Virus record (IMG/VR): IMGVR_UViG_3300046314_000558
Span: 1-64,000 of that record
DNA from: a virus
Strand: one strand, 5' to 3'
DNA length: 64,000 nucleotides
Position numbers and translations under genes: made by a program. The notes beneath the pieces are model-generated. The model was not told the origin of the DNA. It searched no databases and saw only the letters and a list, made by a program, of their open reading frames with translations. Below are positions 1-64,000 of the stretch, in pieces. Each line of letters opens with the position of its first letter. The stretch's first letter is position 1.

Positions 1-214
1 GGGTGGACGGGGACGATTGTGCTGTGGTATGGCACCGAAAAGGTTGTTGGTTTTTCCTCATATAGGCCGCGTGTGGGTGGGCGCACTGGCATTTGTGAAA
101 ATAAAGGTCTACTAACCGCCCCCGTCTTGCAAACAAAAGTATACATAGGGTAAACACCTAGAAAATAATTCTAAAACTTGTTGACCGTGCGGGAATCTGT
201 GATATAATAAACCC

Positions 215-379
215 ATGACAACGAAACAACAAGCCATTGACGCAATCATGGCACATGACCCAAAAGCATACGGCATTGTTCAACATGACGAGAAAAATTT
301 TTCTGCACGCATTGGCTATTGCATTGCTTATTATGTTATAATTGACGGACAGATTAAAGGAGATGTATGGTATGAGTAA
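215..379 (+). CDS. Hypothetical 54-aa pre-early protein, apparently leaderless
   Basis: Hand-translated ORF (MTTKQQAID...WYE); ATG lies 6 nt after TATAAT (203-208). Confidence 0.6.
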   Translation: MTTKQQAIDAIMAHDPKAYGIVQHDEKNFSARIGYCIAYYVIIDGQIKGDVWYE

Positions 380-464
380 ACGAGAATTTTTTGATGCGCT
401 TGGTTTTGCCGCTTGCATTGCCTTGCCTTTTGTGTTATACTTTGCTTTTGTAATGAAACCCTGA
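372..464 (+). CDS. 30-aa hydrophobic membrane peptide
   Basis: MSKREFFDALGFAACIALPFVLYFAFVMKP; AAGGAG Shine-Dalgarno upstream. Confidence 0.5.
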   Translation: MSKREFFDALGFAACIALPFVLYFAFVMKP

Positions 465-477
465 TTAACTGGAGAAA

Positions 478-804
478 TTGATGACTACCAAGACTGTGAA
501 CTATACCCCTGAGCAAACTGCTCAGATTGTGGCTGACTATCAAGCCGGTGCAACTGTTGAGGCCATTGCTGAAGCATTGGGCAAAACTGTGCGCTCTGTT
601 GTTGCCAAGCTCTCACGCGAGAAGGTTTACAAGGCTAAAACTTATGTTTCTAAAACTGGCGAAGCTGTTGTAAAAAAGGATACTGTTGCTGACTACATTG
701 GCGAGGCATTGGGCTTGGCTGAGGCTGATACGGAATCGCTAACCAAGGCTAACAAAAACGCACTGAAGGCGATCGCTGATTTCATTAAGGCTGAAAAGAC
801 CTGA
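478..804 (+). CDS. T5 A2-like DNA-binding protein (paralog 1)
   Basis: YTPEQ..DYQAG..VEAIAEALGKTVRSVVAKLSREKVY HTH-like motif resembling T5 A2; GGAG SD; terminator follows. Confidence 0.75.
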   Translation: MMTTKTVNYTPEQTAQIVADYQAGATVEAIAEALGKTVRSVVAKLSREKVYKAKTYVSKTGEAVVKKDTVADYIGEALGLAEADTESLTKANKNALKAIADFIKAEKT

Positions 805-810
805 TTGATT

Positions 811-837
811 GTAGGGGCTTTGTGCCCCTGCTTTTTT
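811..837 (+). terminator. Rho-independent terminator
   Basis: GTAGGGGC-loop-GCCCCTGC followed by a T-run. Confidence 0.8.
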
Positions 838-853
838 GTGATATAATACACTC

Positions 854-991
854 ATGAACACAACACTTCAAAAACTCTACGCGGCCTGGTCACTGTCTGG
901 TGACTACTATGATGCAATAATGGACGGTATGCCCAACTGGGTTACTGATGACACTATTGATGACTGGTTTTATTCACAATTAGGAATGTAA
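854..991 (+). CDS. Hypothetical 45-aa protein, apparently leaderless
   Basis: Hand-translated ORF; ATG 6 nt after TATAAT. Confidence 0.55.
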   Translation: MNTTLQKLYAAWSLSGDYYDAIMDGMPNWVTDDTIDDWFYSQLGM

Positions 992-1174
992 AATGAGAAT
1001 TAATCCGGACGGAACAGTAAATATTAACTTACGAGAATTAGCCGATATTATCTCAGGACTTGCCTTAGAGGGATTATTAGAGTTGCCTGATAATCTAATG
1101 CAAAAAGCAGATAACGGACAATTATCTGTGATAATTGAAAATAAAGAGATTTGTATTTATTAATACCTGAGTTT

Positions 1175-1244
1175 GCAAACCAAAATGAGTACTTTGGTTT
1201 GCGGGCGCGCCAATATTATACCACATAATATTGGGGCGTGTCAA
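1175..1244 (-). promoter_or_regulatory. Leftward sigma70 promoter plus conserved hairpin (cassette 1)
   Basis: TTGACA-18nt-TATAAT on the minus strand, then GCAAACCAAAGTACTCA hairpin. Confidence 0.8.
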
Positions 1245-1370
1245 TGGTTTGGTGATTGATTTTTTCAATCGGGGCGATAGATAAATACAATCGAAATAAT
1301 TGTGTAAAGCGTGGACAATCGGGGAAAATCCGTGTATAATTGACACATCAACACAGAACAGAGGTTCAAA

Positions 1371-1847
1371 ATGGCAAAGATTACTAAAGTTAGCATTTAC
1401 GATATGGATGGTACTATCGTTTGCAGTTTGCACAGATACCGCACAATCGTTGACGATTCGGGCGAACGTATCGACTTGGATTACTGGAGACAAAATGAGT
1501 ATCGTGCTATGGATGATTCATTATTGCCATTAGCCGCACAATATCGCCGTGACTTGCAAGACGAAAACTGTTTTGTGATTATTGCCACTGCCCGTGTTTT
1601 GCGTGATGCTGATAATACATTTATTCGTGATGTATTGGGCGAACCTGATTATATTATTTCACGTTGCGATGGTGATACCACATCAGGCGGTAAATTGAAA
1701 ATTACCGGATTAACTAAGTTTTTTAATCTCAAGCCTTTTCAAAATGCTGAATTTACATTTTATGAAGATAATACCACTTATTTAAAAGCGGTTTGTGATC
1801 GCTTTAATATTCGCGGGGTTTATGTTCCGTCAAAACAAGGCCACTAA
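1371..1847 (+). CDS. HAD-superfamily phosphatase
   Basis: DMDGT motif I, TAR motif II, EDN motif IV; GAGG SD. Confidence 0.75.
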   Translation: MAKITKVSIYDMDGTIVCSLHRYRTIVDDSGERIDLDYWRQNEYRAMDDSLLPLAAQYRRDLQDENCFVIIATARVLRDADNTFIRDVLGEPDYIISRCDGDTTSGGKLKITGLTKFFNLKPFQNAEFTFYEDNTTYLKAVCDRFNIRGVYVPSKQGH

Positions 1848-2035
1848 TATATAATCCCCTAGGGGATTATCTGGAGAATAAAATGATTAATCGCATTAAA
1901 TTTTGGCTCAATATGTTATTGATTCCAATATACACTATTGTATTTTTTATTGTTGGGCAGAAACATTTATATAATGAATATAAAGGTGAATTAAAGCTGG
2001 CCATTAATGAAACAAAAAGAAAATACAATATAAAA

Positions 2036-2121
2036 TAACACTTTTGTTTGCAAACCAATTGTAATACTTTGGTTTGCAAAACTGCGCCAAAATTATACCA
2101 CATAATTTTGGCCCGTGTCAA
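2036..2121 (-). promoter_or_regulatory. Leftward sigma70 promoter plus conserved hairpin (cassette 2)
   Basis: TTGACA-18-TATAAT; TTTGCAAACCAA/TTGGTTTGCAAA inverted repeat. Confidence 0.8.
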
Positions 2122-2188
2122 GCTTTTTTGTATAACTTATTTTTTGTGTGTGTTTAAAACGCAACATTTTTTGTGGTATAATTCTCAC

Positions 2189-2572
2189 ATGGACAAAAAA
2201 GCACTCTTAACCCACATTCAGCGCGAGACTGTAATGATTTGGGATTCACTTTGCGAAATTTATACACCTTTGGTTCACTACAATGAACCCAAAATAGAAC
2301 TTAACCCTTACATTTGGCGTTGTGCGGGACAATGTTTTCAGGACGAAAACCGTATACAAATGGGTTACAAATTTTTCAAATGGAATACTAACTATTTCAA
2401 TACTATGATGGATGTGATTTTACCTCATGAAATTATACATCAAGCCGATTATAATTTATTCGGTGACTCTGAAAAAATTTGTGGTCACGGTGAAAAATGG
2501 CGTGAAATCATGGTAAACTATGGGCTTGAGCCTAACCCATATCACTCAATGGAGATTCCTAAAAATGCTTAA
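2189..2572 (+). CDS. SprT-like zinc metalloprotease-domain protein
   Basis: HEIIH plus GHGEKWREIM motif; true start probably the ATG at 2189, 6 nt after TATAAT. Confidence 0.75.
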   Translation: MDKKALLTHIQRETVMIWDSLCEIYTPLVHYNEPKIELNPYIWRCAGQCFQDENRIQMGYKFFKWNTNYFNTMMDVILPHEIIHQADYNLFGDSEKICGHGEKWREIMVNYGLEPNPYHSMEIPKNA

Positions 2573-2780
2573 CGTCTTGTCTTGGTTTGGTACTTTTGTT
2601 TCAATTTTAGGTTCGTTTGCAGTTGCAAGCGCAATGTTTAAAATTGGTTATGTTTTGTTTACTTTTGGTTCACTCTCTTGGCTTATCGTGGCTTGGGTCA
2701 AGCGTGACAAGGCTTTGGGGGTTTTGAACGGCACATTTTTTGCCGCTAACTTGTTGGGAATTTACAACAACTTTTTTTAA
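2565..2780 (+). CDS. Small membrane protein (about 3 TM)
   Basis: Three hydrophobic segments; GGAG SD. Confidence 0.6.
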   Translation: MLNVLSWFGTFVSILGSFAVASAMFKIGYVLFTFGSLSWLIVAWVKRDKALGVLNGTFFAANLLGIYNNFF

Positions 2781-2888
2781 ATTATTTTCGGGTTTTCTGG
2801 TTTTCCCACAAAAACCCTTGTATAATACATTCATACCGCAAAACGGCGGTATCCGCGAATTCCGGCGGTTCCGGTAATTGGATACAAA

Positions 2889-3587
2889 ATGGCTAAAAAA
2901 CAATTCTTTGCAATTCTTGACACTGAAACCACAATCGAAAATACCGTGGCTGATTTTGCGATTATTATCGTTGACCGACAAGGCAAAATTCACAATCAAT
3001 GCGCGGTTTTGATTAACGGCCATTATAATAATTTTGAATTGTTCCACGACAAAAAAGCCAATGATATTTGGGGATATGCGGGTTTGGAAAAACGCAAAGC
3101 CAATTATGTAAAAATGCTTGATAATGGCACGCGTATGCTTGCATCAGTTAATGCCGTTAATAAATGGATTAATCAAGCCATTGGCAAGTATAATCCAACT
3201 CTTACCGCATATAATCTGGCTTTTGATTTGGACAAATGCCAAAATACTGATATTGACCTTTCAGGTTTTAATTCCAAATTTTGTTTGTGGCAAGCCGCTA
3301 TTGGTAATATCTGCAATAGAAAACAATATCGTGATTTTGTTTTGCAAAATCACCTTTTTAATAAGCCTACAGTTAATCACAATATGACTTTTTCAACTAC
3401 GGCAGAATCAGTTTGTGGTTTTATTGACGGCGAATTTAAAATCGAGCCTCATACTGCCCTAGAAGATGCCCGTGATTTTGAATTACCGATTTTGCAAGCC
3501 ATTGTTAATAAGCGCGACTGGCGCGAGAAAATGACCCCTTATAACTGGAAACAGTTTCAGGTAAAAGATCACTTCAAAGCGGCTTAA
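2889..3587 (+). CDS. DEDDh 3'-5' exonuclease
   Basis: LDTET, AYNLAFD and HTALEDA motifs. Confidence 0.8.
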   Translation: MAKKQFFAILDTETTIENTVADFAIIIVDRQGKIHNQCAVLINGHYNNFELFHDKKANDIWGYAGLEKRKANYVKMLDNGTRMLASVNAVNKWINQAIGKYNPTLTAYNLAFDLDKCQNTDIDLSGFNSKFCLWQAAIGNICNRKQYRDFVLQNHLFNKPTVNHNMTFSTTAESVCGFIDGEFKIEPHTALEDARDFELPILQAIVNKRDWREKMTPYNWKQFQVKDHFKAA

Positions 3588-3624
3588 TATATAATAACCC
3601 TTCGGGGTTATTCAAAGGATTATC

Positions 3625-3873
3625 ATGGAATATATCGGATGGATTGGCTCAATATTATTGGCATTTTGTGGATTACCTCAAGCGTGGGAATCTTATAAAA
3701 CAAAATCGTCAGACGGATTAACTTGGGGATTTTTGATTATGTGGGGCGTGGGTGAATTATTTACAATTGTTTATATTATCCCAAAATGGCATTGGCCACT
3801 GATATTTAATTATACGGCCAACATTATATTTATTTCAATAATCACGTATTATAAAGTCAGGGGTAAAAAATGA
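3625..3873 (+). CDS. PQ-loop / SemiSWEET-like membrane protein
   Basis: LPQAW..YKTKSSDGLTW motif; 3 TM; 82 aa. Confidence 0.75.
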   Translation: MEYIGWIGSILLAFCGLPQAWESYKTKSSDGLTWGFLIMWGVGELFTIVYIIPKWHWPLIFNYTANIIFISIITYYKVRGKK

Positions 3874-4036
3874 AAGAATTAACCATTATAATTGGCGAAT
3901 ATATTGAAGATAATAAAAATCAATACGATATATTAACTGTGACTGATTCTCAGGAATGGGCGGAATATATAATTGAAATATATAATCGTGATTATGACAA
4001 TATACGTCAAGAAAAACATTATCTAAACGCTTAAAT

Positions 4037-4151
4037 AAAAAGCCCCACAAGGGGCTTTTTTGCGTTCAGAAACAAAAGTACTCACCACCAAAAATGAGTA
4101 CTTTTGTTTCTGGGCGCGCCGATTTTATCATTAAAATTGTGCCCGTGTCAA
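4037..4151 (-). ncRNA. Leftward promoter, about 80-nt hairpin sRNA and terminator (cassette 3)
   Basis: TTGACA-18-TAAAAT; perfect 18-bp inverted repeat CAGAAACAAAAGTACTCA (4067-4084 / 4095-4112); bidirectional terminator 4037-4061. Confidence 0.65.
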
Positions 4152-4326
4152 GTTTTTGGTAATAACTTATTTTTTGTGTGTGTTTAAAACGCAACACCAC
4201 ATTGTGCTATAATTTAGCCTTAGCAGGGAACGAATCAGCAAAGACCCCACAAAAAATAAGTCTTGCAAGACACCAAAAACCTGCTATAATATAGGCTTCA
4301 ACACACAACACACAAAGGAAACCAAA

Positions 4327-4656
4327 ATGTCTGCATCAAAAGCTGTTAACTATACCCCAGAGCAAACCACCAAAATGGTGGCCGATTATGCGGCTGGCGT
4401 GACCGTGGAAACCATCGCCGAATCACTGGGTAAAACTGTTCGTTCAGTTGTGGCCAAATTGTCACGCGAAAAGGTTTACAAAGCTAAAACCTACGTTTCT
4501 AAAACTGGCGCTCCAGTAGTCAAAAAGGATGCGCACGCAGATGCGATTGGCGCGATTTTGAGCATGACTGAATCGGAAATCGAATCGCTTACAAAAGCCA
4601 ATAAAACCGCATTGGAAAAGATTTTTTCAGCATTGGCAAATTCTAAGCCAATGTGA
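4327..4656 (+). CDS. T5 A2-like DNA-binding protein (paralog 2)
   Basis: Core nearly identical to 478..804; own promoter and AAGGA SD. Confidence 0.75.
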   Translation: MSASKAVNYTPEQTTKMVADYAAGVTVETIAESLGKTVRSVVAKLSREKVYKAKTYVSKTGAPVVKKDAHADAIGAILSMTESEIESLTKANKTALEKIFSALANSKPM

Positions 4657-4697
4657 TATAATGGGGGCTTGCCCCCCAATTTTTCAAGGAAACTAAA

Positions 4698-4949
4698 ATG
4701 CTTTTCAATTTGCCCTCATTTGCTGATAAACCCGTTATTTTAACTTTTTTACAATTGGGAATTAATCCCCAAGATTATAATGGCTGGACGTTTGCTAAAA
4801 TCCGTCCAGAATATATTAATATTGCGGCGGATTATTTTCTTGATATGTTTGGCGATCGTGATTATGAAACATTCCAGCATTATGAATGGGAAATTGATTA
4901 TCTGCAAGGATTAATTAAAATTCCACGTTCTGCTATACTGGGGGATTAA
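4698..4949 (+). CDS. Hypothetical protein
   Basis: ORF with AAGGA SD. Confidence 0.6.
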   Translation: MLFNLPSFADKPVILTFLQLGINPQDYNGWTFAKIRPEYINIAADYFLDMFGDRDYETFQHYEWEIDYLQGLIKIPRSAILGD

Positions 4950-4950
4950 A

Positions 4951-5151
4951 ATGTCAAAATACCGCATTGTAAAAATGAAATACTGCGATGTCAGCCATAA
5001 GGTTCAAAAAAGGATTTTTGGATTATTTTGGGTTGACACATATTGGCAGTATAAATCAATAAGGGATTGTGAATGGTGGATTAAGGATGAGCTAGAAACT
5101 GCGCGACTTAAAAAAGAAAATCCCCGCGATATTGTTGTGAAAACATATTAA
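4951..5151 (+). CDS. Hypothetical protein
   Basis: Coupled ORF followed by a terminator. Confidence 0.6.
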   Translation: MSKYRIVKMKYCDVSHKVQKRIFGLFWVDTYWQYKSIRDCEWWIKDELETARLKKENPRDIVVKTY

Positions 5152-5152
5152 T

Positions 5153-5286
5153 ATAAACCCGCTATAATGCGGGTTTATTTTTGGCCAAAATAAAATGTAA
5201 TACTTTTGTTTTCAGATAAAATTGCAAACAAAAGTATTACTTTTTGCTGCGCCAAAATTATAGCATAGAATTTTAGCCCTTGTCAA
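5153..5286 (-). ncRNA. Leftward promoter, hairpin sRNA and terminator (cassette 4)
   Basis: TTGACA-18-TATAAT; 15-bp inverted repeat GTAATACTTTTGTTT/AAACAAAAGTATTAC; bidirectional terminator 5153-5182. Confidence 0.6.
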
Positions 5287-5664
5287 GGGTTTTTGTAAAT
5301 ATATTTTTTGTGTTGTTTTTTTTTTTTTTGCACCTGGCACGATTCTTGCGCCGCAGGCCAAACGCGAATCATTCTCATTTGCATTCGCAATTGCGTGTAT
5401 GCGCATATAATTATATACTTATATAAGCCGTTGCTTATATGTGTACTTTAGTACACATGCGCTTTGCGCCAAAGTGGGTAAGTGGAAAAGCTTGCATAAT
5501 GCGCCAAAGTGGAAAAGCTTTTCAAATGCATATTTGTGGAGCTTCTTGCGCCAATATTATATAGTGGAAAAACTTTGCAAGTCAAGTGCAAAATTTTGCA
5601 CTTGCATAGTGCAAACACAAGTGGTATAATTATTTTAATAAGTGCAAAATTTGGAGTACAAAAA

Positions 5665-6327
5665 TTGAGAAAATACACACAAGAAGATAAAGAAGTGGTA
5701 AAGCTGTTGCTGGAGCAAGGCATGCCGCCACTAGAAGTAAGTGCAGAAACAGACATACCTGTAGGCACTATTAATGGTTGGAAGGGCAAATGGGGTATAC
5801 GCCACAAAAACTCTTATAAAGACTTGTACAAAGGTACAGTTGGTGAGGTACAGCAACGACTTATAAAAATAATGCAAGAAGCTCCCGAAGTTTGCTACAA
5901 CTACTTTAACAGTGCCAACAGCGGAGTACCTCCAGCAACAACTTACCGTAAATATTTTGGTACCTGGACTGCTGCACTTGAGGCTGCAGGAGTAGTTGCC
6001 AAAGAGGCGGGAGGTGGGCGAAACGTTCAAAAAGAAGATAAGGTTACACTGCTGTACTTGGTAGAATTTGAGGACTTTTACAAAATTGGTATTACTCAGC
6101 AAACAGTAGATCAAAGACTGGGCGGAAGATATCCCGCCTATAAAATATTGTGTACCAAAGAGTTCAACACGTTGGCGGAAGCTAAGCGTGAAGAAGCTAG
6201 GCTGCTTACCGAAGTTAAGCACAAGCAGTACATACCAACAAATTTTCCAGCTGAGGGTCGAGGTTTCACCGAATGCTTTAAGATGACAAAATCCGAATTT
6301 GAAGAATTTTTTCAAAAAATGTTATAA
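5665..6327 (+). CDS. GIY-YIG-family (Seg/T5orf172-like) homing endonuclease with N-terminal HTH
   Basis: LYLVEF..FYKIGIT motif; PPATTYRKYFGTWTAALEAAG endonuclease-associated repeat; TTG start after GGAG. Confidence 0.7.
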   Translation: MRKYTQEDKEVVKLLLEQGMPPLEVSAETDIPVGTINGWKGKWGIRHKNSYKDLYKGTVGEVQQRLIKIMQEAPEVCYNYFNSANSGVPPATTYRKYFGTWTAALEAAGVVAKEAGGGRNVQKEDKVTLLYLVEFEDFYKIGITQQTVDQRLGGRYPAYKILCTKEFNTLAEAKREEARLLTEVKHKQYIPTNFPAEGRGFTECFKMTKSEFEEFFQKML

Positions 6328-6354
6328 TACATTATTGATTGAAAGGAATACCAC

Positions 6355-6486
6355 ATGACAACAGCCGATTTTTTCGCAGATTTTGCATACCATCAGTACT
6401 CGGAATTTGTGGACCACGAACTTCGCGAAATGTTCCAATGTACCAACCCTCAAGACGAAAATTTTGATCTTGATGTTCCATTCTGA
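6355..6486 (+). CDS. 43-aa acidic peptide ending in an SSB-tail-like DLDVPF
   Basis: Hand-translated; AAAGGA SD; TGTTATAAT extended -10 upstream. Confidence 0.6.
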   Translation: MTTADFFADFAYHQYSEFVDHELREMFQCTNPQDENFDLDVPF

Positions 6487-6535
6487 TTCCAGTATAATAA
6501 TATCTTAAACAGCGCAGAAACCAAACAAAGGACAT

Positions 6536-6847
6536 ATGATGACTAAAGCAACCACTCAAAACTACACCCCTGAGCAAACTACCGAACTCGTCGAAGGCTA
6601 CCAAGCGGGCAAAACCGTGGAACAACTCGCCGAGACCCTGGGCAAAACTGTGCGATCAGTAGTCGCCAAGCTCTCACGCGAAGGCGTGTATCAGGCCAAA
6701 ACCGCAACCCGTGGCGTTGCCCGTGTTAAGAAAGCCGAGCTGGTTGACCAACTTGCCCAAGCATGTGGCGTGGCTCCAGAAGTGTTTGAATCACTGGAAA
6801 AAGCCAACCATGACGTCTTGGAAGCACTGGTGGCCAAGCTGGGCTGA
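6536..6847 (+). CDS. T5 A2-like DNA-binding protein (paralog 3)
   Basis: YTPEQ..GKTVRSVVAKLSREGVY motif. Confidence 0.75.
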   Translation: MMTKATTQNYTPEQTTELVEGYQAGKTVEQLAETLGKTVRSVVAKLSREGVYQAKTATRGVARVKKAELVDQLAQACGVAPEVFESLEKANHDVLEALVAKLG

Positions 6848-7059
6848 TGGTGGCGGTTTGGGGTCAAGAAATTTAATCTTGAAACACACAGCCAAATCCA
6901 GTATAATATATACTTAGACAGTCGGGAAGGGCTTAATGAATGGCAAACCAGCAATGAGTTGCCGCCCGTTCCGTGACAGCAGCCCACCTCACTACTCAGC
7001 AATTAGATTGCAACTATCTGTGTGGCTAGTCTGTTCACAACGACTGTCAATTTTTTTAC

Positions 7060-7088
7060 TTGAAACGCTATGTTAAACGGCGTATAAT
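7060..7088 (+). promoter_or_regulatory. Sigma70 promoter for the non-coding locus (a second promoter lies at 6879-6907)
   Basis: TTGAAA-17-TATAAT. Confidence 0.85.
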
Positions 7089-7408
7089 AGATATATATAT
7101 TGGGTGACAGCGGTTCCAGCGATATATTACTGCTATGGAATACGTCTTAATTGTGGGGAAAACCGAGCCACAGCCCTTAGCAACCATAAGTAAGAGTTCA
7201 AACAGTGCTAGCCTGATCTGCTGGGTACTTGTGTGTAGATAATCCGACTAGTAGGGTTCGGCCGAACCACGAACGCTGCATGCTGCAACTGTACTTAGCA
7301 GTTTGTTGAACTCTTTCTTATGGGTGTTATGAGTCCTGGTCTCTACTAGGATAACAACTTGATGGTGACCGAATTCTCTAGTCACCGCCCAACCTTTTTA
7401 GCTAATCT

Positions 7409-7521
7409 GTTTTTAACCCTCTGATGAGCACATGCAAGTTGTGCGAAACTCTAAGTGTCGGGGCAATTGTGCGAACCACTCCCACGGTTCCGATTGCTGC
7501 AACTTAGGGTCAGGACGAAAA
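7409..7521 (+). ncRNA. Type I hammerhead ribozyme
   Basis: CUGAUGA 7421-7427; stem II GCACA/UGUGC; GAAA 7445-7448; 8-bp stem III; GUC 7509-7511; stem I CCU/AGG plus GUUUUU/GAAAAC. Confidence 0.88.
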
Positions 7522-8013
7522 CCCACCGTGCTTCGGCAATCTAGGTGGAAATGAGTAATTCTAGGGAGCCGTCCCTATATCCCTGGCCGCCTTATCCTGT
7601 ACCGGCGTTAAATGGTCTTAATTTCTAGGATTGTAGCCTATATCTACACGAGCAATGGCAACCCGTAAGGTGGCAACGGTCCTGCACAGACCCTAAACCG
7701 TAGCCGAGCTTGGCCCTCGTGGCTGTAAAGCCGACCCTAAGTCGTTAAAAGCTGTGCGTGGTTTGAACATCCAGCACAAGGTGAGGGAGTGCAGCTTAGT
7801 GCATCCAGGGGTGGAGACCCGAACCAATACTGTTAATGCACGGATACTCCTGGTGTGAACTGGAGCCGAAACGTGCAACCATCCCCCGATCCCAAATACT
7901 CAGAGCTAACCCCTGCTGGTATGATTTGCGCGATTTAGGGTCAGCGGCTGTGGTAGCATAAGTCTGATGTGGATAAAAACTTGTTAGTACCTGGACGCAG
8001 GCATAGTTCAACG

Positions 8014-8049
8014 GCCCCCAAGATTCGCTATCTTGGGGGCTTTTGTTTT
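8014..8049 (+). terminator. Rho-independent terminator
   Basis: GCCCCCAAGA/TCTTGGGGGC followed by a T-run. Confidence 0.9.
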
Positions 8050-8077
8050 GGGCGAACACTTTGTGCTGCCGCGTATG

Positions 8078-8114
8078 GCGCCAAATTATACCAGTGCCTA
8101 ACCTATGCTGTCAA
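8078..8114 (-). promoter_or_regulatory. Leftward sigma70 promoter facing the ncRNA locus
   Basis: TTGACA-18-TATAAT followed by TGGCGC, same form as the cassette promoters. Confidence 0.75.
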
Positions 8115-8237
8115 GTGTGTTTTCTACGCACTCTGACCCTAAACTGCAGCAAGCCACACAAATTTTGGGTGATTTGTATAGGCGTAAAAAAGCCCACTTA
8201 ACCGAAATTAAGTGGGCTTTGGCGCATTTGTGTGCGA

Positions 8238-8549
8238 TTATTGTGATTTAGGGTCAGATAACCGCGATTCAATCAATTTAAGTACAACTTTGTTGACCTT
8301 TTCCAGGGATTCCAGCAATTCCAGGTCGCAGTCGAGCAAGGTGGCAATCCGCTCGATGTGTTCCGATTTTTTCACTGGAATTTCACCGCGCTTGTTAACA
8401 TAGGATTTTTTCTGGTAGACTCCAAGGCTTGAGAGCTTGGCAATTATGCTACGAACCGGCACATCCAGCTGGTCAGCTAGCTGTTCAACTGGCACCCCGG
8501 ACTGGTAGTCGTGTACTAGACGGTCACAAATTTCTTTGGTGTATGTCAT
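8238..8549 (-). CDS. A2-like DNA-binding protein (paralog 4)
   Basis: DYQSG.PVEQLADQLDVPVRSIIAKLSSLGVY motif; AGGAG SD; terminator 8186-8220. Confidence 0.7.
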   Translation of the reverse strand: MTYTKEICDRLVHDYQSGVPVEQLADQLDVPVRSIIAKLSSLGVYQKKSYVNKRGEIPVKKSEHIERIATLLDCDLELLESLEKVNKVVLKLIESRLSDPKSQ

Positions 8550-8559
8550 TGTGCGCTCC

Positions 8560-9351
8560 TTAAACCAACCAAGGTAATTCTAAACCATCGAAACCCGATT
8601 TGTTTGGCTTGGGCAATTTAGGGTCAGGTTGTTTAAAGATTTCTGCACTCACTAGTGGCGGAGGCATTCGGTCCCAGTTGTATGGGTCTAATACCATATA
8701 CTCACTACGCAAGGTTGGGTGTGCTACCCAGATCTGTGCAAGCATTGTTTGTGCTAGTGTAGGAATACTAGCGTAAGGTGTGTCTTTGATGCCTTTTAAG
8801 CACCAGGTTGCTGTAGGCTTCTGTACTTCACCCATTTTAGGGCCGCTTTTAATAGTCAATCCTTGGGTGCGAATTTCAATGACACGATCCGACCCTAAAT
8901 TGTAGAGTTCATCGTCTCGCCACAACATAGCCTCCAGCAAGGCTTCGTCTACTAGTGGGCAAGCTTCTTGTAAGTCCCACTGCATGTAACCGACACCATT
9001 ATACTTCTTTTGTGCACAAAGGATTAGTGGAACCAGTGCTGAATAGTTGGCATATTCCGGACGTGATTGTAGTTTAACTAGACTACCACGTTTAAGTTGA
9101 CAAGCAACACGCCATAGTCCGATTTCCCAAGGCGTCTTGATGTTTTGTTTGGCTGTTAGCATACAGTCGATCTTGTCGTCCCGCCACACAAGCTCCCAAG
9201 TTGCGTAATATGCTACAATTTGGGGTAACATCCACGAACTATAAGCACTTATAAAGTGCTCTTTGGTCAGCTGCTCTAGCTGAGTTTTGTTGAGCTTTTG
9301 GTACTCCTCGAAAGGGTACTCACGAATATCATTGGTTTTTAGTTTTAACAT
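8560..9351 (-). CDS. T5 D2-like protein
   Basis: MLPQI, ALVPLI..KKYNGV.Y..WD, SGPK.G and MVLD.YNWD segments match T5 D2 as recalled. Confidence 0.65.
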   Translation of the reverse strand: MLKLKTNDIREYPFEEYQKLNKTQLEQLTKEHFISAYSSWMLPQIVAYYATWELVWRDDKIDCMLTAKQNIKTPWEIGLWRVACQLKRGSLVKLQSRPEYANYSALVPLILCAQKKYNGVGYMQWDLQEACPLVDEALLEAMLWRDDELYNLGSDRVIEIRTQGLTIKSGPKMGEVQKPTATWCLKGIKDTPYASIPTLAQTMLAQIWVAHPTLRSEYMVLDPYNWDRMPPPLVSAEIFKQPDPKLPKPNKSGFDGLELPWLV

Positions 9352-9744
9352 AGTAGTAGTCTAAAGAAAGATTTTGCTATAAGCCAGCAAAAAGCTGTTG
9401 TGACCCTAAATCTTGGCGATCCGGAGTCGGGTGGTGGAAAGTGGGACAAAAGTTTTGGTTCGTGTATTTTTGCACTTGCTTTAAAACACACAAACACAAT
9501 AATCCCAACTTAGCGGGTAACTTGGCTTGACTAACCGAATCAAGAAAAATATCTGCTGCTCACGCCCCTTCGCTCCGGGACTCCGCGGTGGGACTACAGC
9601 AAGAATTTTATCTAATTCGGTTGTCACCAAGTTTATATCATCTAGTAATATAACTAAATTATAGCACATCGGGCAGCATATTGTCAATGCCTAGATTTTT
9701 AGTGGAGGTGTGCAATGATTTTTATTGTCAGGCTAGCGCTGGGC

Positions 9745-10002
9745 TTAGCCTTTTAAGAGCGCTTGTGCCTTTTCGAGGATATTGCCCTGGCTTAGGGTCA
9801 GGTCAAGCCAGTTCAGTTCTTCAAGAACCACGAGAATTGCAAGAAAATCTTCTAGTTCACCGATTAATTCTTGTTTGTTGTTGGTTGTGCGATCTGGGTG
9901 GTGGTTAGCTTCGCCAAAGCGGTTGATTTTGCTGACGGCTTGAATTACCTCAGCTGCTTCTTCCTGCAGCTTGCTTGTAAGGTATTGTGTTTTGGTTTGC
10001 AT
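9745..10002 (-). CDS. MazG-like nucleotide pyrophosphohydrolase
   Basis: LQEEAAEVIQAVSK ... ELEDF acidic motif. Confidence 0.65.
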   Translation of the reverse strand: MQTKTQYLTSKLQEEAAEVIQAVSKINRFGEANHHPDRTTNNKQELIGELEDFLAILVVLEELNWLDLTLSQGNILEKAQALLKG

Positions 10003-10010
10003 AGATTCCT

Positions 10011-10268
10011 TTAATCAAAAGCGTGTACTACATAGTATCCACCGGAGACCTCGGTTTGAGTGCTGGCAACGTAACAGTAGTTGTGTGGCACCACTTCGCC
10101 GGTTAGTGCAATGTAGACCTCATATTCGGTTTGCTGGTCAGTTTCGGTTTCGAGTACCCAGCCATGCAGTTTCCGGTCCTGATACTTGAGCATTACCAGA
10201 CGTGATGTGCCTGGGCTGGGCAGGGTGTTCATGCCTTCATGTAATCTGTATTTAAGCACTCGCATCAA
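10011..10268 (-). CDS. Hypothetical protein
   Basis: ORF in the tightly packed leftward operon. Confidence 0.6.
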   Translation of the reverse strand: MMRVLKYRLHEGMNTLPSPGTSRLVMLKYQDRKLHGWVLETETDQQTEYEVYIALTGEVVPHNYCYVASTQTEVSGGYYVVHAFD

Positions 10269-10572
10269 CCGTCTCCAGGAACTTGTATAGTGTCATGTCT
10301 TGTGGGTTGTACTCCGTACCGTCGATAATAAAGCCCATGTTTTGTGTACCGTGGTTAGTTTCATACATCCACCACATCAGCCAATCAAATAGTTCTGGGC
10401 CAAGGAGTTGGGCAACCAGTTCTGTGTACGGACCCTCAACCGCATCAGCCAAACCAAAGACCTGATTGTCGGGGTTAATGCACCTGAGTGCTAGGTCAAC
10501 AGCTTGATCTCGTGCACGTTGTGTTTGCAGTGCCATGCAATAGTCGTAGGCAATTTTGTGTGTGGGTTTCAT
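10252..10572 (-). CDS. Hypothetical protein
   Basis: ORF in the leftward operon. Confidence 0.6.
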   Translation of the reverse strand: MKPTHKIAYDYCMALQTQRARDQAVDLALRCINPDNQVFGLADAVEGPYTELVAQLLGPELFDWLMWWMYETNHGTQNMGFIIDGTEYNPQDMTLYKFLETVDASA

Positions 10573-10744
10573 AGGTTGTAAATTAGGTAGTTGGTGAGTT
10601 TGTTCCAGAGGACTCCAAATGCACCGCAGCCAAGCATGAACATTGTGTAGTGTGCAAAGTCGTAACTAAGCCAGTACATTGCTTGGATTGTTAACACCAA
10701 CAGCACTAGGCTAACACAGTGTGCAAGTATTTGTTGAGGTTTGC

Positions 10745-11059
10745 TCATTGGTTGTATTTCTTGTAGTCTAGGGCAGCTTCACGGGTTGAGAATGAGTGTG
10801 CTACCGGAATGTTGTCGTGTAGGTAGTAGTCTGTGAGGGCTTCTACCTCCTGTACCGTGGTTGACTGTACACCGCCAGTGCTCGAAAACACATAAACTTT
10901 GGTGCCGGGTTCGACACCCACACCGTCACAAGTAATGCCTACAACTTGCGCGTCTAGTAATTGTTGTGCAAAGTGAATCAACTCAGCACGTTGTACGGGG
11001 CCGATGTTGGCCCAAGCACGAAGACGTGGAGTGGCATCTAAGATTTGTTCTAGTGTCAC
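10745..11059 (-). CDS. Hypothetical protein
   Basis: GGAG SD; leftward operon. Confidence 0.6.
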   Translation of the reverse strand: MTLEQILDATPRLRAWANIGPVQRAELIHFAQQLLDAQVVGITCDGVGVEPGTKVYVFSSTGGVQSTTVQEVEALTDYYLHDNIPVAHSFSTREAALDYKKYNQ

Positions 11060-11369
11060 GAGTATCGCTCCAAGAGTTGTTGGTGTTGTTGGTCAACTTC
11101 ACGCAAGTGTTGGTCTAGCTTGCGGAGCAACAACTTGCGTTCATCAGGTTTGGCACGGTCAGCCGCATTCCATATCGAAAAGGCTTCGCTGTTCTTGGCA
11201 AGCACATGCTGTTTGTAACGTACAAAGTTGTTCATAGTAGTTTTTTAAGTCTTGGGTAGTGGCATCGCTCCAGTGGTACTCACGGTCACCAAACTGGCCA
11301 CGACAGCTGTGCAGTCGTTGTAACACAAGTTGGCCACGCCAGTTTGTGCGAAATTGGTAGTTGTTCATA

Positions 11370-11651
11370 TTACTCCCAAGTCCGGTGATCTTCAGCAACC
11401 CACTCACGGCCGTCGTATTCAGCAATGTGCCACTTGATGTACTTGGGCACTTGGACAATCTTGAGTTTGGCATACCGGCCATTGGCTTGCTCACCTAGTT
11501 GTTTGACCACTTCGACAAGTGTGGGATCGTTGCGTGCAATCTCCCAGTGATATTCAGGAACGGGCTTACCACTTAGTTCTTGGTAAAGTAGCATTGCGGT
11601 TTCACTGAGGCCAAACCCGCCGTGGCACACATTGATTACAATTTGTTGCAT
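11370..11651 (-). CDS. Conserved phage hypothetical protein
   Basis: VINVCHGGFGLS...EYDGREWVAE pattern typical of small phage proteins. Confidence 0.65.
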   Translation of the reverse strand: MQQIVINVCHGGFGLSETAMLLYQELSGKPVPEYHWEIARNDPTLVEVVKQLGEQANGRYAKLKIVQVPKYIKWHIAEYDGREWVAEDHRTWE

Positions 11652-11652
11652 G

Positions 11653-11856
11653 TTAGTCCTTGGGATGTGGTGTGTTGCATAGTACCAGCATGGCTTGTAG
11701 TTCGCCGTGTGTTAGCCCAACCAGCTTTTGGCCAATACTAATATCCCAGCCTTCGCCGTTGGCCCACTCACACACATCAATAACCTCATCTGCTTTGGCG
11801 TGGTGGCAGTAATCACGGAGATCGGCGTATACGGCGCGTCGATTATAAAATTTCAT
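11653..11856 (-). CDS. Hypothetical protein
   Basis: Coupled ORF. Confidence 0.6.
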   Translation of the reverse strand: MKFYNRRAVYADLRDYCHHAKADEVIDVCEWANGEGWDISIGQKLVGLTHGELQAMLVLCNTPHPKD

Positions 11857-12101
11857 TGTGTTTCCAATTCTTTAGTAGTTAGGTCTTGTGGTTCAAAGTC
11901 TTCAAATGGGTACAGCCATTGTTCGCGGCACCCGTTAAACACCAAGCCCATTCGGCCAGCCAGTTCTGGTTGAATCCAGTAAATACGTTGGTCGTCTACT
12001 TTTTTAACTTCGCCAACTACTACAATGTTACCGTTAAACTCACTACCAAGCCTGTTGCTGGGCACGCCACGAATCATACAAAGTGTTCCAGGTTTGATCA
12101 T
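11853..12101 (-). CDS. Hypothetical protein
   Basis: Start MIKPG after GGAG; leftward promoter upstream. Confidence 0.6.
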   Translation of the reverse strand: MIKPGTLCMIRGVPSNRLGSEFNGNIVVVGEVKKVDDQRIYWIQPELAGRMGLVFNGCREQWLYPFEDFEPQDLTTKELETQ

Positions 12102-12353
12102 AATTTCTCCGTTTAAGTATATATTATACCCGAAACGGCAAAAAGCCACAAGTGCATTTCTGCAATTGTGGCTGGAATTTGTTGCTAAAATGCAACACTC
12201 ATGGTCGGTGGTGTGGAAACGGCCAGTGTGGGTCAATATCTTGTTTGGGCTCTTGCGGCGCTTGATACGGTGGAAATATTTGATCTTGACTGAATATGTA
12301 AGCTATTACAATTCCTATTAGTGCTATAAGGGTAACACACCCTGCAAATATAA

Positions 12354-13040
12354 TTAGTCCCATAGGTTTTCGTAGTACTTTCCAAAAAGTTTAAATCCAT
12401 TTGTAATACGAGCTTGTTCAACGGCCATAGCATCGTAATCGCAAACATAGGTGTCATTGGGGCCAGTAACCATTTGGTACATAGTAGGCTTGCCATGTTC
12501 GTCCCAAGCACAAGGCTGTGTGCTCCAGTTGTGCTCACCACTAGAATACTTTTCTTGCCATGTACCCACGCGCTTGGCCTCAAAAGCAAAGATCATTTCG
12601 CCCAGTACCCAGTCCCAACGCTTGAAGTGGTTTGCATCTGTGTCCCAGGAATTTTCAGTGGGTGGTGCGCTGGTACTCTTGAGTTCTTCAGGCACATCCT
12701 CATCTGCAACAAAAGGCGCACCGTGCTTGCTGGCTTGCATCTGCTGCAACATTGGTGCAATAATATGTGAGAGCGTGGTGTCCATTGACCAAGTGTCATA
12801 CTTGTCAATTTTGACATAAATTTGACGATGGCGCTTAGATTCAATCCAGTGACAAAACTTGTTGAGAAGGGTACTTGATCCGTCCTTGTTCTCACTTAGC
12901 CAACGGCCAAAGTTGTGAACATAATCAGGCTTGGATTTGATGCCATACTCGTCGGGAGTTTCTGGAGCCCACCAACACAGCAGTTCAGCAATCTGGTATG
13001 GGCCAATCCATGTAGTATATTTACCAATTTTAACGCGCAT
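12354..13040 (-). CDS. Conserved phage hypothetical protein
   Basis: 228-aa ORF; DTWSMD and GFKLFGKYY.LWD pattern. Confidence 0.7.
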   Translation of the reverse strand: MRVKIGKYTTWIGPYQIAELLCWWAPETPDEYGIKSKPDYVHNFGRWLSENKDGSSTLLNKFCHWIESKRHRQIYVKIDKYDTWSMDTTLSHIIAPMLQQMQASKHGAPFVADEDVPEELKSTSAPPTENSWDTDANHFKRWDWVLGEMIFAFEAKRVGTWQEKYSSGEHNWSTQPCAWDEHGKPTMYQMVTGPNDTYVCDYDAMAVEQARITNGFKLFGKYYENLWD

Positions 13041-13354
13041 TAAAATAACTCCAGTTGACTAATGTGTGCGTGCAAGTTTTCACGGGCACGATCATAAACT
13101 TCACAAGGTTCCAGCAACTCAGGCTCTAAGCCCTCAACCGCACAAGCGTATTGCAAGAGTGAATAGTTGATTTCTGTCCACAGTGAATTAGCACCAGCTA
13201 CAAAAGCCTGACGCATCCAGTAGTCACGATTGTCCTTGTTTTGTGGATTACCATAGCCGTACACTTGTGCACGATTTGATCCCATTTCAGGATACTGTTC
13301 GTCAAAAAACCAGTGGTTGAATTCACGAGTAGCGTTGTAAGGTGGTTTCTGCAT
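13040..13354 (-). CDS. Hypothetical protein
   Basis: Coupled ORF. Confidence 0.6.
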   Translation of the reverse strand: MQKPPYNATREFNHWFFDEQYPEMGSNRAQVYGYGNPQNKDNRDYWMRQAFVAGANSLWTEINYSLLQYACAVEGLEPELLEPCEVYDRARENLHAHISQLELF

Positions 13355-13560
13355 TAATAGGCTCCTTGGCTGTGATCTACAGCTTTTGTAATATCGTTGT
13401 AAAAGTTCTGCAAGACTACTAGTGCGTCTTTATCATCACCGTGTTTGTAGGCATTGCGAAGTGCTGCGCGCAAGTCGCCTAGCAAGTTGTGCAGGCTGAT
13501 TGCGTTTGCATAGATGTTAACTTCGTCAATGGTATCGCATTGAATTTTAAGTTCTAGCAT
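13354..13560 (-). CDS. Hypothetical protein
   Basis: Coupled ORF. Confidence 0.6.
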   Translation of the reverse strand: MLELKIQCDTIDEVNIYANAISLHNLLGDLRAALRNAYKHGDDKDALVVLQNFYNDITKAVDHSQGAY

Positions 13561-13741
13561 ATTTGTTTAATTGTTTGAGTGTGTTTAGATCAGTTACCGG
13601 CTGGTAGTTAGACTTGGCCATGGGCACAATGCAGTGCTTGAAAGCACGTGCAACCACTTCGCCACAAGGCAAACAGGTGTGTTTGCCAAGTGCCCAACGG
13701 CGTGGGTTTACGTCATCTGAACATTTTACGCAAAAATACAT
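13547..13741 (-). CDS. Small C4 zinc-finger protein (DksA/TraR-like finger)
   Basis: CVKC...RR.ALG..TCLPC; AGGAG SD. Confidence 0.6.
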   Translation of the reverse strand: MYFCVKCSDDVNPRRWALGKHTCLPCGEVVARAFKHCIVPMAKSNYQPVTDLNTLKQLNKYART

Positions 13742-13800
13742 TGTTGAAGTCTCCTGAATATGTGTTTATTATACACTGTTAAGCCGGAGACTTCAAATCT

Positions 13801-14157
13801 TTATTTTCGCATTGCACGGACAAGCTGATCGGTTAGACCACGAATAACTTGTTTGTAGCTATTAACTGCCTGACGCTGACCAGGCAACCACTCTGGTCTA
13901 AGAGTCATTGCCAGCTCCTCATCATAGGTTATTAGCACCGGTTTTGTAGTGCCATCCTTCCAACGTAGTCGTTCACAGTAGATGGTAACAACTTGCGGTT
14001 GTTTGTAGTCAGGTGGCTCTGTGGATACTGTAAGCCGTGGTGGCTGCATAACAGCCACGCGCACAGCACCCACCCGTTCCATTTGCTCTAGTAACCATAC
14101 CGGAAGATCAATTACGGTAATTGGCTCAAAGTCTTCTGTATAGATTACTACGTTCAT
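13801..14157 (-). CDS. Hypothetical protein
   Basis: ORF downstream of thyX. Confidence 0.6.
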   Translation of the reverse strand: MNVVIYTEDFEPITVIDLPVWLLEQMERVGAVRVAVMQPPRLTVSTEPPDYKQPQVVTIYCERLRWKDGTTKPVLITYDEELAMTLRPEWLPGQRQAVNSYKQVIRGLTDQLVRAMRK

Positions 14158-14158
14158 A

Positions 14159-15085
14159 TTACCACCGTGCTTCGTTTGGAATTAATTTGCGGAACTGAAT
14201 CCAGCCACGTAGGTTGCCTGACCACAAGTCACTGTTAGCACTTACGTGTGTAACACCTGGTTCCCATGTTTCTGGCTCAAACCTGCACATGGCGTCCACG
14301 TTCATAGGTGTAGCCTGATGTTCCACGGGGCTAGCATGAGCAGGTTCTGACTCGATAAGTTGCTGATAAATTTTGAGTGCTTTATCATAGCTATCATCAT
14401 TTTTGCGATAGCTAACCTGAGCGCAACAACTAGCACTAATGATCTTAGCATCTTCAAGGCTAATGCGGTTAAGGTGGTGGTCAAAATACTGTAATTCGCC
14501 AGTGGGTATATAAGTAGCTATTGTAATATAGGGAAGATGCCACTCACCTGGCTTAAGTGCCACTGGTTTACTAGCATTGTATGCTGCGTGCATTTTTCGT
14601 GCAAGCTCAGCAATCTCAGGTTGTGCATCAGCATGATCACGCAACCAAAAGAAGTTTGCCCACTCAGTGCCAGAAATCACAGTTTTCATAATCATCCAAG
14701 GCTCTGTGATGCGATTGGTGATTTGCTTGTGCAAGTTAAGGTCTGCAAACTGTTGTGCATACTCTAGTGCACTATCTCGTGCTTGCTCCCAAATCATGAA
14801 TGCTTCAACTGTGTCTGATGCGTCCAGGGTTTCTTTGGCTTTCATGCCAGGTTGATTAACACCCCACGACACTGGTGTTGCAGTATTAGCACGGATATGC
14901 TCATGCATTGCTTTCACAGGAATAGCCCGCGAACTAGCCGAATTCTTTGACAACATTCGGTGAGTGTTCAACTCAGCAAGAATAAAACGAGGGTACTCAA
15001 TCTCCATGGTAGTCATACGTGTACCACATGGTGCAACTGAGTCAGAAATAATTTTAGCTGTAATAAGGTCTTTAGGAGAGTTCAT
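14159..15085 (-). CDS. thyX: Flavin-dependent thymidylate synthase
   Basis: ELNTHR..S.NSASSRAIP, HAQPEI-like and HASPVEHQA motifs. Confidence 0.85.
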   Translation of the reverse strand: MNSPKDLITAKIISDSVAPCGTRMTTMEIEYPRFILAELNTHRMLSKNSASSRAIPVKAMHEHIRANTATPVSWGVNQPGMKAKETLDASDTVEAFMIWEQARDSALEYAQQFADLNLHKQITNRITEPWMIMKTVISGTEWANFFWLRDHADAQPEIAELARKMHAAYNASKPVALKPGEWHLPYITIATYIPTGELQYFDHHLNRISLEDAKIISASCCAQVSYRKNDDSYDKALKIYQQLIESEPAHASPVEHQATPMNVDAMCRFEPETWEPGVTHVSANSDLWSGNLRGWIQFRKLIPNEARW

Positions 15086-15410
15086 TGATTGTAATAGTTA
15101 GTGGTAGTTGTGAAGTTTCGCCAAACAGGGCAAAGTATTCGTGTGTTTCATCTACGTAGTGTTCCACCCATAAACCATACTTACCAGCAAGTTTATAGTT
15201 GTAGTCTACTAGCAGGCATGTTTTGCGTATTTCATTGTAGCTTTGGTTAGCCATAACAGTGAAACTCCAGGTAAGCTATAACTTTGTCTTCTGGAGCATC
15301 ACACGGGCACAGGCCCTCAAACGCCATATTTGGGCTATTCCACCAAGCGTTTACAAGTTCTGTGCTGCCAACAAGTGCAAATATCAAACAATTAATATAA
15401 TCTGTGGTAA

Positions 15411-16175
15411 TCATACCTCAACTACCTTGTGTGGATCAAAGCCGTTGGTTTCTGTTTCGCCTGAACCATAGTAACCGTGTGGGTTACAAACTAGTCGTGT
15501 AGAGCCGCAAAACTTGTCAACAGCGTCATGTGTGTGCCCAAAAAGCCAAGTAACGTTATTGAATGTTTTAATTTTTGACTCCAAGTCATTGGCAAAGTAT
15601 GGGTTCAAGCTAGAGAATCTTGGGTCTCGATACTTATCAGCAACGCAACTGTCTGTGGGTAAAAAGTGTGTTACAACAACACAAGGTTTATCTTGGTGTT
15701 TAAAAGTCTCACTGCTAATAAACTCCCAGTCGTCACTGAACCTTTGCTTAGCATGACTTGTAGTAAAGCCTTTAATGTATTTAAAGTCCGCAATACTACG
15801 TTTAGCGGCGGTTTCTGCAAACCAGTCGTCACGGAAGTTAGTCCACAATGTGGCTCCAATAAATTGAATCCCGTTAATATCAACGCTGTTACCGTTCAAG
15901 TAGTGCACACCATCAAGTTGTGCACACTTGTCTGCAATCTTTTGGTTAAAGTCATCAAAGCTGGTACCATAGTACTCGTGGTTACCTGGCACATACACAA
16001 TATGTGGAAAGCCACAGTCACGGAAGTGACGGATAACGTCCATGGTGTTTGTTGAGCCTGATGCAATATCGCCAGCAAGAACTAAGACGTCTTCGCCACG
16101 ATATTCACTCATGGCATGAGTTTTGTATGGTAGTCGAAACTCTGTGTGTAGGTCTGATAGTAGTCTGATCTTCAT
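15411..16175 (-). CDS. Calcineurin-like metallophosphoesterase
   Basis: SDLH, AGD, GNHE and GHTH motifs. Confidence 0.9.
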   Translation of the reverse strand: MKIRLLSDLHTEFRLPYKTHAMSEYRGEDVLVLAGDIASGSTNTMDVIRHFRDCGFPHIVYVPGNHEYYGTSFDDFNQKIADKCAQLDGVHYLNGNSVDINGIQFIGATLWTNFRDDWFAETAAKRSIADFKYIKGFTTSHAKQRFSDDWEFISSETFKHQDKPCVVVTHFLPTDSCVADKYRDPRFSSLNPYFANDLESKIKTFNNVTWLFGHTHDAVDKFCGSTRLVCNPHGYYGSGETETNGFDPHKVVEV

Positions 16176-16220
16176 AATTTTTTCCTTGTGCCACTATTAT
16201 AGCAGACACAACTCATACTT

Positions 16221-16676
16221 TCAACTGTAAAAAATATGATTTCCAATTACAGCTACTACTTGCTTGCTTCGGTTCCAACGTGGCTTTACTTTGTGGGTGT
16301 GAAAATAAATGGCTTCAAAGTTTGGCAGGCGTACGCCTTGAGTTAATACTGCACGAGCAATAACCATGCTAGCTTGCCAGGCTTTGGAGTCCTTGACCTT
16401 TTTGCGCTTGTCCAGCGTCCACGAAAACTGACGGTGCGCGTGTACAACGCCACACACAGTTGGTTGAAAACGGCCACTACGCACACGATTAACAGTAACC
16501 TGTGCAACAGCAAGCTGACCCTCAAGCGATTCACCTCGGGCTTCGTGATAAATATTACGGGCAAGACAGTCTATGTCTGTGGTGCTGGCCCACTTAGTCA
16601 CAGTTTGCGGGATTGTACTCAAGGCTAGAGTCGCCGGAAGTAGTGCGCAAATTATTCCTAGTTTTAATGTTTTCAT
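16221..16676 (-). CDS. SleB-like cell wall hydrolase (Hydrolase_2)
   Basis: CLARNIYHEARGE, VTVNRV, QFSW, IGNHIFY; signal peptide. Confidence 0.9.
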   Translation of the reverse strand: MKTLKLGIICALLPATLALSTIPQTVTKWASTTDIDCLARNIYHEARGESLEGQLAVAQVTVNRVRSGRFQPTVCGVVHAHRQFSWTLDKRKKVKDSKAWQASMVIARAVLTQGVRLPNFEAIYFHTHKVKPRWNRSKQVVAVIGNHIFYS

Positions 16677-16744
16677 TTAATATCTCCATTAGCGCATCAA
16701 AACTACGTTGCTCAAGGTCTGTGCCTTGGCCACTGTCCAAACGC

Positions 16745-16999
16745 TCAGCTAGATGTTGTAGCAGTATTGATAGTTCGAAGTGTTTCATATTGTTGCGCAA
16801 GTTCATTTAGTTGATTTTGCAGGCTGTTGACTACAGCACTAGAATGTTGCAGTTGCTTGTCCATGTGTATGATAACATCAGCTGCTTTAATCATCAGGTG
16901 ATTGGGTGGACGATTTACTTGATAAGGGTCGTTATCCCCATCTTGTACCGTATAACTATCGCCGTGCTTTAGACGTTGTACTAGCAGATTAATATCCAT
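16745..16999 (-). CDS. Hypothetical coiled-coil protein
   Basis: ORF downstream of a leftward promoter. Confidence 0.55.
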   Translation of the reverse strand: MDINLLVQRLKHGDSYTVQDGDNDPYQVNRPPNHLMIKAADVIIHMDKQLQHSSAVVNSLQNQLNELAQQYETLRTINTATTSS

Positions 17000-17301
17000 A
17001 ATCTCTTTTAATTTTAAAGTTGAATGTACATTATAACCCAAACGGCTATGCGTGGCAAGCATAAATTTTTATAATGGGTTTGACCAGCACAAAAAATTTT
17101 GTTGTTGACTTTGAGTGGTGTAACTGATATAATAACTGATCTGGTACACACGGGCTCTAATTATGACACTCAGCGAGTTTATAAAAACATACGCACTTCA
17201 AGCGTATCTTGACTTTTGCAAGCGCAATAAGCTAACGCCCAAAGTAGACGTTGTACCCGAGCCAGAAACAAAAATATGTGCCCTACTAAAGAAAAAACCA
17301 A

Positions 17302-17709
17302 ATGCCTAAAACAGAAGAATTTACCGCAACACTAGAACATCAAACAGTATTTGGAGAGTTTCCGCAGCCAGAAGACAGACCTCCTGCTACTGCAATTAAG
17401 TTTGATACAGACAAACTACCACTACACTTGTTGAGCACAGAAGCCATGAATCAAACAGCGGCTGTGCTGAAATTTGGCGCACAAAAATACGCAGAACACA
17501 ACTGGCGCAATGGCTTCGACTGGAGCCGACCCTTAAGCGCAGCAATGCGGCATATTACAGCATTTAATGATGGTGAAGATAAGGACCCTGAATCGGGCTT
17601 ATCGCACCTGGCTCACGCAGCCTGCTGTATTATGTTCCTCCTAGAATTTGAGAAGACTCACCCACACTTAGATGACCGATACAAGCCCCCAGTACAGAAG
17701 ACTAGTTAA
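17302..17709 (+). CDS. dATP/dGTP diphosphohydrolase-domain protein (DUF5664)
   Basis: KFDTDK, FGAQKY..HNW and DPESGLSHLAHAACC motifs. Confidence 0.85.
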   Translation: MPKTEEFTATLEHQTVFGEFPQPEDRPPATAIKFDTDKLPLHLLSTEAMNQTAAVLKFGAQKYAEHNWRNGFDWSRPLSAAMRHITAFNDGEDKDPESGLSHLAHAACCIMFLLEFEKTHPHLDDRYKPPVQKTS

Positions 17710-17905
17710 ACAACTTGTTGGTACACGTAAAACCCTTACCCAAGCCTGTCGCGATGCTGACATGGACATAGAGGACGTTGATGACTACTACTTGGGCCAA
17801 GTAGTACAGCAATGCTCGCATTGTGATATTTGGGGTACGCAGCACAAACCCGACAGTGATCTTAATCCTGTGTGTGCTCTTTGTTTAAGACTAGTAGGTG
17901 CATAA
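17672..17905 (+). CDS. Hypothetical zinc-binding protein
   Basis: Two CxxC pairs. Confidence 0.55.
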   Translation: MTDTSPQYRRLVKQLVGTRKTLTQACRDADMDIEDVDDYYLGQVVQQCSHCDIWGTQHKPDSDLNPVCALCLRLVGA

Positions 17906-18337
17906 ATGACAGATTTTTTTACAATGATGAGCGCTGGTCGCCAAATTCCAGCAGACCAGCAAGTAAGACTTATTCCCAGCAATCAGGGTGCATACTTGCG
18001 CTGGTTGTTTGTTGACGAAGCAGGAACATTGCGCAGTGCCACAGCAGCCTGGCTTGCAGGGTTTGTAGACATTAATGCACGTGCTGCAGGGTGTGTTCCA
18101 CAACAGGCACTTGTACCACTAACACTGCAGTTAACAACGTGGGCACAAAATATTGTATTCATGGATCAAGAAAGCTACGACACAACCATGGCGCTACTTA
18201 CGCCCTATGAAGGTGACCGTTTAAGTGTGCAAGGCAAGTCTGTGATACTTGACATACCCAATAGCTACTTCTTCCGCCAGCCAGAACTGGTAAGCTTGCT
18301 AAAACAAAAGATTCCAGAGCTAAATCCCGTAGTATAA
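17906..18337 (+). CDS. LMW protein-tyrosine-phosphatase-like protein lacking the catalytic Cys
   Basis: WLFVDEAGTLRS versus canonical LFVC(x5)RS; paralog of 19400..19855. Confidence 0.65.
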   Translation: MTDFFTMMSAGRQIPADQQVRLIPSNQGAYLRWLFVDEAGTLRSATAAWLAGFVDINARAAGCVPQQALVPLTLQLTTWAQNIVFMDQESYDTTMALLTPYEGDRLSVQGKSVILDIPNSYFFRQPELVSLLKQKIPELNPVV

Positions 18338-18402
18338 AAACACATTTGACAAACCGCAACTAATCAGCTATAATAGACGCTTAACTAAATAAAACGCACA
18401 CA

Positions 18403-19395
18403 ATGTTCAATCAAAATATCCCTCGCATCGGCTTTGCTTGTAAAATTCAAACCGATCACGATACAGCACATCCTGACTTGAATACCAAGTCTACTACAAT
18501 CAGCTATCTTGCTCGTCAGACTGAAGACGCGGCACGATCAAAGCTGTGGGGTTTGCTTGACCATAACTTGAATGCGTTTTATCGTCAACTCAAGTGGGTT
18601 GCCAAGCAGCCCGTTGAAAAGCGTATGTTCAGAATCACGTCGGATTTATTGCCAGCATATACTCATGATGACTATATGCCGTTCTACTTTCAACCAGATG
18701 TAGTTGCCAAGATTGAAGCACACCTGAGTATGTGCGGTGACTTTGCCCGCGAGCACGATATTCGACTCAGCTTTCACCCCGGCCAGTTCTGCGTACTTGC
18801 CAGCGATAATCCTGGCATTGTTGAAAATTCCATTATGGAATTTGAGTACCATGCCGACCTGATTCGTTACATGGGCTACGGCAAAACATTCCAAGACTTC
18901 AAGTGCAATGTACACGTAGGCGGCAAGCAAGGCCCGGCAGGTATCAAAGCTGCCATGCGCAGGCTTAGCCCAGAAGCACGCAATTGCCTAACAATCGAAA
19001 ACGCCGAGTTTACATGGGGCATTGATGCCAGCCTAGAGCTGGTAGACACTTGTGCGCTAGTGCTTGACATTCACCACCACTGGATTAACTGTGGCGAGTA
19101 CATCGAACCAACTGACTCTCGCTTCAAGCGTTTGTGTGATAGTTGGCGTGGTGTACGTCCAGTTATTCATTACAGTGTTAGTCGTGAAGATGTGCTAGTT
19201 GACCTTGACCCTACTATTCGCCCTGACTTAGCTCTCTTGCTAGACTGCAACTTTACCAAAGCTAAACTTCGCGCTCACAGTGACTACTACTGGAATCAAT
19301 CATGTAATGATTGGGCCTTGACTTTTAGTCCACATGCAGATATAATGTGTGAATCAAAACAAAAGAACTTGGCACGAGATGCCTTACAGCAATAA
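18403..19395 (+). CDS. uvsE: UV-damage endonuclease
   Basis: RIGFAC, RLSFHPGQF, IEN, LDIHHH and AHSD motifs. Confidence 0.9.
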   Translation: MFNQNIPRIGFACKIQTDHDTAHPDLNTKSTTISYLARQTEDAARSKLWGLLDHNLNAFYRQLKWVAKQPVEKRMFRITSDLLPAYTHDDYMPFYFQPDVVAKIEAHLSMCGDFAREHDIRLSFHPGQFCVLASDNPGIVENSIMEFEYHADLIRYMGYGKTFQDFKCNVHVGGKQGPAGIKAAMRRLSPEARNCLTIENAEFTWGIDASLELVDTCALVLDIHHHWINCGEYIEPTDSRFKRLCDSWRGVRPVIHYSVSREDVLVDLDPTIRPDLALLLDCNFTKAKLRAHSDYYWNQSCNDWALTFSPHADIMCESKQKNLARDALQQ

Positions 19396-19399
19396 TATT

Positions 19400-19855
19400 A
19401 TGAACCCCAACAATCCAAACTTACGCGAATTTGCAGATGGCACTAAAAACAGCAGTATTTTTACCACCTCAGCCCCCTACGCAAGCCAGTACCAAGGCCA
19501 AGCTCCTCGCTGGTTATTTGTTTGCAGTGCTGGACTACTTCGCAGCCCTACTGGTGCTGCTCTTGCCATTCAACGTGGCATTAACGCTCGTAGTTGCGGC
19601 AGTAACTTTAACTATGCGCTGATTCCTTGTAGTGCCAACTTGATTAACTGGGCACAAAAGATTGTGTTTGTGAATGGTGAGAACTTGTGGCAGCTAGAGG
19701 ATAACTTCCTTGGTCACCGGGAACTGCTGGAACAGATCGAGCTGAAACAGATTGTGCTAAACATTCCAGACAACTTTGAGTACATGGAACCTCAATTGGT
19801 GCAACTGTTCCATGATGAACTGTTTGTACCATACGGTCCAGTTACTACCAAGTAA
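19400..19855 (+). CDS. LMW protein-tyrosine phosphatase-like protein
   Basis: LFVCSAGLLRS P-loop; LNIPD acid loop. Confidence 0.8.
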   Translation: MNPNNPNLREFADGTKNSSIFTTSAPYASQYQGQAPRWLFVCSAGLLRSPTGAALAIQRGINARSCGSNFNYALIPCSANLINWAQKIVFVNGENLWQLEDNFLGHRELLEQIELKQIVLNIPDNFEYMEPQLVQLFHDELFVPYGPVTTK

Positions 19856-19860
19856 TACTT

Positions 19861-19935
19861 CCGGCCTTAGTATAATGGATAATACAGCGGTCTTCTACAC
19901 CGTGAATATGGGTTCGATTCCTGTAGGCCGGACCA
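19861..19935 (+). tRNA. tRNA-Arg(UCU)
   Basis: Cloverleaf; encoded CCA. Confidence 0.9.
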
Positions 19936-20001
19936 AGATAAATATTGACTTGATTAATTGCCTGAATCAGATTATAATATAGTCTGATTTGGAGAATTAA
20001 T

Positions 20002-20346
20002 ATGAGTAATTATACACCAGACGTTTGGGTTGTCCTAGAGTTCGACCACCCAGACTTGGAAACACCCACACGCAAAGTTTTTGCAGGTTGGTACGGCGGA
20101 TTTGCTGGATCAAATTCATGGCAGCTTAATTCAGGAATTGAAGCCGTGCGTCGTAGTGGCGACTGGTTTGAGTTTGTGGGTTATTCAGGCAGTGTTTACC
20201 GCTGTGGCATGAGCAACTATCACATGAGTAGCCTTATGCAAGGCGTACTAGCCCTTTGGCTTAAACAAGCTGATCAGCGTGGTGATACCCAAATCCGTAT
20301 TTTGACACTTGATGAAGTTCTTGAAATGCCTTATAATATAGTCTGA
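20002..20346 (+). CDS. Conserved phage hypothetical protein
   Basis: YTPD.WV, GWYGG..GS.SWQLNSG pattern; own promoter and SD. Confidence 0.7.
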   Translation: MSNYTPDVWVVLEFDHPDLETPTRKVFAGWYGGFAGSNSWQLNSGIEAVRRSGDWFEFVGYSGSVYRCGMSNYHMSSLMQGVLALWLKQADQRGDTQIRILTLDEVLEMPYNIV

Positions 20347-20358
20347 TTTGGAGATAAT

Positions 20359-20559
20359 ATGGCAGGCTATTCACGCGACTTTTTAATTGATGCTTTCATG
20401 AGCCGTTATATTCACTGCACGAAACTTACTATCGAGCAGTTGGTACGGCTAGAACAAATGGCAAATGATCTTTATGATCGTGTAGGTCGCGACGGCTTTC
20501 GTAGTTATGCCAGCTTAGATGCTGATGCAATTCGAGCGTATAAAAATAGTGTTGACTGA
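20359..20559 (+). CDS. Hypothetical protein
   Basis: Promoter plus GGAG SD. Confidence 0.6.
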   Translation: MAGYSRDFLIDAFMSRYIHCTKLTIEQLVRLEQMANDLYDRVGRDGFRSYASLDADAIRAYKNSVD

Positions 20560-20594
20560 TCGCGGTCTTTACTGTATAATTTGTTCTTTAAAGG

Positions 20595-20882
20595 ATGATT
20601 ATGGCAACCAAGTTTACATACACAGAAACCGAAGTGCAGGAGATTGTACAAAAGTATCAAAGTGGTGTGGAACTTGCGGTGCTTGCCACAGACTATGACA
20701 AAAGCGTAGCAAGTGTACGTATGAAGTTGGTAAAGCTGGGTGTATACCAAAAAGCAACCACCACTTCATCAAGTACCAAGTCTGAGACAGCGGCAAAGTC
20801 AGGCGAATTTCCCAAAACTAAGTCAGGCGTACTAGCCTACTATAAAAGCTGCGTTGATGCAGTTGGTTATAGTGAATTTTAA
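20595..20882 (+). CDS. A2/D3-like HTH protein (paralog 5)
   Basis: YTETE..KYQSG..KSVASVRMKLVKLGVY motif. Confidence 0.65.
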   Translation: MIMATKFTYTETEVQEIVQKYQSGVELAVLATDYDKSVASVRMKLVKLGVYQKATTTSSSTKSETAAKSGEFPKTKSGVLAYYKSCVDAVGYSEF

Positions 20883-21104
20883 TGAGTCCCGCTTATGCTT
20901 ACCCAATACATCCCTAGTATCGGGTAGCAAACTTCGAGCGAGGCGGATGCAAGCTCCGTCACTAAAATAAGCGTGTCGCCGTTGTAGAGACAATGCTTGG
21001 ATATTCTAAGATACAACAGGACTGTCGTCCTGGTTCAAGACTGTATGTGGACACTTTAGGGAGTGTCTCCATATATTAACATATTTTATAGTGTGTTAAT
21101 ATAT

Positions 21105-21270
21105 GGATCGGTAGCTTAACATGGTTAAAGCACAAAGCCGGCATACCTCCCCTTCACTTAAACGCTCTCCTCTGCCGCAAGCACGAAGCAAACAGTGGCC
21201 TGAATTCGAATACATGGTTTCGGGAAGGTATAATTTTAGCAAGCAGGTTCGAGTCCTGCCCGATCCACCA
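21105..21270 (+). ncRNA. tRNA-ended stable RNA with about 110-nt insert replacing the anticodon arm
   Basis: Acceptor GGATCGG/CCGATCC-A-CCA; D-arm; T-arm GCAGG-TTCGAGT-CCTGC. Confidence 0.75.
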
Positions 21271-21410
21271 TAATTTAACACATTAGTGCGAACAATGGCT
21301 CCTATTGCAGCCTAAGTAGTTTAGTGTGTTAAATTATGGGTTTAAAATTTTACACTTGTGGTAAAATTGCTTTTTTGATATAATACATACTCTTTGAAAG
21401 AAACACAACC

Positions 21411-21551
21411 ATGCGAGTTTTTACCAAAATAGATGACAAACTAGCTGTGTGGCAGATTGAAGGTAGTGGCTATGCCGATGCCATTAAGCTGGTTCGCGAT
21501 GAACTTGGTGTTGGTCACAAAGCAGTTATCTTGGCCCTTGTAAAATATTGA
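21411..21551 (+). CDS. Hypothetical 46-aa protein
   Basis: Hand-translated ORF downstream of a promoter. Confidence 0.5.
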   Translation: MRVFTKIDDKLAVWQIEGSGYADAIKLVRDELGVGHKAVILALVKY

Positions 21552-21827
21552 CTTGATCTTACAGTTATTTTGCTGTATAATTAACACTTATTCAGAGATA
21601 GTTCCGACACTAACATAGGACTTCCTGATAGACCAGAACAATGCAAAATTGTGTTAGCCAATTAGTGGAACGCTGTTAGCGCAGTGGGTACATAGGGTAA
21701 AGCATGGCACTGGTTGGAACCTCAGATCAGCAGCTCTGAGCTATCAAAAAGCTACTAATTTTGGATCTTGCTTCCACCGACAGATCATGATATCGGGGAG
21801 ATTTCGCACTATTCTAAAAAGTGTTAT

Positions 21828-21906
21828 CCGAGTGTGGGAAAGTCTGGTTTAATCCGCCTGCTTTGGGAGCAGGAAATCGAAGGTTCGAATCCTTCCACTC
21901 GGACCA
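21828..21906 (+). tRNA. tRNA-Pro(UGG)
   Basis: Cloverleaf; CCA. Confidence 0.92.
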
Positions 21907-22105
21907 CCGTGACCATATTGTTGTAACTTTTGCTAGATTCCGGTTCAGTCTCGGAGCTTTATAGATGGAAGTGGTTGTACTTTCTAGATAAGTGCAGCCT
22001 ATAGTCTGAGCTTAGTATATAGCTAGAAGTAATTAATCTTTGTAAAACTAAGCCGATGCCTTAGCGGGCATGGTAGTAAACAGAAGTTACAACAATATGA
22101 ATTAT

Positions 22106-22189
22106 GCGTTGGTGGTGGAATGGTATACACGCTGGTCTTAGAAGCCAGTGCCGCAAGGATTGAGAGTTCGAGTCTCTCTCGACGCACCA
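22106..22189 (+). tRNA. tRNA-Leu(UAG)
   Basis: Cloverleaf; long variable arm; CCA. Confidence 0.92.
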
Positions 22190-22195
22190 CAATTT

Positions 22196-22273
22196 GGGGA
22201 ATGGGTCTGCTTGGGGTGGACACCTGCTTTGCACGCAGGACACAGATCGGTTCGAATCCGATATTCTCCACCA
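22196..22273 (+). tRNA. tRNA-Ala(UGC)
   Basis: Cloverleaf; G3:U70; CCA. Confidence 0.9.
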
Positions 22274-22289
22274 AATTTTAAAAATTATT

Positions 22290-22415
22290 ATGAAAACACG
22301 AAAACCTAGGAATCACGTAGCCTTAGCTTTGATGAAGCGTGGCGGCAGTGGTTCACATAAAAAATCGCACAAGCAATTGCGCGGAAAACTCAACCGAGAA
22401 GGTTGGGACGGCTAA
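22290..22415 (+). CDS. 41-aa very basic peptide
   Basis: MKTRKPRNHVALALMKRGGSGSHKKS...; fills the gap between two tRNAs. Confidence 0.5.
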   Translation: MKTRKPRNHVALALMKRGGSGSHKKSHKQLRGKLNREGWDG

Positions 22416-22416
22416 T

Positions 22417-22491
22417 GGACGTATAACTTAACGGCTAAAGTAGTGGGCTTTTAACCTACAAATCAGAGTTCGATTCTCTGTGCGTCTACCA
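22417..22491 (+). tRNA. tRNA-Lys(UUU)
   Basis: Cloverleaf; CCA. Confidence 0.9.
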
Positions 22492-22574
22492 TATAAAAAC
22501 ACATTCCCCTTGGTTAGGGCTGTCCGGACAGGGTGGTTCAATTCCGCTATAGTGTGTTTTTATATGGTATTTAT

Positions 22575-22666
22575 GGCTCCATAGTTTAATGGTAGAACAG
22601 CGGATTTATATCCCGTATGCAACAGATAATTGGTTAGTCTGGGTTCGAATCCCGGTGGAGCTACCA
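22575..22666 (+). tRNA. tRNA-Ile(UAU) with long variable arm
   Basis: Anticodon loop TT-TAT-AT; about 22-nt variable region; CCA. Confidence 0.75.
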
Positions 22667-22675
22667 AACAAATAT

Positions 22676-22763
22676 GGAATACTGGCCGACCGGTTAAGGC
22701 AACAGATTGCTAATCTGTCATTCAGCAATGGGTGAGTAGGTTCGATTCCTACGTATTCCGCCA
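22676..22763 (+). tRNA. tRNA-Ser(GCU)
   Basis: Cloverleaf; long variable arm; G73; CCA. Confidence 0.92.
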
Positions 22764-22768
22764 AATAT

Positions 22769-22843
22769 GCAGCAGGTAGTGTAATGGAAGCACCCGAGTC
22801 TGTGAAACTCGTAGACTGAGATCGAAACTCAACTGTCTGCCCA
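22769..22843 (+). tRNA. tRNA-His(GUG)
   Basis: Anticodon arm CGAGT-CTGTGAA-ACTCG; slightly irregular acceptor stem. Confidence 0.8.
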
Positions 22844-22844
22844 T

Positions 22845-22920
22845 GCCGATGTAGCTCAGGCGGTAGAGCAGCGGATTGAAAATCCGTGTGTCACTGGTTC
22901 GACCCCAGTCTTCGGCACCA
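22845..22920 (+). tRNA. tRNA-Phe(GAA)
   Basis: Cloverleaf; CCA. Confidence 0.92.
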
Positions 22921-22936
22921 CCTATAAACAAACAAT

Positions 22937-23011
22937 GCTCCCGTCGTCTACTGGCTAGGACGCTGCCCTTTCAAGGCGGAAAAGACGGATCGAAACCGTT
23001 CGGGAGTACCA
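22937..23011 (+). tRNA. tRNA-Glu(UUC)
   Basis: Cloverleaf; CCA. Confidence 0.9.
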
Positions 23012-23016
23012 ACTTC

Positions 23017-23092
23017 ATCCTATTCATCTAGAGGCCAAGGATAGCGGGTTTTCATCCCGTTCACATCGGTTCGAATCCGGTATAGGATGCCA
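23017..23092 (+). tRNA. tRNA-Glu(UUC), second divergent copy
   Basis: Cloverleaf; CCA. Confidence 0.88.
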
Positions 23093-23097
23093 AATTT

Positions 23098-23172
23098 ACT
23101 GGGGTAGCTCAGCGGCAGAGCACTCGCTTGATAAGCGATAGGTCGAGGTCTCGGAATCCTCCCTCAGTACCA
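23098..23172 (+). tRNA. tRNA-Ile(GAU)
   Basis: Cloverleaf with atypical T-loop; CCA. Confidence 0.85.
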
Positions 23173-23272
23173 GATAACTTCTCCCGAAGTTACAGTCTAG
23201 AACACTCGGACTTTAAAGGGTTGTGGGCGTGGGTGTAAGCCCCACATTTTACACAACACACAGGAGACAACA

Positions 23273-23506
23273 ATGTCCAATAAATCACCATTTGAAATTC
23301 GTCTTGAAATTCTCAAGATGACTGCTGAACTTATGCAAGCAGAGTACGAATCTAACGTAGAATTTGCACAAGAAGTCTTTGAAAGTATCAAAGATAAAAC
23401 TGCACTGACCACTGCACAACTAGACAAATTCATGCCAAAGCCTTTTGACTTTGAAGACATGGTAGCTAAAAGCAAGCAGTTCTACGAGTTCGTAAATGCT
23501 AAGTGA
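23273..23506 (+). CDS. Conserved phage hypothetical protein
   Basis: SPFEIRLEILKM...FYEFV; AGGAG SD. Confidence 0.7.
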   Translation: MSNKSPFEIRLEILKMTAELMQAEYESNVEFAQEVFESIKDKTALTTAQLDKFMPKPFDFEDMVAKSKQFYEFVNAK

Positions 23507-23655
23507 ACTAATGAAAAAGCTACAAGATGTGTTCCGACCATACACATTTGAAGACTTTATACAAGATCAGAACCCACAAACATGGTCTGAACTAAAAGAA
23601 TTAGAGCGTACTTGGTATCGTGCCAAAAACGACTTTAACAAAATGTTTTAAATAT

Positions 23656-23724
23656 CGCGGGAAATCAGGTGATAGGCTAGTCTCATAAGCTCGGCCCAGA
23701 GGTTCGAATCCTTACCCGCAACCA
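23656..23724 (+). tRNA. Initiator-like tRNA-Met(CAU) with truncated D-arm
   Basis: CGCGGG...CCCGCA-A-CCA with C1:A72 mismatch; CTCATAA loop; 69 nt. Confidence 0.7.
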
Positions 23725-24129
23725 AATTAGCCTTCCAGCACTTCTGCAGCCGCTTAGTGAACTGGTAAAGATGGCATTGGCTCGCCACCATATTCTTTGA
23801 CAATAGATACGATTGCTTATCTGAGGTAAAACTCGCCGGTGTATCCCGTCTATGTGTGGATATAAGCACCACGCTACATTGTCAACTGCAGGCTAGTAAT
23901 CACTGTGCACAACAACCTGCATCCGTTGAAGCGAAAACTAGATGGGCTGCTCTCACGGGGTTAAAGTTATCCTGACACAAAAATAACTATGTATCTGTTT
24001 ACTTAAGGCTAAAGACTATGCCCCCTTGTGGAACTGAAACAGCGTCAATGTCTTCAGTGACAACGAAATGTCACGCCGGAGAATGTAACCGGCAACTATT
24101 TATTCGGCCAGAGAAGTTCTCTGGCTTTT

Positions 24130-24204
24130 GGTTTTGTAGCACAGCGGTAGTGCACGGTCTTCATACGGCGTTGGTCGTGAGTTCAAATCCCACCAAAACC
24201 ACCA
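24130..24204 (+). tRNA. tRNA-Met/Ile2(CAU)
   Basis: Cloverleaf with irregular anticodon stem; CCA. Confidence 0.78.
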
Positions 24205-24219
24205 AACAAGGATTATAAA

Positions 24220-24402
24220 ATGAGCGATGGCGGAAAAGGCTCAAAGCGCAGACCTCAAGGCATACCAGATGATGTACTTGCAGAAGCCTGGGCACGTATC
24301 TTTGCTAAAAATCCAGATAACACTGGTTTAAGCAAATCAGAATATCCCGAATTGTTAAGCCACGAAAGTGGTTTAACAGAATCCCACGACCCTAGCCAGT
24401 AG
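24220..24402 (+). CDS. Small hypothetical protein
   Basis: MSDGGKGSKRRP...WARIF pattern; AGGA SD. Confidence 0.6.
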   Translation: MSDGGKGSKRRPQGIPDDVLAEAWARIFAKNPDNTGLSKSEYPELLSHESGLTESHDPSQ

Positions 24403-24435
24403 TCAGTCTGGTGTTAGAAAAGTGGGGCAACACAT

Positions 24436-24510
24436 ATGTCCCTAGTGTAATTGGCAGCACGTTAGTCTCCAAAACTATTAGTCACGGTTCGAGTCCGTGG
24501 GGGCGTGCCA
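24436..24510 (+). tRNA. tRNA-Trp(CCA)
   Basis: Cloverleaf; CCA. Confidence 0.88.
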
Positions 24511-24561
24511 AATTTTTGATTTGAATATATTTTCCCAATCGGGTATAATTATTCTTTAAAC

Positions 24562-24646
24562 GGAGATTCCGCCGCAATGGTGTGGCAGGGGATTGTAAAT
24601 CCTCCGACTTAGGTCATGACAGGTTCGATCCCTGTAGTCTCCACCA
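24562..24646 (+). tRNA. tRNA-Tyr(GUA)
   Basis: Cloverleaf; long variable arm; CCA. Confidence 0.92.
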
Positions 24647-24717
24647 ATTTTTGCAAACGGCTTTGACGCCTGGCGATAGCTGTTCAGGGGAAGTCTCAGT
24701 TGTTTGCTTTATATTAC

Positions 24718-24802
24718 GCCCCTATGGTGAAATCCTGGTAAACACAAGGCACTTAAAATGCCTCGCTTCGGCTTCCCGGTTCGAGTCCGGGTGGGGGTAC
24801 CA
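24718..24802 (+). tRNA. tRNA-Leu(UAA)
   Basis: Cloverleaf; CCA. Confidence 0.92.
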
Positions 24803-24811
24803 AAAACAAAT

Positions 24812-24891
24812 GGCTAATGGGACTGCTTGGTGTGGTCGCCGCACTGTCACTGCGGATATTCAGGTCGGTTCGATTCCGATATTGGTCGCCA
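24812..24891 (+). tRNA. tRNA-Asp(GUC)
   Basis: Cloverleaf; CCA. Confidence 0.9.
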
Positions 24892-24966
24892 TAAAAATAG
24901 GTGAAAAGGGTAGCTCCCCCGATACTGCCAACTCAGTATCTAGCCTAATATCTTAGTTGGAAGATT

Positions 24967-25596
24967 ATGCAGACATTAAAAGAAGCAATGCTGGAAGCGT
25001 TCCAGTATTTAGAAAATACTTATAACCCTAAATGGACTTCTGGTAAAGGTTCAAAAGAAAAACTTATAGACGCTTTCTCACAAAACGAGTTACCAAAGCA
25101 CAAATTTTTAGGGTTTGCTGGCTCAGACGGATTACGTCATGCTTTTGGTAGGGCTTTAACAGGCCATAATAAACCCAAAAGCACTAAGTGGGAAATATGG
25201 TTACTTAGAAACATAAACAAGTTTCAGTGCACTAAGTGCAACTTAGTGCATGCTTATAATCATAAATATGATACTAATGTTAATCTATGTAAAGACTGTA
25301 ACAGTATAAAGTGCTCCGATACTAGAGACTCTAAAAGACAATATGTATATGATGTACTGAGTTCAAGCTCTGGTTGTGTAGACTGTGGCGAAAAAGACCC
25401 AATTGTATTAGAATTTGACCATAGAGATCCAAGTACAAAATCCTCTAACATAGGCGATAGTTACGGTAAGTCAATAGAGTACCTAAAAGAAGAAATATTA
25501 AAATGTGATATAGTTTGTGCTAACTGTCACAGAAAACGAACAGCAAAAATGTTTAACTACTATAAGTACGTAAAACAGCTATCAAACCTGCCTTAG
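24967..25596 (+). CDS. HNH homing endonuclease
   Basis: CVDCGEKDPIVLEFDHRD...CANCHRKRT; AT-rich insert within the tRNA cluster. Confidence 0.85.
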   Translation: MQTLKEAMLEAFQYLENTYNPKWTSGKGSKEKLIDAFSQNELPKHKFLGFAGSDGLRHAFGRALTGHNKPKSTKWEIWLLRNINKFQCTKCNLVHAYNHKYDTNVNLCKDCNSIKCSDTRDSKRQYVYDVLSSSSGCVDCGEKDPIVLEFDHRDPSTKSSNIGDSYGKSIEYLKEEILKCDIVCANCHRKRTAKMFNYYKYVKQLSNLP

Positions 25597-25774
25597 GTCC
25601 GTGTCGTTCCGGTTAGAGCGTCCGTGACCCATCCGTTGGATACGATAAGTCCAAGCTGGAACCGTAACCAGCATATTTAATACTAGCGAGAATGCGCTAT
25701 AGTGTGTAGGTGGTATCCTTCTCTGCCACTGAAGCTCACTCGGGGATTGCGCACCGGGCGCTAGTATTAAATAT

Positions 25775-25853
25775 TCCGTAGAATCCGAGCTAGGTGCACG
25801 GACTTGACTGTTAATCAATGACTAGACTGGTTCGAATCCAGTATACGGAGCCA
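25775..25853 (+). tRNA. tRNA-Asn(GUU)
   Basis: Cloverleaf; CCA. Confidence 0.88.
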
Positions 25854-25859
25854 CATTGT

Positions 25860-25933
25860 TGGGGGTTAGTGAAATGGTATCACACGGGATTTTGATTCCC
25901 TTGTCACAGGTTCGATTCCTGTACCCTCTGCCA
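25860..25933 (+). tRNA. tRNA-Gln(UUG)
   Basis: Cloverleaf; CCA. Confidence 0.9.
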
Positions 25934-25935
25934 AC

Positions 25936-26012
25936 GGGTCTATAGCACAACTGGATAATGCACCGGTTTACGAAGCCGTGAAGTGAGAGTTCAAATCTTT
26001 CTAGACCCACCA
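25936..26012 (+). tRNA. tRNA-Arg(ACG)
   Basis: Cloverleaf; CCA. Confidence 0.9.
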
Positions 26013-26024
26013 ACAAAGACTACT

Positions 26025-26495
26025 ATGCGTCAATTTAACATCAACGAAGTAAAAGACTATATTCGTAATTCTAGTCCAGAAACTAAGATTTATCTTGGTG
26101 CGGATTCGGAGCGTGTTAAAATTGGCGACAAATGGTATGCAGACTATACCCTGGCTGTTGTAGTACACATTGACGGCAATCATGGTTGCAAGATTTTTGG
26201 TGATGTACAGCGCGAACGCGACTGGGATCAAAAAGCCAATAAGCCCTCAATGCGACTAATGCAAGAAGTCTACAAAGTCAGTGACCTGTTTCACGAATTG
26301 AGTGATGTGCTAGAAGATCGACACGTTGAAGTCCACTTGGACATTAATCCCAGTGAGCGATATAAGAGTTCAGCAGTTGTACAACAAGCTGTTGGATATA
26401 TAAAAGGCACCTGTAACATTGACGCACAAGTCAAACCCCGAGCTTTTGCAGCAAGCTATGCTGCTGATCGTTTAAAATTTGTACTGGCTAACTAA
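26025..26495 (+). CDS. RNase H-like YkuK/DUF458-family protein
   Basis: IYLGADS, EVHLDIN and AASYAADR motifs. Confidence 0.8.
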   Translation: MRQFNINEVKDYIRNSSPETKIYLGADSERVKIGDKWYADYTLAVVVHIDGNHGCKIFGDVQRERDWDQKANKPSMRLMQEVYKVSDLFHELSDVLEDRHVEVHLDINPSERYKSSAVVQQAVGYIKGTCNIDAQVKPRAFAASYAADRLKFVLAN

Positions 26496-26496
26496 A

Positions 26497-26700
26497 ATGA
26501 CTGACCGATTCGACCTAGAACAAAACATCATGCAATGCTGGAATGTTTGTGATGACATTCAGCTGTACTTAGACATGCACGACAACATGGACGAAGATCA
26601 GCGCATGAACTACTTGATTGGACTCAAGCAAATGTATCAGTTGAAATTTGAGCGTTGCTGGGGTACTTTTGAGACAGTAGTACGTACTCGTCAAATTTAA
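26497..26700 (+). CDS. Hypothetical protein
   Basis: DRFDLEQNIMQCW pattern; coupled to upstream gene. Confidence 0.65.
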   Translation: MTDRFDLEQNIMQCWNVCDDIQLYLDMHDNMDEDQRMNYLIGLKQMYQLKFERCWGTFETVVRTRQI

Positions 26701-26701
26701 T

Positions 26702-26778
26702 GTCGGTGTGTAGCCGAATGGCTAGGCCACGGATTGCAAATCCGTTTTATGCAGGTTCGAGTCCTGTCACCGACTCCA
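26702..26778 (+). tRNA. tRNA-Cys(GCA)
   Basis: Cloverleaf; U73; CCA. Confidence 0.92.
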
Positions 26779-26858
26779 GTTTAGCCAAATTCCCTGATGG
26801 TCAAAAATACGGGCTGCTCAAGGGCCAACGCCAAGAGCATAAGGTTACAGTTGGAAAA

Positions 26859-26932
26859 GCCCTTGTAGTATATTGGTATTACAGTTGCCTTGTAAGCATC
26901 AAAAGAAGGTTCGATTCCTTACTGGGGCACCA
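26859..26932 (+). tRNA. tRNA-Thr(UGU)
   Basis: Cloverleaf; CCA. Confidence 0.9.
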
Positions 26933-27020
26933 TATTTTAGCACTTTAGAAGCCCAACACCAGTGCACTGGTACGCGAAGTGTGGTTACGACGCTTGTCCG
27001 TTAGAGTGCTAAAATATGGT

Positions 27021-27419
27021 TGTATGAAGCAGACCCAAAAGAGTTCGACACGCGGGGGCAGTGCCCGCCAGGTCCACCATTAGGAGATTTAATGAATTTA
27101 TTGTGCGGATACCATGCAAAGTCAACAGAGACTTGTCAGTGGGTAATAGAAAACTACGATCGTCCAACTGATAATATCACGGTTAGAGATTGGGTAGCTG
27201 CGTGCAAAGAATACTTAAAGTCTGTTAATGATGGGCCTGACACAGGATCGACCGGGCTAAGAGTAGCAAAGTAGACAACTCGGCAATGTGAAAGCCGTAG
27301 GATTGGGGATTCCCGGTCGTAGCAACAAAACAAAAATAAACGCAAACGATACACAGTTCGCATTAGCAGCCTAAACGCCGCTTAGGGTTATGCCAGTTCC
27401 TCGTAACAGAATACTGGCA
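27021..27419 (+). ncRNA. ssrA: Circularly permuted two-piece tmRNA
   Basis: Acceptor piece ends CAGGTCC-A-CCA at 27079; coding piece starts GGGCCTG at 27233 (G3:U70); tag ANDTQFALAA-stop at 27342-27374. Confidence 0.9.
27092..27274 (+). CDS. 60-aa ORF in the tmRNA intervening segment
   Basis: AGGAGA SD immediately after the tmRNA CCA; ATG at 27092. Confidence 0.5.
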   Translation: MNLLCGYHAKSTETCQWVIENYDRPTDNITVRDWVAACKEYLKSVNDGPDTGSTGLRVAK

Positions 27420-27522
27420 CTATATTTTAATACTCTGGTCAGCACTGTGAGAAGCGCAGATCGACAAGACTAGAACGTGGTTTGAATCCAAACTAGAGTA
27501 TTAAAATATAGTAAAGGAACTT

Positions 27523-28122
27523 ATGCGCTCTAACCTTCTCGACCCTAAATTGTTTCAATCTGACAAATTTACTAACAGCTTTTCAAAGCCAGTTGCACAA
27601 GTTCATGAGTTTTATCTAACCGGCGCTATTGAAGATGCCGAGAACTACATTGAGTGGTTTGACACAATTCGCAACGCTTCAGCTGTAGATACCATTCGTA
27701 TTTACATTAACAGCCCTGGTGGTGACCTATTTACCACACTACAATTCTTGCGTGTAATGGCCGAAAGCGAAGCCAACATTGTTACCAGTGTTGAAGGTGC
27801 TTGCATGAGTGCAGCAACCATGATCTTCTTGCACGGTCATCAGCAAGAAGTTACACCACACAGCTTATTTATGTTTCACGACTATTCGTCAGGAACATTT
27901 GGCAAGGGTGGTGAGCAGTACGATCAGATTCAGTTTGAACGTGGTTGGTCGCGCAAGTTCATGAGTGAAGTATACGCAGACTTTTTAACCCCTGCTGAAA
28001 TCGAAAGCATGATGCACAACAAAGACATTTGGATGGGGTCGGAAGAAGTTGTAGAACGCTTAACTGCACTGCAAGCCAAGCGCGAAGCTGAAGTAGCAGC
28101 CCAAGAAGACGCACAAGAATAA
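27523..28122 (+). CDS. ClpP-like protease subunit
   Basis: IYINSPGG, ACMSAA (catalytic Ser), FMFH and DIWM motifs. Confidence 0.88.
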   Translation: MRSNLLDPKLFQSDKFTNSFSKPVAQVHEFYLTGAIEDAENYIEWFDTIRNASAVDTIRIYINSPGGDLFTTLQFLRVMAESEANIVTSVEGACMSAATMIFLHGHQQEVTPHSLFMFHDYSSGTFGKGGEQYDQIQFERGWSRKFMSEVYADFLTPAEIESMMHNKDIWMGSEEVVERLTALQAKREAEVAAQEDAQE

Positions 28123-28127
28123 AACGT

Positions 28128-28219
28128 GGGTGGTAATGCAGCGGGGTTGGTCCTGCGACTGGCCTTGAAAACCAGGTTCTCGGAAACGGGATGGGGTTCG
28201 ACTCCTCTGCCACCCGCCA
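28128..28219 (+). tRNA. tRNA-Ser(UGA)
   Basis: Cloverleaf; long variable arm; CCA. Confidence 0.9.
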
Positions 28220-28307
28220 TAAGTAAACCTACTCAGTGAGGCACATCCTTTAAACCAAGCTGGTTTGAGTCCGGCGGCTAAAAGTAGGCTTTCTTATGGG
28301 GTTCAAC

Positions 28308-28481
28308 ATGGAAACACTAGTTTACAGATTACGCAAACGCGCAGAAATACGCCGACAAATTCCCGGCAGAAAGTCTGTTCAAGAAAACAAACCAGATCGT
28401 ATAGCAGACTTATTAGAAGAAGCTGCTGCCAGACTTGAACAGTTTGAGGCACAGCAACTTCAAGCCAAGCAACCCACATGA
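28308..28481 (+). CDS. Hypothetical protein
   Basis: LVYRLRKRAEIRRQIP...DRIADLLEEAA pattern. Confidence 0.6.
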   Translation: METLVYRLRKRAEIRRQIPGRKSVQENKPDRIADLLEEAAARLEQFEAQQLQAKQPT

Positions 28482-28635
28482 AAAAGTTGTGGAGATTGTG
28501 GGCAAATGCCCTCGGCGCCAAAGCCGGAAAAACTAACAGCGAAGCAGACATGGTAGCCATTATTCGAACACTGATAGTACTCAGCTACATAGGCACTAAC
28601 TGCTTTATTGTTGCAGGTGTGTGGAGACATTGGTA

Positions 28636-28944
28636 ATGGCTATTGGATTCTCAAAGTTACGTTCACCGCTACTAGACCTAACAGACAAGATCACAGTAGG
28701 CAAGCTAAGTGGCTGCAGAGTATGTGATGTAGTAGAAGACCACTACGAATACTTGATCTGGGCTGAAAAAACCGGATTGTTTAAGTTTACAAAAATAGTC
28801 ACAGAAACCATACAAGAACACGCTGGGTATAAGGCTCAGCAACGATTCATCGAAGAAGAAATTAAGCCTTGGCTAGAAGATGATTTAGTCAAACGCGAAC
28901 GCGAAATGATTCGCAGTATCTTGGATGAAGACGTACCTTTTTAA
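28636..28944 (+). CDS. Small protein with a GK-x-x-G/YL-x-W (ExoX-C/DUF3820-like) motif and SSB-like DEDVPF tail
   Basis: GKLSGCRVCDVVEDHYEYLIW; C-terminal DEDVPF. Confidence 0.6.
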   Translation: MAIGFSKLRSPLLDLTDKITVGKLSGCRVCDVVEDHYEYLIWAEKTGLFKFTKIVTETIQEHAGYKAQQRFIEEEIKPWLEDDLVKREREMIRSILDEDVPF

Positions 28945-29019
28945 GCAGGATTAATTCAGTGGTAGAATGTCTCGTTGCCAACGAGAATGTCAGGAGTTCG
29001 ACCCTCCTATCCTGCTCCA
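28945..29019 (+). tRNA. tRNA-Gly(GCC)
   Basis: Cloverleaf; CCA. Confidence 0.92.
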
Positions 29020-29025
29020 ACTTAT

Positions 29026-29253
29026 ATGTATAAAGTAATAGACAACGAAGGTTTCTTAAGAGGCCGATCAGAAGATTTAGCCGTAGCCCTAGAAATGGCC
29101 AAGTATGTAGATGAGTTTGTAGTTATCACAAACGGTACTATAGAAATTGTAGGTATATTTGGTGTAGATTCCGTGGAAAATGGAACGTGCCCAGATGGTA
29201 TTGCCTACGACTGGAACAAAGCATCACGAATTGGTGCCGAAAAACGAAAATAA
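29026..29253 (+). CDS. Hypothetical protein
   Basis: ORF between tRNAs. Confidence 0.6.
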   Translation: MYKVIDNEGFLRGRSEDLAVALEMAKYVDEFVVITNGTIEIVGIFGVDSVENGTCPDGIAYDWNKASRIGAEKRK

Positions 29254-29257
29254 TAGT

Positions 29258-29331
29258 GCGGGGTTAGTTTAGTGGCAAAACGCTATCCTTCCAAGTTAGA
29301 GTTGCGAGTTCGATTCTCGCACCCCGCTCCA
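29258..29331 (+). tRNA. tRNA-Gly(UCC)
   Basis: Cloverleaf; CCA. Confidence 0.9.
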
Positions 29332-29344
29332 TTAAAGGTTATTT

Positions 29345-29650
29345 ATGACAAATAAAACACAACAGTATATTCAAGCCCTTGATAGTATAATCAAGGCAGC
29401 AAAAAATATCAAACGTGGCGATAGCGTTAGCTGGAATTCCAGTGGCGGTACTGCACGTGGAAAAGTAACCAAAATTATTACCTCGGGCAGTGAAGCTGTA
29501 CCTGGTAGTAGTTTTACTATTAGTGGTACAGCAGATGATCCTGGCGCACTAATCCGTTTATATAGACCCAATTCAGATGGCAAGTACGAAGCCACAGATA
29601 CCATTGTTGGTCACAAAACAAGTACACTAAAAAAGATAGATCCATTATAA
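29345..29650 (+). CDS. DUF2945/Tudor-like domain protein
   Basis: GDSVSWNSSGGTARGKV...GHK.STL pattern. Confidence 0.6.
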   Translation: MTNKTQQYIQALDSIIKAAKNIKRGDSVSWNSSGGTARGKVTKIITSGSEAVPGSSFTISGTADDPGALIRLYRPNSDGKYEATDTIVGHKTSTLKKIDPL

Positions 29651-29651
29651 T

Positions 29652-29726
29652 GCCTTGTTAACTCAGCGGTAGAGTGCCTCCTTTACACGGAGTAGGTCGG
29701 CGGTTCGATCCCGTCACAAGGTACCA
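29652..29726 (+). tRNA. tRNA-Val(UAC)
   Basis: Cloverleaf; CCA. Confidence 0.92.
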
Positions 29727-29803
29727 AATTTTAAACTTGAAACTAATCCCCGAATACAGTATAATAAGTACTGTTTCGGGGATTATTTATTTATGGGAAA
29801 ACA

Positions 29804-30256
29804 ATGTCAATAACAATAAAAAACCTAGAGAGTGCCTTAGCCGGTGAGTCTATGGCATACACAAAGTATATGTACTTTGCACGTATTGCACGAGAAGACG
29901 GCTTTGAAGATGTAGCTCAACATTTTGAGCACACAGCAGCACAAGAGTTAAAACACGCTTGGGGACACCTAGAACTCCTTATCGGACGTCCTAGTACTAA
30001 AGTTTGCCTAGAAAAAGCTATCGAAGGCGAAACATACGAATACACAGAAATGTACCCTCAGTTTGAGCGTCAGGCTAAAGCCGAAACAAATATTGAAGCT
30101 GTTAAAGAGTTCAATGAACAAGGCCGTGAAAGCCTTGAGCATGCTCAACAGTTCAAAGCTGTACTAGACAAAGCTGCCAAGCGTTTTGCTGCACTAAAGC
30201 GTGTTGAACAGCGTCATGCAGAAGCATATCAACAAGTTTGGGAGACAGTAAAATGA
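29804..30256 (+). CDS. Rubrerythrin
   Basis: NLESALAGES.A..KY.YFA; ELKH; EGETYEY..MYP; EH di-iron ligands. Confidence 0.9.
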   Translation: MSITIKNLESALAGESMAYTKYMYFARIAREDGFEDVAQHFEHTAAQELKHAWGHLELLIGRPSTKVCLEKAIEGETYEYTEMYPQFERQAKAETNIEAVKEFNEQGRESLEHAQQFKAVLDKAAKRFAALKRVEQRHAEAYQQVWETVK

Positions 30257-30387
30257 CACACATTTGCATCGTATGTGACCACGTTCACGATCCAGAAACT
30301 GAGGGCGCATGGGATACACTTCCAGATGACTTTGAGTGTCCAGAGTGCGGCGTCGGCAAAGAAGATTATGTAGAATTCGAGGACTAA
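30253..30387 (+). CDS. Rubredoxin
   Basis: Hand-translated: CIVCDH...LPDDFECPECGVGKEDY. Confidence 0.9.
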   Translation: MTHICIVCDHVHDPETEGAWDTLPDDFECPECGVGKEDYVEFED

Positions 30388-30780
30388 ATGTTAGAGTGTT
30401 TAATCATTGGTGATTCAATTGCTGTTGGCATTGCACAACATCGCCGCGAGTGTGTTAGTTACGCACAAGTAGGTATAACAAGTGCTGCTTGGAACAACAA
30501 GTTTCTAGGCAAGAACTTGGAAAGTCGCACGACTACCATTAGTCTTGGAACCAATGACTACTCTACATTTAAAACTTTTGAAGAACTACTAGCGCTACGT
30601 CAAAACTTAACCGGCAGAGTTCAGTGGGTTTTACCTGCTAATGGCACAGACCGCCAAGCCCCAGTAGTGCGTGTAGCAAAAATGTTCGGAGATACCACAT
30701 TCTTGATTCCAGAACTCAGCAAAGATAAGATACATCCAACTACTCGTGCTTATCGAGAACTTGCACAGGATAGTCGATAA
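30388..30780 (+). CDS. SGNH/GDSL-like hydrolase
   Basis: IGDSI, SLGTND and DKIHP blocks. Confidence 0.75.
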   Translation: MLECLIIGDSIAVGIAQHRRECVSYAQVGITSAAWNNKFLGKNLESRTTTISLGTNDYSTFKTFEELLALRQNLTGRVQWVLPANGTDRQAPVVRVAKMFGDTTFLIPELSKDKIHPTTRAYRELAQDSR

Positions 30781-30935
30781 TGTCTGACAAGATAGAATCG
30801 CCCTGCAAGCAAAAGTGTAATCTTGACCCTCAATCGCAGCAATGCCGCGTTTGTAGACGAACACTAGAGCAGATCGCAGAATGGCGTTATTACACGCCAG
30901 AAGAACGACAAAAAATAATGGAAGATTTGCGCTGA
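30780..30935 (+). CDS. DUF1289-like small Cys-rich protein
   Basis: SPCKQKC...CRVCRRTLEQIAEW...EER..I. Confidence 0.75.
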   Translation: MSDKIESPCKQKCNLDPQSQQCRVCRRTLEQIAEWRYYTPEERQKIMEDLR

Positions 30936-31005
30936 TAGCTCAGTTGGTTAGAGCAGTGAACTCATAATTCATTGGTCACAGGTTCAAGTCCTGTTCGGCG
31001 TACCA
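30929..31005 (+). tRNA. tRNA-Met/Ile2(CAU)
   Basis: Cloverleaf; CCA; terminator 31017-31041 follows. Confidence 0.9.
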
Positions 31006-31124
31006 CTACCACACCAAACCCACCGTCAAGGTGGGTTTTTTGTTTGTGGAAATATTCACTTGAAATCTTTATTACTTTAGAGTATAATTATTCTTTAACA
31101 ACGCAACCCAACCATTACACTAAC

Positions 31125-31484
31125 ATGAAAATTAATTTTGCACAAGTTCCAGCCGCTGATGTTGACACTTTTGGTGATGAAGGTCTGTTCGGCCCTGACG
31201 AGTCTGGCGACTTTTACTACAACTATGTAGAGTACGGCACAAACCCAGGCGGTACAGAAGAAGTTGCTATTCACGATGGTTGCAATCGCTTTATGCCTAT
31301 TGCAGTAGAAAACATCCCTGACTTGATCGCAGCACTTGATGAGTGCTATAAAATCTCCCAATCACTGCGTATGGCTGAAAAAACTGAAGCCTACGTTACC
31401 AGCGACACCCAAGCCTATGTTACACAAACAGCAATTGAGTACGAACCCCTTCAAAATACTACTAGCTGGCCTTTCCACAACTGA
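31125..31484 (+). CDS. Hypothetical protein
   Basis: First ATG after a TTGAAA-17-TATAAT promoter. Confidence 0.6.
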   Translation: MKINFAQVPAADVDTFGDEGLFGPDESGDFYYNYVEYGTNPGGTEEVAIHDGCNRFMPIAVENIPDLIAALDECYKISQSLRMAEKTEAYVTSDTQAYVTQTAIEYEPLQNTTSWPFHN

Positions 31485-31661
31485 ACCACAGATGGTTACC
31501 CTGGAGTTTTTATCTTGGGTATCCAAAACTATTAACGAACCTGGTATGATAGTTCAAACTTATGGCGAAGCTTTCCAAGTACTAGAATTCTTGGCAAATG
31601 CTCGTGCTGTTGAACTAACCAAAATCCCAGGCACTGAAGTATATACAATTAAAAGATTATA

Positions 31662-32048
31662 ATGGCAACAAAATCAAAAGCAGCAGCTCCAACAGCAGCA
31701 GTACCCCAAGGCGTAGCACGTACACAAGCCAATCGTAAACGCAAACTAGAGCAAACACTTAAAGCTCAGCCAAACAATACTCAAGTGCAGGATGCCCTAG
31801 GAACTCCTGGTCGTCAGCGTAAAGCCCCAGTTACACCTCAGTGGTCACATACCGCAATTCGTTTGGCAAAGTTGTTCAAAGAGTTTACTGGACGTGCCCC
31901 AAAAGAACTGTTTAGTTCTAACCCTAAAGTGGTGCAAGCGGCAATGACCATGCCAAACACAAAACAGTTCTTTAACCTGCCACAAGGCAAGGTAGACTTC
32001 TCCATTGGTGCACGTGCCTTTATGCGTGAGAATAAGACATGGAATTGA
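31662..32048 (+). CDS. Hypothetical basic protein
   Basis: ORF in operon. Confidence 0.6.
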   Translation: MATKSKAAAPTAAVPQGVARTQANRKRKLEQTLKAQPNNTQVQDALGTPGRQRKAPVTPQWSHTAIRLAKLFKEFTGRAPKELFSSNPKVVQAAMTMPNTKQFFNLPQGKVDFSIGARAFMRENKTWN

Positions 32049-32314
32049 TTGCGTACTACTTGCTATTTGCATTTACTACCTCAATTACTGCTTGCATTTT
32101 TTGGTTCTGGCCACTCGTGCAAGAAGCACGACAGCTAGAAGTAGTCAATAGTTTTACACAGTATCCAAAAGTCAGCGCTGTTATTTATATTTTTGTAAGT
32201 GCAGTGGTAGCCCCAATGCTAATACCACCAATGTTTAGTCAAAACATGGCTGACCGCTTTTCACGAGGCTTGAGGTCAGAGATCTTTAAATCAGATTTAG
32301 AAAATCAGTCTTGA
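32039..32314 (+). CDS. Membrane protein (2 TM)
   Basis: Two hydrophobic segments. Confidence 0.6.
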   Translation: MELIAYYLLFAFTTSITACIFWFWPLVQEARQLEVVNSFTQYPKVSAVIYIFVSAVVAPMLIPPMFSQNMADRFSRGLRSEIFKSDLENQS

Positions 32315-32371
32315 ACGCATAGTTCGATCGCTGTATAATAGTGGCTTAGATTGATACAAACAGGACACACA

Positions 32372-32644
32372 ATGAAAATCAAAGAATTTACATATACAAA
32401 ACCCAATGGCGAAGTATCTCAGCGCACAGTTGTTGAGTTGGTTAGCCCAACAGAACACATCGAAGGCATTGACGTTACTGAACTAGATATGGATTCCTAT
32501 GCTGACTTTGTAACACAGTTGCGTGAACTTGAGTCCAATCTTTACGCACAACGTATGGCGCTGTATGCACAGTTTGATCTCAAACACAACTACCGACGCT
32601 TTTTGCCATCACGCATGACAAATATCACAACAGAATTCGCTTAA
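32372..32644 (+). CDS. Hypothetical protein
   Basis: FTYTKPNGEVSQR N-terminus; AGGA SD. Confidence 0.6.
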   Translation: MKIKEFTYTKPNGEVSQRTVVELVSPTEHIEGIDVTELDMDSYADFVTQLRELESNLYAQRMALYAQFDLKHNYRRFLPSRMTNITTEFA

Positions 32645-32672
32645 TTTAAAAATCACAGAAAGAAAATATATC

Positions 32673-33038
32673 ATGGCAGCTACCTGGACAGACGAACTCA
32701 AATCCGAAGTTATTGCAAAATACGAAGCCGCAGGCCCAACACCTGAGAATTCAACTGAAATCATCAAAGACATTGCCGAAGAATTCGAGCAATCTCCTAA
32801 CGGCGTACGCATGGTACTAGTGCAAGCTGGCGTTTATGTTAAAAAAGACCCAAGCGCTCCTAGCACAAGCAAAACCAAAACCGCAGCTACTGGCGACAAG
32901 CCTGCTCGCGTTAGCAAAGAGTCGGCTATTAACGACCTGCGTCAAGCACTGACTGATGCAAACAAACCAGTTGACGAAGACATTCTCAGCAAACTCACCG
33001 GCAAAGCCGCAGTTTACTTCCTGAGTGTATTGAAGTAA
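32673..33038 (+). CDS. T5 D3-like DNA-binding protein
   Basis: WTDEL, PNGVRM.L..AGVYVKK and KLTGKAA motifs. Confidence 0.8.
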   Translation: MAATWTDELKSEVIAKYEAAGPTPENSTEIIKDIAEEFEQSPNGVRMVLVQAGVYVKKDPSAPSTSKTKTAATGDKPARVSKESAINDLRQALTDANKPVDEDILSKLTGKAAVYFLSVLK

Positions 33039-33080
33039 TTCAAGGCGGCCCTGTGCCGCCTTCTTAGTTTAAGGAATAAT

Positions 33081-33707
33081 ATGGCAACGAAAAAACGAAG
33101 CGAATTGGAAACCGAATTGATGACCCCGGCTAACATTAGCCGAGTTATTCGTTTACTTGAACCAACTGAAGAAGGTGCTAAGCCGATTACTAAAAAAGAT
33201 GCTTGCCAGATTCTTGGCATGGCATATAATACTACGCGTCTTGGTACTATTCTTGAAGATTTTAAGAAGGCACAGGCTCGCGATGCAAAACGTCGTGCTG
33301 AACTTCGTGGCAAGCCTGCCAGTCGTGAGGACGTGGTTTATATTATCAGTGAGTACTTGAGTGGCGAAACTGTAGACGCTATTTCAAAAATGACTTATCG
33401 TAGTCCAACATTCATCAAGCGTATTCTAGAAGATAACGCTGTGCCTATTCGTGTGCCAGGGTCAAGCTACTTTAACCCTGAAATGATTCCTGATGGTGCT
33501 CAGCGTGATCGTTTCCGTGTTGGCGAAGTTGTGTACTCAACCAAGTACGACTCAACTGCTGTAATTGAATCAGAAAAGCTCACTGAAAAGTACGGTTATA
33601 TCTATCGCATCTTCCTGTTAAGCGACAAGTGGTTGCAGTCCGCGTGGCAAGAGCACTATGAGCTGGCCAGCCTGCAACATCTTCGTGAACTAGGAGTACG
33701 AATCTAA
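33081..33707 (+). CDS. Hypothetical HTH-containing protein
   Basis: TKKDACQILGMAYNTTRL; position within the replication block. Confidence 0.65.
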   Translation: MATKKRSELETELMTPANISRVIRLLEPTEEGAKPITKKDACQILGMAYNTTRLGTILEDFKKAQARDAKRRAELRGKPASREDVVYIISEYLSGETVDAISKMTYRSPTFIKRILEDNAVPIRVPGSSYFNPEMIPDGAQRDRFRVGEVVYSTKYDSTAVIESEKLTEKYGYIYRIFLLSDKWLQSAWQEHYELASLQHLRELGVRI

Positions 33708-33986
33708 ATGGATGAAAATATACAGTTTAGCAAAATCATTGATGAAAACATGGATAAAGGTTTTCAGATCAGACTAGCCGTTAATGATTTTCGTGACACT
33801 ACCTACATTCAGCTTCGTAAGTTCTTTTTAAGCTACGAAGGTGAATGGGTTCCTAGTCGTGAAGGCGTATCAATACCTGCAAGCACTGAAAATATATATG
33901 CTATACTAGACGGACTTTTTGAAATTTGCAGTGTGGCTGAAGGCGAAGAAATTATAAAACGCTACTCAGACCGGCTAAAATCCTAA
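33708..33986 (+). CDS. PC4/p15-like ssDNA-binding protein
   Basis: FRDTTYIQLRKFF...WVPSREGVSIP; precedes the ligase as in T5. Confidence 0.8.
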   Translation: MDENIQFSKIIDENMDKGFQIRLAVNDFRDTTYIQLRKFFLSYEGEWVPSREGVSIPASTENIYAILDGLFEICSVAEGEEIIKRYSDRLKS

Positions 33987-34023
33987 CTTGTTTCTGTGAC
34001 CCTAAACTGTTATAATAGTCTTT

Positions 34024-34974
34024 ATGAACAAAATTACACAATATTTAGACTCAGCATCAGCCGCGTATTATGCTGGTAGTCCCTTTATTACTGATGCACA
34101 GTTCGATCAATTGGCTGAGTCAGTTGGTTATAATGCTGTGGGCGCTAAGCAAAATTCCAAAACCGAGCGTCATTTGTTTCAAATGTACTCACTACAAAAG
34201 TATTACGAAGATGAAGGTACCAGACCACTCCAAGATGTTAGATCGGTTGCTACAAGCATTAAGCTGGACGGGGCAGCTCTTAGCCTACTTTATGTTGATG
34301 GTAATCTTGTTCGAGTTCTTACCCGTGGGGATGGTGTAGAAGGTCAAATTGTAACTGACAAGTTCCTTGGCAATCCCATTGTTCCACAAAACGTACCGTT
34401 TCAAGGTGTTTATCAGATCACTGGCGAGATTGTGGCTCCAATCAATATTGAAAATGCTCGCAACTATGCAGCAGGCGCTCTTAACTTAAAAGATGTAGCC
34501 GAGTTTCAACAACGAGCACTCAGTTTCTTTGCATATGGAATTCAACCCAGCTTGTGTGAAACTTTTAATCAAGACTTGAGTGCCTTAGCACAAGCTGGTT
34601 TTGGTGTAATCAATGAGCCAGACTTGGACAAAATATTCCCTTGTGATGGCGTTGTATTCCGTGTTAATGATAATGCCCTATTCTACGAAATGGGTTACAC
34701 AGCCAAACATCCCAGAGGTGCTTATGCTAAAAAAGAACGTGCTGAACACGTAGAAACAAAACTACTCAATGTCGAATGGCAAGTCGGTAAGTCTGGCAAG
34801 GTTACTCCTGTTGCTATTCTTGAGCCTGTTCTTGTTGGTGATGCCTTGGTATCTAGGGCTACCCTTAATAATCCTGGCTTTATCGAAATGCTAGACTTGC
34901 GAATTGGTGACACAGTGGCGGTTATCCGTGCTGGAGAAATCATTCCGTGCATCTTGCATAAAGTTGATGCTTGA
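34024..34974 (+). CDS. ligA: NAD-dependent DNA ligase subunit A (split gene)
   Basis: MYSL, KLDG, TRGDG, DGVV and RAGEIIP motifs. Confidence 0.92.
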   Translation: MNKITQYLDSASAAYYAGSPFITDAQFDQLAESVGYNAVGAKQNSKTERHLFQMYSLQKYYEDEGTRPLQDVRSVATSIKLDGAALSLLYVDGNLVRVLTRGDGVEGQIVTDKFLGNPIVPQNVPFQGVYQITGEIVAPINIENARNYAAGALNLKDVAEFQQRALSFFAYGIQPSLCETFNQDLSALAQAGFGVINEPDLDKIFPCDGVVFRVNDNALFYEMGYTAKHPRGAYAKKERAEHVETKLLNVEWQVGKSGKVTPVAILEPVLVGDALVSRATLNNPGFIEMLDLRIGDTVAVIRAGEIIPCILHKVDA

Positions 34975-35044
34975 GCAGTAAAAATTTACACTTGTCAACA
35001 CAACCCCAATCAGATATAATATAGTCTACAAAGCAATAAACAAC

Positions 35045-35812
35045 ATGAAGATAGAAATCCCCACAACCTGCCCCTGCTGTGATTACAAACTCGAATTGGT
35101 CAACGATCAATTGTTTTGTCGCAACACGGCTTGCGGTGCTCAGCTTGGTAAAAAAGTTGAACACTTCTGCAAGACACTAGGCATCAAAGGCATGGGGCCT
35201 AAGAGTGTTGAAAAACTAAACTTGCAAGACTTAACTGAGTTATTTTACTTAGACCTAGATTCAGTAATCGAAGCACTTGGCAGTGAAAAAACTGCCAACA
35301 AGTTGCTGGATGAAATCAATCGTGCTAAGAGTGCTGACTTGGCAACTGTGCTGGCCAGTTTTAGTATTCCACTTGTTGGCAACACAGCTTCACAAAAGAT
35401 TTGTAGCGTTGTAGACCATATCAGCCAAATCAACCACGAGACTTGCAAACAAGCAGGCCTAGGTGACAAAGTCACTGAAAACTTAGTTGGCTGGCTACAA
35501 ACAGATTTCCCTGACTTACAAGAGTTTTTGCCGTTCTCTTTTAAGTCCAACCGCAATTCCACATCAAACAGTAATAATAATTCCAAGACTGTTTGTATCA
35601 CTGGAAAGTTATCTTCTTATAAAACCAAAGCAGAAGCCTACAAAGCACTAGAAGAGGCGGGCTTTAAAGTTACAGAAACAGTAACCAAAGCCACTGACAT
35701 TTTAGTTGATGAAGAAGATAAAGCTAGTACAAAACGCAAAAAAGCCGAATCCCTTGGCATCCAAATCATAACAAACCTAAATACTTTCTTGAAAGAAAAT
35801 ACAAATGACTGA
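35045..35812 (+). CDS. ligB: NAD-dependent DNA ligase subunit B (Zn finger, HhH, BRCT)
   Basis: PTTCPCC..FCRN..C; HhH repeats; VCITGK BRCT. Confidence 0.9.
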   Translation: MKIEIPTTCPCCDYKLELVNDQLFCRNTACGAQLGKKVEHFCKTLGIKGMGPKSVEKLNLQDLTELFYLDLDSVIEALGSEKTANKLLDEINRAKSADLATVLASFSIPLVGNTASQKICSVVDHISQINHETCKQAGLGDKVTENLVGWLQTDFPDLQEFLPFSFKSNRNSTSNSNNNSKTVCITGKLSSYKTKAEAYKALEEAGFKVTETVTKATDILVDEEDKASTKRKKAESLGIQIITNLNTFLKENTND

Positions 35813-36554
35813 AAAAACAACTAAAAACTGGTCTGACGAAGCTGTTGACCAACTGATGAACATCGTTGGAAACGAAAGCCCTGTTAGCGTTGAAAGCGTT
35901 GAGCGTGCTGCTGAACAACTGGGTAAAACCACTCGTAGCATTGCATCTAAACTGCGTCAACTAGACCGTGAAGTTGCTAGTCTTGCAAAAGAAAAAACCA
36001 GCGCATTTACTGAAGCAGAAGGCACTGATCTTGCCGACTTCGTTCACGCTAACGCCGGTAACTTGACATACAAAGATATTGCTGAAAACTTTGCTGGCGG
36101 TAAATTCACTGCCAAACAAATTCAAGGCAAACTGTTGGCCTTGGAATTGACTGGTTCAGTTAAGCCAGCCGAAAAAGTTGAAGTTGCACGTACATACACA
36201 GAAGCCGAAGAAATGACTTTTGTGAAAATGGCTGATGCAGGTAGCTACATTGAAGAAATCGCTGCTAAACTCAACAAGACAGTTGCATCAGTTCGTGGTA
36301 AAGCACTGAGCTTGACTCGCAAAGGTCAAATTGCCAAAATTCCAGCACAAAAAGAATCTCATGCCAAAGAGTCCGTTGACCAAGTAAGCGCATTGGGTGC
36401 AGCTATTGCAACAATGACCGTAGCAGAAATTGCTGCTAAGGTTGACAAAACAGAGCGTGGTCTGCGTACATTGCTGACTCGCCGTGGTATCAAAGTTGCT
36501 GACTATGACGGTGCAGCTAAAAAAGCCAAAGCAGAAGCCAAAGCTGCTGCTTAA
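35805..36554 (+). CDS. T5 D5-like DNA-binding protein
   Basis: QIQGKLLALEL, RGKALSL and DYDGAAKKAK motifs. Confidence 0.88.
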   Translation: MTEKTTKNWSDEAVDQLMNIVGNESPVSVESVERAAEQLGKTTRSIASKLRQLDREVASLAKEKTSAFTEAEGTDLADFVHANAGNLTYKDIAENFAGGKFTAKQIQGKLLALELTGSVKPAEKVEVARTYTEAEEMTFVKMADAGSYIEEIAAKLNKTVASVRGKALSLTRKGQIAKIPAQKESHAKESVDQVSALGAAIATMTVAEIAAKVDKTERGLRTLLTRRGIKVADYDGAAKKAKAEAKAAA

Positions 36555-36624
36555 TTTGGTTTAAACCAGTAGCCCGGGAGTTCCATAAAGCTCCCGGGCT
36601 TTTTCTGTTTAGGAGGTTCATAGT

Positions 36625-36924
36625 ATGCGTGTAACAATTACATACCATGACAACGAGTCGTTTACAATGGAAGAAGTTGTAAAGCAGGCCGTACATAATT
36701 ATGGAAAAGCAGCCCAAGTAGAAATCAAACCAGAATCTACCATGGCATATGACCACATCTATTTTGGTTTACAGCAGTTGATAACTCACGAACAATTGAG
36801 TTTGCTGTATGATAGTGGTGCAACTTATCAGCAAGATTTAAAAAAGCTACGAGAGCAAGTAATGTACAAAGTTACTGAAATCGTGGATCAAGTTATTATT
36901 GACAATGAAGCGAAAGTAGGGTAA
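36625..36924 (+). CDS. Hypothetical protein
   Basis: AGGAGG SD. Confidence 0.65.
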   Translation: MRVTITYHDNESFTMEEVVKQAVHNYGKAAQVEIKPESTMAYDHIYFGLQQLITHEQLSLLYDSGATYQQDLKKLREQVMYKVTEIVDQVIIDNEAKVG

Positions 36925-36926
36925 TC

Positions 36927-38315
36927 TTGGATACTAGTGCAGTAGTCTTAAACAAATTATTAACTGAGCGTAACCTAGATATCTGGGCTAAACTCAAGTT
37001 GGTATTTTTAGACCCTGCGTATTCTTCCTTGTACAGCGTAGTAAACAAATACTACGAAAAGTACAGCGCAATTCCGTCTTTTGACGATCTTGAGCTAACC
37101 TTAAGGGAGGGTCCGGCGTCTAAAACACTGGCAACTCTCCGGTTAACCGAGGTACCAGACGTTTCCGCAGAAGTAGCACTGGACGCACTAATCGACCAGT
37201 ATACTCAGAACGAAACGGTAAAACTATTAGATAAATTCGTAGACAAATTACCCCTCTACGATACAAATGAAATTAAAGAAAGCTTAGCCTCGATTGCACT
37301 AACAATCGAGGAAAAGACGCATACGAGCGAAAAAGTATTTACAATGGCTGACATGATGATGTTTAGCCATCCAGAAGATTTGGAGAAAGAGCGTGTTTAC
37401 CTTGGTCTTAATAACGGCTTTGACAGTGTGCTTGGTGGCGTTGCTCGCCAAGAACTCATACTCATTGGGGGTAAACGGGGCTCTGGCAAATCTATTGCTA
37501 GTAGCAATCTGTTTGTTAATCAATATGAGTCTGGTAACAGTAGTATTTATTTCAGTATTGAAATGACCGCTAAAGAGACTATGGAGCGTAACCTATCTAT
37601 CTTAGCTAACGTAAACCTGCAGAACCTAAAACAACACAAACTAACAGACGACGAACTATTGCGAGTAGTAAAAGCTCGTGCTGAAATGTTTGTTGACAGC
37701 GGTGACCTAGTAAGCGAGTTTTTACGTCATCGTGACCGCTTTAAGTTTGAAGAAAAATTAGTGCGTAACTGTGTGCTAAAAGCAGATAATCAAATGATTA
37801 TTGTTGATGACCGTGATCTGACCCTAAGTAGTATCGACTTGCACATTGGTAAAGCCAAAGCAAAGTTCGGTGACAAACTCAAGCTGGTGGTAGTTGACTA
37901 CCTTAACCAAATTGTCCTAGAAGGAAACGATCAGTATGATTGGAAACCACAAATCGAAGTCAGCAAGAAACTTAAGAATCTCGCACGAAAGTACGAAATT
38001 GTCATGGTTAGTCCATATCAGATCGACAAAGACGGGGAAGCTCGTTTTGCGAAAGGAATTCTTGACGCAGCGGATATTGCTCTTACCATGGAAGCTCACG
38101 ATAAAGAGACCAACGCGATCTCGTTTGAAACGACCAAGATTCGTGGCGGCAAAGAAATGGCGTTTACAAGTCCAATTGACTGGGATACCTTACGTATCTC
38201 GCCACAGAGTGTGGATAAGCCTACAGCTAAAGAACCGATTAAAAAAGTAAAGAAAGGCCAAGAAGAAGCAGCACCTGTTAGCGATAGCGGAGCAGACTTA
38301 CCTTGGAACGCATAA
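36927..38315 (+). CDS. DnaB-like replicative helicase
   Basis: GKRGSGKS Walker A; FSIEM; VVDYLN. Confidence 0.9.
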   Translation: MDTSAVVLNKLLTERNLDIWAKLKLVFLDPAYSSLYSVVNKYYEKYSAIPSFDDLELTLREGPASKTLATLRLTEVPDVSAEVALDALIDQYTQNETVKLLDKFVDKLPLYDTNEIKESLASIALTIEEKTHTSEKVFTMADMMMFSHPEDLEKERVYLGLNNGFDSVLGGVARQELILIGGKRGSGKSIASSNLFVNQYESGNSSIYFSIEMTAKETMERNLSILANVNLQNLKQHKLTDDELLRVVKARAEMFVDSGDLVSEFLRHRDRFKFEEKLVRNCVLKADNQMIIVDDRDLTLSSIDLHIGKAKAKFGDKLKLVVVDYLNQIVLEGNDQYDWKPQIEVSKKLKNLARKYEIVMVSPYQIDKDGEARFAKGILDAADIALTMEAHDKETNAISFETTKIRGGKEMAFTSPIDWDTLRISPQSVDKPTAKEPIKKVKKGQEEAAPVSDSGADLPWNA

Positions 38316-39170
38316 ATGTCAGACCCAGTACTAGAACTAATACAGAAGAACGATCTCCAGTTTACAGTATCTGGGCGCGACTACTTAATAAAATGCCTGA
38401 ACCCAGACCACAGTGACTCAAACCCTAGCTTTCGTGTAGACAAAGTTAGTGGTGTGGCTCACTGCTTTGCGTGTGGGTTCAAAACTAATCTTTTTAAGTT
38501 TTACGGGGTTTTCACAAACCCAGTACCTATTAAGATTATGGCACTAAAAGAAAAGTTGAACATATTAAAACGGTTTGGTCAAGAACTGGAACTTCCACAA
38601 GGCTACACTCCTTGGACAAAACAATTCCGTGGTGTAAGTCCACAAACACTAAAGCAGTTTGGTGCTTTTTACACCAATCAAGTTGAAAAGCTACAAGATC
38701 GAATTGTATTCCCAGTAAAAGATATTACTGGTAAAAATGTGGTATTCATTGCTCGTCATACTATGTCGCAGGGAAATCCTCGTTATGTTAACTATCCACA
38801 AGGTGTTAAGATTCCAGTGTTTCCATCACACTTACCAAGCGGCTACAGTTCAATGGTGATTGTAGAAGGCATGTTTGATATGCTTAACCTATACGACAAA
38901 GGCTGTGAAAACGTGGTATGTGCATTTGGCACTAATACCTTACAAAATGAAACAAAGTCTAAATTATTGCCATTTAAAGCACAAGGTATTACACACGTAT
39001 ACCTGCTGTTTGACGGTGATGAAGCAGGACGCAAAGCTGCCAAATTAATGAAGCCCATTATCGAAGAAGAAGGCTTTATTGTTGAAATTATAGATTTACC
39101 TGATGGAACTGACCCAGGTGAACTAGACACAGAGAATGTACGAAGCATTGCCGAGTACGTTAATAAATAA
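38316..39170 (+). CDS. DNA primase
   Basis: CHC2 zinc finger; TOPRIM EGMFD and FDGDEAG. Confidence 0.92.
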   Translation: MSDPVLELIQKNDLQFTVSGRDYLIKCLNPDHSDSNPSFRVDKVSGVAHCFACGFKTNLFKFYGVFTNPVPIKIMALKEKLNILKRFGQELELPQGYTPWTKQFRGVSPQTLKQFGAFYTNQVEKLQDRIVFPVKDITGKNVVFIARHTMSQGNPRYVNYPQGVKIPVFPSHLPSGYSSMVIVEGMFDMLNLYDKGCENVVCAFGTNTLQNETKSKLLPFKAQGITHVYLLFDGDEAGRKAAKLMKPIIEEEGFIVEIIDLPDGTDPGELDTENVRSIAEYVNK

Positions 39171-39223
39171 ACTTGAAATGTTAGCCAAGATACGCTATAA
39201 TAAAGTATCAAAGGAAATTATAA

Positions 39224-41503
39224 ATGAAAATTGCCATTATTGACAAAGCACCCAATCGAACACGCTATAGTGACTATTTTGAGTTCGAGTACGATCAGTT
39301 TCACATGAGTTCTGTGCCAATCACCAAGCTACTGAAAAAAGATGTAGATTTGGTAGTGGACTTGGAGCCGTATGATTTTGTGATCTTGGTTGGAGCAGAG
39401 GCTGCCAAAGAGTATGCAAAAATTACATCAGTAACCAACATGGCTGGTCAACTGGTGCAAGACAAATTCATTGCTATTTCAAACCCAGCAATGTTGAGCT
39501 TTAAACCAGAAGGCAAGCCTGACTTTCAGCGTGCAGTTGATCGTATTCACAAGTACGTTAAGGGTCAGCTAAAGCCCGCAGTACAAGGTGACTTTGCTGG
39601 AATTGATGACACTAACGAAGCCAAGCGATTCTTGCGTGAAGTGCTAGACAATGCTCAAGGCTATGTTGCATGGGACACGGAAACAACTTGCCTTTATCCA
39701 CGAGACGGATATGTGCTTGGCGTGTCTATGAGCTACAAGAGCAAGCACGGCAGATATATCTTAACAGATTGCTTGGACGATGTTTGCCTAGACTTAATGC
39801 GTAAAATTGCCCGTGAGTTTTACACAGTATTTCATAACATGAAGTTTGACTTTAAGATGATTAAGTATCACCTTGATATCGACTTTCCTCGTAAGCGGGT
39901 GCATGACACTATGGTTATGCACTATGTTCTTGATGAAACTGACTCACACGGCTTGAAACCACTAGCCCTAAAGTACACCGATTACGGTGACTATGATTCA
40001 GAACTTGATGACTTTAAAAAGGCATACTGTGCAGCACATGGCTTGTTGCAAGATGACTTTACATATGACCTTATTCCCTTTGATACAATTAGTCGTTATG
40101 CTTCTATTGACACAGCCGTTACATACGACCTTTTCCACAAGTTCTGGCCGATTGTCCAAACCAATGATAAACTGCGTAAAGTTTACGAAGAAATCTTGAT
40201 TCCTGGTACACTGTTCCTAATGGACATGGAAGAAGTAGGTATTCCTATGAGTACTGAACGCATGGCCGCAGCTAGCAAGTACTTGGATTATGAGATTGAA
40301 GAAGCTAAAAAAGTTGTTTACAGCTTTGATGCAGTAAAGCAGTATGAAAAAGATAGTGGAAAGATCTTTAACCCTAATTCAGTTATGCAGCTTCGCGTTG
40401 TGTTATTCGACTATTTGGGTCTTAACCCAACTGGTAAAAAGACTGCAACTGGTGCTGTTTCTACTGATGCTGAAGTTCTTGGTGAGTTATCTGATGAGCA
40501 TCCACTACCTGCCGCAATTTTAAAAGTGCGTCAGCTTGGCAAGATTCAGAATACTTATATTCAAAAGATTCTGCCAGAAATTGATCGTGACGGTCGTATT
40601 CGTACTAACTTCAACTTGATCTTTACTACCAGCGGACGTCTTAGCTCTAGTGGCAAGTTTAACGCTCAACAGATTCCTCGCGATGACCCTATTATCAAAG
40701 GCTGTATCGAAGCTCCAGCTGGCTACAAGATTGTATCACAAGACTTGACCACAGCCGAAATGTATTATGCAGCTGTGCTAAGTGGTGACAAGAACTTGCA
40801 AGAAGTATTCTCTAGTGGCGGCGACTTTCACTCAACAATTGCTAAAATGGTATTTTCATTGCCATGTGCAGTTGAAGATGTTAAAAAGCTATTTGGCTCA
40901 ATGCGTCAATCAGCTAAGGCTATTTCTTTTGGTATTTTGTATGGTTCGGGTGCTAATAAAGTATCTCAGACTGTATCAAAAGCTACTGGCGAGAATTACC
41001 CAGTTGAGCAAGCCCGTGACGATATTAAACAATACTTTACTAAGTTCAGTCGCCTTAAAAAGTGGCTGGAAGACCGCAAAAACTTTATTCAAACAAATGG
41101 TTACACATACTCATTTTTTGGGCGTAAACGCAGATTACCTAATGTATTTAGCGCAGATAAAGGTATTGCAGCTCACGAAGTCCGTTCAGGAATTAACGCC
41201 GAAGTACAAAGCCTTGCCAGTGATGTTAACTTACTTGGCGCTATGCGAACAGCGGAAGAGATTGCAGCAAAAGGGCTAGATGCTAAAATCTTTATGCTGG
41301 TTCATGACTCAATTGTTGCGCTCGTAAAAGACGAAGATGTGGTGGAATACTGCGAGATCCTAAAGCGTAACACGCAACACCAATGGGGATGTGAGATTCC
41401 AAATGCCCCAATCGGTGTAGATCAAGATATCGGCGAGGATTATAGTTTTGGACATTTCTCAGAAACATACAAGTTTGTTGGAGATACGCTGGCCCGTATT
41501 TAA
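39224..41503 (+). CDS. Family A DNA polymerase
   Basis: DTET exonuclease; TSGRLSS; KAISFGILYG; VHDSI. Confidence 0.95.
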   Translation: MKIAIIDKAPNRTRYSDYFEFEYDQFHMSSVPITKLLKKDVDLVVDLEPYDFVILVGAEAAKEYAKITSVTNMAGQLVQDKFIAISNPAMLSFKPEGKPDFQRAVDRIHKYVKGQLKPAVQGDFAGIDDTNEAKRFLREVLDNAQGYVAWDTETTCLYPRDGYVLGVSMSYKSKHGRYILTDCLDDVCLDLMRKIAREFYTVFHNMKFDFKMIKYHLDIDFPRKRVHDTMVMHYVLDETDSHGLKPLALKYTDYGDYDSELDDFKKAYCAAHGLLQDDFTYDLIPFDTISRYASIDTAVTYDLFHKFWPIVQTNDKLRKVYEEILIPGTLFLMDMEEVGIPMSTERMAAASKYLDYEIEEAKKVVYSFDAVKQYEKDSGKIFNPNSVMQLRVVLFDYLGLNPTGKKTATGAVSTDAEVLGELSDEHPLPAAILKVRQLGKIQNTYIQKILPEIDRDGRIRTNFNLIFTTSGRLSSSGKFNAQQIPRDDPIIKGCIEAPAGYKIVSQDLTTAEMYYAAVLSGDKNLQEVFSSGGDFHSTIAKMVFSLPCAVEDVKKLFGSMRQSAKAISFGILYGSGANKVSQTVSKATGENYPVEQARDDIKQYFTKFSRLKKWLEDRKNFIQTNGYTYSFFGRKRRLPNVFSADKGIAAHEVRSGINAEVQSLASDVNLLGAMRTAEEIAAKGLDAKIFMLVHDSIVALVKDEDVVEYCEILKRNTQHQWGCEIPNAPIGVDQDIGEDYSFGHFSETYKFVGDTLARI

Positions 41504-41999
41504 GTTAGGTGATAAGAAACCAACCCAGCAAGATGGGCTGGTATTCTATCATACACACTACGTAGATGAAAACAACTGTGAGACTTATAGCGTTAGAATG
41601 GTTGATGATAAAACTCTACCACAAAAGACGCTTGGTCTCCGACGTCTAGCAATGAAAGCACTAAAGGTTGAGCTGTTCCCAATCCGCACAGCTATCTACT
41701 TTTTAGCAGACTTGGTTAAACTTGCAAAAGCAACCACTTGGTTTGTTGACAGCAGTGGCAGAGTATTTCAGTACGAAAAAACCACACGCGCCAAACTCAC
41801 AACAAAGAAACTAAAAAATGTTTTACCTGCAGAGGGGCTAGGGTGTGTGTTTGAATTAGTGGGAGTACCTAACCGATTTAAAGCAATGCGTCACCCTGAT
41901 ACTACAGAACAGTATGCCAGAGTATTGCAGTTGGGTATGGCATTTATTTTTTATGGTTTTTGTAGTGAGCACAAGCCTGATAGTTGGAGAATGGTTTAA
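41448..41999 (+). CDS. T5-like conserved protein between the polymerase and D10
   Basis: Syntenic ORF; start uncertain. Confidence 0.65.
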   Translation: MDISQKHTSLLEIRWPVFKLGDKKPTQQDGLVFYHTHYVDENNCETYSVRMVDDKTLPQKTLGLRRLAMKALKVELFPIRTAIYFLADLVKLAKATTWFVDSSGRVFQYEKTTRAKLTTKKLKNVLPAEGLGCVFELVGVPNRFKAMRHPDTTEQYARVLQLGMAFIFYGFCSEHKPDSWRMV

Positions 42000-43295
42000 A
42001 TGCCTAAAGCAGTAATATCAAATCGTATTTACATGGATAATCCTGGTGTAGAACACACAAAAAAGATTATCGGTGCACTTACCTACAAAATCAAAAAAGA
42101 CACTGGTTCAAAGCGTTTTGCTACAGTAGAAACTATCAAGAATTATAAGGTGCTGCCCAAAGGTATTCTATCAATTCCCCAAGGTCGCCTAGACTTAATT
42201 CCCGAAGACTATGAAATCATTGATAAACGATTGCTTGAGGATGTACCTTTCCCAACGCCTAAATATCCTCTACGACCCGAACAGCAAGTGGTTTATGACC
42301 CAATCGACGACACGTGCTTTATCAATGCCCTTGTGGGATGGGGAAAGACTTTTACAGCCTTACACCTTGCTCACAAGTTCGGACAAAAAACTCTTGTTAT
42401 CACCCACACAGCTGCACTCCGAGACCAGTGGTGCGAAGAAATTGAAGTCCTATTCGGGACGCAGTGCGGAGTTATTGGTGGTGGACGAGTTGACCACGCC
42501 GACCACTTTATCACAGTGGCCAATATACAGACGCTCAGCAAGTGTGCTGGTGACTTGGCTAAGGAGTTTGGGACTATTATCTTGGACGAAGCCCACCACT
42601 GTCCTGCCACTACATTTGCACAAACAGTGGACGTATTCCATGCCCGCTACCGAATTGCTCTTAGTGGCACAATGATTCGCAAAGACGGCAAACACATCTT
42701 GTTTGGTGACTATTTTGGCCCTCTAGTATACAAGCCACCACAGTCGAATACACTGACTCCAACAGTGCACATTGTTAAGTCGGGTATTACACTAAAGCCA
42801 GGTGTACCTTGGGTTGAAAAAGTCACAGAACTACTAGAATCAGAAAAGTACAGGCAATTTATTGCAACCATTGCACTAATGCATATGCAAGAGGGTCACT
42901 CAGTGTTGGTAATTGCTGACCGAGTGGAGTTTTTACACAAAGTGAAAGAATACATTGGCGAAGATTGCGCGGTTGTTACAGGCGACACAGATTACGAAGA
43001 ACGACAGTACGTCAAACAAGAAGTCCTCTCAGGAAACAAAAAAGCCATATGCGGAAGCAGGCAAATATTCTCAGAAGGCATATCTATTAACACACTCAGC
43101 TGTGTTATCCTTGCAGCCCCAATGAGTAACGATAGTCTGCTAGAACAAATTGTGGGTCGCGTTCAACGATTGCATGAAGGTAAACTTGACCCACTAGTTG
43201 TGGACATTAACTTTGCTGGTTATGCGGATAAAAAACAAAACAACGATAGACTAGCCTTGTATTTACGTAAAGGCTGGCAGGTAATAACAGCATGA
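42000..43295 (+). CDS. D10-like SF2 helicase
   Basis: GWGKT, DEAHH and QIVGRVQR motifs. Confidence 0.92.
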   Translation: MPKAVISNRIYMDNPGVEHTKKIIGALTYKIKKDTGSKRFATVETIKNYKVLPKGILSIPQGRLDLIPEDYEIIDKRLLEDVPFPTPKYPLRPEQQVVYDPIDDTCFINALVGWGKTFTALHLAHKFGQKTLVITHTAALRDQWCEEIEVLFGTQCGVIGGGRVDHADHFITVANIQTLSKCAGDLAKEFGTIILDEAHHCPATTFAQTVDVFHARYRIALSGTMIRKDGKHILFGDYFGPLVYKPPQSNTLTPTVHIVKSGITLKPGVPWVEKVTELLESEKYRQFIATIALMHMQEGHSVLVIADRVEFLHKVKEYIGEDCAVVTGDTDYEERQYVKQEVLSGNKKAICGSRQIFSEGISINTLSCVILAAPMSNDSLLEQIVGRVQRLHEGKLDPLVVDINFAGYADKKQNNDRLALYLRKGWQVITA

Positions 43296-43355
43296 TAAAA
43301 TTTACACTTGCAGTAGCTTCGCTATTATGCTATAATATAGTCTAAGTTAAGGATT

Positions 43356-43733
43356 ATGGCACTCTTTTTTAACCTGGATTTATTAGAAACAGAAACACAT
43401 TGTGACCCTAAATTAATGTTAAGTATGCTGGAAAGGCATTTTAGCAAAAAGCCAATACCGAAAAACCACCGTGAACTAAATAGTTTCAAAAACTTGTCGG
43501 GTCACAGCTTTTTGTTAAATGCCCAACCTCTTTTCCAAGAAACTTGTGATATTGCACACAAAGCGCAATATATCAGACTTGCAGGAAGGCGTGATTATAG
43601 CTTATATAAACTTTATCGTGTAGTCTACCTAGACTTAACCTATTTCAAAGATCTTGACTTAGACGCACTAAAACACAACCCACTGCTTACAATAACAGAC
43701 AACAAAATTTACTTCAAATACGAAAATAACTAA
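43356..43733 (+). CDS. Hypothetical protein
   Basis: Promoter plus SD; syntenic with T5. Confidence 0.65.
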   Translation: MALFFNLDLLETETHCDPKLMLSMLERHFSKKPIPKNHRELNSFKNLSGHSFLLNAQPLFQETCDIAHKAQYIRLAGRRDYSLYKLYRVVYLDLTYFKDLDLDALKHNPLLTITDNKIYFKYENN

Positions 43734-43735
43734 TT

Positions 43736-44377
43736 ATGGCAATTTCATTTAAAAACACCAAAGGCAAAGCTCAATCAAACAAAGTTGAGGCTTACGAGTA
43801 CAAAGACGGCGAAAACACAGTTCGACTAGTAGGCGGCGTTCTTCCACGCTATATTTACTGGATCAAGGGCAGCAACAACAAGGATATTCCTGTTGAATGT
43901 TTGGCTTTCAGCCGCGACAAAGAAAAATTCGATAACATCGAAAAAGATCATGTCCCACAGTTCTACCCAGAGCTGAAGTGCTCATGGAGTTATACAGTTA
44001 ACTGTATTGACCCAAAAGACGGCAAAGTCAAAGCTCTGAACTTGAAAAAGAAACTGTTTGAGCAAATTGTAAGTGCAGCAGAAGACTTGGGCGATCCAAC
44101 AGATTTTGATACTGGTTGGGACGTTGTGTTCAAGCGCACTAAGACTGGGCCTCTAGCCTTTAATATCAGCTACGATCTCTCAGTACTACGTTGCAAGCCA
44201 CGTAAGCTAACTGATGAAGAACGTGCAGCTGCTGAAGCAGCCAAGTCAATTGATGAAAAATATCCTCGCCCAACAGAAGCCGAAGTGCTAGCCCTGTTGG
44301 AAAAAGTTACCTCTAACACAGATGACGGCGATGCAGGCGATGACTCTGCTCAAGAAGCTGTTAAAGAACTAGGTTGA
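43736..44377 (+). CDS. T5 D11-like (putative ssDNA-binding) protein
   Basis: VRLVGGVLPRYIYW and ECLAF.RDKE motifs; acidic tail. Confidence 0.85.
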   Translation: MAISFKNTKGKAQSNKVEAYEYKDGENTVRLVGGVLPRYIYWIKGSNNKDIPVECLAFSRDKEKFDNIEKDHVPQFYPELKCSWSYTVNCIDPKDGKVKALNLKKKLFEQIVSAAEDLGDPTDFDTGWDVVFKRTKTGPLAFNISYDLSVLRCKPRKLTDEERAAAEAAKSIDEKYPRPTEAEVLALLEKVTSNTDDGDAGDDSAQEAVKELG

Positions 44378-44432
44378 TATATGTAGCCCGCAATCCTGAA
44401 AAGCTTGCGGGCTATTTTGTCTGATAAACACA

Positions 44433-45392
44433 ATGAAAATACTATTTACAGCAGACGTACATATTAAACTAGGTCAAAAGAATGTGCCAGTTGAGTGGTC
44501 ACGAAACCGATTTCACCTATTTTGCAAGCAGTTTAGTGAAATGCAGCATGAAGCAGACTTGGTGATTGTGGGTGGCGATGTATTTGATCGACTACCTACA
44601 ATGGATGAAGTTGAGCTTTACTTTGACTTTGTGGAAAGCTTTCACAAACCAACACTAATCTATCCTGGCAATCATGAAATGTTGAAAAAAGACTCAACAT
44701 TCTTGACTAACCTTAAAAAGTCTACACATCGACTAAATTCATTGGTAACTATTATAGATGAATACTACTCGAACGATACAGTAGATATTATACCTTACAA
44801 CAAACTGAAAGATTACGAAAAGCACGGATATAGTTTTAGCAACCGTATCTTGTGCACACACGTTCGTGGAGAGATTCCACCGCACGTTAAGCCAGAAGTA
44901 GACTTGGACTTATTTAATCGCTGGAACTTGGTACTAGCAGGCGACCTGCATTCATATGAAAATTGTCAGCGCAATATTCTTTATCCTGGCAGCCCTTATA
45001 CTACTAGTTTTCACCGCTCCCGAGTCGATACTGGCGCTATTATCCTTGATGTTGATACTCTCAGTCATGAGTGGCGGAAGTTCAACTTACCACAGCTCAT
45101 CAAGAAAACAATCACTGCCGAAGAGGCCTCCACCTCCGCCAATGCCACCGACTTTGACCACACAATCTATGAAGTGCAAGGTGATATGCAAGAACTCGGA
45201 GAATTGCAAGATTCAGAGCTGATTGCCACCAAAGTCCTAAAACGCGATACCGACTCAGCACTAATGCTAGACGCAGAAATGTCCTTGGATCAAGAAGTAC
45301 GCGAGTACGTAACCTATATCTTAGAACTACCAGAACCCACGGTAGATAAGGTTTTAAAAGAAATGCAAAATCATGCAGAAAAATTCACCTAA
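44433..45392 (+). CDS. D12-like SbcD/Mre11 nuclease
   Basis: ADVH, GGDVFD, GNHE and GDLH motifs. Confidence 0.9.
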   Translation: MKILFTADVHIKLGQKNVPVEWSRNRFHLFCKQFSEMQHEADLVIVGGDVFDRLPTMDEVELYFDFVESFHKPTLIYPGNHEMLKKDSTFLTNLKKSTHRLNSLVTIIDEYYSNDTVDIIPYNKLKDYEKHGYSFSNRILCTHVRGEIPPHVKPEVDLDLFNRWNLVLAGDLHSYENCQRNILYPGSPYTTSFHRSRVDTGAIILDVDTLSHEWRKFNLPQLIKKTITAEEASTSANATDFDHTIYEVQGDMQELGELQDSELIATKVLKRDTDSALMLDAEMSLDQEVREYVTYILELPEPTVDKVLKEMQNHAEKFT

Positions 45393-45645
45393 AATAGCCG
45401 AAGTATGGTCACAAACTAACTGCCCAGCTTGTACTGAAGCCAAGCGGTTACTGGAAACTCACGGAACGCATATTGTAGAAAAAATGCTTGGCATTAACGG
45501 CTATACCAAAAAAGATTTAATTGAAGTAGTTCCCAATGCTCGCAGTGTGCCACAAATCTTTTTAGATGGTGAGTACATTGGTGGATTGCAGGAACTTAAA
45601 AGAAAACTAGCAAATGATAACAATAAAAACACTAGCATGGTCTAA
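45373..45645 (+). CDS. Glutaredoxin
   Basis: CPAC; SVPQIF; IGG. Confidence 0.88.
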   Translation: MQKNSPKIAEVWSQTNCPACTEAKRLLETHGTHIVEKMLGINGYTKKDLIEVVPNARSVPQIFLDGEYIGGLQELKRKLANDNNKNTSMV

Positions 45646-47452
45646 TGCTTTTAGTTACGGATTAGATAATAAAATTGATTTTGTGGCCGCCCCACTCACA
45701 CAGCTTGTGGGTAAGAACGGTCACGGCAAGAGTTCTATTGCACTAGTACTTGAAGAAGTGCTGTTCAATAAGAACTCAAAAGGCATTAAAAAAGCAGATA
45801 TTCTTAATCGTTATGTAAAAGACAAACACTATGCAATCGAACTAGTATTTGATCGTGATGGTACCGAGTACAAGATTGAAACTCGTCGTGGTACGTCACA
45901 AACAGTTAAGCTATACAAAGACGGTGTTGATATTAGTGCACACACAGCTACTGCTACTTATAAGATTGTAGAAGAAGTAATTGGCATTGACCATAAAACT
46001 TTTAGTCAAATTGTTTATCAGTCAAATGCATCTAGCTTGGAGTTTTTAACTGCTGCAGATACTGCACGTAAAAAGTTCTTAATTGAAATCCTAAACTTGG
46101 GCAAGTATACTCAGGCACAGGATGTTTTCAAAGAAGTAGCTCAAGACTTAAGCAAAGATATTGCTGCAACTCAGTCACAAGTTAACACAGTCGTTGCTTG
46201 GCTAGACAAATACTCAAAAACGGATTTGAGTCCCAAGCAAGCTGTGGTTGTTCCAGAGCTTGACTCAGAAGTATTACAAGAAGCGGCTAAACTAGAGTTG
46301 TCTATTCAAAGTGTGGAGTCCACCAACCGTAAGATTTCGCAGAATAACACTTACAAGCAGCTACAGACAAAAATCAGTCTTGTGCCACTACCGCCTAAAC
46401 CTGATGATGACGTTAGTCAAGCTCAGCTAGAAGCAAAGAAATTGAACACAGAGACTATTGAGCTACAAAAAACGGTAAAAGACTCTGAGGCATTTGTTCA
46501 AAAGATGAATAAATTGCATGGTAACTGCCCAACGTGCTTACAGGCTATTGACACAGATAAAATATCTGAGCTTGTTAAAGAGCAGGTAGATATCCAGCTA
46601 AATGCTGAAAGTAAAAGCACACAGCTACGTTCACGCCTTGAGCAAATAAACGCAGACTATCGAGCATACACAGCTAAAAAGCTGGCCTGGGAAGCTGCAC
46701 AGAAGTCTCAAGAAGAATGGGAAAAGTATCATCAGCTTATTGATACTGAACTACCTGATACAATGCTAGATAAAGCGGCGCTGCAAAATAGCTTGGCCGA
46801 TCTTGAAACCAGTATCAAAGCTACGCGTGATAAGATTGCAGCAGCTGAAAAAACCAATCAAACTGTTAGTGCACATAATTCCAAAGTAGAAACAATCAGT
46901 AAGCAGTTAGCTGAAATGAGTGAAGAACTGGAAGTGTACAGTGAAAAACTTCATGAGCTATCGGAGCGCATGAGTATTGTAAATGTCTTAACTAAAACTT
47001 TCTCTACAACTGGCCTAGTTGCCTACAAGATTGAGTGCTTGGTAAAAGACCTAGAAGAAATTACGAACAATTACTTGGTTGACCTAAGTGATGGTAGATT
47101 TCAAATTAGTTTCAAAATTTCTGCTAGTGATAAACTAAATGTTGTTATCACTGATAACGGCAGAGACATTGAAATGTTGGCATTGAGTGGCGGTGAGCGT
47201 GCGCGAGTAAATGTAGCAACGCTATTAGCTATTCGCAAACTAATGCAGACCCTAAGTTCGAGCAGAATTAACTTGCTGATCTTAGATGAAACCGTTGAAG
47301 CACTCGACGTAGACGGTAAAGAAAAACTGGTAGAAGTCTTGTTAAAAGAAGAACACCTAAACACCTTTTTAGTATCGCACGGATTCTCACATCCACTACT
47401 AGAAAAAGTCAACGTTGTTAAACGCAACAACATATCTCATATAGAGGCATAA
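45614..47452 (+). CDS. D13-like SbcC/Rad50 ATPase
   Basis: GKNGHGKS; CPTC hook; LSGGE; ILDE. Confidence 0.92.
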   Translation: MITIKTLAWSNAFSYGLDNKIDFVAAPLTQLVGKNGHGKSSIALVLEEVLFNKNSKGIKKADILNRYVKDKHYAIELVFDRDGTEYKIETRRGTSQTVKLYKDGVDISAHTATATYKIVEEVIGIDHKTFSQIVYQSNASSLEFLTAADTARKKFLIEILNLGKYTQAQDVFKEVAQDLSKDIAATQSQVNTVVAWLDKYSKTDLSPKQAVVVPELDSEVLQEAAKLELSIQSVESTNRKISQNNTYKQLQTKISLVPLPPKPDDDVSQAQLEAKKLNTETIELQKTVKDSEAFVQKMNKLHGNCPTCLQAIDTDKISELVKEQVDIQLNAESKSTQLRSRLEQINADYRAYTAKKLAWEAAQKSQEEWEKYHQLIDTELPDTMLDKAALQNSLADLETSIKATRDKIAAAEKTNQTVSAHNSKVETISKQLAEMSEELEVYSEKLHELSERMSIVNVLTKTFSTTGLVAYKIECLVKDLEEITNNYLVDLSDGRFQISFKISASDKLNVVITDNGRDIEMLALSGGERARVNVATLLAIRKLMQTLSSSRINLLILDETVEALDVDGKEKLVEVLLKEEHLNTFLVSHGFSHPLLEKVNVVKRNNISHIEA

Positions 47453-47453
47453 A

Positions 47454-47753
47454 ATGATTAAAATTGAACGAATTACGGCTACCCAACCAACCCTTCTACG
47501 CAATGGAGTACGTCAACCTGTTACACAAAACATGACAGTAACTGCCCAAGAGCTGGAAACGATTGAAGCAGCTGACGGTACTATCCTCTACTCCGTGGAC
47601 GAAATGGAAGTAAAAACTATCACATTTCAGGCAAAACCAGTTGCCCCAGCACCAGCAGCTAAGCCAGTTGCAAAACCAGTTATCAAGCAACCACAACCCA
47701 AGGTTGCCGAGCCTGTCGTGGAACCTACAAGTGAAGAAAACGCGCCTGAGTAA
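47454..47753 (+). CDS. Hypothetical protein with Pro/Ala-rich tail
   Basis: ORF inserted between D13 and D14. Confidence 0.6.
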   Translation: MIKIERITATQPTLLRNGVRQPVTQNMTVTAQELETIEAADGTILYSVDEMEVKTITFQAKPVAPAPAAKPVAKPVIKQPQPKVAEPVVEPTSEENAPE

Positions 47754-48211
47754 TGGTCGTAGACGCTAGAGCCAAGGGAGCACGTACTGAAACCACAGTA
47801 CGTGATCTCTTGCGTAAACATACCGGTTTAGGGTGGGAACGTATTCCTGGTAGCGGAGCCCTTGACCCTAAACACCTGCTAAAAGGTGATTTGTATGTGC
47901 CTGGGCGAACTAACCTTTGGTGTGTAGAAGTAAAAGGCTACGCAGAAGATCATGTTACATCACACTTGCTGACTTCAAAATCACCACAACTTGTGGAATT
48001 TTGGGAACAAACAATTCGTCAAGGCAAGCAGGTTGAAAAGAAACCGCTGCTAATCTTTAAGTTTGACCGAAGCAAGGTATTTGTGGCTTTTGATGAAATG
48101 CCTAACTCGCAAAATTATCGGTGCATCTACTACAATCACGAAACCCACGAATTTTATGTTGCCTTACTAGAAGATTGGTTGAAGTATGAGCAACCACAAT
48201 TTGTGACTTGA
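47753..48211 (+). CDS. D14-like PD-(D/E)xK nuclease / Holliday junction resolvase
   Basis: KGARTE, PGSGA, GDL and VEVK motifs. Confidence 0.85.
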   Translation: MVVDARAKGARTETTVRDLLRKHTGLGWERIPGSGALDPKHLLKGDLYVPGRTNLWCVEVKGYAEDHVTSHLLTSKSPQLVEFWEQTIRQGKQVEKKPLLIFKFDRSKVFVAFDEMPNSQNYRCIYYNHETHEFYVALLEDWLKYEQPQFVT

Positions 48212-48262
48212 ACAAAAGTGGTTAATAGTGTATAATATACCCTTAACCACAAAGAATACAAC

Positions 48263-49108
48263 ATGAGTATTACATTTAAAAAAGCCACAGAATCAAATAA
48301 CACACTGTTGATTGTAGACGCACTAAACTTGGCATTTCGCTATAAACATAGCGGAGCCACAGATTTTGCCACAGACTACATTCGCACAGTTGACAGCCTA
48401 AAGAAAAGTTATAAAGCGTCTCACGTTATCATTGCTTGTGACCAAGGCAGTTCTAGCTATCGTAAAGCATTAAGCCCAGAATACAAACAAAATCGCAAAG
48501 ACAAGCAAGAACAACAAACTGACGCAGAGCGTGCAGCTTTTGAATTGTTCTTTGAAGACTTCCTGCAAACTATTGCCACTATTGAAACCACTACCAGCTA
48601 CCCTGTGTTGCGTTTTCAAGGTGTAGAAGCCGATGATATTGCTGCATACATTGTATCACAAAAGTCTAAACTGAGCACAGACGATATTTGGCTGATTTCT
48701 AGTGATCGTGACTGGGACTTGCTTGTACAGCCCGGCGTTAGTCGTTTCAGTTACGTTACACGCAAAGAAGTTACACTAGACAACTGGAACGACCATTATG
48801 ATTTTAACCCTGAAGATTATATTAGCATTAAGTGCCTTACAGGTGATACTGGCGACAATGTGGCTGGTGTCCCCGGCATTGGCCCTAAACGTGCTGTGGC
48901 TCTTGTTAACGAATGGGGCAGCACTTATGACATTATCGCTAGTATCCCTATTGCAGGCAAGTACAAATATATTCAAGAGCTCAACAAGTGCAAAGACACA
49001 CTAATGCTCAACTATCAGCTAATGGACTTGGTAACACACTGTCAGGAAGCCATTGGTAGCGAGAACATTGCCACAATTGACGAAACCCTACAACTTTACT
49101 TAAAATGA
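48263..49108 (+). CDS. D15-like flap endonuclease / 5'-3' exonuclease
   Basis: YKQNR, GVEADD and GDTGDNVAGVPGIGPKRA motifs. Confidence 0.93.
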   Translation: MSITFKKATESNNTLLIVDALNLAFRYKHSGATDFATDYIRTVDSLKKSYKASHVIIACDQGSSSYRKALSPEYKQNRKDKQEQQTDAERAAFELFFEDFLQTIATIETTTSYPVLRFQGVEADDIAAYIVSQKSKLSTDDIWLISSDRDWDLLVQPGVSRFSYVTRKEVTLDNWNDHYDFNPEDYISIKCLTGDTGDNVAGVPGIGPKRAVALVNEWGSTYDIIASIPIAGKYKYIQELNKCKDTLMLNYQLMDLVTHCQEAIGSENIATIDETLQLYLK

Positions 49109-49581
49109 GCCATTTTTTAAATATTAACCGAGATTACGACCACAGTCGTGGTGTACCAATCAAACAAGAGCTTGAGTGTCAAGTACAGCCTGGAGCACAG
49201 CTTCCAAAACGTGCACACCGCACAGATGCTGGAGCAGACTTGTTTAGCTATGAAGAACACGAAATCTATCCCGGCGAACAAAAACTTGTTGATACGGGTA
49301 CAGCGATAAAAATTCCAGAAGGCTATGGAGGCTTTATTTTCAATCGCAGCTCGCAAGGGAAAAAAGGCATTACAATCCCACATTCTGTTGGAGTCATTGA
49401 TTCCGATTATCGTGGAAATTTAAAAGTTTTGCTAAAAAATATTTCAGAAGACCCTTATAAAATCGAGGTTGGCGACCGAATTGCTCAGCTGGTTATTATG
49501 CCAGTGCTGCTGCCGGAATTTAAAGATATTTGGAATGACACACAACGCGGTACTGGCGGCTTCGGCAGTACCGGACAATAA
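49105..49581 (+). CDS. dut: Trimeric dUTPase
   Basis: DAGADL, RSS, GVIDSDYRG and RGTGGFGSTG motifs. Confidence 0.95.
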   Translation: MSHFLNINRDYDHSRGVPIKQELECQVQPGAQLPKRAHRTDAGADLFSYEEHEIYPGEQKLVDTGTAIKIPEGYGGFIFNRSSQGKKGITIPHSVGVIDSDYRGNLKVLLKNISEDPYKIEVGDRIAQLVIMPVLLPEFKDIWNDTQRGTGGFGSTGQ

Positions 49582-49595
49582 ATTAGAAAGAATAA

Positions 49596-51563
49596 ATGAA
49601 CTTACCATCAACACGAGCACAGGTAATTACACGTCGTACCTATAATCGCCCTACTAGCGACGACGGAAAAGAGTTTGAAACATGGCAAGAAACAGTTGCC
49701 AGAGTTATTGACCACCAAGAGTGGTTGTGGGCACGAGCAGTTGGTCGCGATTTAAATGACCTGGAATACGCGGAGCTTTATGATCTTGAGCAACTGATGC
49801 TAGATCGCAAGGTGCTAATGAGTGGTCGTACACTTTGGTTGGGCGGCACTAACGTAGCTAAAACACGTGAAGCGTCTCAATTTAACTGTAGTTTCACACA
49901 CGTTGAAACAATCTATGACGTTGTTGACGTCTTATGGTTACTGCTACAAGGTTGTGGCGTTGGATTTAAGCCAATTGTGGGTACGCTAAACGGCTTTTCA
50001 AAGCCAATTAAAAATATTCGAGTAGTACGTAGTACTCGTACTACCAAGGGTGGTAATGAGCACAATACAGAAACATTTGACGCAGAAACTAAAACTTGGA
50101 CTATTCAGGTCGGAGACAGTGCAGAAGCTTGGGCAAAGTCTGTTGGTAAGCTGCTTGCGGGTAAGTACCCTGCTGATACTCTTGTACTTGATTTTAGTCA
50201 ATTACGACCTGCTGGTGAAAGGTTAAAAGGTTATGGCTGGATTTCTTCAGGTGATGCTGCAATTAGTACTGCTTATACTGCTATCGCCAATATTCTTAAT
50301 GGTCGTGCTGATAGTCTACTCACTCGGATGGATATTCTGGACATTGTTAACCATCTTGGTACTATTCTATCCAGTCGTCGCAGTGCTGAAATCGCACTTT
50401 TCGATTACGGTCAACCGGAGTGGGAAGAGTTTGCTGTAGCCAAGAAAGACTGGTGGTTGCATAACAATGCACACCGCACACAGTCAAACAACAGTTTAGT
50501 ATTTAAAGAAAAACCGCTTAAGTCTGATCTAGAGAAAATCTTTGGCATGATGATTGAAGCTGGCGGTAGTGAACCAGGATTTATCAATGAAGTCGAAGCC
50601 CTCAGACGTGCTCCTTGGTTTAAGGGAGCCAATCCATGCGTTGAAATCTTACTCGGTAATAAGGCTTTCTGTAACCTTACCGAAACTGACATTGCCAAGT
50701 TCAAAGGCGACACAGCTGGATTACACAACGCTATACGACTGGCAGCTCGTGCCAACTACAGACAAACGTGTGTTAACCTTCAGGACGGCATACTTCAAGA
50801 GTCTTGGCACCTTAACAACTATTTCTTACGACTTTGCGGTGTAGGCCTAACCGGTATCGCAATGCGTCCAGATATGGGAAGCTATGACTACGAATACTTG
50901 AAGCGTACTGCTACTAGTGCTGCTGTTGGTATGAGTCAAGAACTTGGACTGCCTGCTCCTAAAAATGTAACTTGTATTAAGCCGTCAGGTACACTGAGCA
51001 AAATCATGGATACTACCGAAGGCGTACACAAACCACTAGGAAAGTATATTTTCAACAATGTACAATTTAGCAAACATGACCCGGTGGTTGAGAAACTACG
51101 TGAAGCGAATTACCGTGTTATTAATCATCCTGTTGATGATTCTGGAGTGCTTGTTACGTTTCCGGTAATGTGGGACGGAGTTCCGTTTGATAAAGTTGAT
51201 GGTAAAGAAGTTAACATTGAGTCAGCTATTATTCAACTAGAGCGTTACAAGTTGTTGCAGACTAGCTGGAATCAACAAAATACGTCGGTAACTATCAGTT
51301 ACGATCCAACCGAAGTACCTGGAATCATTGATTGGTTGCTAGATAACTGGGATTGTTATGTTGGCGTGAGTTTTATCTACCGCACAGATCCAACTAAAAC
51401 TGCCAAAGACTTGGGTTATTTGTACCTTCCACAAGAAGTAACCACAGAGCATGACTACCATGAGTATGTTAAAACCCTAAGCCCTGTTGATCTTAATAAC
51501 ACCAACAGTTTTGATGAAATCACCGATGCCGAATGTGCAACTGGTGCTTGCCCAATTAAATAA
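49596..51563 (+). CDS. nrdJ: Class II (B12-dependent, monomeric-type) ribonucleotide reductase
   Basis: RRTYNR, FNC, NPCVE, KPSGT and C-terminal CATGACPIK; no beta-subunit gene nearby. Confidence 0.88.
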   Translation: MNLPSTRAQVITRRTYNRPTSDDGKEFETWQETVARVIDHQEWLWARAVGRDLNDLEYAELYDLEQLMLDRKVLMSGRTLWLGGTNVAKTREASQFNCSFTHVETIYDVVDVLWLLLQGCGVGFKPIVGTLNGFSKPIKNIRVVRSTRTTKGGNEHNTETFDAETKTWTIQVGDSAEAWAKSVGKLLAGKYPADTLVLDFSQLRPAGERLKGYGWISSGDAAISTAYTAIANILNGRADSLLTRMDILDIVNHLGTILSSRRSAEIALFDYGQPEWEEFAVAKKDWWLHNNAHRTQSNNSLVFKEKPLKSDLEKIFGMMIEAGGSEPGFINEVEALRRAPWFKGANPCVEILLGNKAFCNLTETDIAKFKGDTAGLHNAIRLAARANYRQTCVNLQDGILQESWHLNNYFLRLCGVGLTGIAMRPDMGSYDYEYLKRTATSAAVGMSQELGLPAPKNVTCIKPSGTLSKIMDTTEGVHKPLGKYIFNNVQFSKHDPVVEKLREANYRVINHPVDDSGVLVTFPVMWDGVPFDKVDGKEVNIESAIIQLERYKLLQTSWNQQNTSVTISYDPTEVPGIIDWLLDNWDCYVGVSFIYRTDPTKTAKDLGYLYLPQEVTTEHDYHEYVKTLSPVDLNNTNSFDEITDAECATGACPIK

Positions 51564-51565
51564 TT

Positions 51566-51727
51566 ATGATCTCAAACAACACTGAACTAACCTTTAAAGT
51601 TAGTATTGAAGAAGCTAATCACATTTTAGCGGGCTTACAAGAGTTGCCTGCTAAAATCTGTAATCCGCTGTCGGTAAAACTACAAGCTCAAGCAAAAGAA
51701 CAATTGCCTGAGCCAGCAGCAGAATAA
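51566..51727 (+). CDS. Hypothetical 53-aa protein
   Basis: Hand-translated; terminator 51737-51774 follows. Confidence 0.6.
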   Translation: MISNNTELTFKVSIEEANHILAGLQELPAKICNPLSVKLQAQAKEQLPEPAAE

Positions 51728-51983
51728 TCAGCCAAACAAAAAGCCCCCGCGTTGCAAAACTCGGGGGCTTTTTTGTCGTCAAAATTTCGTAGGGTGCGCC
51801 AATGCACTTGCCCAAAAATATCCTGCATAATTTCTTATTACCGTGCATTTTTGCTCCTGGAACCCTAAAAGTTGGGTTGCAGTACATACCATTTTGTTGT
51901 ATAATTATATCAGTTCTTAAATTTTTAGGAACTGCGCGGTGATACGCAGTATCAAATCTAACCACAAACGAAAGATATATTGT

Positions 51984-52904
51984 ATGGTTGATACAACGAC
52001 TAGCGTACCAGTTTCTTCGGAAGCAACTGAAGAAGCAATGGATGCGCTTAAAAAACAAGCTAGTTTTGCTGAAGATTATTATAAGCAACTGGCATCTCAA
52101 GTTAAAGAAACCTTAAAGGAAAATAAAATGGCAGAAATTATGACACCAAGTATGATTATGGGTGGCGGCGGAGACGGTGGTCTTGGCTTTGGTAGTGGCG
52201 GCGGCCTTATTGGCGGTCTTATCTTAGGTAGTTTACTACGTAATGGTAATGGCGGTTTATTTGGCGGTGAAGGTAACGGTGCAGCTCTAGGCGCAACGCT
52301 ACGTAACCCACCAGAACAAAATCAAGCTAACATGGACTTAATGGCAGCTATTGGTGCAGTTGATAAAGCAACAGCAGTAAGCACAGCAGCTATGGAAGCC
52401 TCACAAGCTACACAAACTCTAGGTATTACAACTCAACTAAACAACGTAGCCAGCTCTCTAGCTGCTCGTACAGACAACCTAAAAGATATTGTTAATACAA
52501 ATGCAGTAGCTTTAATGCAAGGTCAAGCTGCTATTCAGCAAAACATCATGGAAAACCGTTATGAACTATCTAAAGATATTTCTAGCGACGGTGAAAAGAC
52601 ACGTGCACTAATTACACAACAGTACGAGCTAAATCTACAGCGTCAACTAGCTGATGCAAACGCAGCAATTATCGAACTACGTAGTCGTGAATACAGTGGC
52701 GCAGCAGCTCGCGGTGTTGAAGTTACTACAACAAACAACATCAACCAGATGCAACAACAACAGCAACAACAAGCTCAGTACGGTCAATTGGCCAATCTGA
52801 TCTGGAGCTTAGGTCAAAGCATTCGCAGCGAAAACGCAGCAATCAACGTTGGTAGCGGTACACAAACTGCTAACCCAAGCAACACAAATACTAACATTCG
52901 TTAA
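51984..52904 (+). CDS. Gly-rich hydrophobic segment plus coiled-coil protein (alternative start at 52128)
   Basis: GGGLIGGLILGSLL glycine zipper; long coiled coil; poly-Q; own promoter and terminator. Confidence 0.7.
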   Translation: MVDTTTSVPVSSEATEEAMDALKKQASFAEDYYKQLASQVKETLKENKMAEIMTPSMIMGGGGDGGLGFGSGGGLIGGLILGSLLRNGNGGLFGGEGNGAALGATLRNPPEQNQANMDLMAAIGAVDKATAVSTAAMEASQATQTLGITTQLNNVASSLAARTDNLKDIVNTNAVALMQGQAAIQQNIMENRYELSKDISSDGEKTRALITQQYELNLQRQLADANAAIIELRSREYSGAAARGVEVTTTNNINQMQQQQQQQAQYGQLANLIWSLGQSIRSENAAINVGSGTQTANPSNTNTNIR

Positions 52905-52965
52905 TATTTAGGTTACTAAGCCCCCAAGACCACAAGTCGTGGGGGCTTTTTAATTGGAGAGTATA

Positions 52966-53553
52966 ATGCAACAACAATTTATGCCGTTTGGTTGGCCTAT
53001 GCCAGCCTACTTACCACTACCACCTATAATAGAAGACAATGATTTATTTATAAACAGTGTAGTTAATGGTAGTTCAACACCAGGGCCTCAAGGCGAACCA
53101 GGGCCACAAGGCGAACCAGGGCCACAAGGCGAAGCTGGTGTTAGTGTAGTTAGTGCAGAAGTATCACCAAATCCCGGTGACCTAATGCTAACACTCAGCA
53201 ACGGTGAAATAATAAATGCTGGCAGTGTAATAGGGCCTGAGGGACCACCTGGACCAAGTGAAAGTTGTGGTTGCAATACTACAACTATTACAGAAGACTA
53301 CTACGCCACTGAAAAGGATTGCTATATTGGGGCGCAACTAAAAGATAAGGCAAGTGTTATGCTACCTAGTAACGTAAAGCCTGGTACTAAATACTCTATA
53401 AAACTAGAATTTGGTGCCCCTGTAGGCAACAGGAAACTAACAATACAACCAGAATCGCCAGCGCTAATAAACGGAGTTACGGCAATTACGATGACTACTC
53501 CTTATGAGAGTATTAATGTAATTTTTAATAATGGCAATTGGTGGACTATATAA
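52966..53553 (+). CDS. Collagen-repeat protein
   Basis: (GPQGEP)x3 encoded by an 18-bp tandem repeat at 53080-53133. Confidence 0.7.
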   Translation: MQQQFMPFGWPMPAYLPLPPIIEDNDLFINSVVNGSSTPGPQGEPGPQGEPGPQGEAGVSVVSAEVSPNPGDLMLTLSNGEIINAGSVIGPEGPPGPSESCGCNTTTITEDYYATEKDCYIGAQLKDKASVMLPSNVKPGTKYSIKLEFGAPVGNRKLTIQPESPALINGVTAITMTTPYESINVIFNNGNWWTI

Positions 53554-53561
53554 GGAATAAA

Positions 53562-53999
53562 ATGGAAGAACTAAAACTGGCGCTTAAACGCGCTTTTGCA
53601 ACAACTTATGCGTTCTTGGTGAAATCAGAAAACTTTCACTGGAACGTAACAGGCCCAAACTTTGTGCAACATCACGAACTGTTTGGTAAAATTTATGACG
53701 AGGTAGATGATGAGCTGGATGACTTTGCTGAGCGCGTGCGCGCTTTACGTTGCTTTGTGCCTGCTAGTTTCTCGCAACTTAGTGAAAATTCGCAAATTTT
53801 GGATACGCTGGAAATACTACCACCGACCGAAATGGTACGTACACTATACGTTGACAACGGCAAAGTACACACGGCGCTAATGGAAGCCTATGCACTTGCT
53901 GAAACTGAAGGTGAGCACGGACTAAGTGCGTTTTTAAGTGAACGCATTGACGCACACCGCAAACATGGTTGGATGTTGTATTCAACAATGCAACCATAA
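53562..53999 (+). CDS. dps: Dps-family ferritin-like protein
   Basis: HWNVTGPNF..HELF..Y...DDFAER; KHGWML. Confidence 0.92.
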   Translation: MEELKLALKRAFATTYAFLVKSENFHWNVTGPNFVQHHELFGKIYDEVDDELDDFAERVRALRCFVPASFSQLSENSQILDTLEILPPTEMVRTLYVDNGKVHTALMEAYALAETEGEHGLSAFLSERIDAHRKHGWMLYSTMQP

Positions 54000-54000
54000 C

Positions 54001-54040
54001 AAAAAGCCCCGCACTATTGCTAGTGCGGGGCTTTTCTTTT
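54001..54040. terminator. Bidirectional terminator between convergent blocks
   Basis: AAAAAGCCCCGCAC/GTGCGGGGCTTTT. Confidence 0.9.
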
Positions 54041-54419
54041 AACCGTCAGATGAGGATAAGAACAGTGCTGCAAATTCCAGTGCTTTGGCGTCGTCACGTT
54101 CTCGCATGATTTGATCACGCTTTTCACGACTCCAACTGAATCCACCGTCACCGCCCCACAAATCCCAAGCTACTCGGCCTTTGCTTGGAAAACCTTCTTC
54201 GCCGCTGTTGAATCCAGTAGCTTTTTTATCTACTTCGTGGCGACTGAAAAAGCTGTACATGCGTAGTACGGTTGTGCCGGTTAGCGGGTCTCGATCCTTT
54301 AGCTGATTAGCACGTGCAAGTCCAACTAGTGTACCTCCTGGCTTACCTTCGTCTTTCCATTTTAATGCACGTTTGGCAGCGCTTGCCATACCTTCTGTGG
54401 GTTTATATGTTTCTGCCAT
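54039..54419 (-). CDS. Conserved phage protein
   Basis: RMYSFFSRHE and AWDLWGGD motifs. Confidence 0.7.
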   Translation of the reverse strand: MAETYKPTEGMASAAKRALKWKDEGKPGGTLVGLARANQLKDRDPLTGTTVLRMYSFFSRHEVDKKATGFNSGEEGFPSKGRVAWDLWGGDGGFSWSREKRDQIMRERDDAKALEFAALFLSSSDG

Positions 54420-54854
54420 TTATTCCTCGTTTTCATCTGGGCTCACAAACAATACATTTGCATTGTCTGGATCGGTTGCTGGATCTTCCCAGTCATCACA
54501 TGTACGTAACGCACTGCAAGTAATAGACCACAATGTACAAACTGCGCTAGGCATTCCGGCAATGTCGGCCCACTTTGGTGTAACTGGTAGTTCACTTGCT
54601 TTTAGCTGAGCACCTGGACTAGCAGGTAACGCAGCCATAATTTCTGGACTATTGTTGTAGTGAGCACAATTCATGCATAGTCGGGTACGGGCAACACCTT
54701 CTGGTACGCCCCATAATTCCATTTTATCGCCCCAGTATAAAACACTGGGTTGTCGCGGATCTGCTGGACCTAACTTTGCACGCTCAATACAAACAAGGTG
54801 ATTTGATAAGTTTAAATCTTTGTAGCGTAGTGCTACTGGTAATACTTCTGACAT
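54420..54854 (-). CDS. Cys-rich hypothetical protein
   Basis: CMNC...C..C...TC pattern. Confidence 0.65.
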   Translation of the reverse strand: MSEVLPVALRYKDLNLSNHLVCIERAKLGPADPRQPSVLYWGDKMELWGVPEGVARTRLCMNCAHYNNSPEIMAALPASPGAQLKASELPVTPKWADIAGMPSAVCTLWSITCSALRTCDDWEDPATDPDNANVLFVSPDENEE

Positions 54855-54856
54855 AT

Positions 54857-55615
54857 TTAGTTCCTATAAGCCATAATAATTTGCTTACACATTTTTGATC
54901 TGACAATGTCTTCATCAAGGAATTCAATAACCTCAATACCTTCAATGCCCTCTAAACGATCCACAGCGTCTTCCAATCCACTATCAGGAATATCCGACTG
55001 CTCAGTGTCACCGCTAAAAATCATCTTGCAATTTTTGCCAATTCGCGATAACAGCATTTTCATTTCTTCACGAGTACAGTTTTGTGCCTCATCTACTAAC
55101 ACAATGCAATTGTCAAAAGTAGTACCGCGTAGGAATCCCAGAGGAGTTGGATCAATGTCCTTGGCTTTTAAACAGTATTCATAAAAACCTTTGCCTAGGG
55201 CTTTGGTAAAAATAGCATCAAAAGGCAATAAATACGGAGCGTACTTTTCTTCTAGAGTACCTGGTAAGAATCCTAAGCCACGACCTGTTTCAATATTGGG
55301 TCGGGTTAGGATAACTTTATCAACTCGTTTGTGAAACAGCTCCGATGCTGCATAACTGGCTGCAATAAATGTTTTACCTGTACCAGCACTGCCAATACCA
55401 AATATTACATCATTGTGTTTGATAGCGTCTAGGTACTCACCTTGTACGAAGTTTAGTGGCTGGACTTCTTTGAAAGTATAATTACGCTGAGGTTGAGGCT
55501 CGCTGATACCAGCATGTTTTTCACTACGCAGTCTAGATTTTTCCTCCTGTGATGGACGGTTACTAGACTTTTTTGCTGGAAAGGTGCGATGGGTTTTACC
55601 ACTATTTCTTGCCAT
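54857..55615 (-). CDS. phoH: PhoH-family ATPase
   Basis: GSAGTGKT, LGFLPG, RGTTF, DEAQN, GD..QSD and DIVRS motifs. Confidence 0.95.
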   Translation of the reverse strand: MARNSGKTHRTFPAKKSSNRPSQEEKSRLRSEKHAGISEPQPQRNYTFKEVQPLNFVQGEYLDAIKHNDVIFGIGSAGTGKTFIAASYAASELFHKRVDKVILTRPNIETGRGLGFLPGTLEEKYAPYLLPFDAIFTKALGKGFYEYCLKAKDIDPTPLGFLRGTTFDNCIVLVDEAQNCTREEMKMLLSRIGKNCKMIFSGDTEQSDIPDSGLEDAVDRLEGIEGIEVIEFLDEDIVRSKMCKQIIMAYRN

Positions 55616-55693
55616 GAATTTCCTTGTTGGTTTATATAAATCTCGTGGAAGCAATAATTTTACCACAAGATTAAACTGCTGTCAAATATAAAT

Positions 55694-55897
55694 TTACTTT
55701 GGGGCTTTTGGTGGCACAAGCGTACCTTCCAATTTTTTGTGCACTTTTACTTCTTTGCACACTTGTTTTGGTTTCTTGGTCTTGGCATCTGTTTGTTCAA
55801 CACATACCTTTTTAGTTTCGGCAGCAAATGCCGGATTGTTGTAGGAAACTGAAAAGATTCCTGCAACCATTAGTGTAGCCCAAATTACTTTTTTCAT
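55694..55897 (-). CDS. Small exported basic protein
   Basis: Signal peptide ending AFA; two Cys. Confidence 0.65.
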   Translation of the reverse strand: MKKVIWATLMVAGIFSVSYNNPAFAAETKKVCVEQTDAKTKKPKQVCKEVKVHKKLEGTLVPPKAPK

Positions 55898-56350
55898 TTA
55901 AATCTCCGGTTGAGGTGCCTGTTGAGGCGCTGGCTTGCCATTAATCATACGAATCTCTGCGATTGCAGTGCCGTTGAATCCAGCTGTGGTACTAAGTCCT
56001 GGTGAGAAACTTGGTTCTTGGCGCGGTACATACGAAGTTTTAGCAGCTTGTGCTGCGTTTTCTTGTGCTTGTTTCATTAGTGCTAAACTAGCATCAACTT
56101 CTTCTTTTGACCCGCCTGCTAACATAATTCCCGATAGTGTACCAGTTAAAAATGTAGCAATTGGCACAATTAACTCAAAGAATTTTTGGTCAATTGGTGA
56201 GATAGCGTTTAGTGGCTGTGTTACAAAAATCAAGCTGTAAAGCACCACAAACACAATACCTGTTAGTGTTAGCGCCAAACACACTCCAATAAAAAACTTT
56301 AGGCGAGCCATTAGTTGCTCATCGGTGTATAAAAACGTGTTACTTTGCAC
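55898..56350 (-). CDS. Two-TM membrane protein (holin candidate)
   Basis: Two TM helices; lies in the lysis-proximal operon. Confidence 0.55.
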   Translation of the reverse strand: MQSNTFLYTDEQLMARLKFFIGVCLALTLTGIVFVVLYSLIFVTQPLNAISPIDQKFFELIVPIATFLTGTLSGIMLAGGSKEEVDASLALMKQAQENAAQAAKTSYVPRQEPSFSPGLSTTAGFNGTAIAEIRMINGKPAPQQAPQPEI

Positions 56351-56609
56351 AGGTGACTCCTGAGGTGGTTGGTGTTGGGGTTTGAGCTGGCGTTGCCTGA
56401 GGGTCTAGTCTTGGGTCGCGCTGCCCTTTGAAAATATGGTCAGGACAAGTACGTGTTACGTCGCAAATTGGTCGCTTACATTGTGGCGAGTCCCAATTAT
56501 CCGGGTTTTGGCACGGATAGCGAAAACGATCTCCACCAAAAAACGCTAGTGCAACTGGCAGCACAATCAGCACTCCTAGCCATTTAAATAATTTTAAGTC
56601 GGTGTTCAT
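56340..56609 (-). CDS. Membrane-anchored Cys-rich protein
   Basis: TM followed by FRYPCQNP.NW...C..PIC....TCP. Confidence 0.65.
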   Translation of the reverse strand: MNTDLKLFKWLGVLIVLPVALAFFGGDRFRYPCQNPDNWDSPQCKRPICDVTRTCPDHIFKGQRDPRLDPQATPAQTPTPTTSGVTCAK

Positions 56610-56612
56610 TGC

Positions 56613-57170
56613 TTATTTTCCTGCTAGCGGATTATCAATTGCCGCTTTAATTTTATTATCTACATCACGACTTACACGCTCTAGCCTATTTTCAGTATCA
56701 CGCTTTAGCTTATCCATATCGTCTTTTGTACGATCAAGGCTATTTCGTAGATCTTTTTGCACAGACTTTAAGTCTTGGTCAGTCTCACGCTGAGCTTGCT
56801 TAACGCTACGCTCAATCTGCTCTGTTACGGTTTCGTTACGACGTAAATCTTGTTTTAAGTCATTTTTAATATCACGAGTGTAGTCAGAAGTCTTTTGAGA
56901 ATTTTCCTCAATTACTGATAGTCGTTTGTCAAAATTGCTTAAGTCAGGTGTTACATACTCAGCAATTTTCTTTTTCATACCCATATAGTCTTTGTATATT
57001 TCAAAAGTGCCATAAAGACCGCCCAGCGCACTACTTGCAATTGTAAAAGCAACCATAAGTTTGGCTGGAGTAAACTCGTATCCACCAATACTAATAACGG
57101 TGTCTTTTGAGGCATATTTTTTAGCTGCAGCTTCTAGCTCGTCAACTTTTTTGTTTAAGTCTTCTGCCAT
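56613..57170 (-). CDS. Single-TM coiled-coil protein
   Basis: TM segment, heptad-rich body, C-terminal DNPL. Confidence 0.7.
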   Translation of the reverse strand: MAEDLNKKVDELEAAAKKYASKDTVISIGGYEFTPAKLMVAFTIASSALGGLYGTFEIYKDYMGMKKKIAEYVTPDLSNFDKRLSVIEENSQKTSDYTRDIKNDLKQDLRRNETVTEQIERSVKQAQRETDQDLKSVQKDLRNSLDRTKDDMDKLKRDTENRLERVSRDVDNKIKAAIDNPLAGK

Positions 57171-57178
57171 AATAACTC

Positions 57179-58867
57179 CTATTTATATTGTGAATTTACT
57201 AAGTCTTGATGCTTTTGATCCGACCCTAAACCGCGTAAAACTCGTACATTGTCTACAACCTTTTGATTTTTGTAAACTTCCCGTGGCTCATAAAAACTTG
57301 CGTCACGTAACACAAAGTTTGTGTAGCCCGCATATCCTTGTGGAACCGTTGCCAGCTGCGCTACACTAACGCCTGTGGCCAGCTCGTTGGTGGCAGTTTG
57401 GCTACGCTGTGTTTGTGGTGCGCTGGGTGCCTCGGTTTGTGTAACCTGCTGTGCATCTAAAATTTGTTTTAGTGGACTGGTTACATCAGCTAAAAAGTTT
57501 GTGGTCTGTGCAACAGCTTCTGGCTCTTGATAGCGTGTTTGTTGTGTGGCAAAACTACCAGAGGTTTGTGTGGTTTGAGATTGCTCCACACTTGTTGGTG
57601 CCAACAATTGTTGCTGAAAATTTTGCTGCTGAGTGCTTGCGGCACTAAACACCTGCATGGCTTGTAACACGCCAGTTGTTTGTTGCTGTTGTGCGGCAAC
57701 TGACATAACTGTAGCGCGGCTAGTGCCCACTGAGGTTTGTGCAACACTGTTACCCGAACTGGTTTCTGCGCTTGCAACGCTGGACGCAACTGCTGCGGTT
57801 GTGGCGGCCGTGGCCACTTGTTGTGCGCGATCACTGCTTGCTTGTGCCACTGTTTCTGCGGCAGCAACCACCTGTTGTGCTACAGCTTTTTCACGTTCTG
57901 AGTTCTTGGCTATTAAACTAAGTGCAAAACTTAGGTTAACCGGCCCACTGCTGGATTTTTCCTGAGTGCTGGCTGCTGCACTTGTGGCGGCCGGAGCCTG
58001 TGGCTGAGATTGTTGTAGTGGAGGACTTCCGGGCTGTGGTGGGCTTCCGGGCGGTGGTGGTGGTCCTGGTGGTTGGGCGCCAGGCGGTGGCGGTTGATTG
58101 TTTGTGGGTGGTGCACCTGGCGGAGGCTCGCCGGTTTCGGGTGGCGGTGGTGGCGGAGCATAGGCGACCGTTTCGGTTTGCCCAGGTTTAGGTGCCAGTT
58201 TGGCCAGTGCATCAAAGTATCCCGTACACGTAGTACTATAAAAGGTGTTTGTAGCGCAAGGATCAACCGAGTACTTTAGTGAAAAACTAACGTCCATGAC
58301 TTCAGGCCCATATGGGCCCTGCCAGTAGTTATTATCTCGCCCAACAAGACCGTACCTGACATTGGTTAGCTCAGGCACGGCATATGGGCTAGCAAAAGTT
58401 TCTGAGAAATCGAACCGTTTCCAGTTATATTGCTGGTTGGTATAAGCCGTATAGTCGTACTCGGCTGCGGTGGCACCAGTTTTGTTATAAAACTTTACGT
58501 ATGCGCTTAAATAGTCTTGTTGACCGTTATCCCAGCCATTGCCATTTTTAGCAGTAAAAACAAAGTTAAATCCACTAACTTGTAATCCCTTGCCTGAGTT
58601 GGGTAGCACACTGGCAATTGAACGTAGCTGATACAAGTCAGTGGTACCGTAAGAGAAGTTTATGTTACCACCTGGGCTAACTATTGGTAGTGGCCCACAG
58701 TATCCTGGATCTCCTTGTGCCCAACAAGTTAGATTGCCTTGGTAAACCGCATTGTTCCATGCCCCATTATTCACCAAATTACCAGTTGTGTCGACTTGTG
58801 CGTTAGAATAGCTTGTGAACCAAAAAGCCCAGCACAGCACCAAGGCCAATCTTCTTATATACGTCAT
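57179..58867 (-). CDS. Exported protein with beta-rich N-domain, poly-Pro linker and Q/A/T-rich tail
   Basis: Signal peptide; PPPP tracts. Confidence 0.7.
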   Translation of the reverse strand: MTYIRRLALVLCWAFWFTSYSNAQVDTTGNLVNNGAWNNAVYQGNLTCWAQGDPGYCGPLPIVSPGGNINFSYGTTDLYQLRSIASVLPNSGKGLQVSGFNFVFTAKNGNGWDNGQQDYLSAYVKFYNKTGATAAEYDYTAYTNQQYNWKRFDFSETFASPYAVPELTNVRYGLVGRDNNYWQGPYGPEVMDVSFSLKYSVDPCATNTFYSTTCTGYFDALAKLAPKPGQTETVAYAPPPPPPETGEPPPGAPPTNNQPPPPGAQPPGPPPPPGSPPQPGSPPLQQSQPQAPAATSAAASTQEKSSSGPVNLSFALSLIAKNSEREKAVAQQVVAAAETVAQASSDRAQQVATAATTAAVASSVASAETSSGNSVAQTSVGTSRATVMSVAAQQQQTTGVLQAMQVFSAASTQQQNFQQQLLAPTSVEQSQTTQTSGSFATQQTRYQEPEAVAQTTNFLADVTSPLKQILDAQQVTQTEAPSAPQTQRSQTATNELATGVSVAQLATVPQGYAGYTNFVLRDASFYEPREVYKNQKVVDNVRVLRGLGSDQKHQDLVNSQYK

Positions 58868-59918
58868 CTGTTTTTACCTCATCCAGTTTTGGAATCTTGT
58901 CTGGGTTAGCATCCCACTGCGCTTTGGCTTGAGCACCGATTTGTCCTTCGTATGGGCAAGGTGTTCCTGCCTGCAACATAGCATCAAATACGCGGCGATC
59001 TTGGCACATGGTAGCAACTGCAGCTACTTTCATACCCATGTCGTATAGGGTTTTTGACAACTTTAAACGCTCGCAGTTCATGTCTCTGACAGTGCCACCA
59101 CTGCTAACACCAAATACTTGTGTTTGTACGCTTCCTGAGTTACCGGTTGAACACAGGTCAGCGTTACCGCCACTCATCATTGCGGGAGCCACTGCTGTTG
59201 GAGGTGGCTGAATTACGCGCTGAGTTATGTTGGACTCATTAATATTCCGGTTGGTTAGCTCACCTGAGTTAATATTTTGATTAATGTTGGTGTTGGCGCT
59301 GGTATTTTGATTAACGTTGGTGTTGGAGGAAACCGCAGAGCTAGTACTTTGGTTAATGTTGGTCATTGAACCACTTTGAACGTTATTGTTGGTGCTAACA
59401 GAAGTGCTGGAGTTGATATTACGATTAGTCATATCACCAGTATTAATATTATTATTTGTTGCTGTTGAAGTACTAGTATTCGTATTATTGTTGTTATACG
59501 TCATTGTACCACTATTAATATTATTGTTTGTGTTAACACTTGTACTCGCATTATTATTATTGTAAGTCATTGTTCCCGAATTAACATTATTGTTATTGTA
59601 GGTAACAGTTCCACTCATAGCATTGTTGTTATTATTGGTAACTGTACCCGACTGAATGTTGTTATTGGTATTTGTACTAGTTGACGTACTTGTATTATTG
59701 TTGTTGTTTGTGTTAGTCGAAAGACTATTAACAGTGCTCAAACTTGTTGAGTTTGAGTTACTGATAGTATTCGAATTTGAATTAACGGTGCTAGTAGAAA
59801 CCGAAGTTGAGTTAGTATCTACTAGACTTTTGGAATCGTAAGTACCTTGATTAATGAGCGTTTGAGCACCCACACTGCTTGCTGCAAACAACAAACCTGC
59901 TAAAACTATTTTAATCAT
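58803..59918 (-). CDS. Exported Asn/Thr-repeat protein with Cys-containing C-terminal domain
   Basis: Signal peptide; NNNxxSGTMTY repeats; CERLKL...MCQD...GTPCP. Confidence 0.75.
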   Translation of the reverse strand: MIKIVLAGLLFAASSVGAQTLINQGTYDSKSLVDTNSTSVSTSTVNSNSNTISNSNSTSLSTVNSLSTNTNNNNNTSTSTSTNTNNNIQSGTVTNNNNNAMSGTVTYNNNNVNSGTMTYNNNNASTSVNTNNNINSGTMTYNNNNTNTSTSTATNNNINTGDMTNRNINSSTSVSTNNNVQSGSMTNINQSTSSAVSSNTNVNQNTSANTNINQNINSGELTNRNINESNITQRVIQPPPTAVAPAMMSGGNADLCSTGNSGSVQTQVFGVSSGGTVRDMNCERLKLSKTLYDMGMKVAAVATMCQDRRVFDAMLQAGTPCPYEGQIGAQAKAQWDANPDKIPKLDEVKTDDVYKKIGLGAVLGFLVHKLF

Positions 59919-59919
59919 G

Positions 59920-60543
59920 TTACGCTCCTAGTACGTGTAGTGCATGTTGGTAATGCTTAATGCGATCTTCTAAGCCAATAGTACCGCCATTAATGCGTTT
60001 TGTTAATGTAAGAATATCACCAGCGTCTGCCCACTGATTAAGTTTATTAGTTTCCCAAAACCAACAAGCACTTTGAGCCGCACCTTCAAATGTTTCCAAG
60101 TATTCAGCAGCTTCTTCAACACCGATACCTAAGCTAGCAGCAAACCAAGTGTAGTTGTCTTTGCCAGTTAGCTGAATAAGACCCTTGCCACTATAACGAT
60201 AGCCGTCGCCAGATTCTACCGGCCCGTTGCCCATGCGGTTGGCATACACAAGGTTGGCAATTGCTTGCTGCTTGTTTGGCATCGCTGCATACTGCTGTGC
60301 CAACTCATCTGTGGGAAAGTACTTGGGAAATATCTTGCGTAGTGTAACTGCACGATAATTTAAGTTTTCACGCAGTGCTGTAAAGCCGCCTGACTCGTGC
60401 GCACACTGTGCAACAAAAGCTGCAATGCGTTGTGGCGTATTGATTTTGTAGTCTGGTAACAGCTGAGCTAGTGCCACATGCCATTGCTTAACATATGGAT
60501 TACGAGGAATCAGCTGTTGTAGCTGTTCGAGAGTTAAATTCAT
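59920..60543 (-). CDS. Glycoside hydrolase family 19 endolysin
   Basis: FVAQCAHESGG, YANRMGN, GLIQLTGK.NY and INGG..GL.DR motifs. Confidence 0.93.
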   Translation of the reverse strand: MNLTLEQLQQLIPRNPYVKQWHVALAQLLPDYKINTPQRIAAFVAQCAHESGGFTALRENLNYRAVTLRKIFPKYFPTDELAQQYAAMPNKQQAIANLVYANRMGNGPVESGDGYRYSGKGLIQLTGKDNYTWFAASLGIGVEEAAEYLETFEGAAQSACWFWETNKLNQWADAGDILTLTKRINGGTIGLEDRIKHYQHALHVLGA

Positions 60544-60806
60544 TACTTTAGTCCTTCATGAATAAGTTTTTGTTTTTGGTACCACTCTTGCCAAGCTTCC
60601 AATTTGACCAAACAGCTGTAGTATTCGTTATAGTTAACGCTTACAGTTTTAGCAACACCGCTAAGAGTTGTGGTTGGGTCCAGCTTTTGTAGTGGTGGGC
60701 AGGCCTGCATGCTTTGCAAGCCTGGGGCCTCTGGCCACCGTTGCGTGACTGGCACGACTGTGGAGCAACCACTTAATAGTGCTAGTGATAGTAGTAGTGC
60801 TTTCAT
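60543..60806 (-). CDS. o-spanin lipoprotein
   Basis: LSGC lipobox; Pro-rich; adjacent to endolysin. Confidence 0.8.
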   Translation of the reverse strand: MKALLLSLALLSGCSTVVPVTQRWPEAPGLQSMQACPPLQKLDPTTTLSGVAKTVSVNYNEYYSCLVKLEAWQEWYQKQKLIHEGLK

Positions 60807-61222
60807 TTAGGTTGCTCCGCTGCACGATTGTGTGCGTCTACAAATTCTTTGGGTATAGCACAAGTGTTGTCGTATTTGACTACTTCACGGTCAATATACT
60901 GGATATTATCTGCACCGCGTTTTGTAATCACCTGTGTTTTGTATACTACTTTTTCTTTGATAACTTCGTTGGTGGCCGCACTTGCCACTTCAGCTTGTGC
61001 AACTTTGGCCTCCAACTCTTGTGCCGCAGCTTTCCATGTGTTATCGCAGTACAGCATTCCCATAATGAAAATTGTTGCGGCTACGAGGATAGGGCTCACA
61101 ATTTTAATAATGAACTCGTACGGTTTTAGCAGTTTTAAATGGCTTAAAAAATAGCCAGATAATCCGGCTATTAATAACAGCCACCAAAACCAGTCTGGAA
61201 TGATTTTGAAAATTAAAAACAT
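60803..61222 (-). CDS. i-spanin
   Basis: N-terminal TMs plus coiled coil; overlaps the o-spanin start. Confidence 0.75.
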   Translation of the reverse strand: MFLIFKIIPDWFWWLLLIAGLSGYFLSHLKLLKPYEFIIKIVSPILVAATIFIMGMLYCDNTWKAAAQELEAKVAQAEVASAATNEVIKEKVVYKTQVITKRGADNIQYIDREVVKYDNTCAIPKEFVDAHNRAAEQPK

Positions 61223-61406
61223 AAAATTTTATAAAACCTGGTAGGCTCCACTGGGGTCTGCTACTGTTGGGTCTATTAGCGAGTCAGTGGCGACTTCAAG
61301 CAGCTTGGTTGCAGACGCACTTAGGTTGCTTTGTATTGACTGAAGTGAGCCCCACAACGTAAGATCAATTGTTTGAATTTGGTTGGTAAGATCGGCCATA
61401 TTATCC

Positions 61407-62462
61407 TTAACTTGTTTGCATAATTACACCAAAACCATTGCCACAATTAAAGAACGTATAAGTTTCTCCGTTTACATTAACAGAATCACCAGTAGTACCC
61501 ATATTAGGGCGAGTCCAATAAATAGGAACAACTCCAGTTACAAACTGTGTTGGGTATCCCAACTCTCCAATCTGGAAATAAACAGGGCTAATTTGGTATC
61601 TTGGTGCCCCTGCTGCATTGATTGAGTTATTACGATAAGTTGAACTTGCTTGTAATAAGTTACCCAAGTTAGCAGTACCTGCTTCAGAAGGATCATACGT
61701 ACCGTAATAAGTACCAGTGTTTACGTTAGTAACTCCAATAGCGGCAACCATTATTCCAGGAGTCTGTGTTATTGTATAGTTAGTTGGAACAGTAGTATTA
61801 ATTCTTGCAGTTGCACTACTAGTAGCATGGCAGTATTGCATAACAGGTGGTCTATTATAAAAATCATTTACATCGGTATTTGTTGCCTCCCATACTGCAC
61901 TTAAGCCAGCAATTGACCCTTCAACAATAATTGTAATATGACGAGGTGTAGCAATAACGTGCAATATAAAATTGGCAGCAGTACAGATAGCTAGAGAGTT
62001 TGTTTCACCGATACCTCTTGCGGCTGCAGCAAAAGGTCGTGGGCCTTCATTTGTTGCAACACCAAGAGCAGTGACGCTTTGAGCAGAAGTTAAAGCAAAA
62101 GAATAGCCGCTAGACGAAGAGCCACGCCAAACAATACTCATCAAAGCATACTTTAAACGTGAAGGCTGATTTAAACATGGTGCAGAAAATGCTAGATTAT
62201 AGTGCGTATCATTTGTATAACCATAAGGGGCTGTTGTAGCTGCAGCAGAGTCTACTGCAGCAATCGTTGGTTGATCGGCAGCGCTAACACCGCCTACATA
62301 CGTCCAACCTGCGGGAGTAGGATCAACTATAATTGAGGAACTTTTATTAAATGCTGTAATTAAATCAAGGCTTGGAGCGTCAGAGGTAATCAGTCGGCCA
62401 ATGTCGCGCATTGCACGAACTGCGCTAATAATTGAGGGGCCTACAACTAATTTTGCGTACAT
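61407..62462 (-). CDS. Putative virion/tail-associated protein
   Basis: Beta-rich T/A/G composition in the late operon. Confidence 0.55.
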   Translation of the reverse strand: MYAKLVVGPSIISAVRAMRDIGRLITSDAPSLDLITAFNKSSSIIVDPTPAGWTYVGGVSAADQPTIAAVDSAAATTAPYGYTNDTHYNLAFSAPCLNQPSRLKYALMSIVWRGSSSSGYSFALTSAQSVTALGVATNEGPRPFAAAARGIGETNSLAICTAANFILHVIATPRHITIIVEGSIAGLSAVWEATNTDVNDFYNRPPVMQYCHATSSATARINTTVPTNYTITQTPGIMVAAIGVTNVNTGTYYGTYDPSEAGTANLGNLLQASSTYRNNSINAAGAPRYQISPVYFQIGELGYPTQFVTGVVPIYWTRPNMGTTGDSVNVNGETYTFFNCGNGFGVIMQTS

Positions 62463-62665
62463 TAAACTACTCCTTGGTGAAATACCGTTATGTTAGGGTT
62501 GTTAATAGCTGAATCAGCTTTAAAGTAAACTACATCGCTAACTACAATATAATTGTAGCTAATATTATTGGCGTTGTGTAGTTCTTGCAATTGAGCGGCT
62601 GTTCCAGTAAATGTGTAAACAGTATTAGTTGAGCCAAAATAATCAATAATTTTTTCTGGTGTCAT
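62462..62665 (-). CDS. Hypothetical late protein
   Basis: Coupled ORF. Confidence 0.55.
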   Translation of the reverse strand: MTPEKIIDYFGSTNTVYTFTGTAAQLQELHNANNISYNYIVVSDVVYFKADSAINNPNITVFHQGVV

Positions 62666-62668
62666 GGT

Positions 62669-63139
62669 TTAGTTTCCATAATAGTTAACGCTTATGCTAA
62701 GACCTGCACCTGCAAGTGAAAGAGTTGTCCCAGCAGCTACAATATCTACGTATATATAGTTGCCTGCAGGTACTGTAGTATTTAAAGTAAAGTTAAAATT
62801 AGGAGTTTTAGCAGCTACAACAACATTATCTAATATAACGGTTGCGGTTGAATAAGACTGCCCCATTTTAAATCTCAGTATATTTGAACCGCCTGAAGGA
62901 ACTCTTGTGAATTTTAGAGTTCCTGAGGTTACTAAACTATCGGTTGGAAAATAAAAACCCACATTACTGAGATTTTTGGTTGGCCGTACTTGAGTAGCAG
63001 CACTAGTAGTAATGCTTTTTGTTAGCAATTTAGTACCTGCAATTAGGTTGGCGGGTCCAGCTGTGAAAACACTCTTTACATTGGTAAAAACTTTACCAAG
63101 CGTATTATCAATTAAAAAATTTCTTGTTCTTGTTGCCAT
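62669..63139 (-). CDS. Putative tail-associated protein
   Basis: Beta-rich; late operon. Confidence 0.55.
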   Translation of the reverse strand: MATRTRNFLIDNTLGKVFTNVKSVFTAGPANLIAGTKLLTKSITTSAATQVRPTKNLSNVGFYFPTDSLVTSGTLKFTRVPSGGSNILRFKMGQSYSTATVILDNVVVAAKTPNFNFTLNTTVPAGNYIYVDIVAAGTTLSLAGAGLSISVNYYGN

Positions 63140-63140
63140 A

Positions 63141-64000
63141 TTACATCTCCAGAGTAGTTACTGCTGCTTTCCACTGTAGAGAAACTCCTGATAAACCGGT
63201 TACGTATAAATTAATACTATTATTTACATCATCTGCTCTAACGTCAACAGTAATATTAGGGGAGCTTCTGGTAACTACAATTTCGTAGACGTTACCTACG
63301 TCAGATACCACGTTGGCCTTGTTTGACACAACGCTTTTTAGCGTAAAAGCAGCATAGTTACTACCGTCATTTGATTCTGTACATACAACATCAACTGTAT
63401 AATAAGTATTTGTACCCGTAGTAGTAGGAATCCTACTGTCTGGAATACCGCCAACAAATAATTCAGTTTCTACAGCAGTTGTAGTATACCCAACCATTAA
63501 ATATTGGTTAGTGTAAGGTGAGGATGCTATAGAACCGTAAAAAACTTCTTTTGTACTTGCGTCGTATTGTAGAACACCAAACGAGGTTTGTCCACTAAAA
63601 CTGCTGCGTATAGGGTTAATGTATAAGCCAGCGGCGCTAGAACTTAGGCTACTATACGCATCAGTATTTATAACTATAGATCCTGCTGCTGATGCGGTAG
63701 TACTAGGTCCTAGAGCAATGGCTCCGGCTGTTGCTATGGCATTAGTACCAATGGCTATAGCATAGGAATCAGCAGTAGAAGCACCAGATCCAATAGCTAT
63801 CTCATTACTACCATTATTATATGTACCGTAACCTATAGCAATACTATTGGAAAGCATGCTACCCGGACCAGGGCTACCAGAGTGCGAATTATTACCAATA
63901 GCAATACAATTACTGGCAGAAGTAACATTGTTACCAATACCAATACTACTTCCACCGCCTACTACGTCCTCATTGTTGTTTCCAATCATTATGGAAGGTG
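63141..64000 (-). CDS. Tail fibre C-terminal part with YadA-head-like repeats (continues beyond the window)
   Basis: Repeated SIAIG/AIALG units at about 14-aa spacing. Confidence 0.7.
   Translation of the reverse strand, partial: PSIMIGNNNEDVVGGGSSIGIGNNVTSASNCIAIGNNSHSGSPGPGSMLSNSIAIGYGTYNNGSNEIAIGSGASTADSYAIAIGTNAIATAGAIALGPSTTASAAGSIVINTDAYSSLSSSAAGLYINPIRSSFSGQTSFGVLQYDASTKEVFYGSIASSPYTNQYLMVGYTTTAVETELFVGGIPDSRIPTTTGTNTYYTVDVVCTESNDGSNYAAFTLKSVVSNKANVVSDVGNVYEIVVTRSSPNITVDVRADDVNNSINLYVTGLSGVSLQWKAAVTTLEM

What the first reader, a model, noticed from the sequence alone, without database searches (positions are those of the whole stretch)
21105..21270. tRNA-ended RNA whose anticodon arm is replaced by a roughly 110-nt domain
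Seen: a perfect acceptor stem with ACCA, a normal D-arm and a canonical T-arm, 166 nt in total. The insert is closed by ATACCT/AGGTAT and contains pyrimidine tracts (ACCTCCCC, CTCTCCT) resembling anti-Shine-Dalgarno sequence. It is too short for a group I intron and has no tag ORF. Inference: a tRNA scaffold displaying a functional RNA domain, reminiscent of the unexplained stable RNAs in the T4 and T5 tRNA regions.
Basis: partly seen in the sequence, partly recalled or inferred. Interest (0 to 1): 0.66.

Follow-up and report, generated by a model that had tools for sequence, protein, structure and literature searches.

The report
tRNA-shaped phage RNA with self-pairing loops
An uncultured freshwater relative of phage T5 encodes a conserved 166-base RNA with the ends and elbow of a tRNA, whose anticodon loop is replaced by a folded domain carrying two short self-complementary sequences, so it probably pairs with copies of itself and does not read codons.

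Summary
Window 21105-21270 (+) has a 7-bp acceptor stem with ACCA, a D-arm and a T-arm. Rfam's tRNA model scores it 37.9 bits with a 97-nt insertion in the anticodon loop.

It belongs to a family of 32 distinct sequences, found only in uncultured T5-like phage contigs and metagenomes. It had 0 hits in 185,579 prokaryote species genomes and no relative in 50,697 phage records.

The insert is a conserved three-way junction supported by covariation: 99.3% of cells paired and 20 of 32 pairs changed on both sides.

Two 6-nt palindromes were new to this analysis. One lies where the anticodon loop begins, the other in a 15-nt hairpin loop. Both stay perfectly self-complementary through double substitutions: five variants of the first and two of the second, with no exception in 32 sequences.

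It is not an intron-bearing tRNA, because the would-be anticodon changes with the palindrome, no insert-free twin exists among 460 tRNAs, and one metatranscriptome cDNA is unspliced. The anti-Shine-Dalgarno idea fails, because those tracts are paired or confined to one subtype.

Best reading: a non-decoding, tRNA-scaffolded RNA that self-associates. Its role is unknown.

The parts
21105..21111 (+). Acceptor stem, 5' strand (pairs with 21260-21266)
   Evidence: All 7 pairs are 100% paired in 32 sequences, and 4 of the 7 changed on both sides.
21114..21131 (+). D-arm: 4-bp stem and 10-nt loop with the invariant GG
   Evidence: alignment. 4 pairs, 100% paired, 2 with changes on both sides. The GG is invariant.
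21133..21137 (+). Anticodon-stem 5' strand (CAAAG). Weak, A/U-rich, pairs with 21234-21238.
   Evidence: One search aligns 4 pairs, one of them non-standard. My reading shows A-U to U-A swaps at tRNA positions 28-42 and 31-39 in some members. The register differs between rows, so I did not count it formally.
21137..21142 (+). Palindrome 1 (GCCGGC), a 5'-side bulge between the anticodon stem and helix P-b. Proposed intermolecular pairing site.
   Evidence: Alignment A3 columns 34-39. Pair types: UA 17 / GC 15; CG 29 / UA 3; CG 30 / GC 1 / UA 1. No wobble and no mismatch in 96 cells. Five variants. At least 2 changes at each inner pair on the tree. Self-duplex energy -7.5 to -11.7 kcal/mol.
21143..21152 (+). 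Helix P-b, 5' strand (AUACCU-C-CCC). Pairs with 21222-21231.
   Evidence: The table shows 9-10 positions paired in most members, with many different sequences. The outer 3 pairs all changed on both sides.
21155..21197 (+). Helix P-c and the long apical arm (subtype A of three), capped by a loop containing GCAA (21176-21180).
   Evidence: The 4 base pairs of P-c are 95.3% paired and all 4 changed on both sides. By my reading, GCAA is present in the apical loop of all 32.
21198..21218 (+). Hairpin P-e: a 3-4-bp stem with a 15-nt loop whose flanks (UGA ... AAUA.A) are invariant
   Evidence: Found by RNAalifold. The middle pair is CG 18 / GC 14, and the helix is 99% paired.
21205..21210 (+). Palindrome 2 (UUCGAA) at the centre of the P-e loop. 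Proposed second intermolecular pairing site.
   Evidence: A3 columns 129-134. Two pairs are invariant and the central pair is CG 28 / GC 4 (UUCGAA to UUGCAA), with no exception. One change on the tree. Self-duplex -4.1 to -6.1 kcal/mol.
21222..21231 (+). Helix P-b, 3' strand (GGG-A-AGGUAU)
21234..21242 (+). Anticodon-stem 3' strand (UUUUA) and a 4-nt variable loop
21243..21259 (+). T-arm: 5-bp stem and loop UUCGAGU
   Evidence: 5 pairs, 100% paired, 2 with changes on both sides.
21260..21270 (+). Acceptor 3' strand, discriminator A and encoded CCA
   Evidence: A and CCA are invariant in 32 sequences.
21068..21107 (+). Upstream spacer hairpin: 14-bp perfect stem whose 3' arm runs into the first three bases of the RNA
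   Evidence: Inverted repeat I3. The motif TGTTAANNTATGG occurs 10 times in the window against 2.0 expected.
21268..21339 (+). Downstream spacer hairpin: an 18-nt stem that starts at the CCA, with a 36-nt loop carrying a small conserved hairpin
   Evidence: Inverted repeat I1. The same module lies upstream or downstream of the element in relatives, with a U-A to C-G swap in the inner hairpin.

Best explanation
This is a gene for a stable, non-decoding RNA built on a complete tRNA frame.

The tRNA part gives it tRNA-type ends and an L-shaped elbow. It consists of the acceptor stem, D-arm, T-arm, discriminator A and encoded CCA. These are presumably made and protected by the host's tRNA-processing enzymes (inferred).

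In place of the anticodon loop it carries a domain of about 97 nt. A 10-position helix (P-b) leads to a three-way junction. One branch is a long arm capped by a GCAA-containing loop. The other is a short hairpin with a 15-nt loop.

Two six-base self-complementary sequences are kept palindromic by paired substitutions. One is a bulge exactly where the anticodon loop would start. The other sits in the middle of the hairpin loop. The most likely meaning is that two or more copies of the RNA pair with each other through these sites. This would be kissing-type contacts giving a symmetric dimer or a larger assembly, with tRNA-like ends pointing outwards.

Shown: the fold, its conservation, and the maintained palindromes. 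Inferred: processing, self-association, and any role. My guess for the role, with low confidence, is binding or titrating a tRNA-binding host or phage factor, or forming an RNA assembly like those recently found for other phage RNAs.

The confidence given (0.5) is for the statement as a whole, including self-association. That it is a genuine, conserved, non-decoding tRNA-scaffolded RNA I hold at about 0.9.
For: tRNA frame:
- Rfam tRNA 37.9 bits with a 97-nt insertion.
- Acceptor, D and T helices are 100% paired in 32 distinct sequences, with changes on both sides in 8 of 16 pairs.
- The D-loop GG, T-loop UUC, discriminator A and CCA are invariant.

Structured insert:
- P-b, P-c and P-e covary.
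- Overall, 99.3% of 1024 cells are paired against 84.7% in shuffles, and 25.7-50.1% when the partners are slid.
- G-U pairs occur on this strand (acceptor 6-67 GU 17 of 32; P-e GU 23 of 32), which points to RNA and not DNA.

Palindromes:
- Palindrome 1 has five variants, all perfect, and each of its 3 pairs changed on both sides.
- Palindrome 2 has two variants. There are no exceptions in 32 sequences.
- The fewest changes on a tree built without those columns are 6, 2 and 2 for the three pairs of palindrome 1, and 1 for palindrome 2.
- A distant positional homologue (L034:5023-5210, 188 nt) has a different body. It again has a 6-nt palindrome right after its 6-bp anticodon stem, and overlapping 6-nt palindromes in a CCC/GGG-closed hairpin loop.
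- Both sites are predicted to be more open than average (mean unpaired probability 0.58 and 0.62 against 0.44).

Not a decoder:
- The bases in the anticodon position change with the palindrome.
- No insert-free twin exists among 460 tRNAs of 81 sources (best 42 of 61 positions).

Expression:
- One 140-nt cDNA with adapters at both ends covers 21114-21253 without a mismatch or gap in a metatranscriptome (X20).
- A relative's copy appears in a second run (X22).

Precedent: abstracts and passages seen report natural RNA-only multimers that use kissing loops and palindromic pairing, including RNAs under 200 nt.
Against: - No experiment or structure shows self-association. Six-base palindromes are common by chance, so the argument rests only on their maintenance.
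- Palindrome 2 changed just once, and its duplex is weak (-4 to -6 kcal/mol).
- The outer pair of palindrome 1 overlaps tRNA position 31, which can also pair with position 39. Part of that covariation therefore has a second explanation.
- The body and the arm subtypes look recombined, so the count of 6 changes on the tree may be inflated. The safe lower bound is 4 double changes for palindrome 1.
- Palindrome 1 sits in a bulge, not a hairpin loop, which is a less usual place for a kissing contact.
- A dimeric protein or another RNA could be the partner instead.
- The RNA-library fragment could be contaminating DNA, and the depth is only 3.6.
- The anticodon stem is weak and its register is uncertain.
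- The family is small and confined to one phage lineage.
Confidence: 0.5

Rival explanations
1. The same tRNA-scaffolded RNA acts as a monomer. The two palindromes are binding sites for a symmetric (dimeric) protein, or they pair with another RNA that carries the same words.
For: The fold and conservation are the same as for the best explanation. Palindrome 1 lies in a bulge, and the P-e loop has invariant flanks (UGA, AAUA.A) that would suit protein recognition. A 46-aa ORF with its own strong promoter follows the element in 13 of 23 element loci, against 1 of 57 others.
Against: A protein site would be expected to keep its sequence. Here five different palindromes occupy the same place, which fits base pairing better. 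I found no second site in neighbouring modules that changes along with palindrome 1 (my reading; not searched systematically). The ORF co-occurrence largely follows relatedness, and a 46-aa query is easily missed in distant loci.
Confidence: 0.22
2. An intron-bearing tRNA gene, perhaps the tRNA-Asn that the genome lacks. The insert is spliced out to give a working tRNA.
For: The tRNA frame is complete. The 99.9-kb genome has no tRNA-Asn or tRNA-Ser(UGA). The T-arm matches 26 of 26 bases of a Curtobacterium phage tRNA-Asn. With introns allowed, ARAGORN calls an intron-bearing tRNA.
Against: - No group I intron or ribozyme family matches, even at E up to 10.
- At 97 nt, the insert is far below the size of known self-splicing introns (recalled).
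- Removing the P-b hairpin would leave loops whose anticodon positions differ between members (GGC, GGA, AGC and others, read).
- ARAGORN's anticodon lies in a non-conserved stretch.
- The discriminator is A in all 32.
- The tRNA-Asn genes found in 11 places in relatives are unrelated in sequence.
- The one cDNA seen is unspliced, and no joint spans the insert.
Confidence: 0.04
3. A dead tRNA gene broken in its anticodon loop by a small mobile DNA element. The palindromes would be DNA recognition sites, as in the tRNA-splitting cassettes this scan noted in ultra-small bacteria.
For: The insertion point is the anticodon loop. Palindromes show only Watson-Crick pairs, as DNA sites would. HNH endonuclease genes lie in the tRNA cluster (24967-25596). 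The insert's arm comes in three swapped subtypes. Earlier notes of the scan describe such cassettes.
Against: - The tRNA shell is under selection as RNA: compensatory changes in the acceptor, D and T stems, and G-U pairs on this strand only.
- No empty-site or replacement copy exists in 81 sources.
- The element keeps one position, between tRNA-Arg(TCT) and tRNA-Pro(TGG), in all loci examined, with no sign of other copies.
- The nearest 'endonuclease' is a UvdE repair enzyme.
Confidence: 0.04
4. A miniature tmRNA-like RNA. Subtype A members carry a 9-codon read that ends at the invariant UGA of the P-e loop.
For: The read is open in 10 of 11 subtype A members. The overall plan is a tRNA-like domain with the anticodon region replaced. 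Rfam's permuted-tmRNA model gives a weak match nearby (11.8 bits, E 4.1).
Against: - Position 3-70 is A-U or G-C in 32 of 32, never G-U.
- The D-stem is normal.
- ARAGORN and the Rfam tmRNA models do not call it.
- 21 of 32 members (subtypes B and C) lack the read, and one subtype A member has a stop at codon 5.
- The phage already has a full two-piece tmRNA at 27018-27374 (97.8 bits).
Confidence: 0.02

Closest known systems
tmRNA (SsrA)
   Same: A tRNA-like acceptor/T-arm domain with encoded or added CCA, whose anticodon region is replaced by a large structured domain. Also encoded in this phage's tRNA cluster (27018-27374).
   Different: It has no G3-U70, a normal D-stem, a retained anticodon stem and no family-wide tag frame. 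It is half the size or less and has no pseudoknot ring. No tmRNA model matches it.
Bacterial Y-RNA-like YrlA RNAs (tRNA-like module joined to a second functional stem; recalled, Chen et al. 2014)
   Same: It mimics a tRNA's acceptor, D and T parts while the anticodon stem leads into a different functional helix.
   Different: As I recall, in YrlA the RNA ends lie in the non-tRNA stem and the acceptor is closed by a loop. Here the ends are the acceptor ends with CCA. No Rfam family other than tRNA matched at E up to 10. I did not look for an rsr/Ro gene.
Engineered 'tRNA scaffold' for recombinant RNA expression (recalled, Ponchon and Dardel 2007)
   Same: The same design: a foreign structured RNA grafted in place of the anticodon loop, so that the cell processes and stabilises it like a tRNA.
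   Different: That is a laboratory construct. This is a natural, conserved phage gene with its own covarying insert.
Kissing-loop dimerisation sites such as the HIV-1 DIS (recalled), and palindromic pairing in RNA homodimers (review PMC12990946, passages seen)
   Same: A six-base self-complementary word presented in a loop with purine-rich flanks. Different lineages carry different but always palindromic words.
   Different: Here there are two such sites per molecule, one in a bulge, on a tRNA frame in a DNA phage. Dimerisation has not been shown.
RNA-only assemblies of phage-associated RNAs: ROOL, GOLLD (10.1101/2024.12.08.627333, abstract seen) and short RNAs such as manA (10.64898/2026.07.01.735769, abstract and outline seen)
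   Same: Ornate, protein-free candidates encoded in phage genomes, with an unknown role and intermolecular RNA contacts. As I recall, GOLLD and ROOL often lie near tRNA genes.
   Different: No sequence or model match. It is much smaller than ROOL or GOLLD. It is itself tRNA-shaped, not merely next to tRNAs.
Stable RNAs of the T4 and T5 tRNA regions (recalled only; nothing retrieved)
   Same: Small non-tRNA RNAs encoded within a virulent phage's tRNA cluster and processed with the tRNAs.
   Different: No similar DNA turned up in 50,697 phage records beyond T-arm matches of 30 nt or less.

Membership tests
Canonical decoding tRNA | Acceptor, D and T arms with the conserved tertiary nucleotides and a 3' CCA | tested here: met
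   Rfam RF00005 37.9 bits. Helices 100% paired in 32 sequences. GG, UUC, A and CCA invariant.
Canonical decoding tRNA | A 7-nt anticodon loop with an anticodon that is constant within the family | tested here: not met
   97 nt inserted. The bases at the loop's start are the variable palindrome. Default ARAGORN does not call it.
tRNA with a self-splicing (group I) intron | Match to the group I intron core | tested here: not met
   No intron or ribozyme family matched at E up to 10 in 20850-21450.
tRNA with a self-splicing (group I) intron | Splicing restores one functional anticodon loop; a spliced RNA exists | tested here: not met
   Any excision leaves anticodon positions that differ between members. 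The only cDNA seen is unspliced, and no joint spans the insert (weak, since these are contigs of four runs).
tmRNA | G3-U70 alanine identity pair | tested here: not met
   Pair 3-70 is GC 19 / AU 13, with no GU.
tmRNA | Conserved tag reading frame; recognised by tmRNA models | tested here: not met
   A 9-codon read occurs only in 10 of 11 subtype A members and in none of the other 21. ARAGORN and the Rfam tmRNA models make no call. The only Rfam match is 11.8 bits against a gathering score of 47.
YrlA / Y-RNA-like | Match to the Rfam Y-RNA-like models | tested here: not met
   No such match at E up to 10.
YrlA / Y-RNA-like | RNA ends in the Ro-binding stem and a closed acceptor; rsr gene nearby | tested here: not met
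   The ends are the acceptor ends with ACCA. I did not search for an rsr gene.
Self-associating (kissing / palindromic) RNA | Self-complementary word exposed in a loop or bulge and maintained by compensatory change | tested here: met
   helices 3 and 7; changes on the tree; accessibility.
Self-associating (kissing / palindromic) RNA | Physical dimer or multimer that depends on those words | not testable with these tools
   Needs native gels, SEC-MALS or cryo-EM. Nested-structure folding programs cannot score such contacts.
ROOL / GOLLD / other catalogued phage ncRNAs | Match to the family's covariance model | tested here: not met
   The whole window at gathering scores gives only tRNAs and tmRNA. 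The region at E up to 10 gives nothing relevant.

The most novel reading that the evidence does not exclude
The RNA is the subunit of an RNA-only symmetric assembly (a dimer, closed ring or cage), held together by two independent self-complementary contacts and possibly by its invariant GCAA loop. The assembly would display several genuine tRNA acceptor ends and elbows on its surface. Such a multivalent 'tRNA decoy' could trap or organise tRNA-binding enzymes or defence nucleases during infection.
Probability: 0.25. Interest if true: 0.88.

Novelty: new variant of a known kind. Interest (0 to 1): 0.7.

Why it matters
tRNA mimicry is a recurring strategy in tmRNA, Y-RNA-like RNAs and viral tRNA-like structures. 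A natural RNA that uses a whole tRNA as a carrier for a second folded domain is what engineers built as the 'tRNA scaffold', and I found no description of one in phages. My evidence for that is four literature searches, passages of one paper, and a partial search of one virus-RNA catalogue's supplements.

The two maintained palindromes turn an unexplained RNA into a directly testable claim that it self-associates. This comes at a time when RNA-only assemblies from phages are being solved, and their purpose is still open.

The RNA is short (166 nt) and has clear compensatory-mutant designs, so it is an easy target for a bench test. It also shows that tRNA clusters of uncultured T5-like phages hold more than tRNAs.

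Tried and rejected
- **Exact 30-nt search** of the insert in viral contigs found 0 hits. I replaced it with a protein-anchored search and degenerate patterns.
- **Megablast and blastn against 50,697 phage records** found only tRNA or T-arm matches.
- **Scan of prokaryote genomes** found 0 hits, so there is no host or prophage clue.
- **Search for relatives of the distant L034 form** found only itself.
- **ARAGORN with introns on all loci** gave other 'intron' calls that are two neighbouring tRNAs joined by mistake.
- **ARAGORN's alternative fold** (AAGCC with GGUUU, giving a class II tRNA with a 71-nt intron) does not hold in relatives, by my reading.
- **T-loop reading of UUCGAA** in the P-e loop, and the idea that it pairs with the T-loops of tRNAs, are both rejected. 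The UUGCAA variant breaks both.
- **Hammerhead-like reading of CUGA...GAA** is rejected. The core is wrong and no Rfam ribozyme matched.
- **RNA coverage.** The flanks 21258-21821 had no cover in four RNA runs. No weight is put on that.
- **Palindromic hexamers in the genome** are fewer than expected from base composition (1349 against 1681; GCCGGC 5 against 8.7; TTCGAA 10 against 31). This is compatible with selection to keep these two sites, but it is not evidence for it.
- **Gene co-occurrence** mostly tracks relatedness.
- **Our-findings look-up by sequence** found nothing.
- **Supplements of PMC10690425.** The motif was not found in the 6 files searched, but 3 files were not searched. I cannot say the family is absent from that catalogue.
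- **Literature on T5 stable RNAs** could not be retrieved.

Full report
**1. What is there**

Window 21105-21270 (+) reads as a tRNA with a large insertion:
- a perfect 7-bp acceptor stem followed by A and CCA
- U8-A9
- a 4-bp D-stem with a 10-nt loop holding GG
- a 5-bp T-stem with loop UUCGAGU

Rfam's tRNA model matches 21105-21267 at 37.9 bits (gathering score 29), placing 97 extra nucleotides in the anticodon loop. No other Rfam family matches the region meaningfully at E up to 10.

Default ARAGORN skips it. With introns allowed it returns 'tRNA-Cys(aca), intron 71'. That call does not survive comparison with relatives. The fold of the single sequence is not unusually stable (z = -0.85), so everything below rests on comparison with relatives.

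**2. Setting**

The window is the first 64 kb of a 99.9-kb IMG/VR virus record, estimated 94% complete. Its replication genes are T5-like: PolA-type polymerase, DnaB-like helicase, SbcC-like nuclease subunit and ribonucleotide reductase.

It carries 25 tRNA genes and a two-piece tmRNA between 19.8 and 31 kb. DNA runs that hold this stretch are labelled freshwater metagenome.

The element lies between tRNA-Arg(TCT) and tRNA-Pro(TGG), about 1.7 kb downstream of a UvdE-type repair endonuclease gene.

**3. The family**

| Search | Result |
|---|---|
| Viral contigs, UvdE homologue as anchor | 265 matching stretches, best 80 kept as loci |
| BLAST of the element against those loci | found in 21 loci |
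| Covariance model R1 on the window plus 80 loci | full match (134.6-170 bits) in the window and 22 loci; next best an ordinary tRNA-Met at 57.7 bits |
| Degenerate pattern, viral contigs | 21 stretches |
| Degenerate pattern, metagenome contigs | 21 stretches |
| Same pattern, one genome for each of 185,579 prokaryote species | 0 |
| blastn against 50,697 phage records | T-arm matches of 30 nt or less only |

In all, 63 instances collapse to 32 distinct sequences of 164-186 nt. Records near the window's own genome may be hidden from these searches.

**4. Anatomy**

After the D-arm comes a weak, A/U-rich anticodon stem (CAAAG with UUUUA in the window). Its register differs between members, so I did not count it formally. 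Swaps of A-U to U-A at tRNA pairs 28-42 and 31-39 are visible.

A six-base palindrome follows directly (21137-21142). It has 9-10 paired positions in most members and many different sequences.

P-b opens into a three-way junction:
- **Helix P-c** leads into a long arm. The arm comes in three unalignable subtypes (A with 11 members including the window, B with 13, C with 8). In all 32 it is capped by a 5-7-nt loop containing GCAA (my reading).
- **Hairpin P-e** has 3-4 bp and a 15-nt loop with invariant flanks (UGA ... AAUA.A). The second palindrome sits at its centre (21205-21210).

I counted these helices on the model-fitted alignment A3. This covers the 26 pairs of the acceptor, D, T, P-b outer, P-c and P-e helices. 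The six notional pairs of the two palindromes are also included.

| Measure | Observed | Controls |
|---|---|---|
| Cells forming standard pairs (of 1024) | 99.3% | 84.7% in shuffles; 25.7-50.1% with partners slid |
| Pairs changed on both sides | 20 of 32 | about 10.4 in shuffles |

The alignment was fitted to part of this structure, which favours it. However, the palindromes and P-c were not in the model. G-U pairs on this strand (acceptor 6-67, P-e) argue for RNA-level structure, not DNA-level structure.

**5. The palindromes**

Palindrome 1 is GCCGGC, UCCGGA, GUCGAC, GCUAGC or GUGCAC.
- Its three position pairs read UA 17 / GC 15, CG 29 / UA 3, and CG 30 / GC 1 / UA 1.
- There is no wobble and no mismatch in 96 cells.

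Palindrome 2 is UUCGAA in 28 members and UUGCAA in 4.

On a tree built from the element without these columns, the fewest changes are 6, 2 and 2 for the three pairs of palindrome 1, and 1 for palindrome 2. Body haplotypes and arm subtypes look recombined, so I take 4 double changes as the safe minimum for palindrome 1.

Adjacent halves of a six-base palindrome cannot pair within one strand. Maintained self-complementarity therefore points to pairing between two copies.

A distant positional homologue supports this reading. L034:5023-5210 is 188 nt, lies behind the same upstream spacer module, and has a different body. It again has a 6-nt palindrome directly after its 6-bp anticodon stem, and overlapping 6-nt palindromes in the loop of a CCC/GGG-closed hairpin. 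It is a single sequence.

Predicted self-duplex energies are -7.5 to -11.7 kcal/mol for palindrome 1 and -4.1 to -6.1 for palindrome 2. Both sites are predicted somewhat more open than the average position (0.58 and 0.62 against 0.44).

**6. Why it is not a decoder or a broken gene**

- Removing the P-b hairpin would leave loops whose anticodon positions differ with the palindrome, so no single anticodon is conserved.
- No group I or ribozyme model matches.
- Among 460 tRNAs predicted in the window and 80 loci, none shares this body (best 42 of 61 compared positions). So there is neither an insert-free twin nor a replacement copy.
- The genome lacks tRNA-Asn and tRNA-Ser(UGA). The tRNA-Asn genes seen 11 times in relatives are unrelated to this body.
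- The tRNA shell shows compensatory changes, which a dead gene would not keep.
- The tmRNA idea fails on pair 3-70 (never G-U), the normal D-stem and the lack of a family-wide frame. Subtype A does keep a 9-codon read in 10 of 11 members.

**7. Expression**

Contigs of four freshwater metatranscriptome runs were laid on 20600-22000.
- Run X20 has a 162-nt record whose central 140 nt match 21114-21253 with no difference and are flanked by adapter sequence on both sides. This is one unspliced cDNA fragment, at depth 3.6.
- Run X22 has a 235-nt record of a relative that covers 21097-21226 and continues into the relative's own flanks.
- No joint across the insert was seen.

These are contigs from RNA libraries. 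DNA carry-over cannot be excluded, and neither the ends nor the abundance can be read from them.

**8.

ACCUCCCC is the paired 5' strand of P-b and varies with its partner. CCUCC occurs in 4 of 32 members. CUCCU occurs in 9 of 32, all subtype A. So this is not a property of the family.

**9. Flanks**

The RNA is bracketed by long hairpins that engage its own ends:
- 21068-21107: a 14-bp stem whose 3' arm includes the first GGA of the RNA.
- 21268-21339: an 18-nt stem that begins with the CCA.

The same 'CCA-hairpin-GG' design separates tRNA-Thr from the tmRNA (26930-27019). It also separates other RNA genes in relatives. These may be processing sites (inference).

**10. Interpretation**

The best-supported reading is a non-decoding RNA that uses a full tRNA as a carrier. 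I am confident of that part. It probably self-associates through two palindromic contacts, which I rate at about even odds. What the assembly does is unknown.

My low-confidence suggestion is multivalent display of tRNA ends, either to bind or titrate a tRNA-recognising factor or to serve a structural role like other phage RNA assemblies. I have seen only abstracts or passages of those papers.

**11. Novelty**

I found no description of such an RNA. The checks were:
- Rfam 15
- four literature searches
- passages of PMC10690425
- a partial search of that paper's supplements, with 6 files searched and 3 not

I therefore file it as a new variant of the known kind 'tRNA-like non-coding RNA'.

Noticed in passing
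window 21068-21107, 21268-21339, 26930-27019; also L002, L010, L017, L034 flanks: RNA genes in the tRNA cluster are separated by long hairpins. The stem pairs the CCA end of the upstream RNA with the GG start of the next one. Several of them carry the same conserved loop with a small covarying inner hairpin (GGCY...RGCC). They may be processing or recombination modules.
   Followed up: partly
window 27018-27374 and 27523-28122: A complete two-piece (permuted) tmRNA (97.8 bits, tag ending ALAA by my reading of the alignment) is followed directly by a ClpP-like protease gene (phrog_1827, E 1.9e-61). So the phage carries both a tagging RNA and a protease.
   Followed up: no
window 22575-22666; L053:7620-7720; L024:11913-12012; L046:7153-7255: These are tRNAs with anticodon UAU and a long, conserved extra arm (92-103 nt). 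Some relatives have an 8-nt anticodon loop that ARAGORN reads as the four-base anticodon 'tacc'.
   Followed up: no
L034:5023-5210: A 188-nt tRNA-shaped RNA at the same genomic position, with a different body and insert but the same plan: a palindrome after the anticodon stem and palindromes in a hairpin loop. It is a singleton in the collections searched.
   Followed up: partly
window 20883-21071: An ORF-free stretch of about 190 nt upstream of the element, with two hairpins; the second (21049-21071) ends in CCA. A 943-nt metatranscriptome contig of a relative (depth 20) covers 20600-21040 and stops there at an adapter.
   Followed up: no
L019:8820-8910, L017, L002, L009, L016 (downstream of the element); L008, L109, L112 (a different module): Relatives carry other conserved, hairpin-enclosed modules of about 80-90 nt directly after the element. 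This suggests a set of interchangeable small RNA cassettes in these tRNA clusters.
   Followed up: no
window 21411-21551: A 46-aa ORF behind a near-consensus promoter (TTTACA, 17 nt, TATAAT at about 21348-21376, read; not among the promoter-scan hits). It follows the element in 13 of 23 element loci against 1 of 57 others, including the distant L034 form. It has no Pfam match.
   Followed up: partly
whole genome G000 (99,859 bases): The phage has tRNAs for 18 amino acids plus two Met-type genes, but no tRNA-Asn and no tRNA-Ser(UGA). tRNA-Asn genes were found at 11 places across the 80 relatives' loci.
   Followed up: partly
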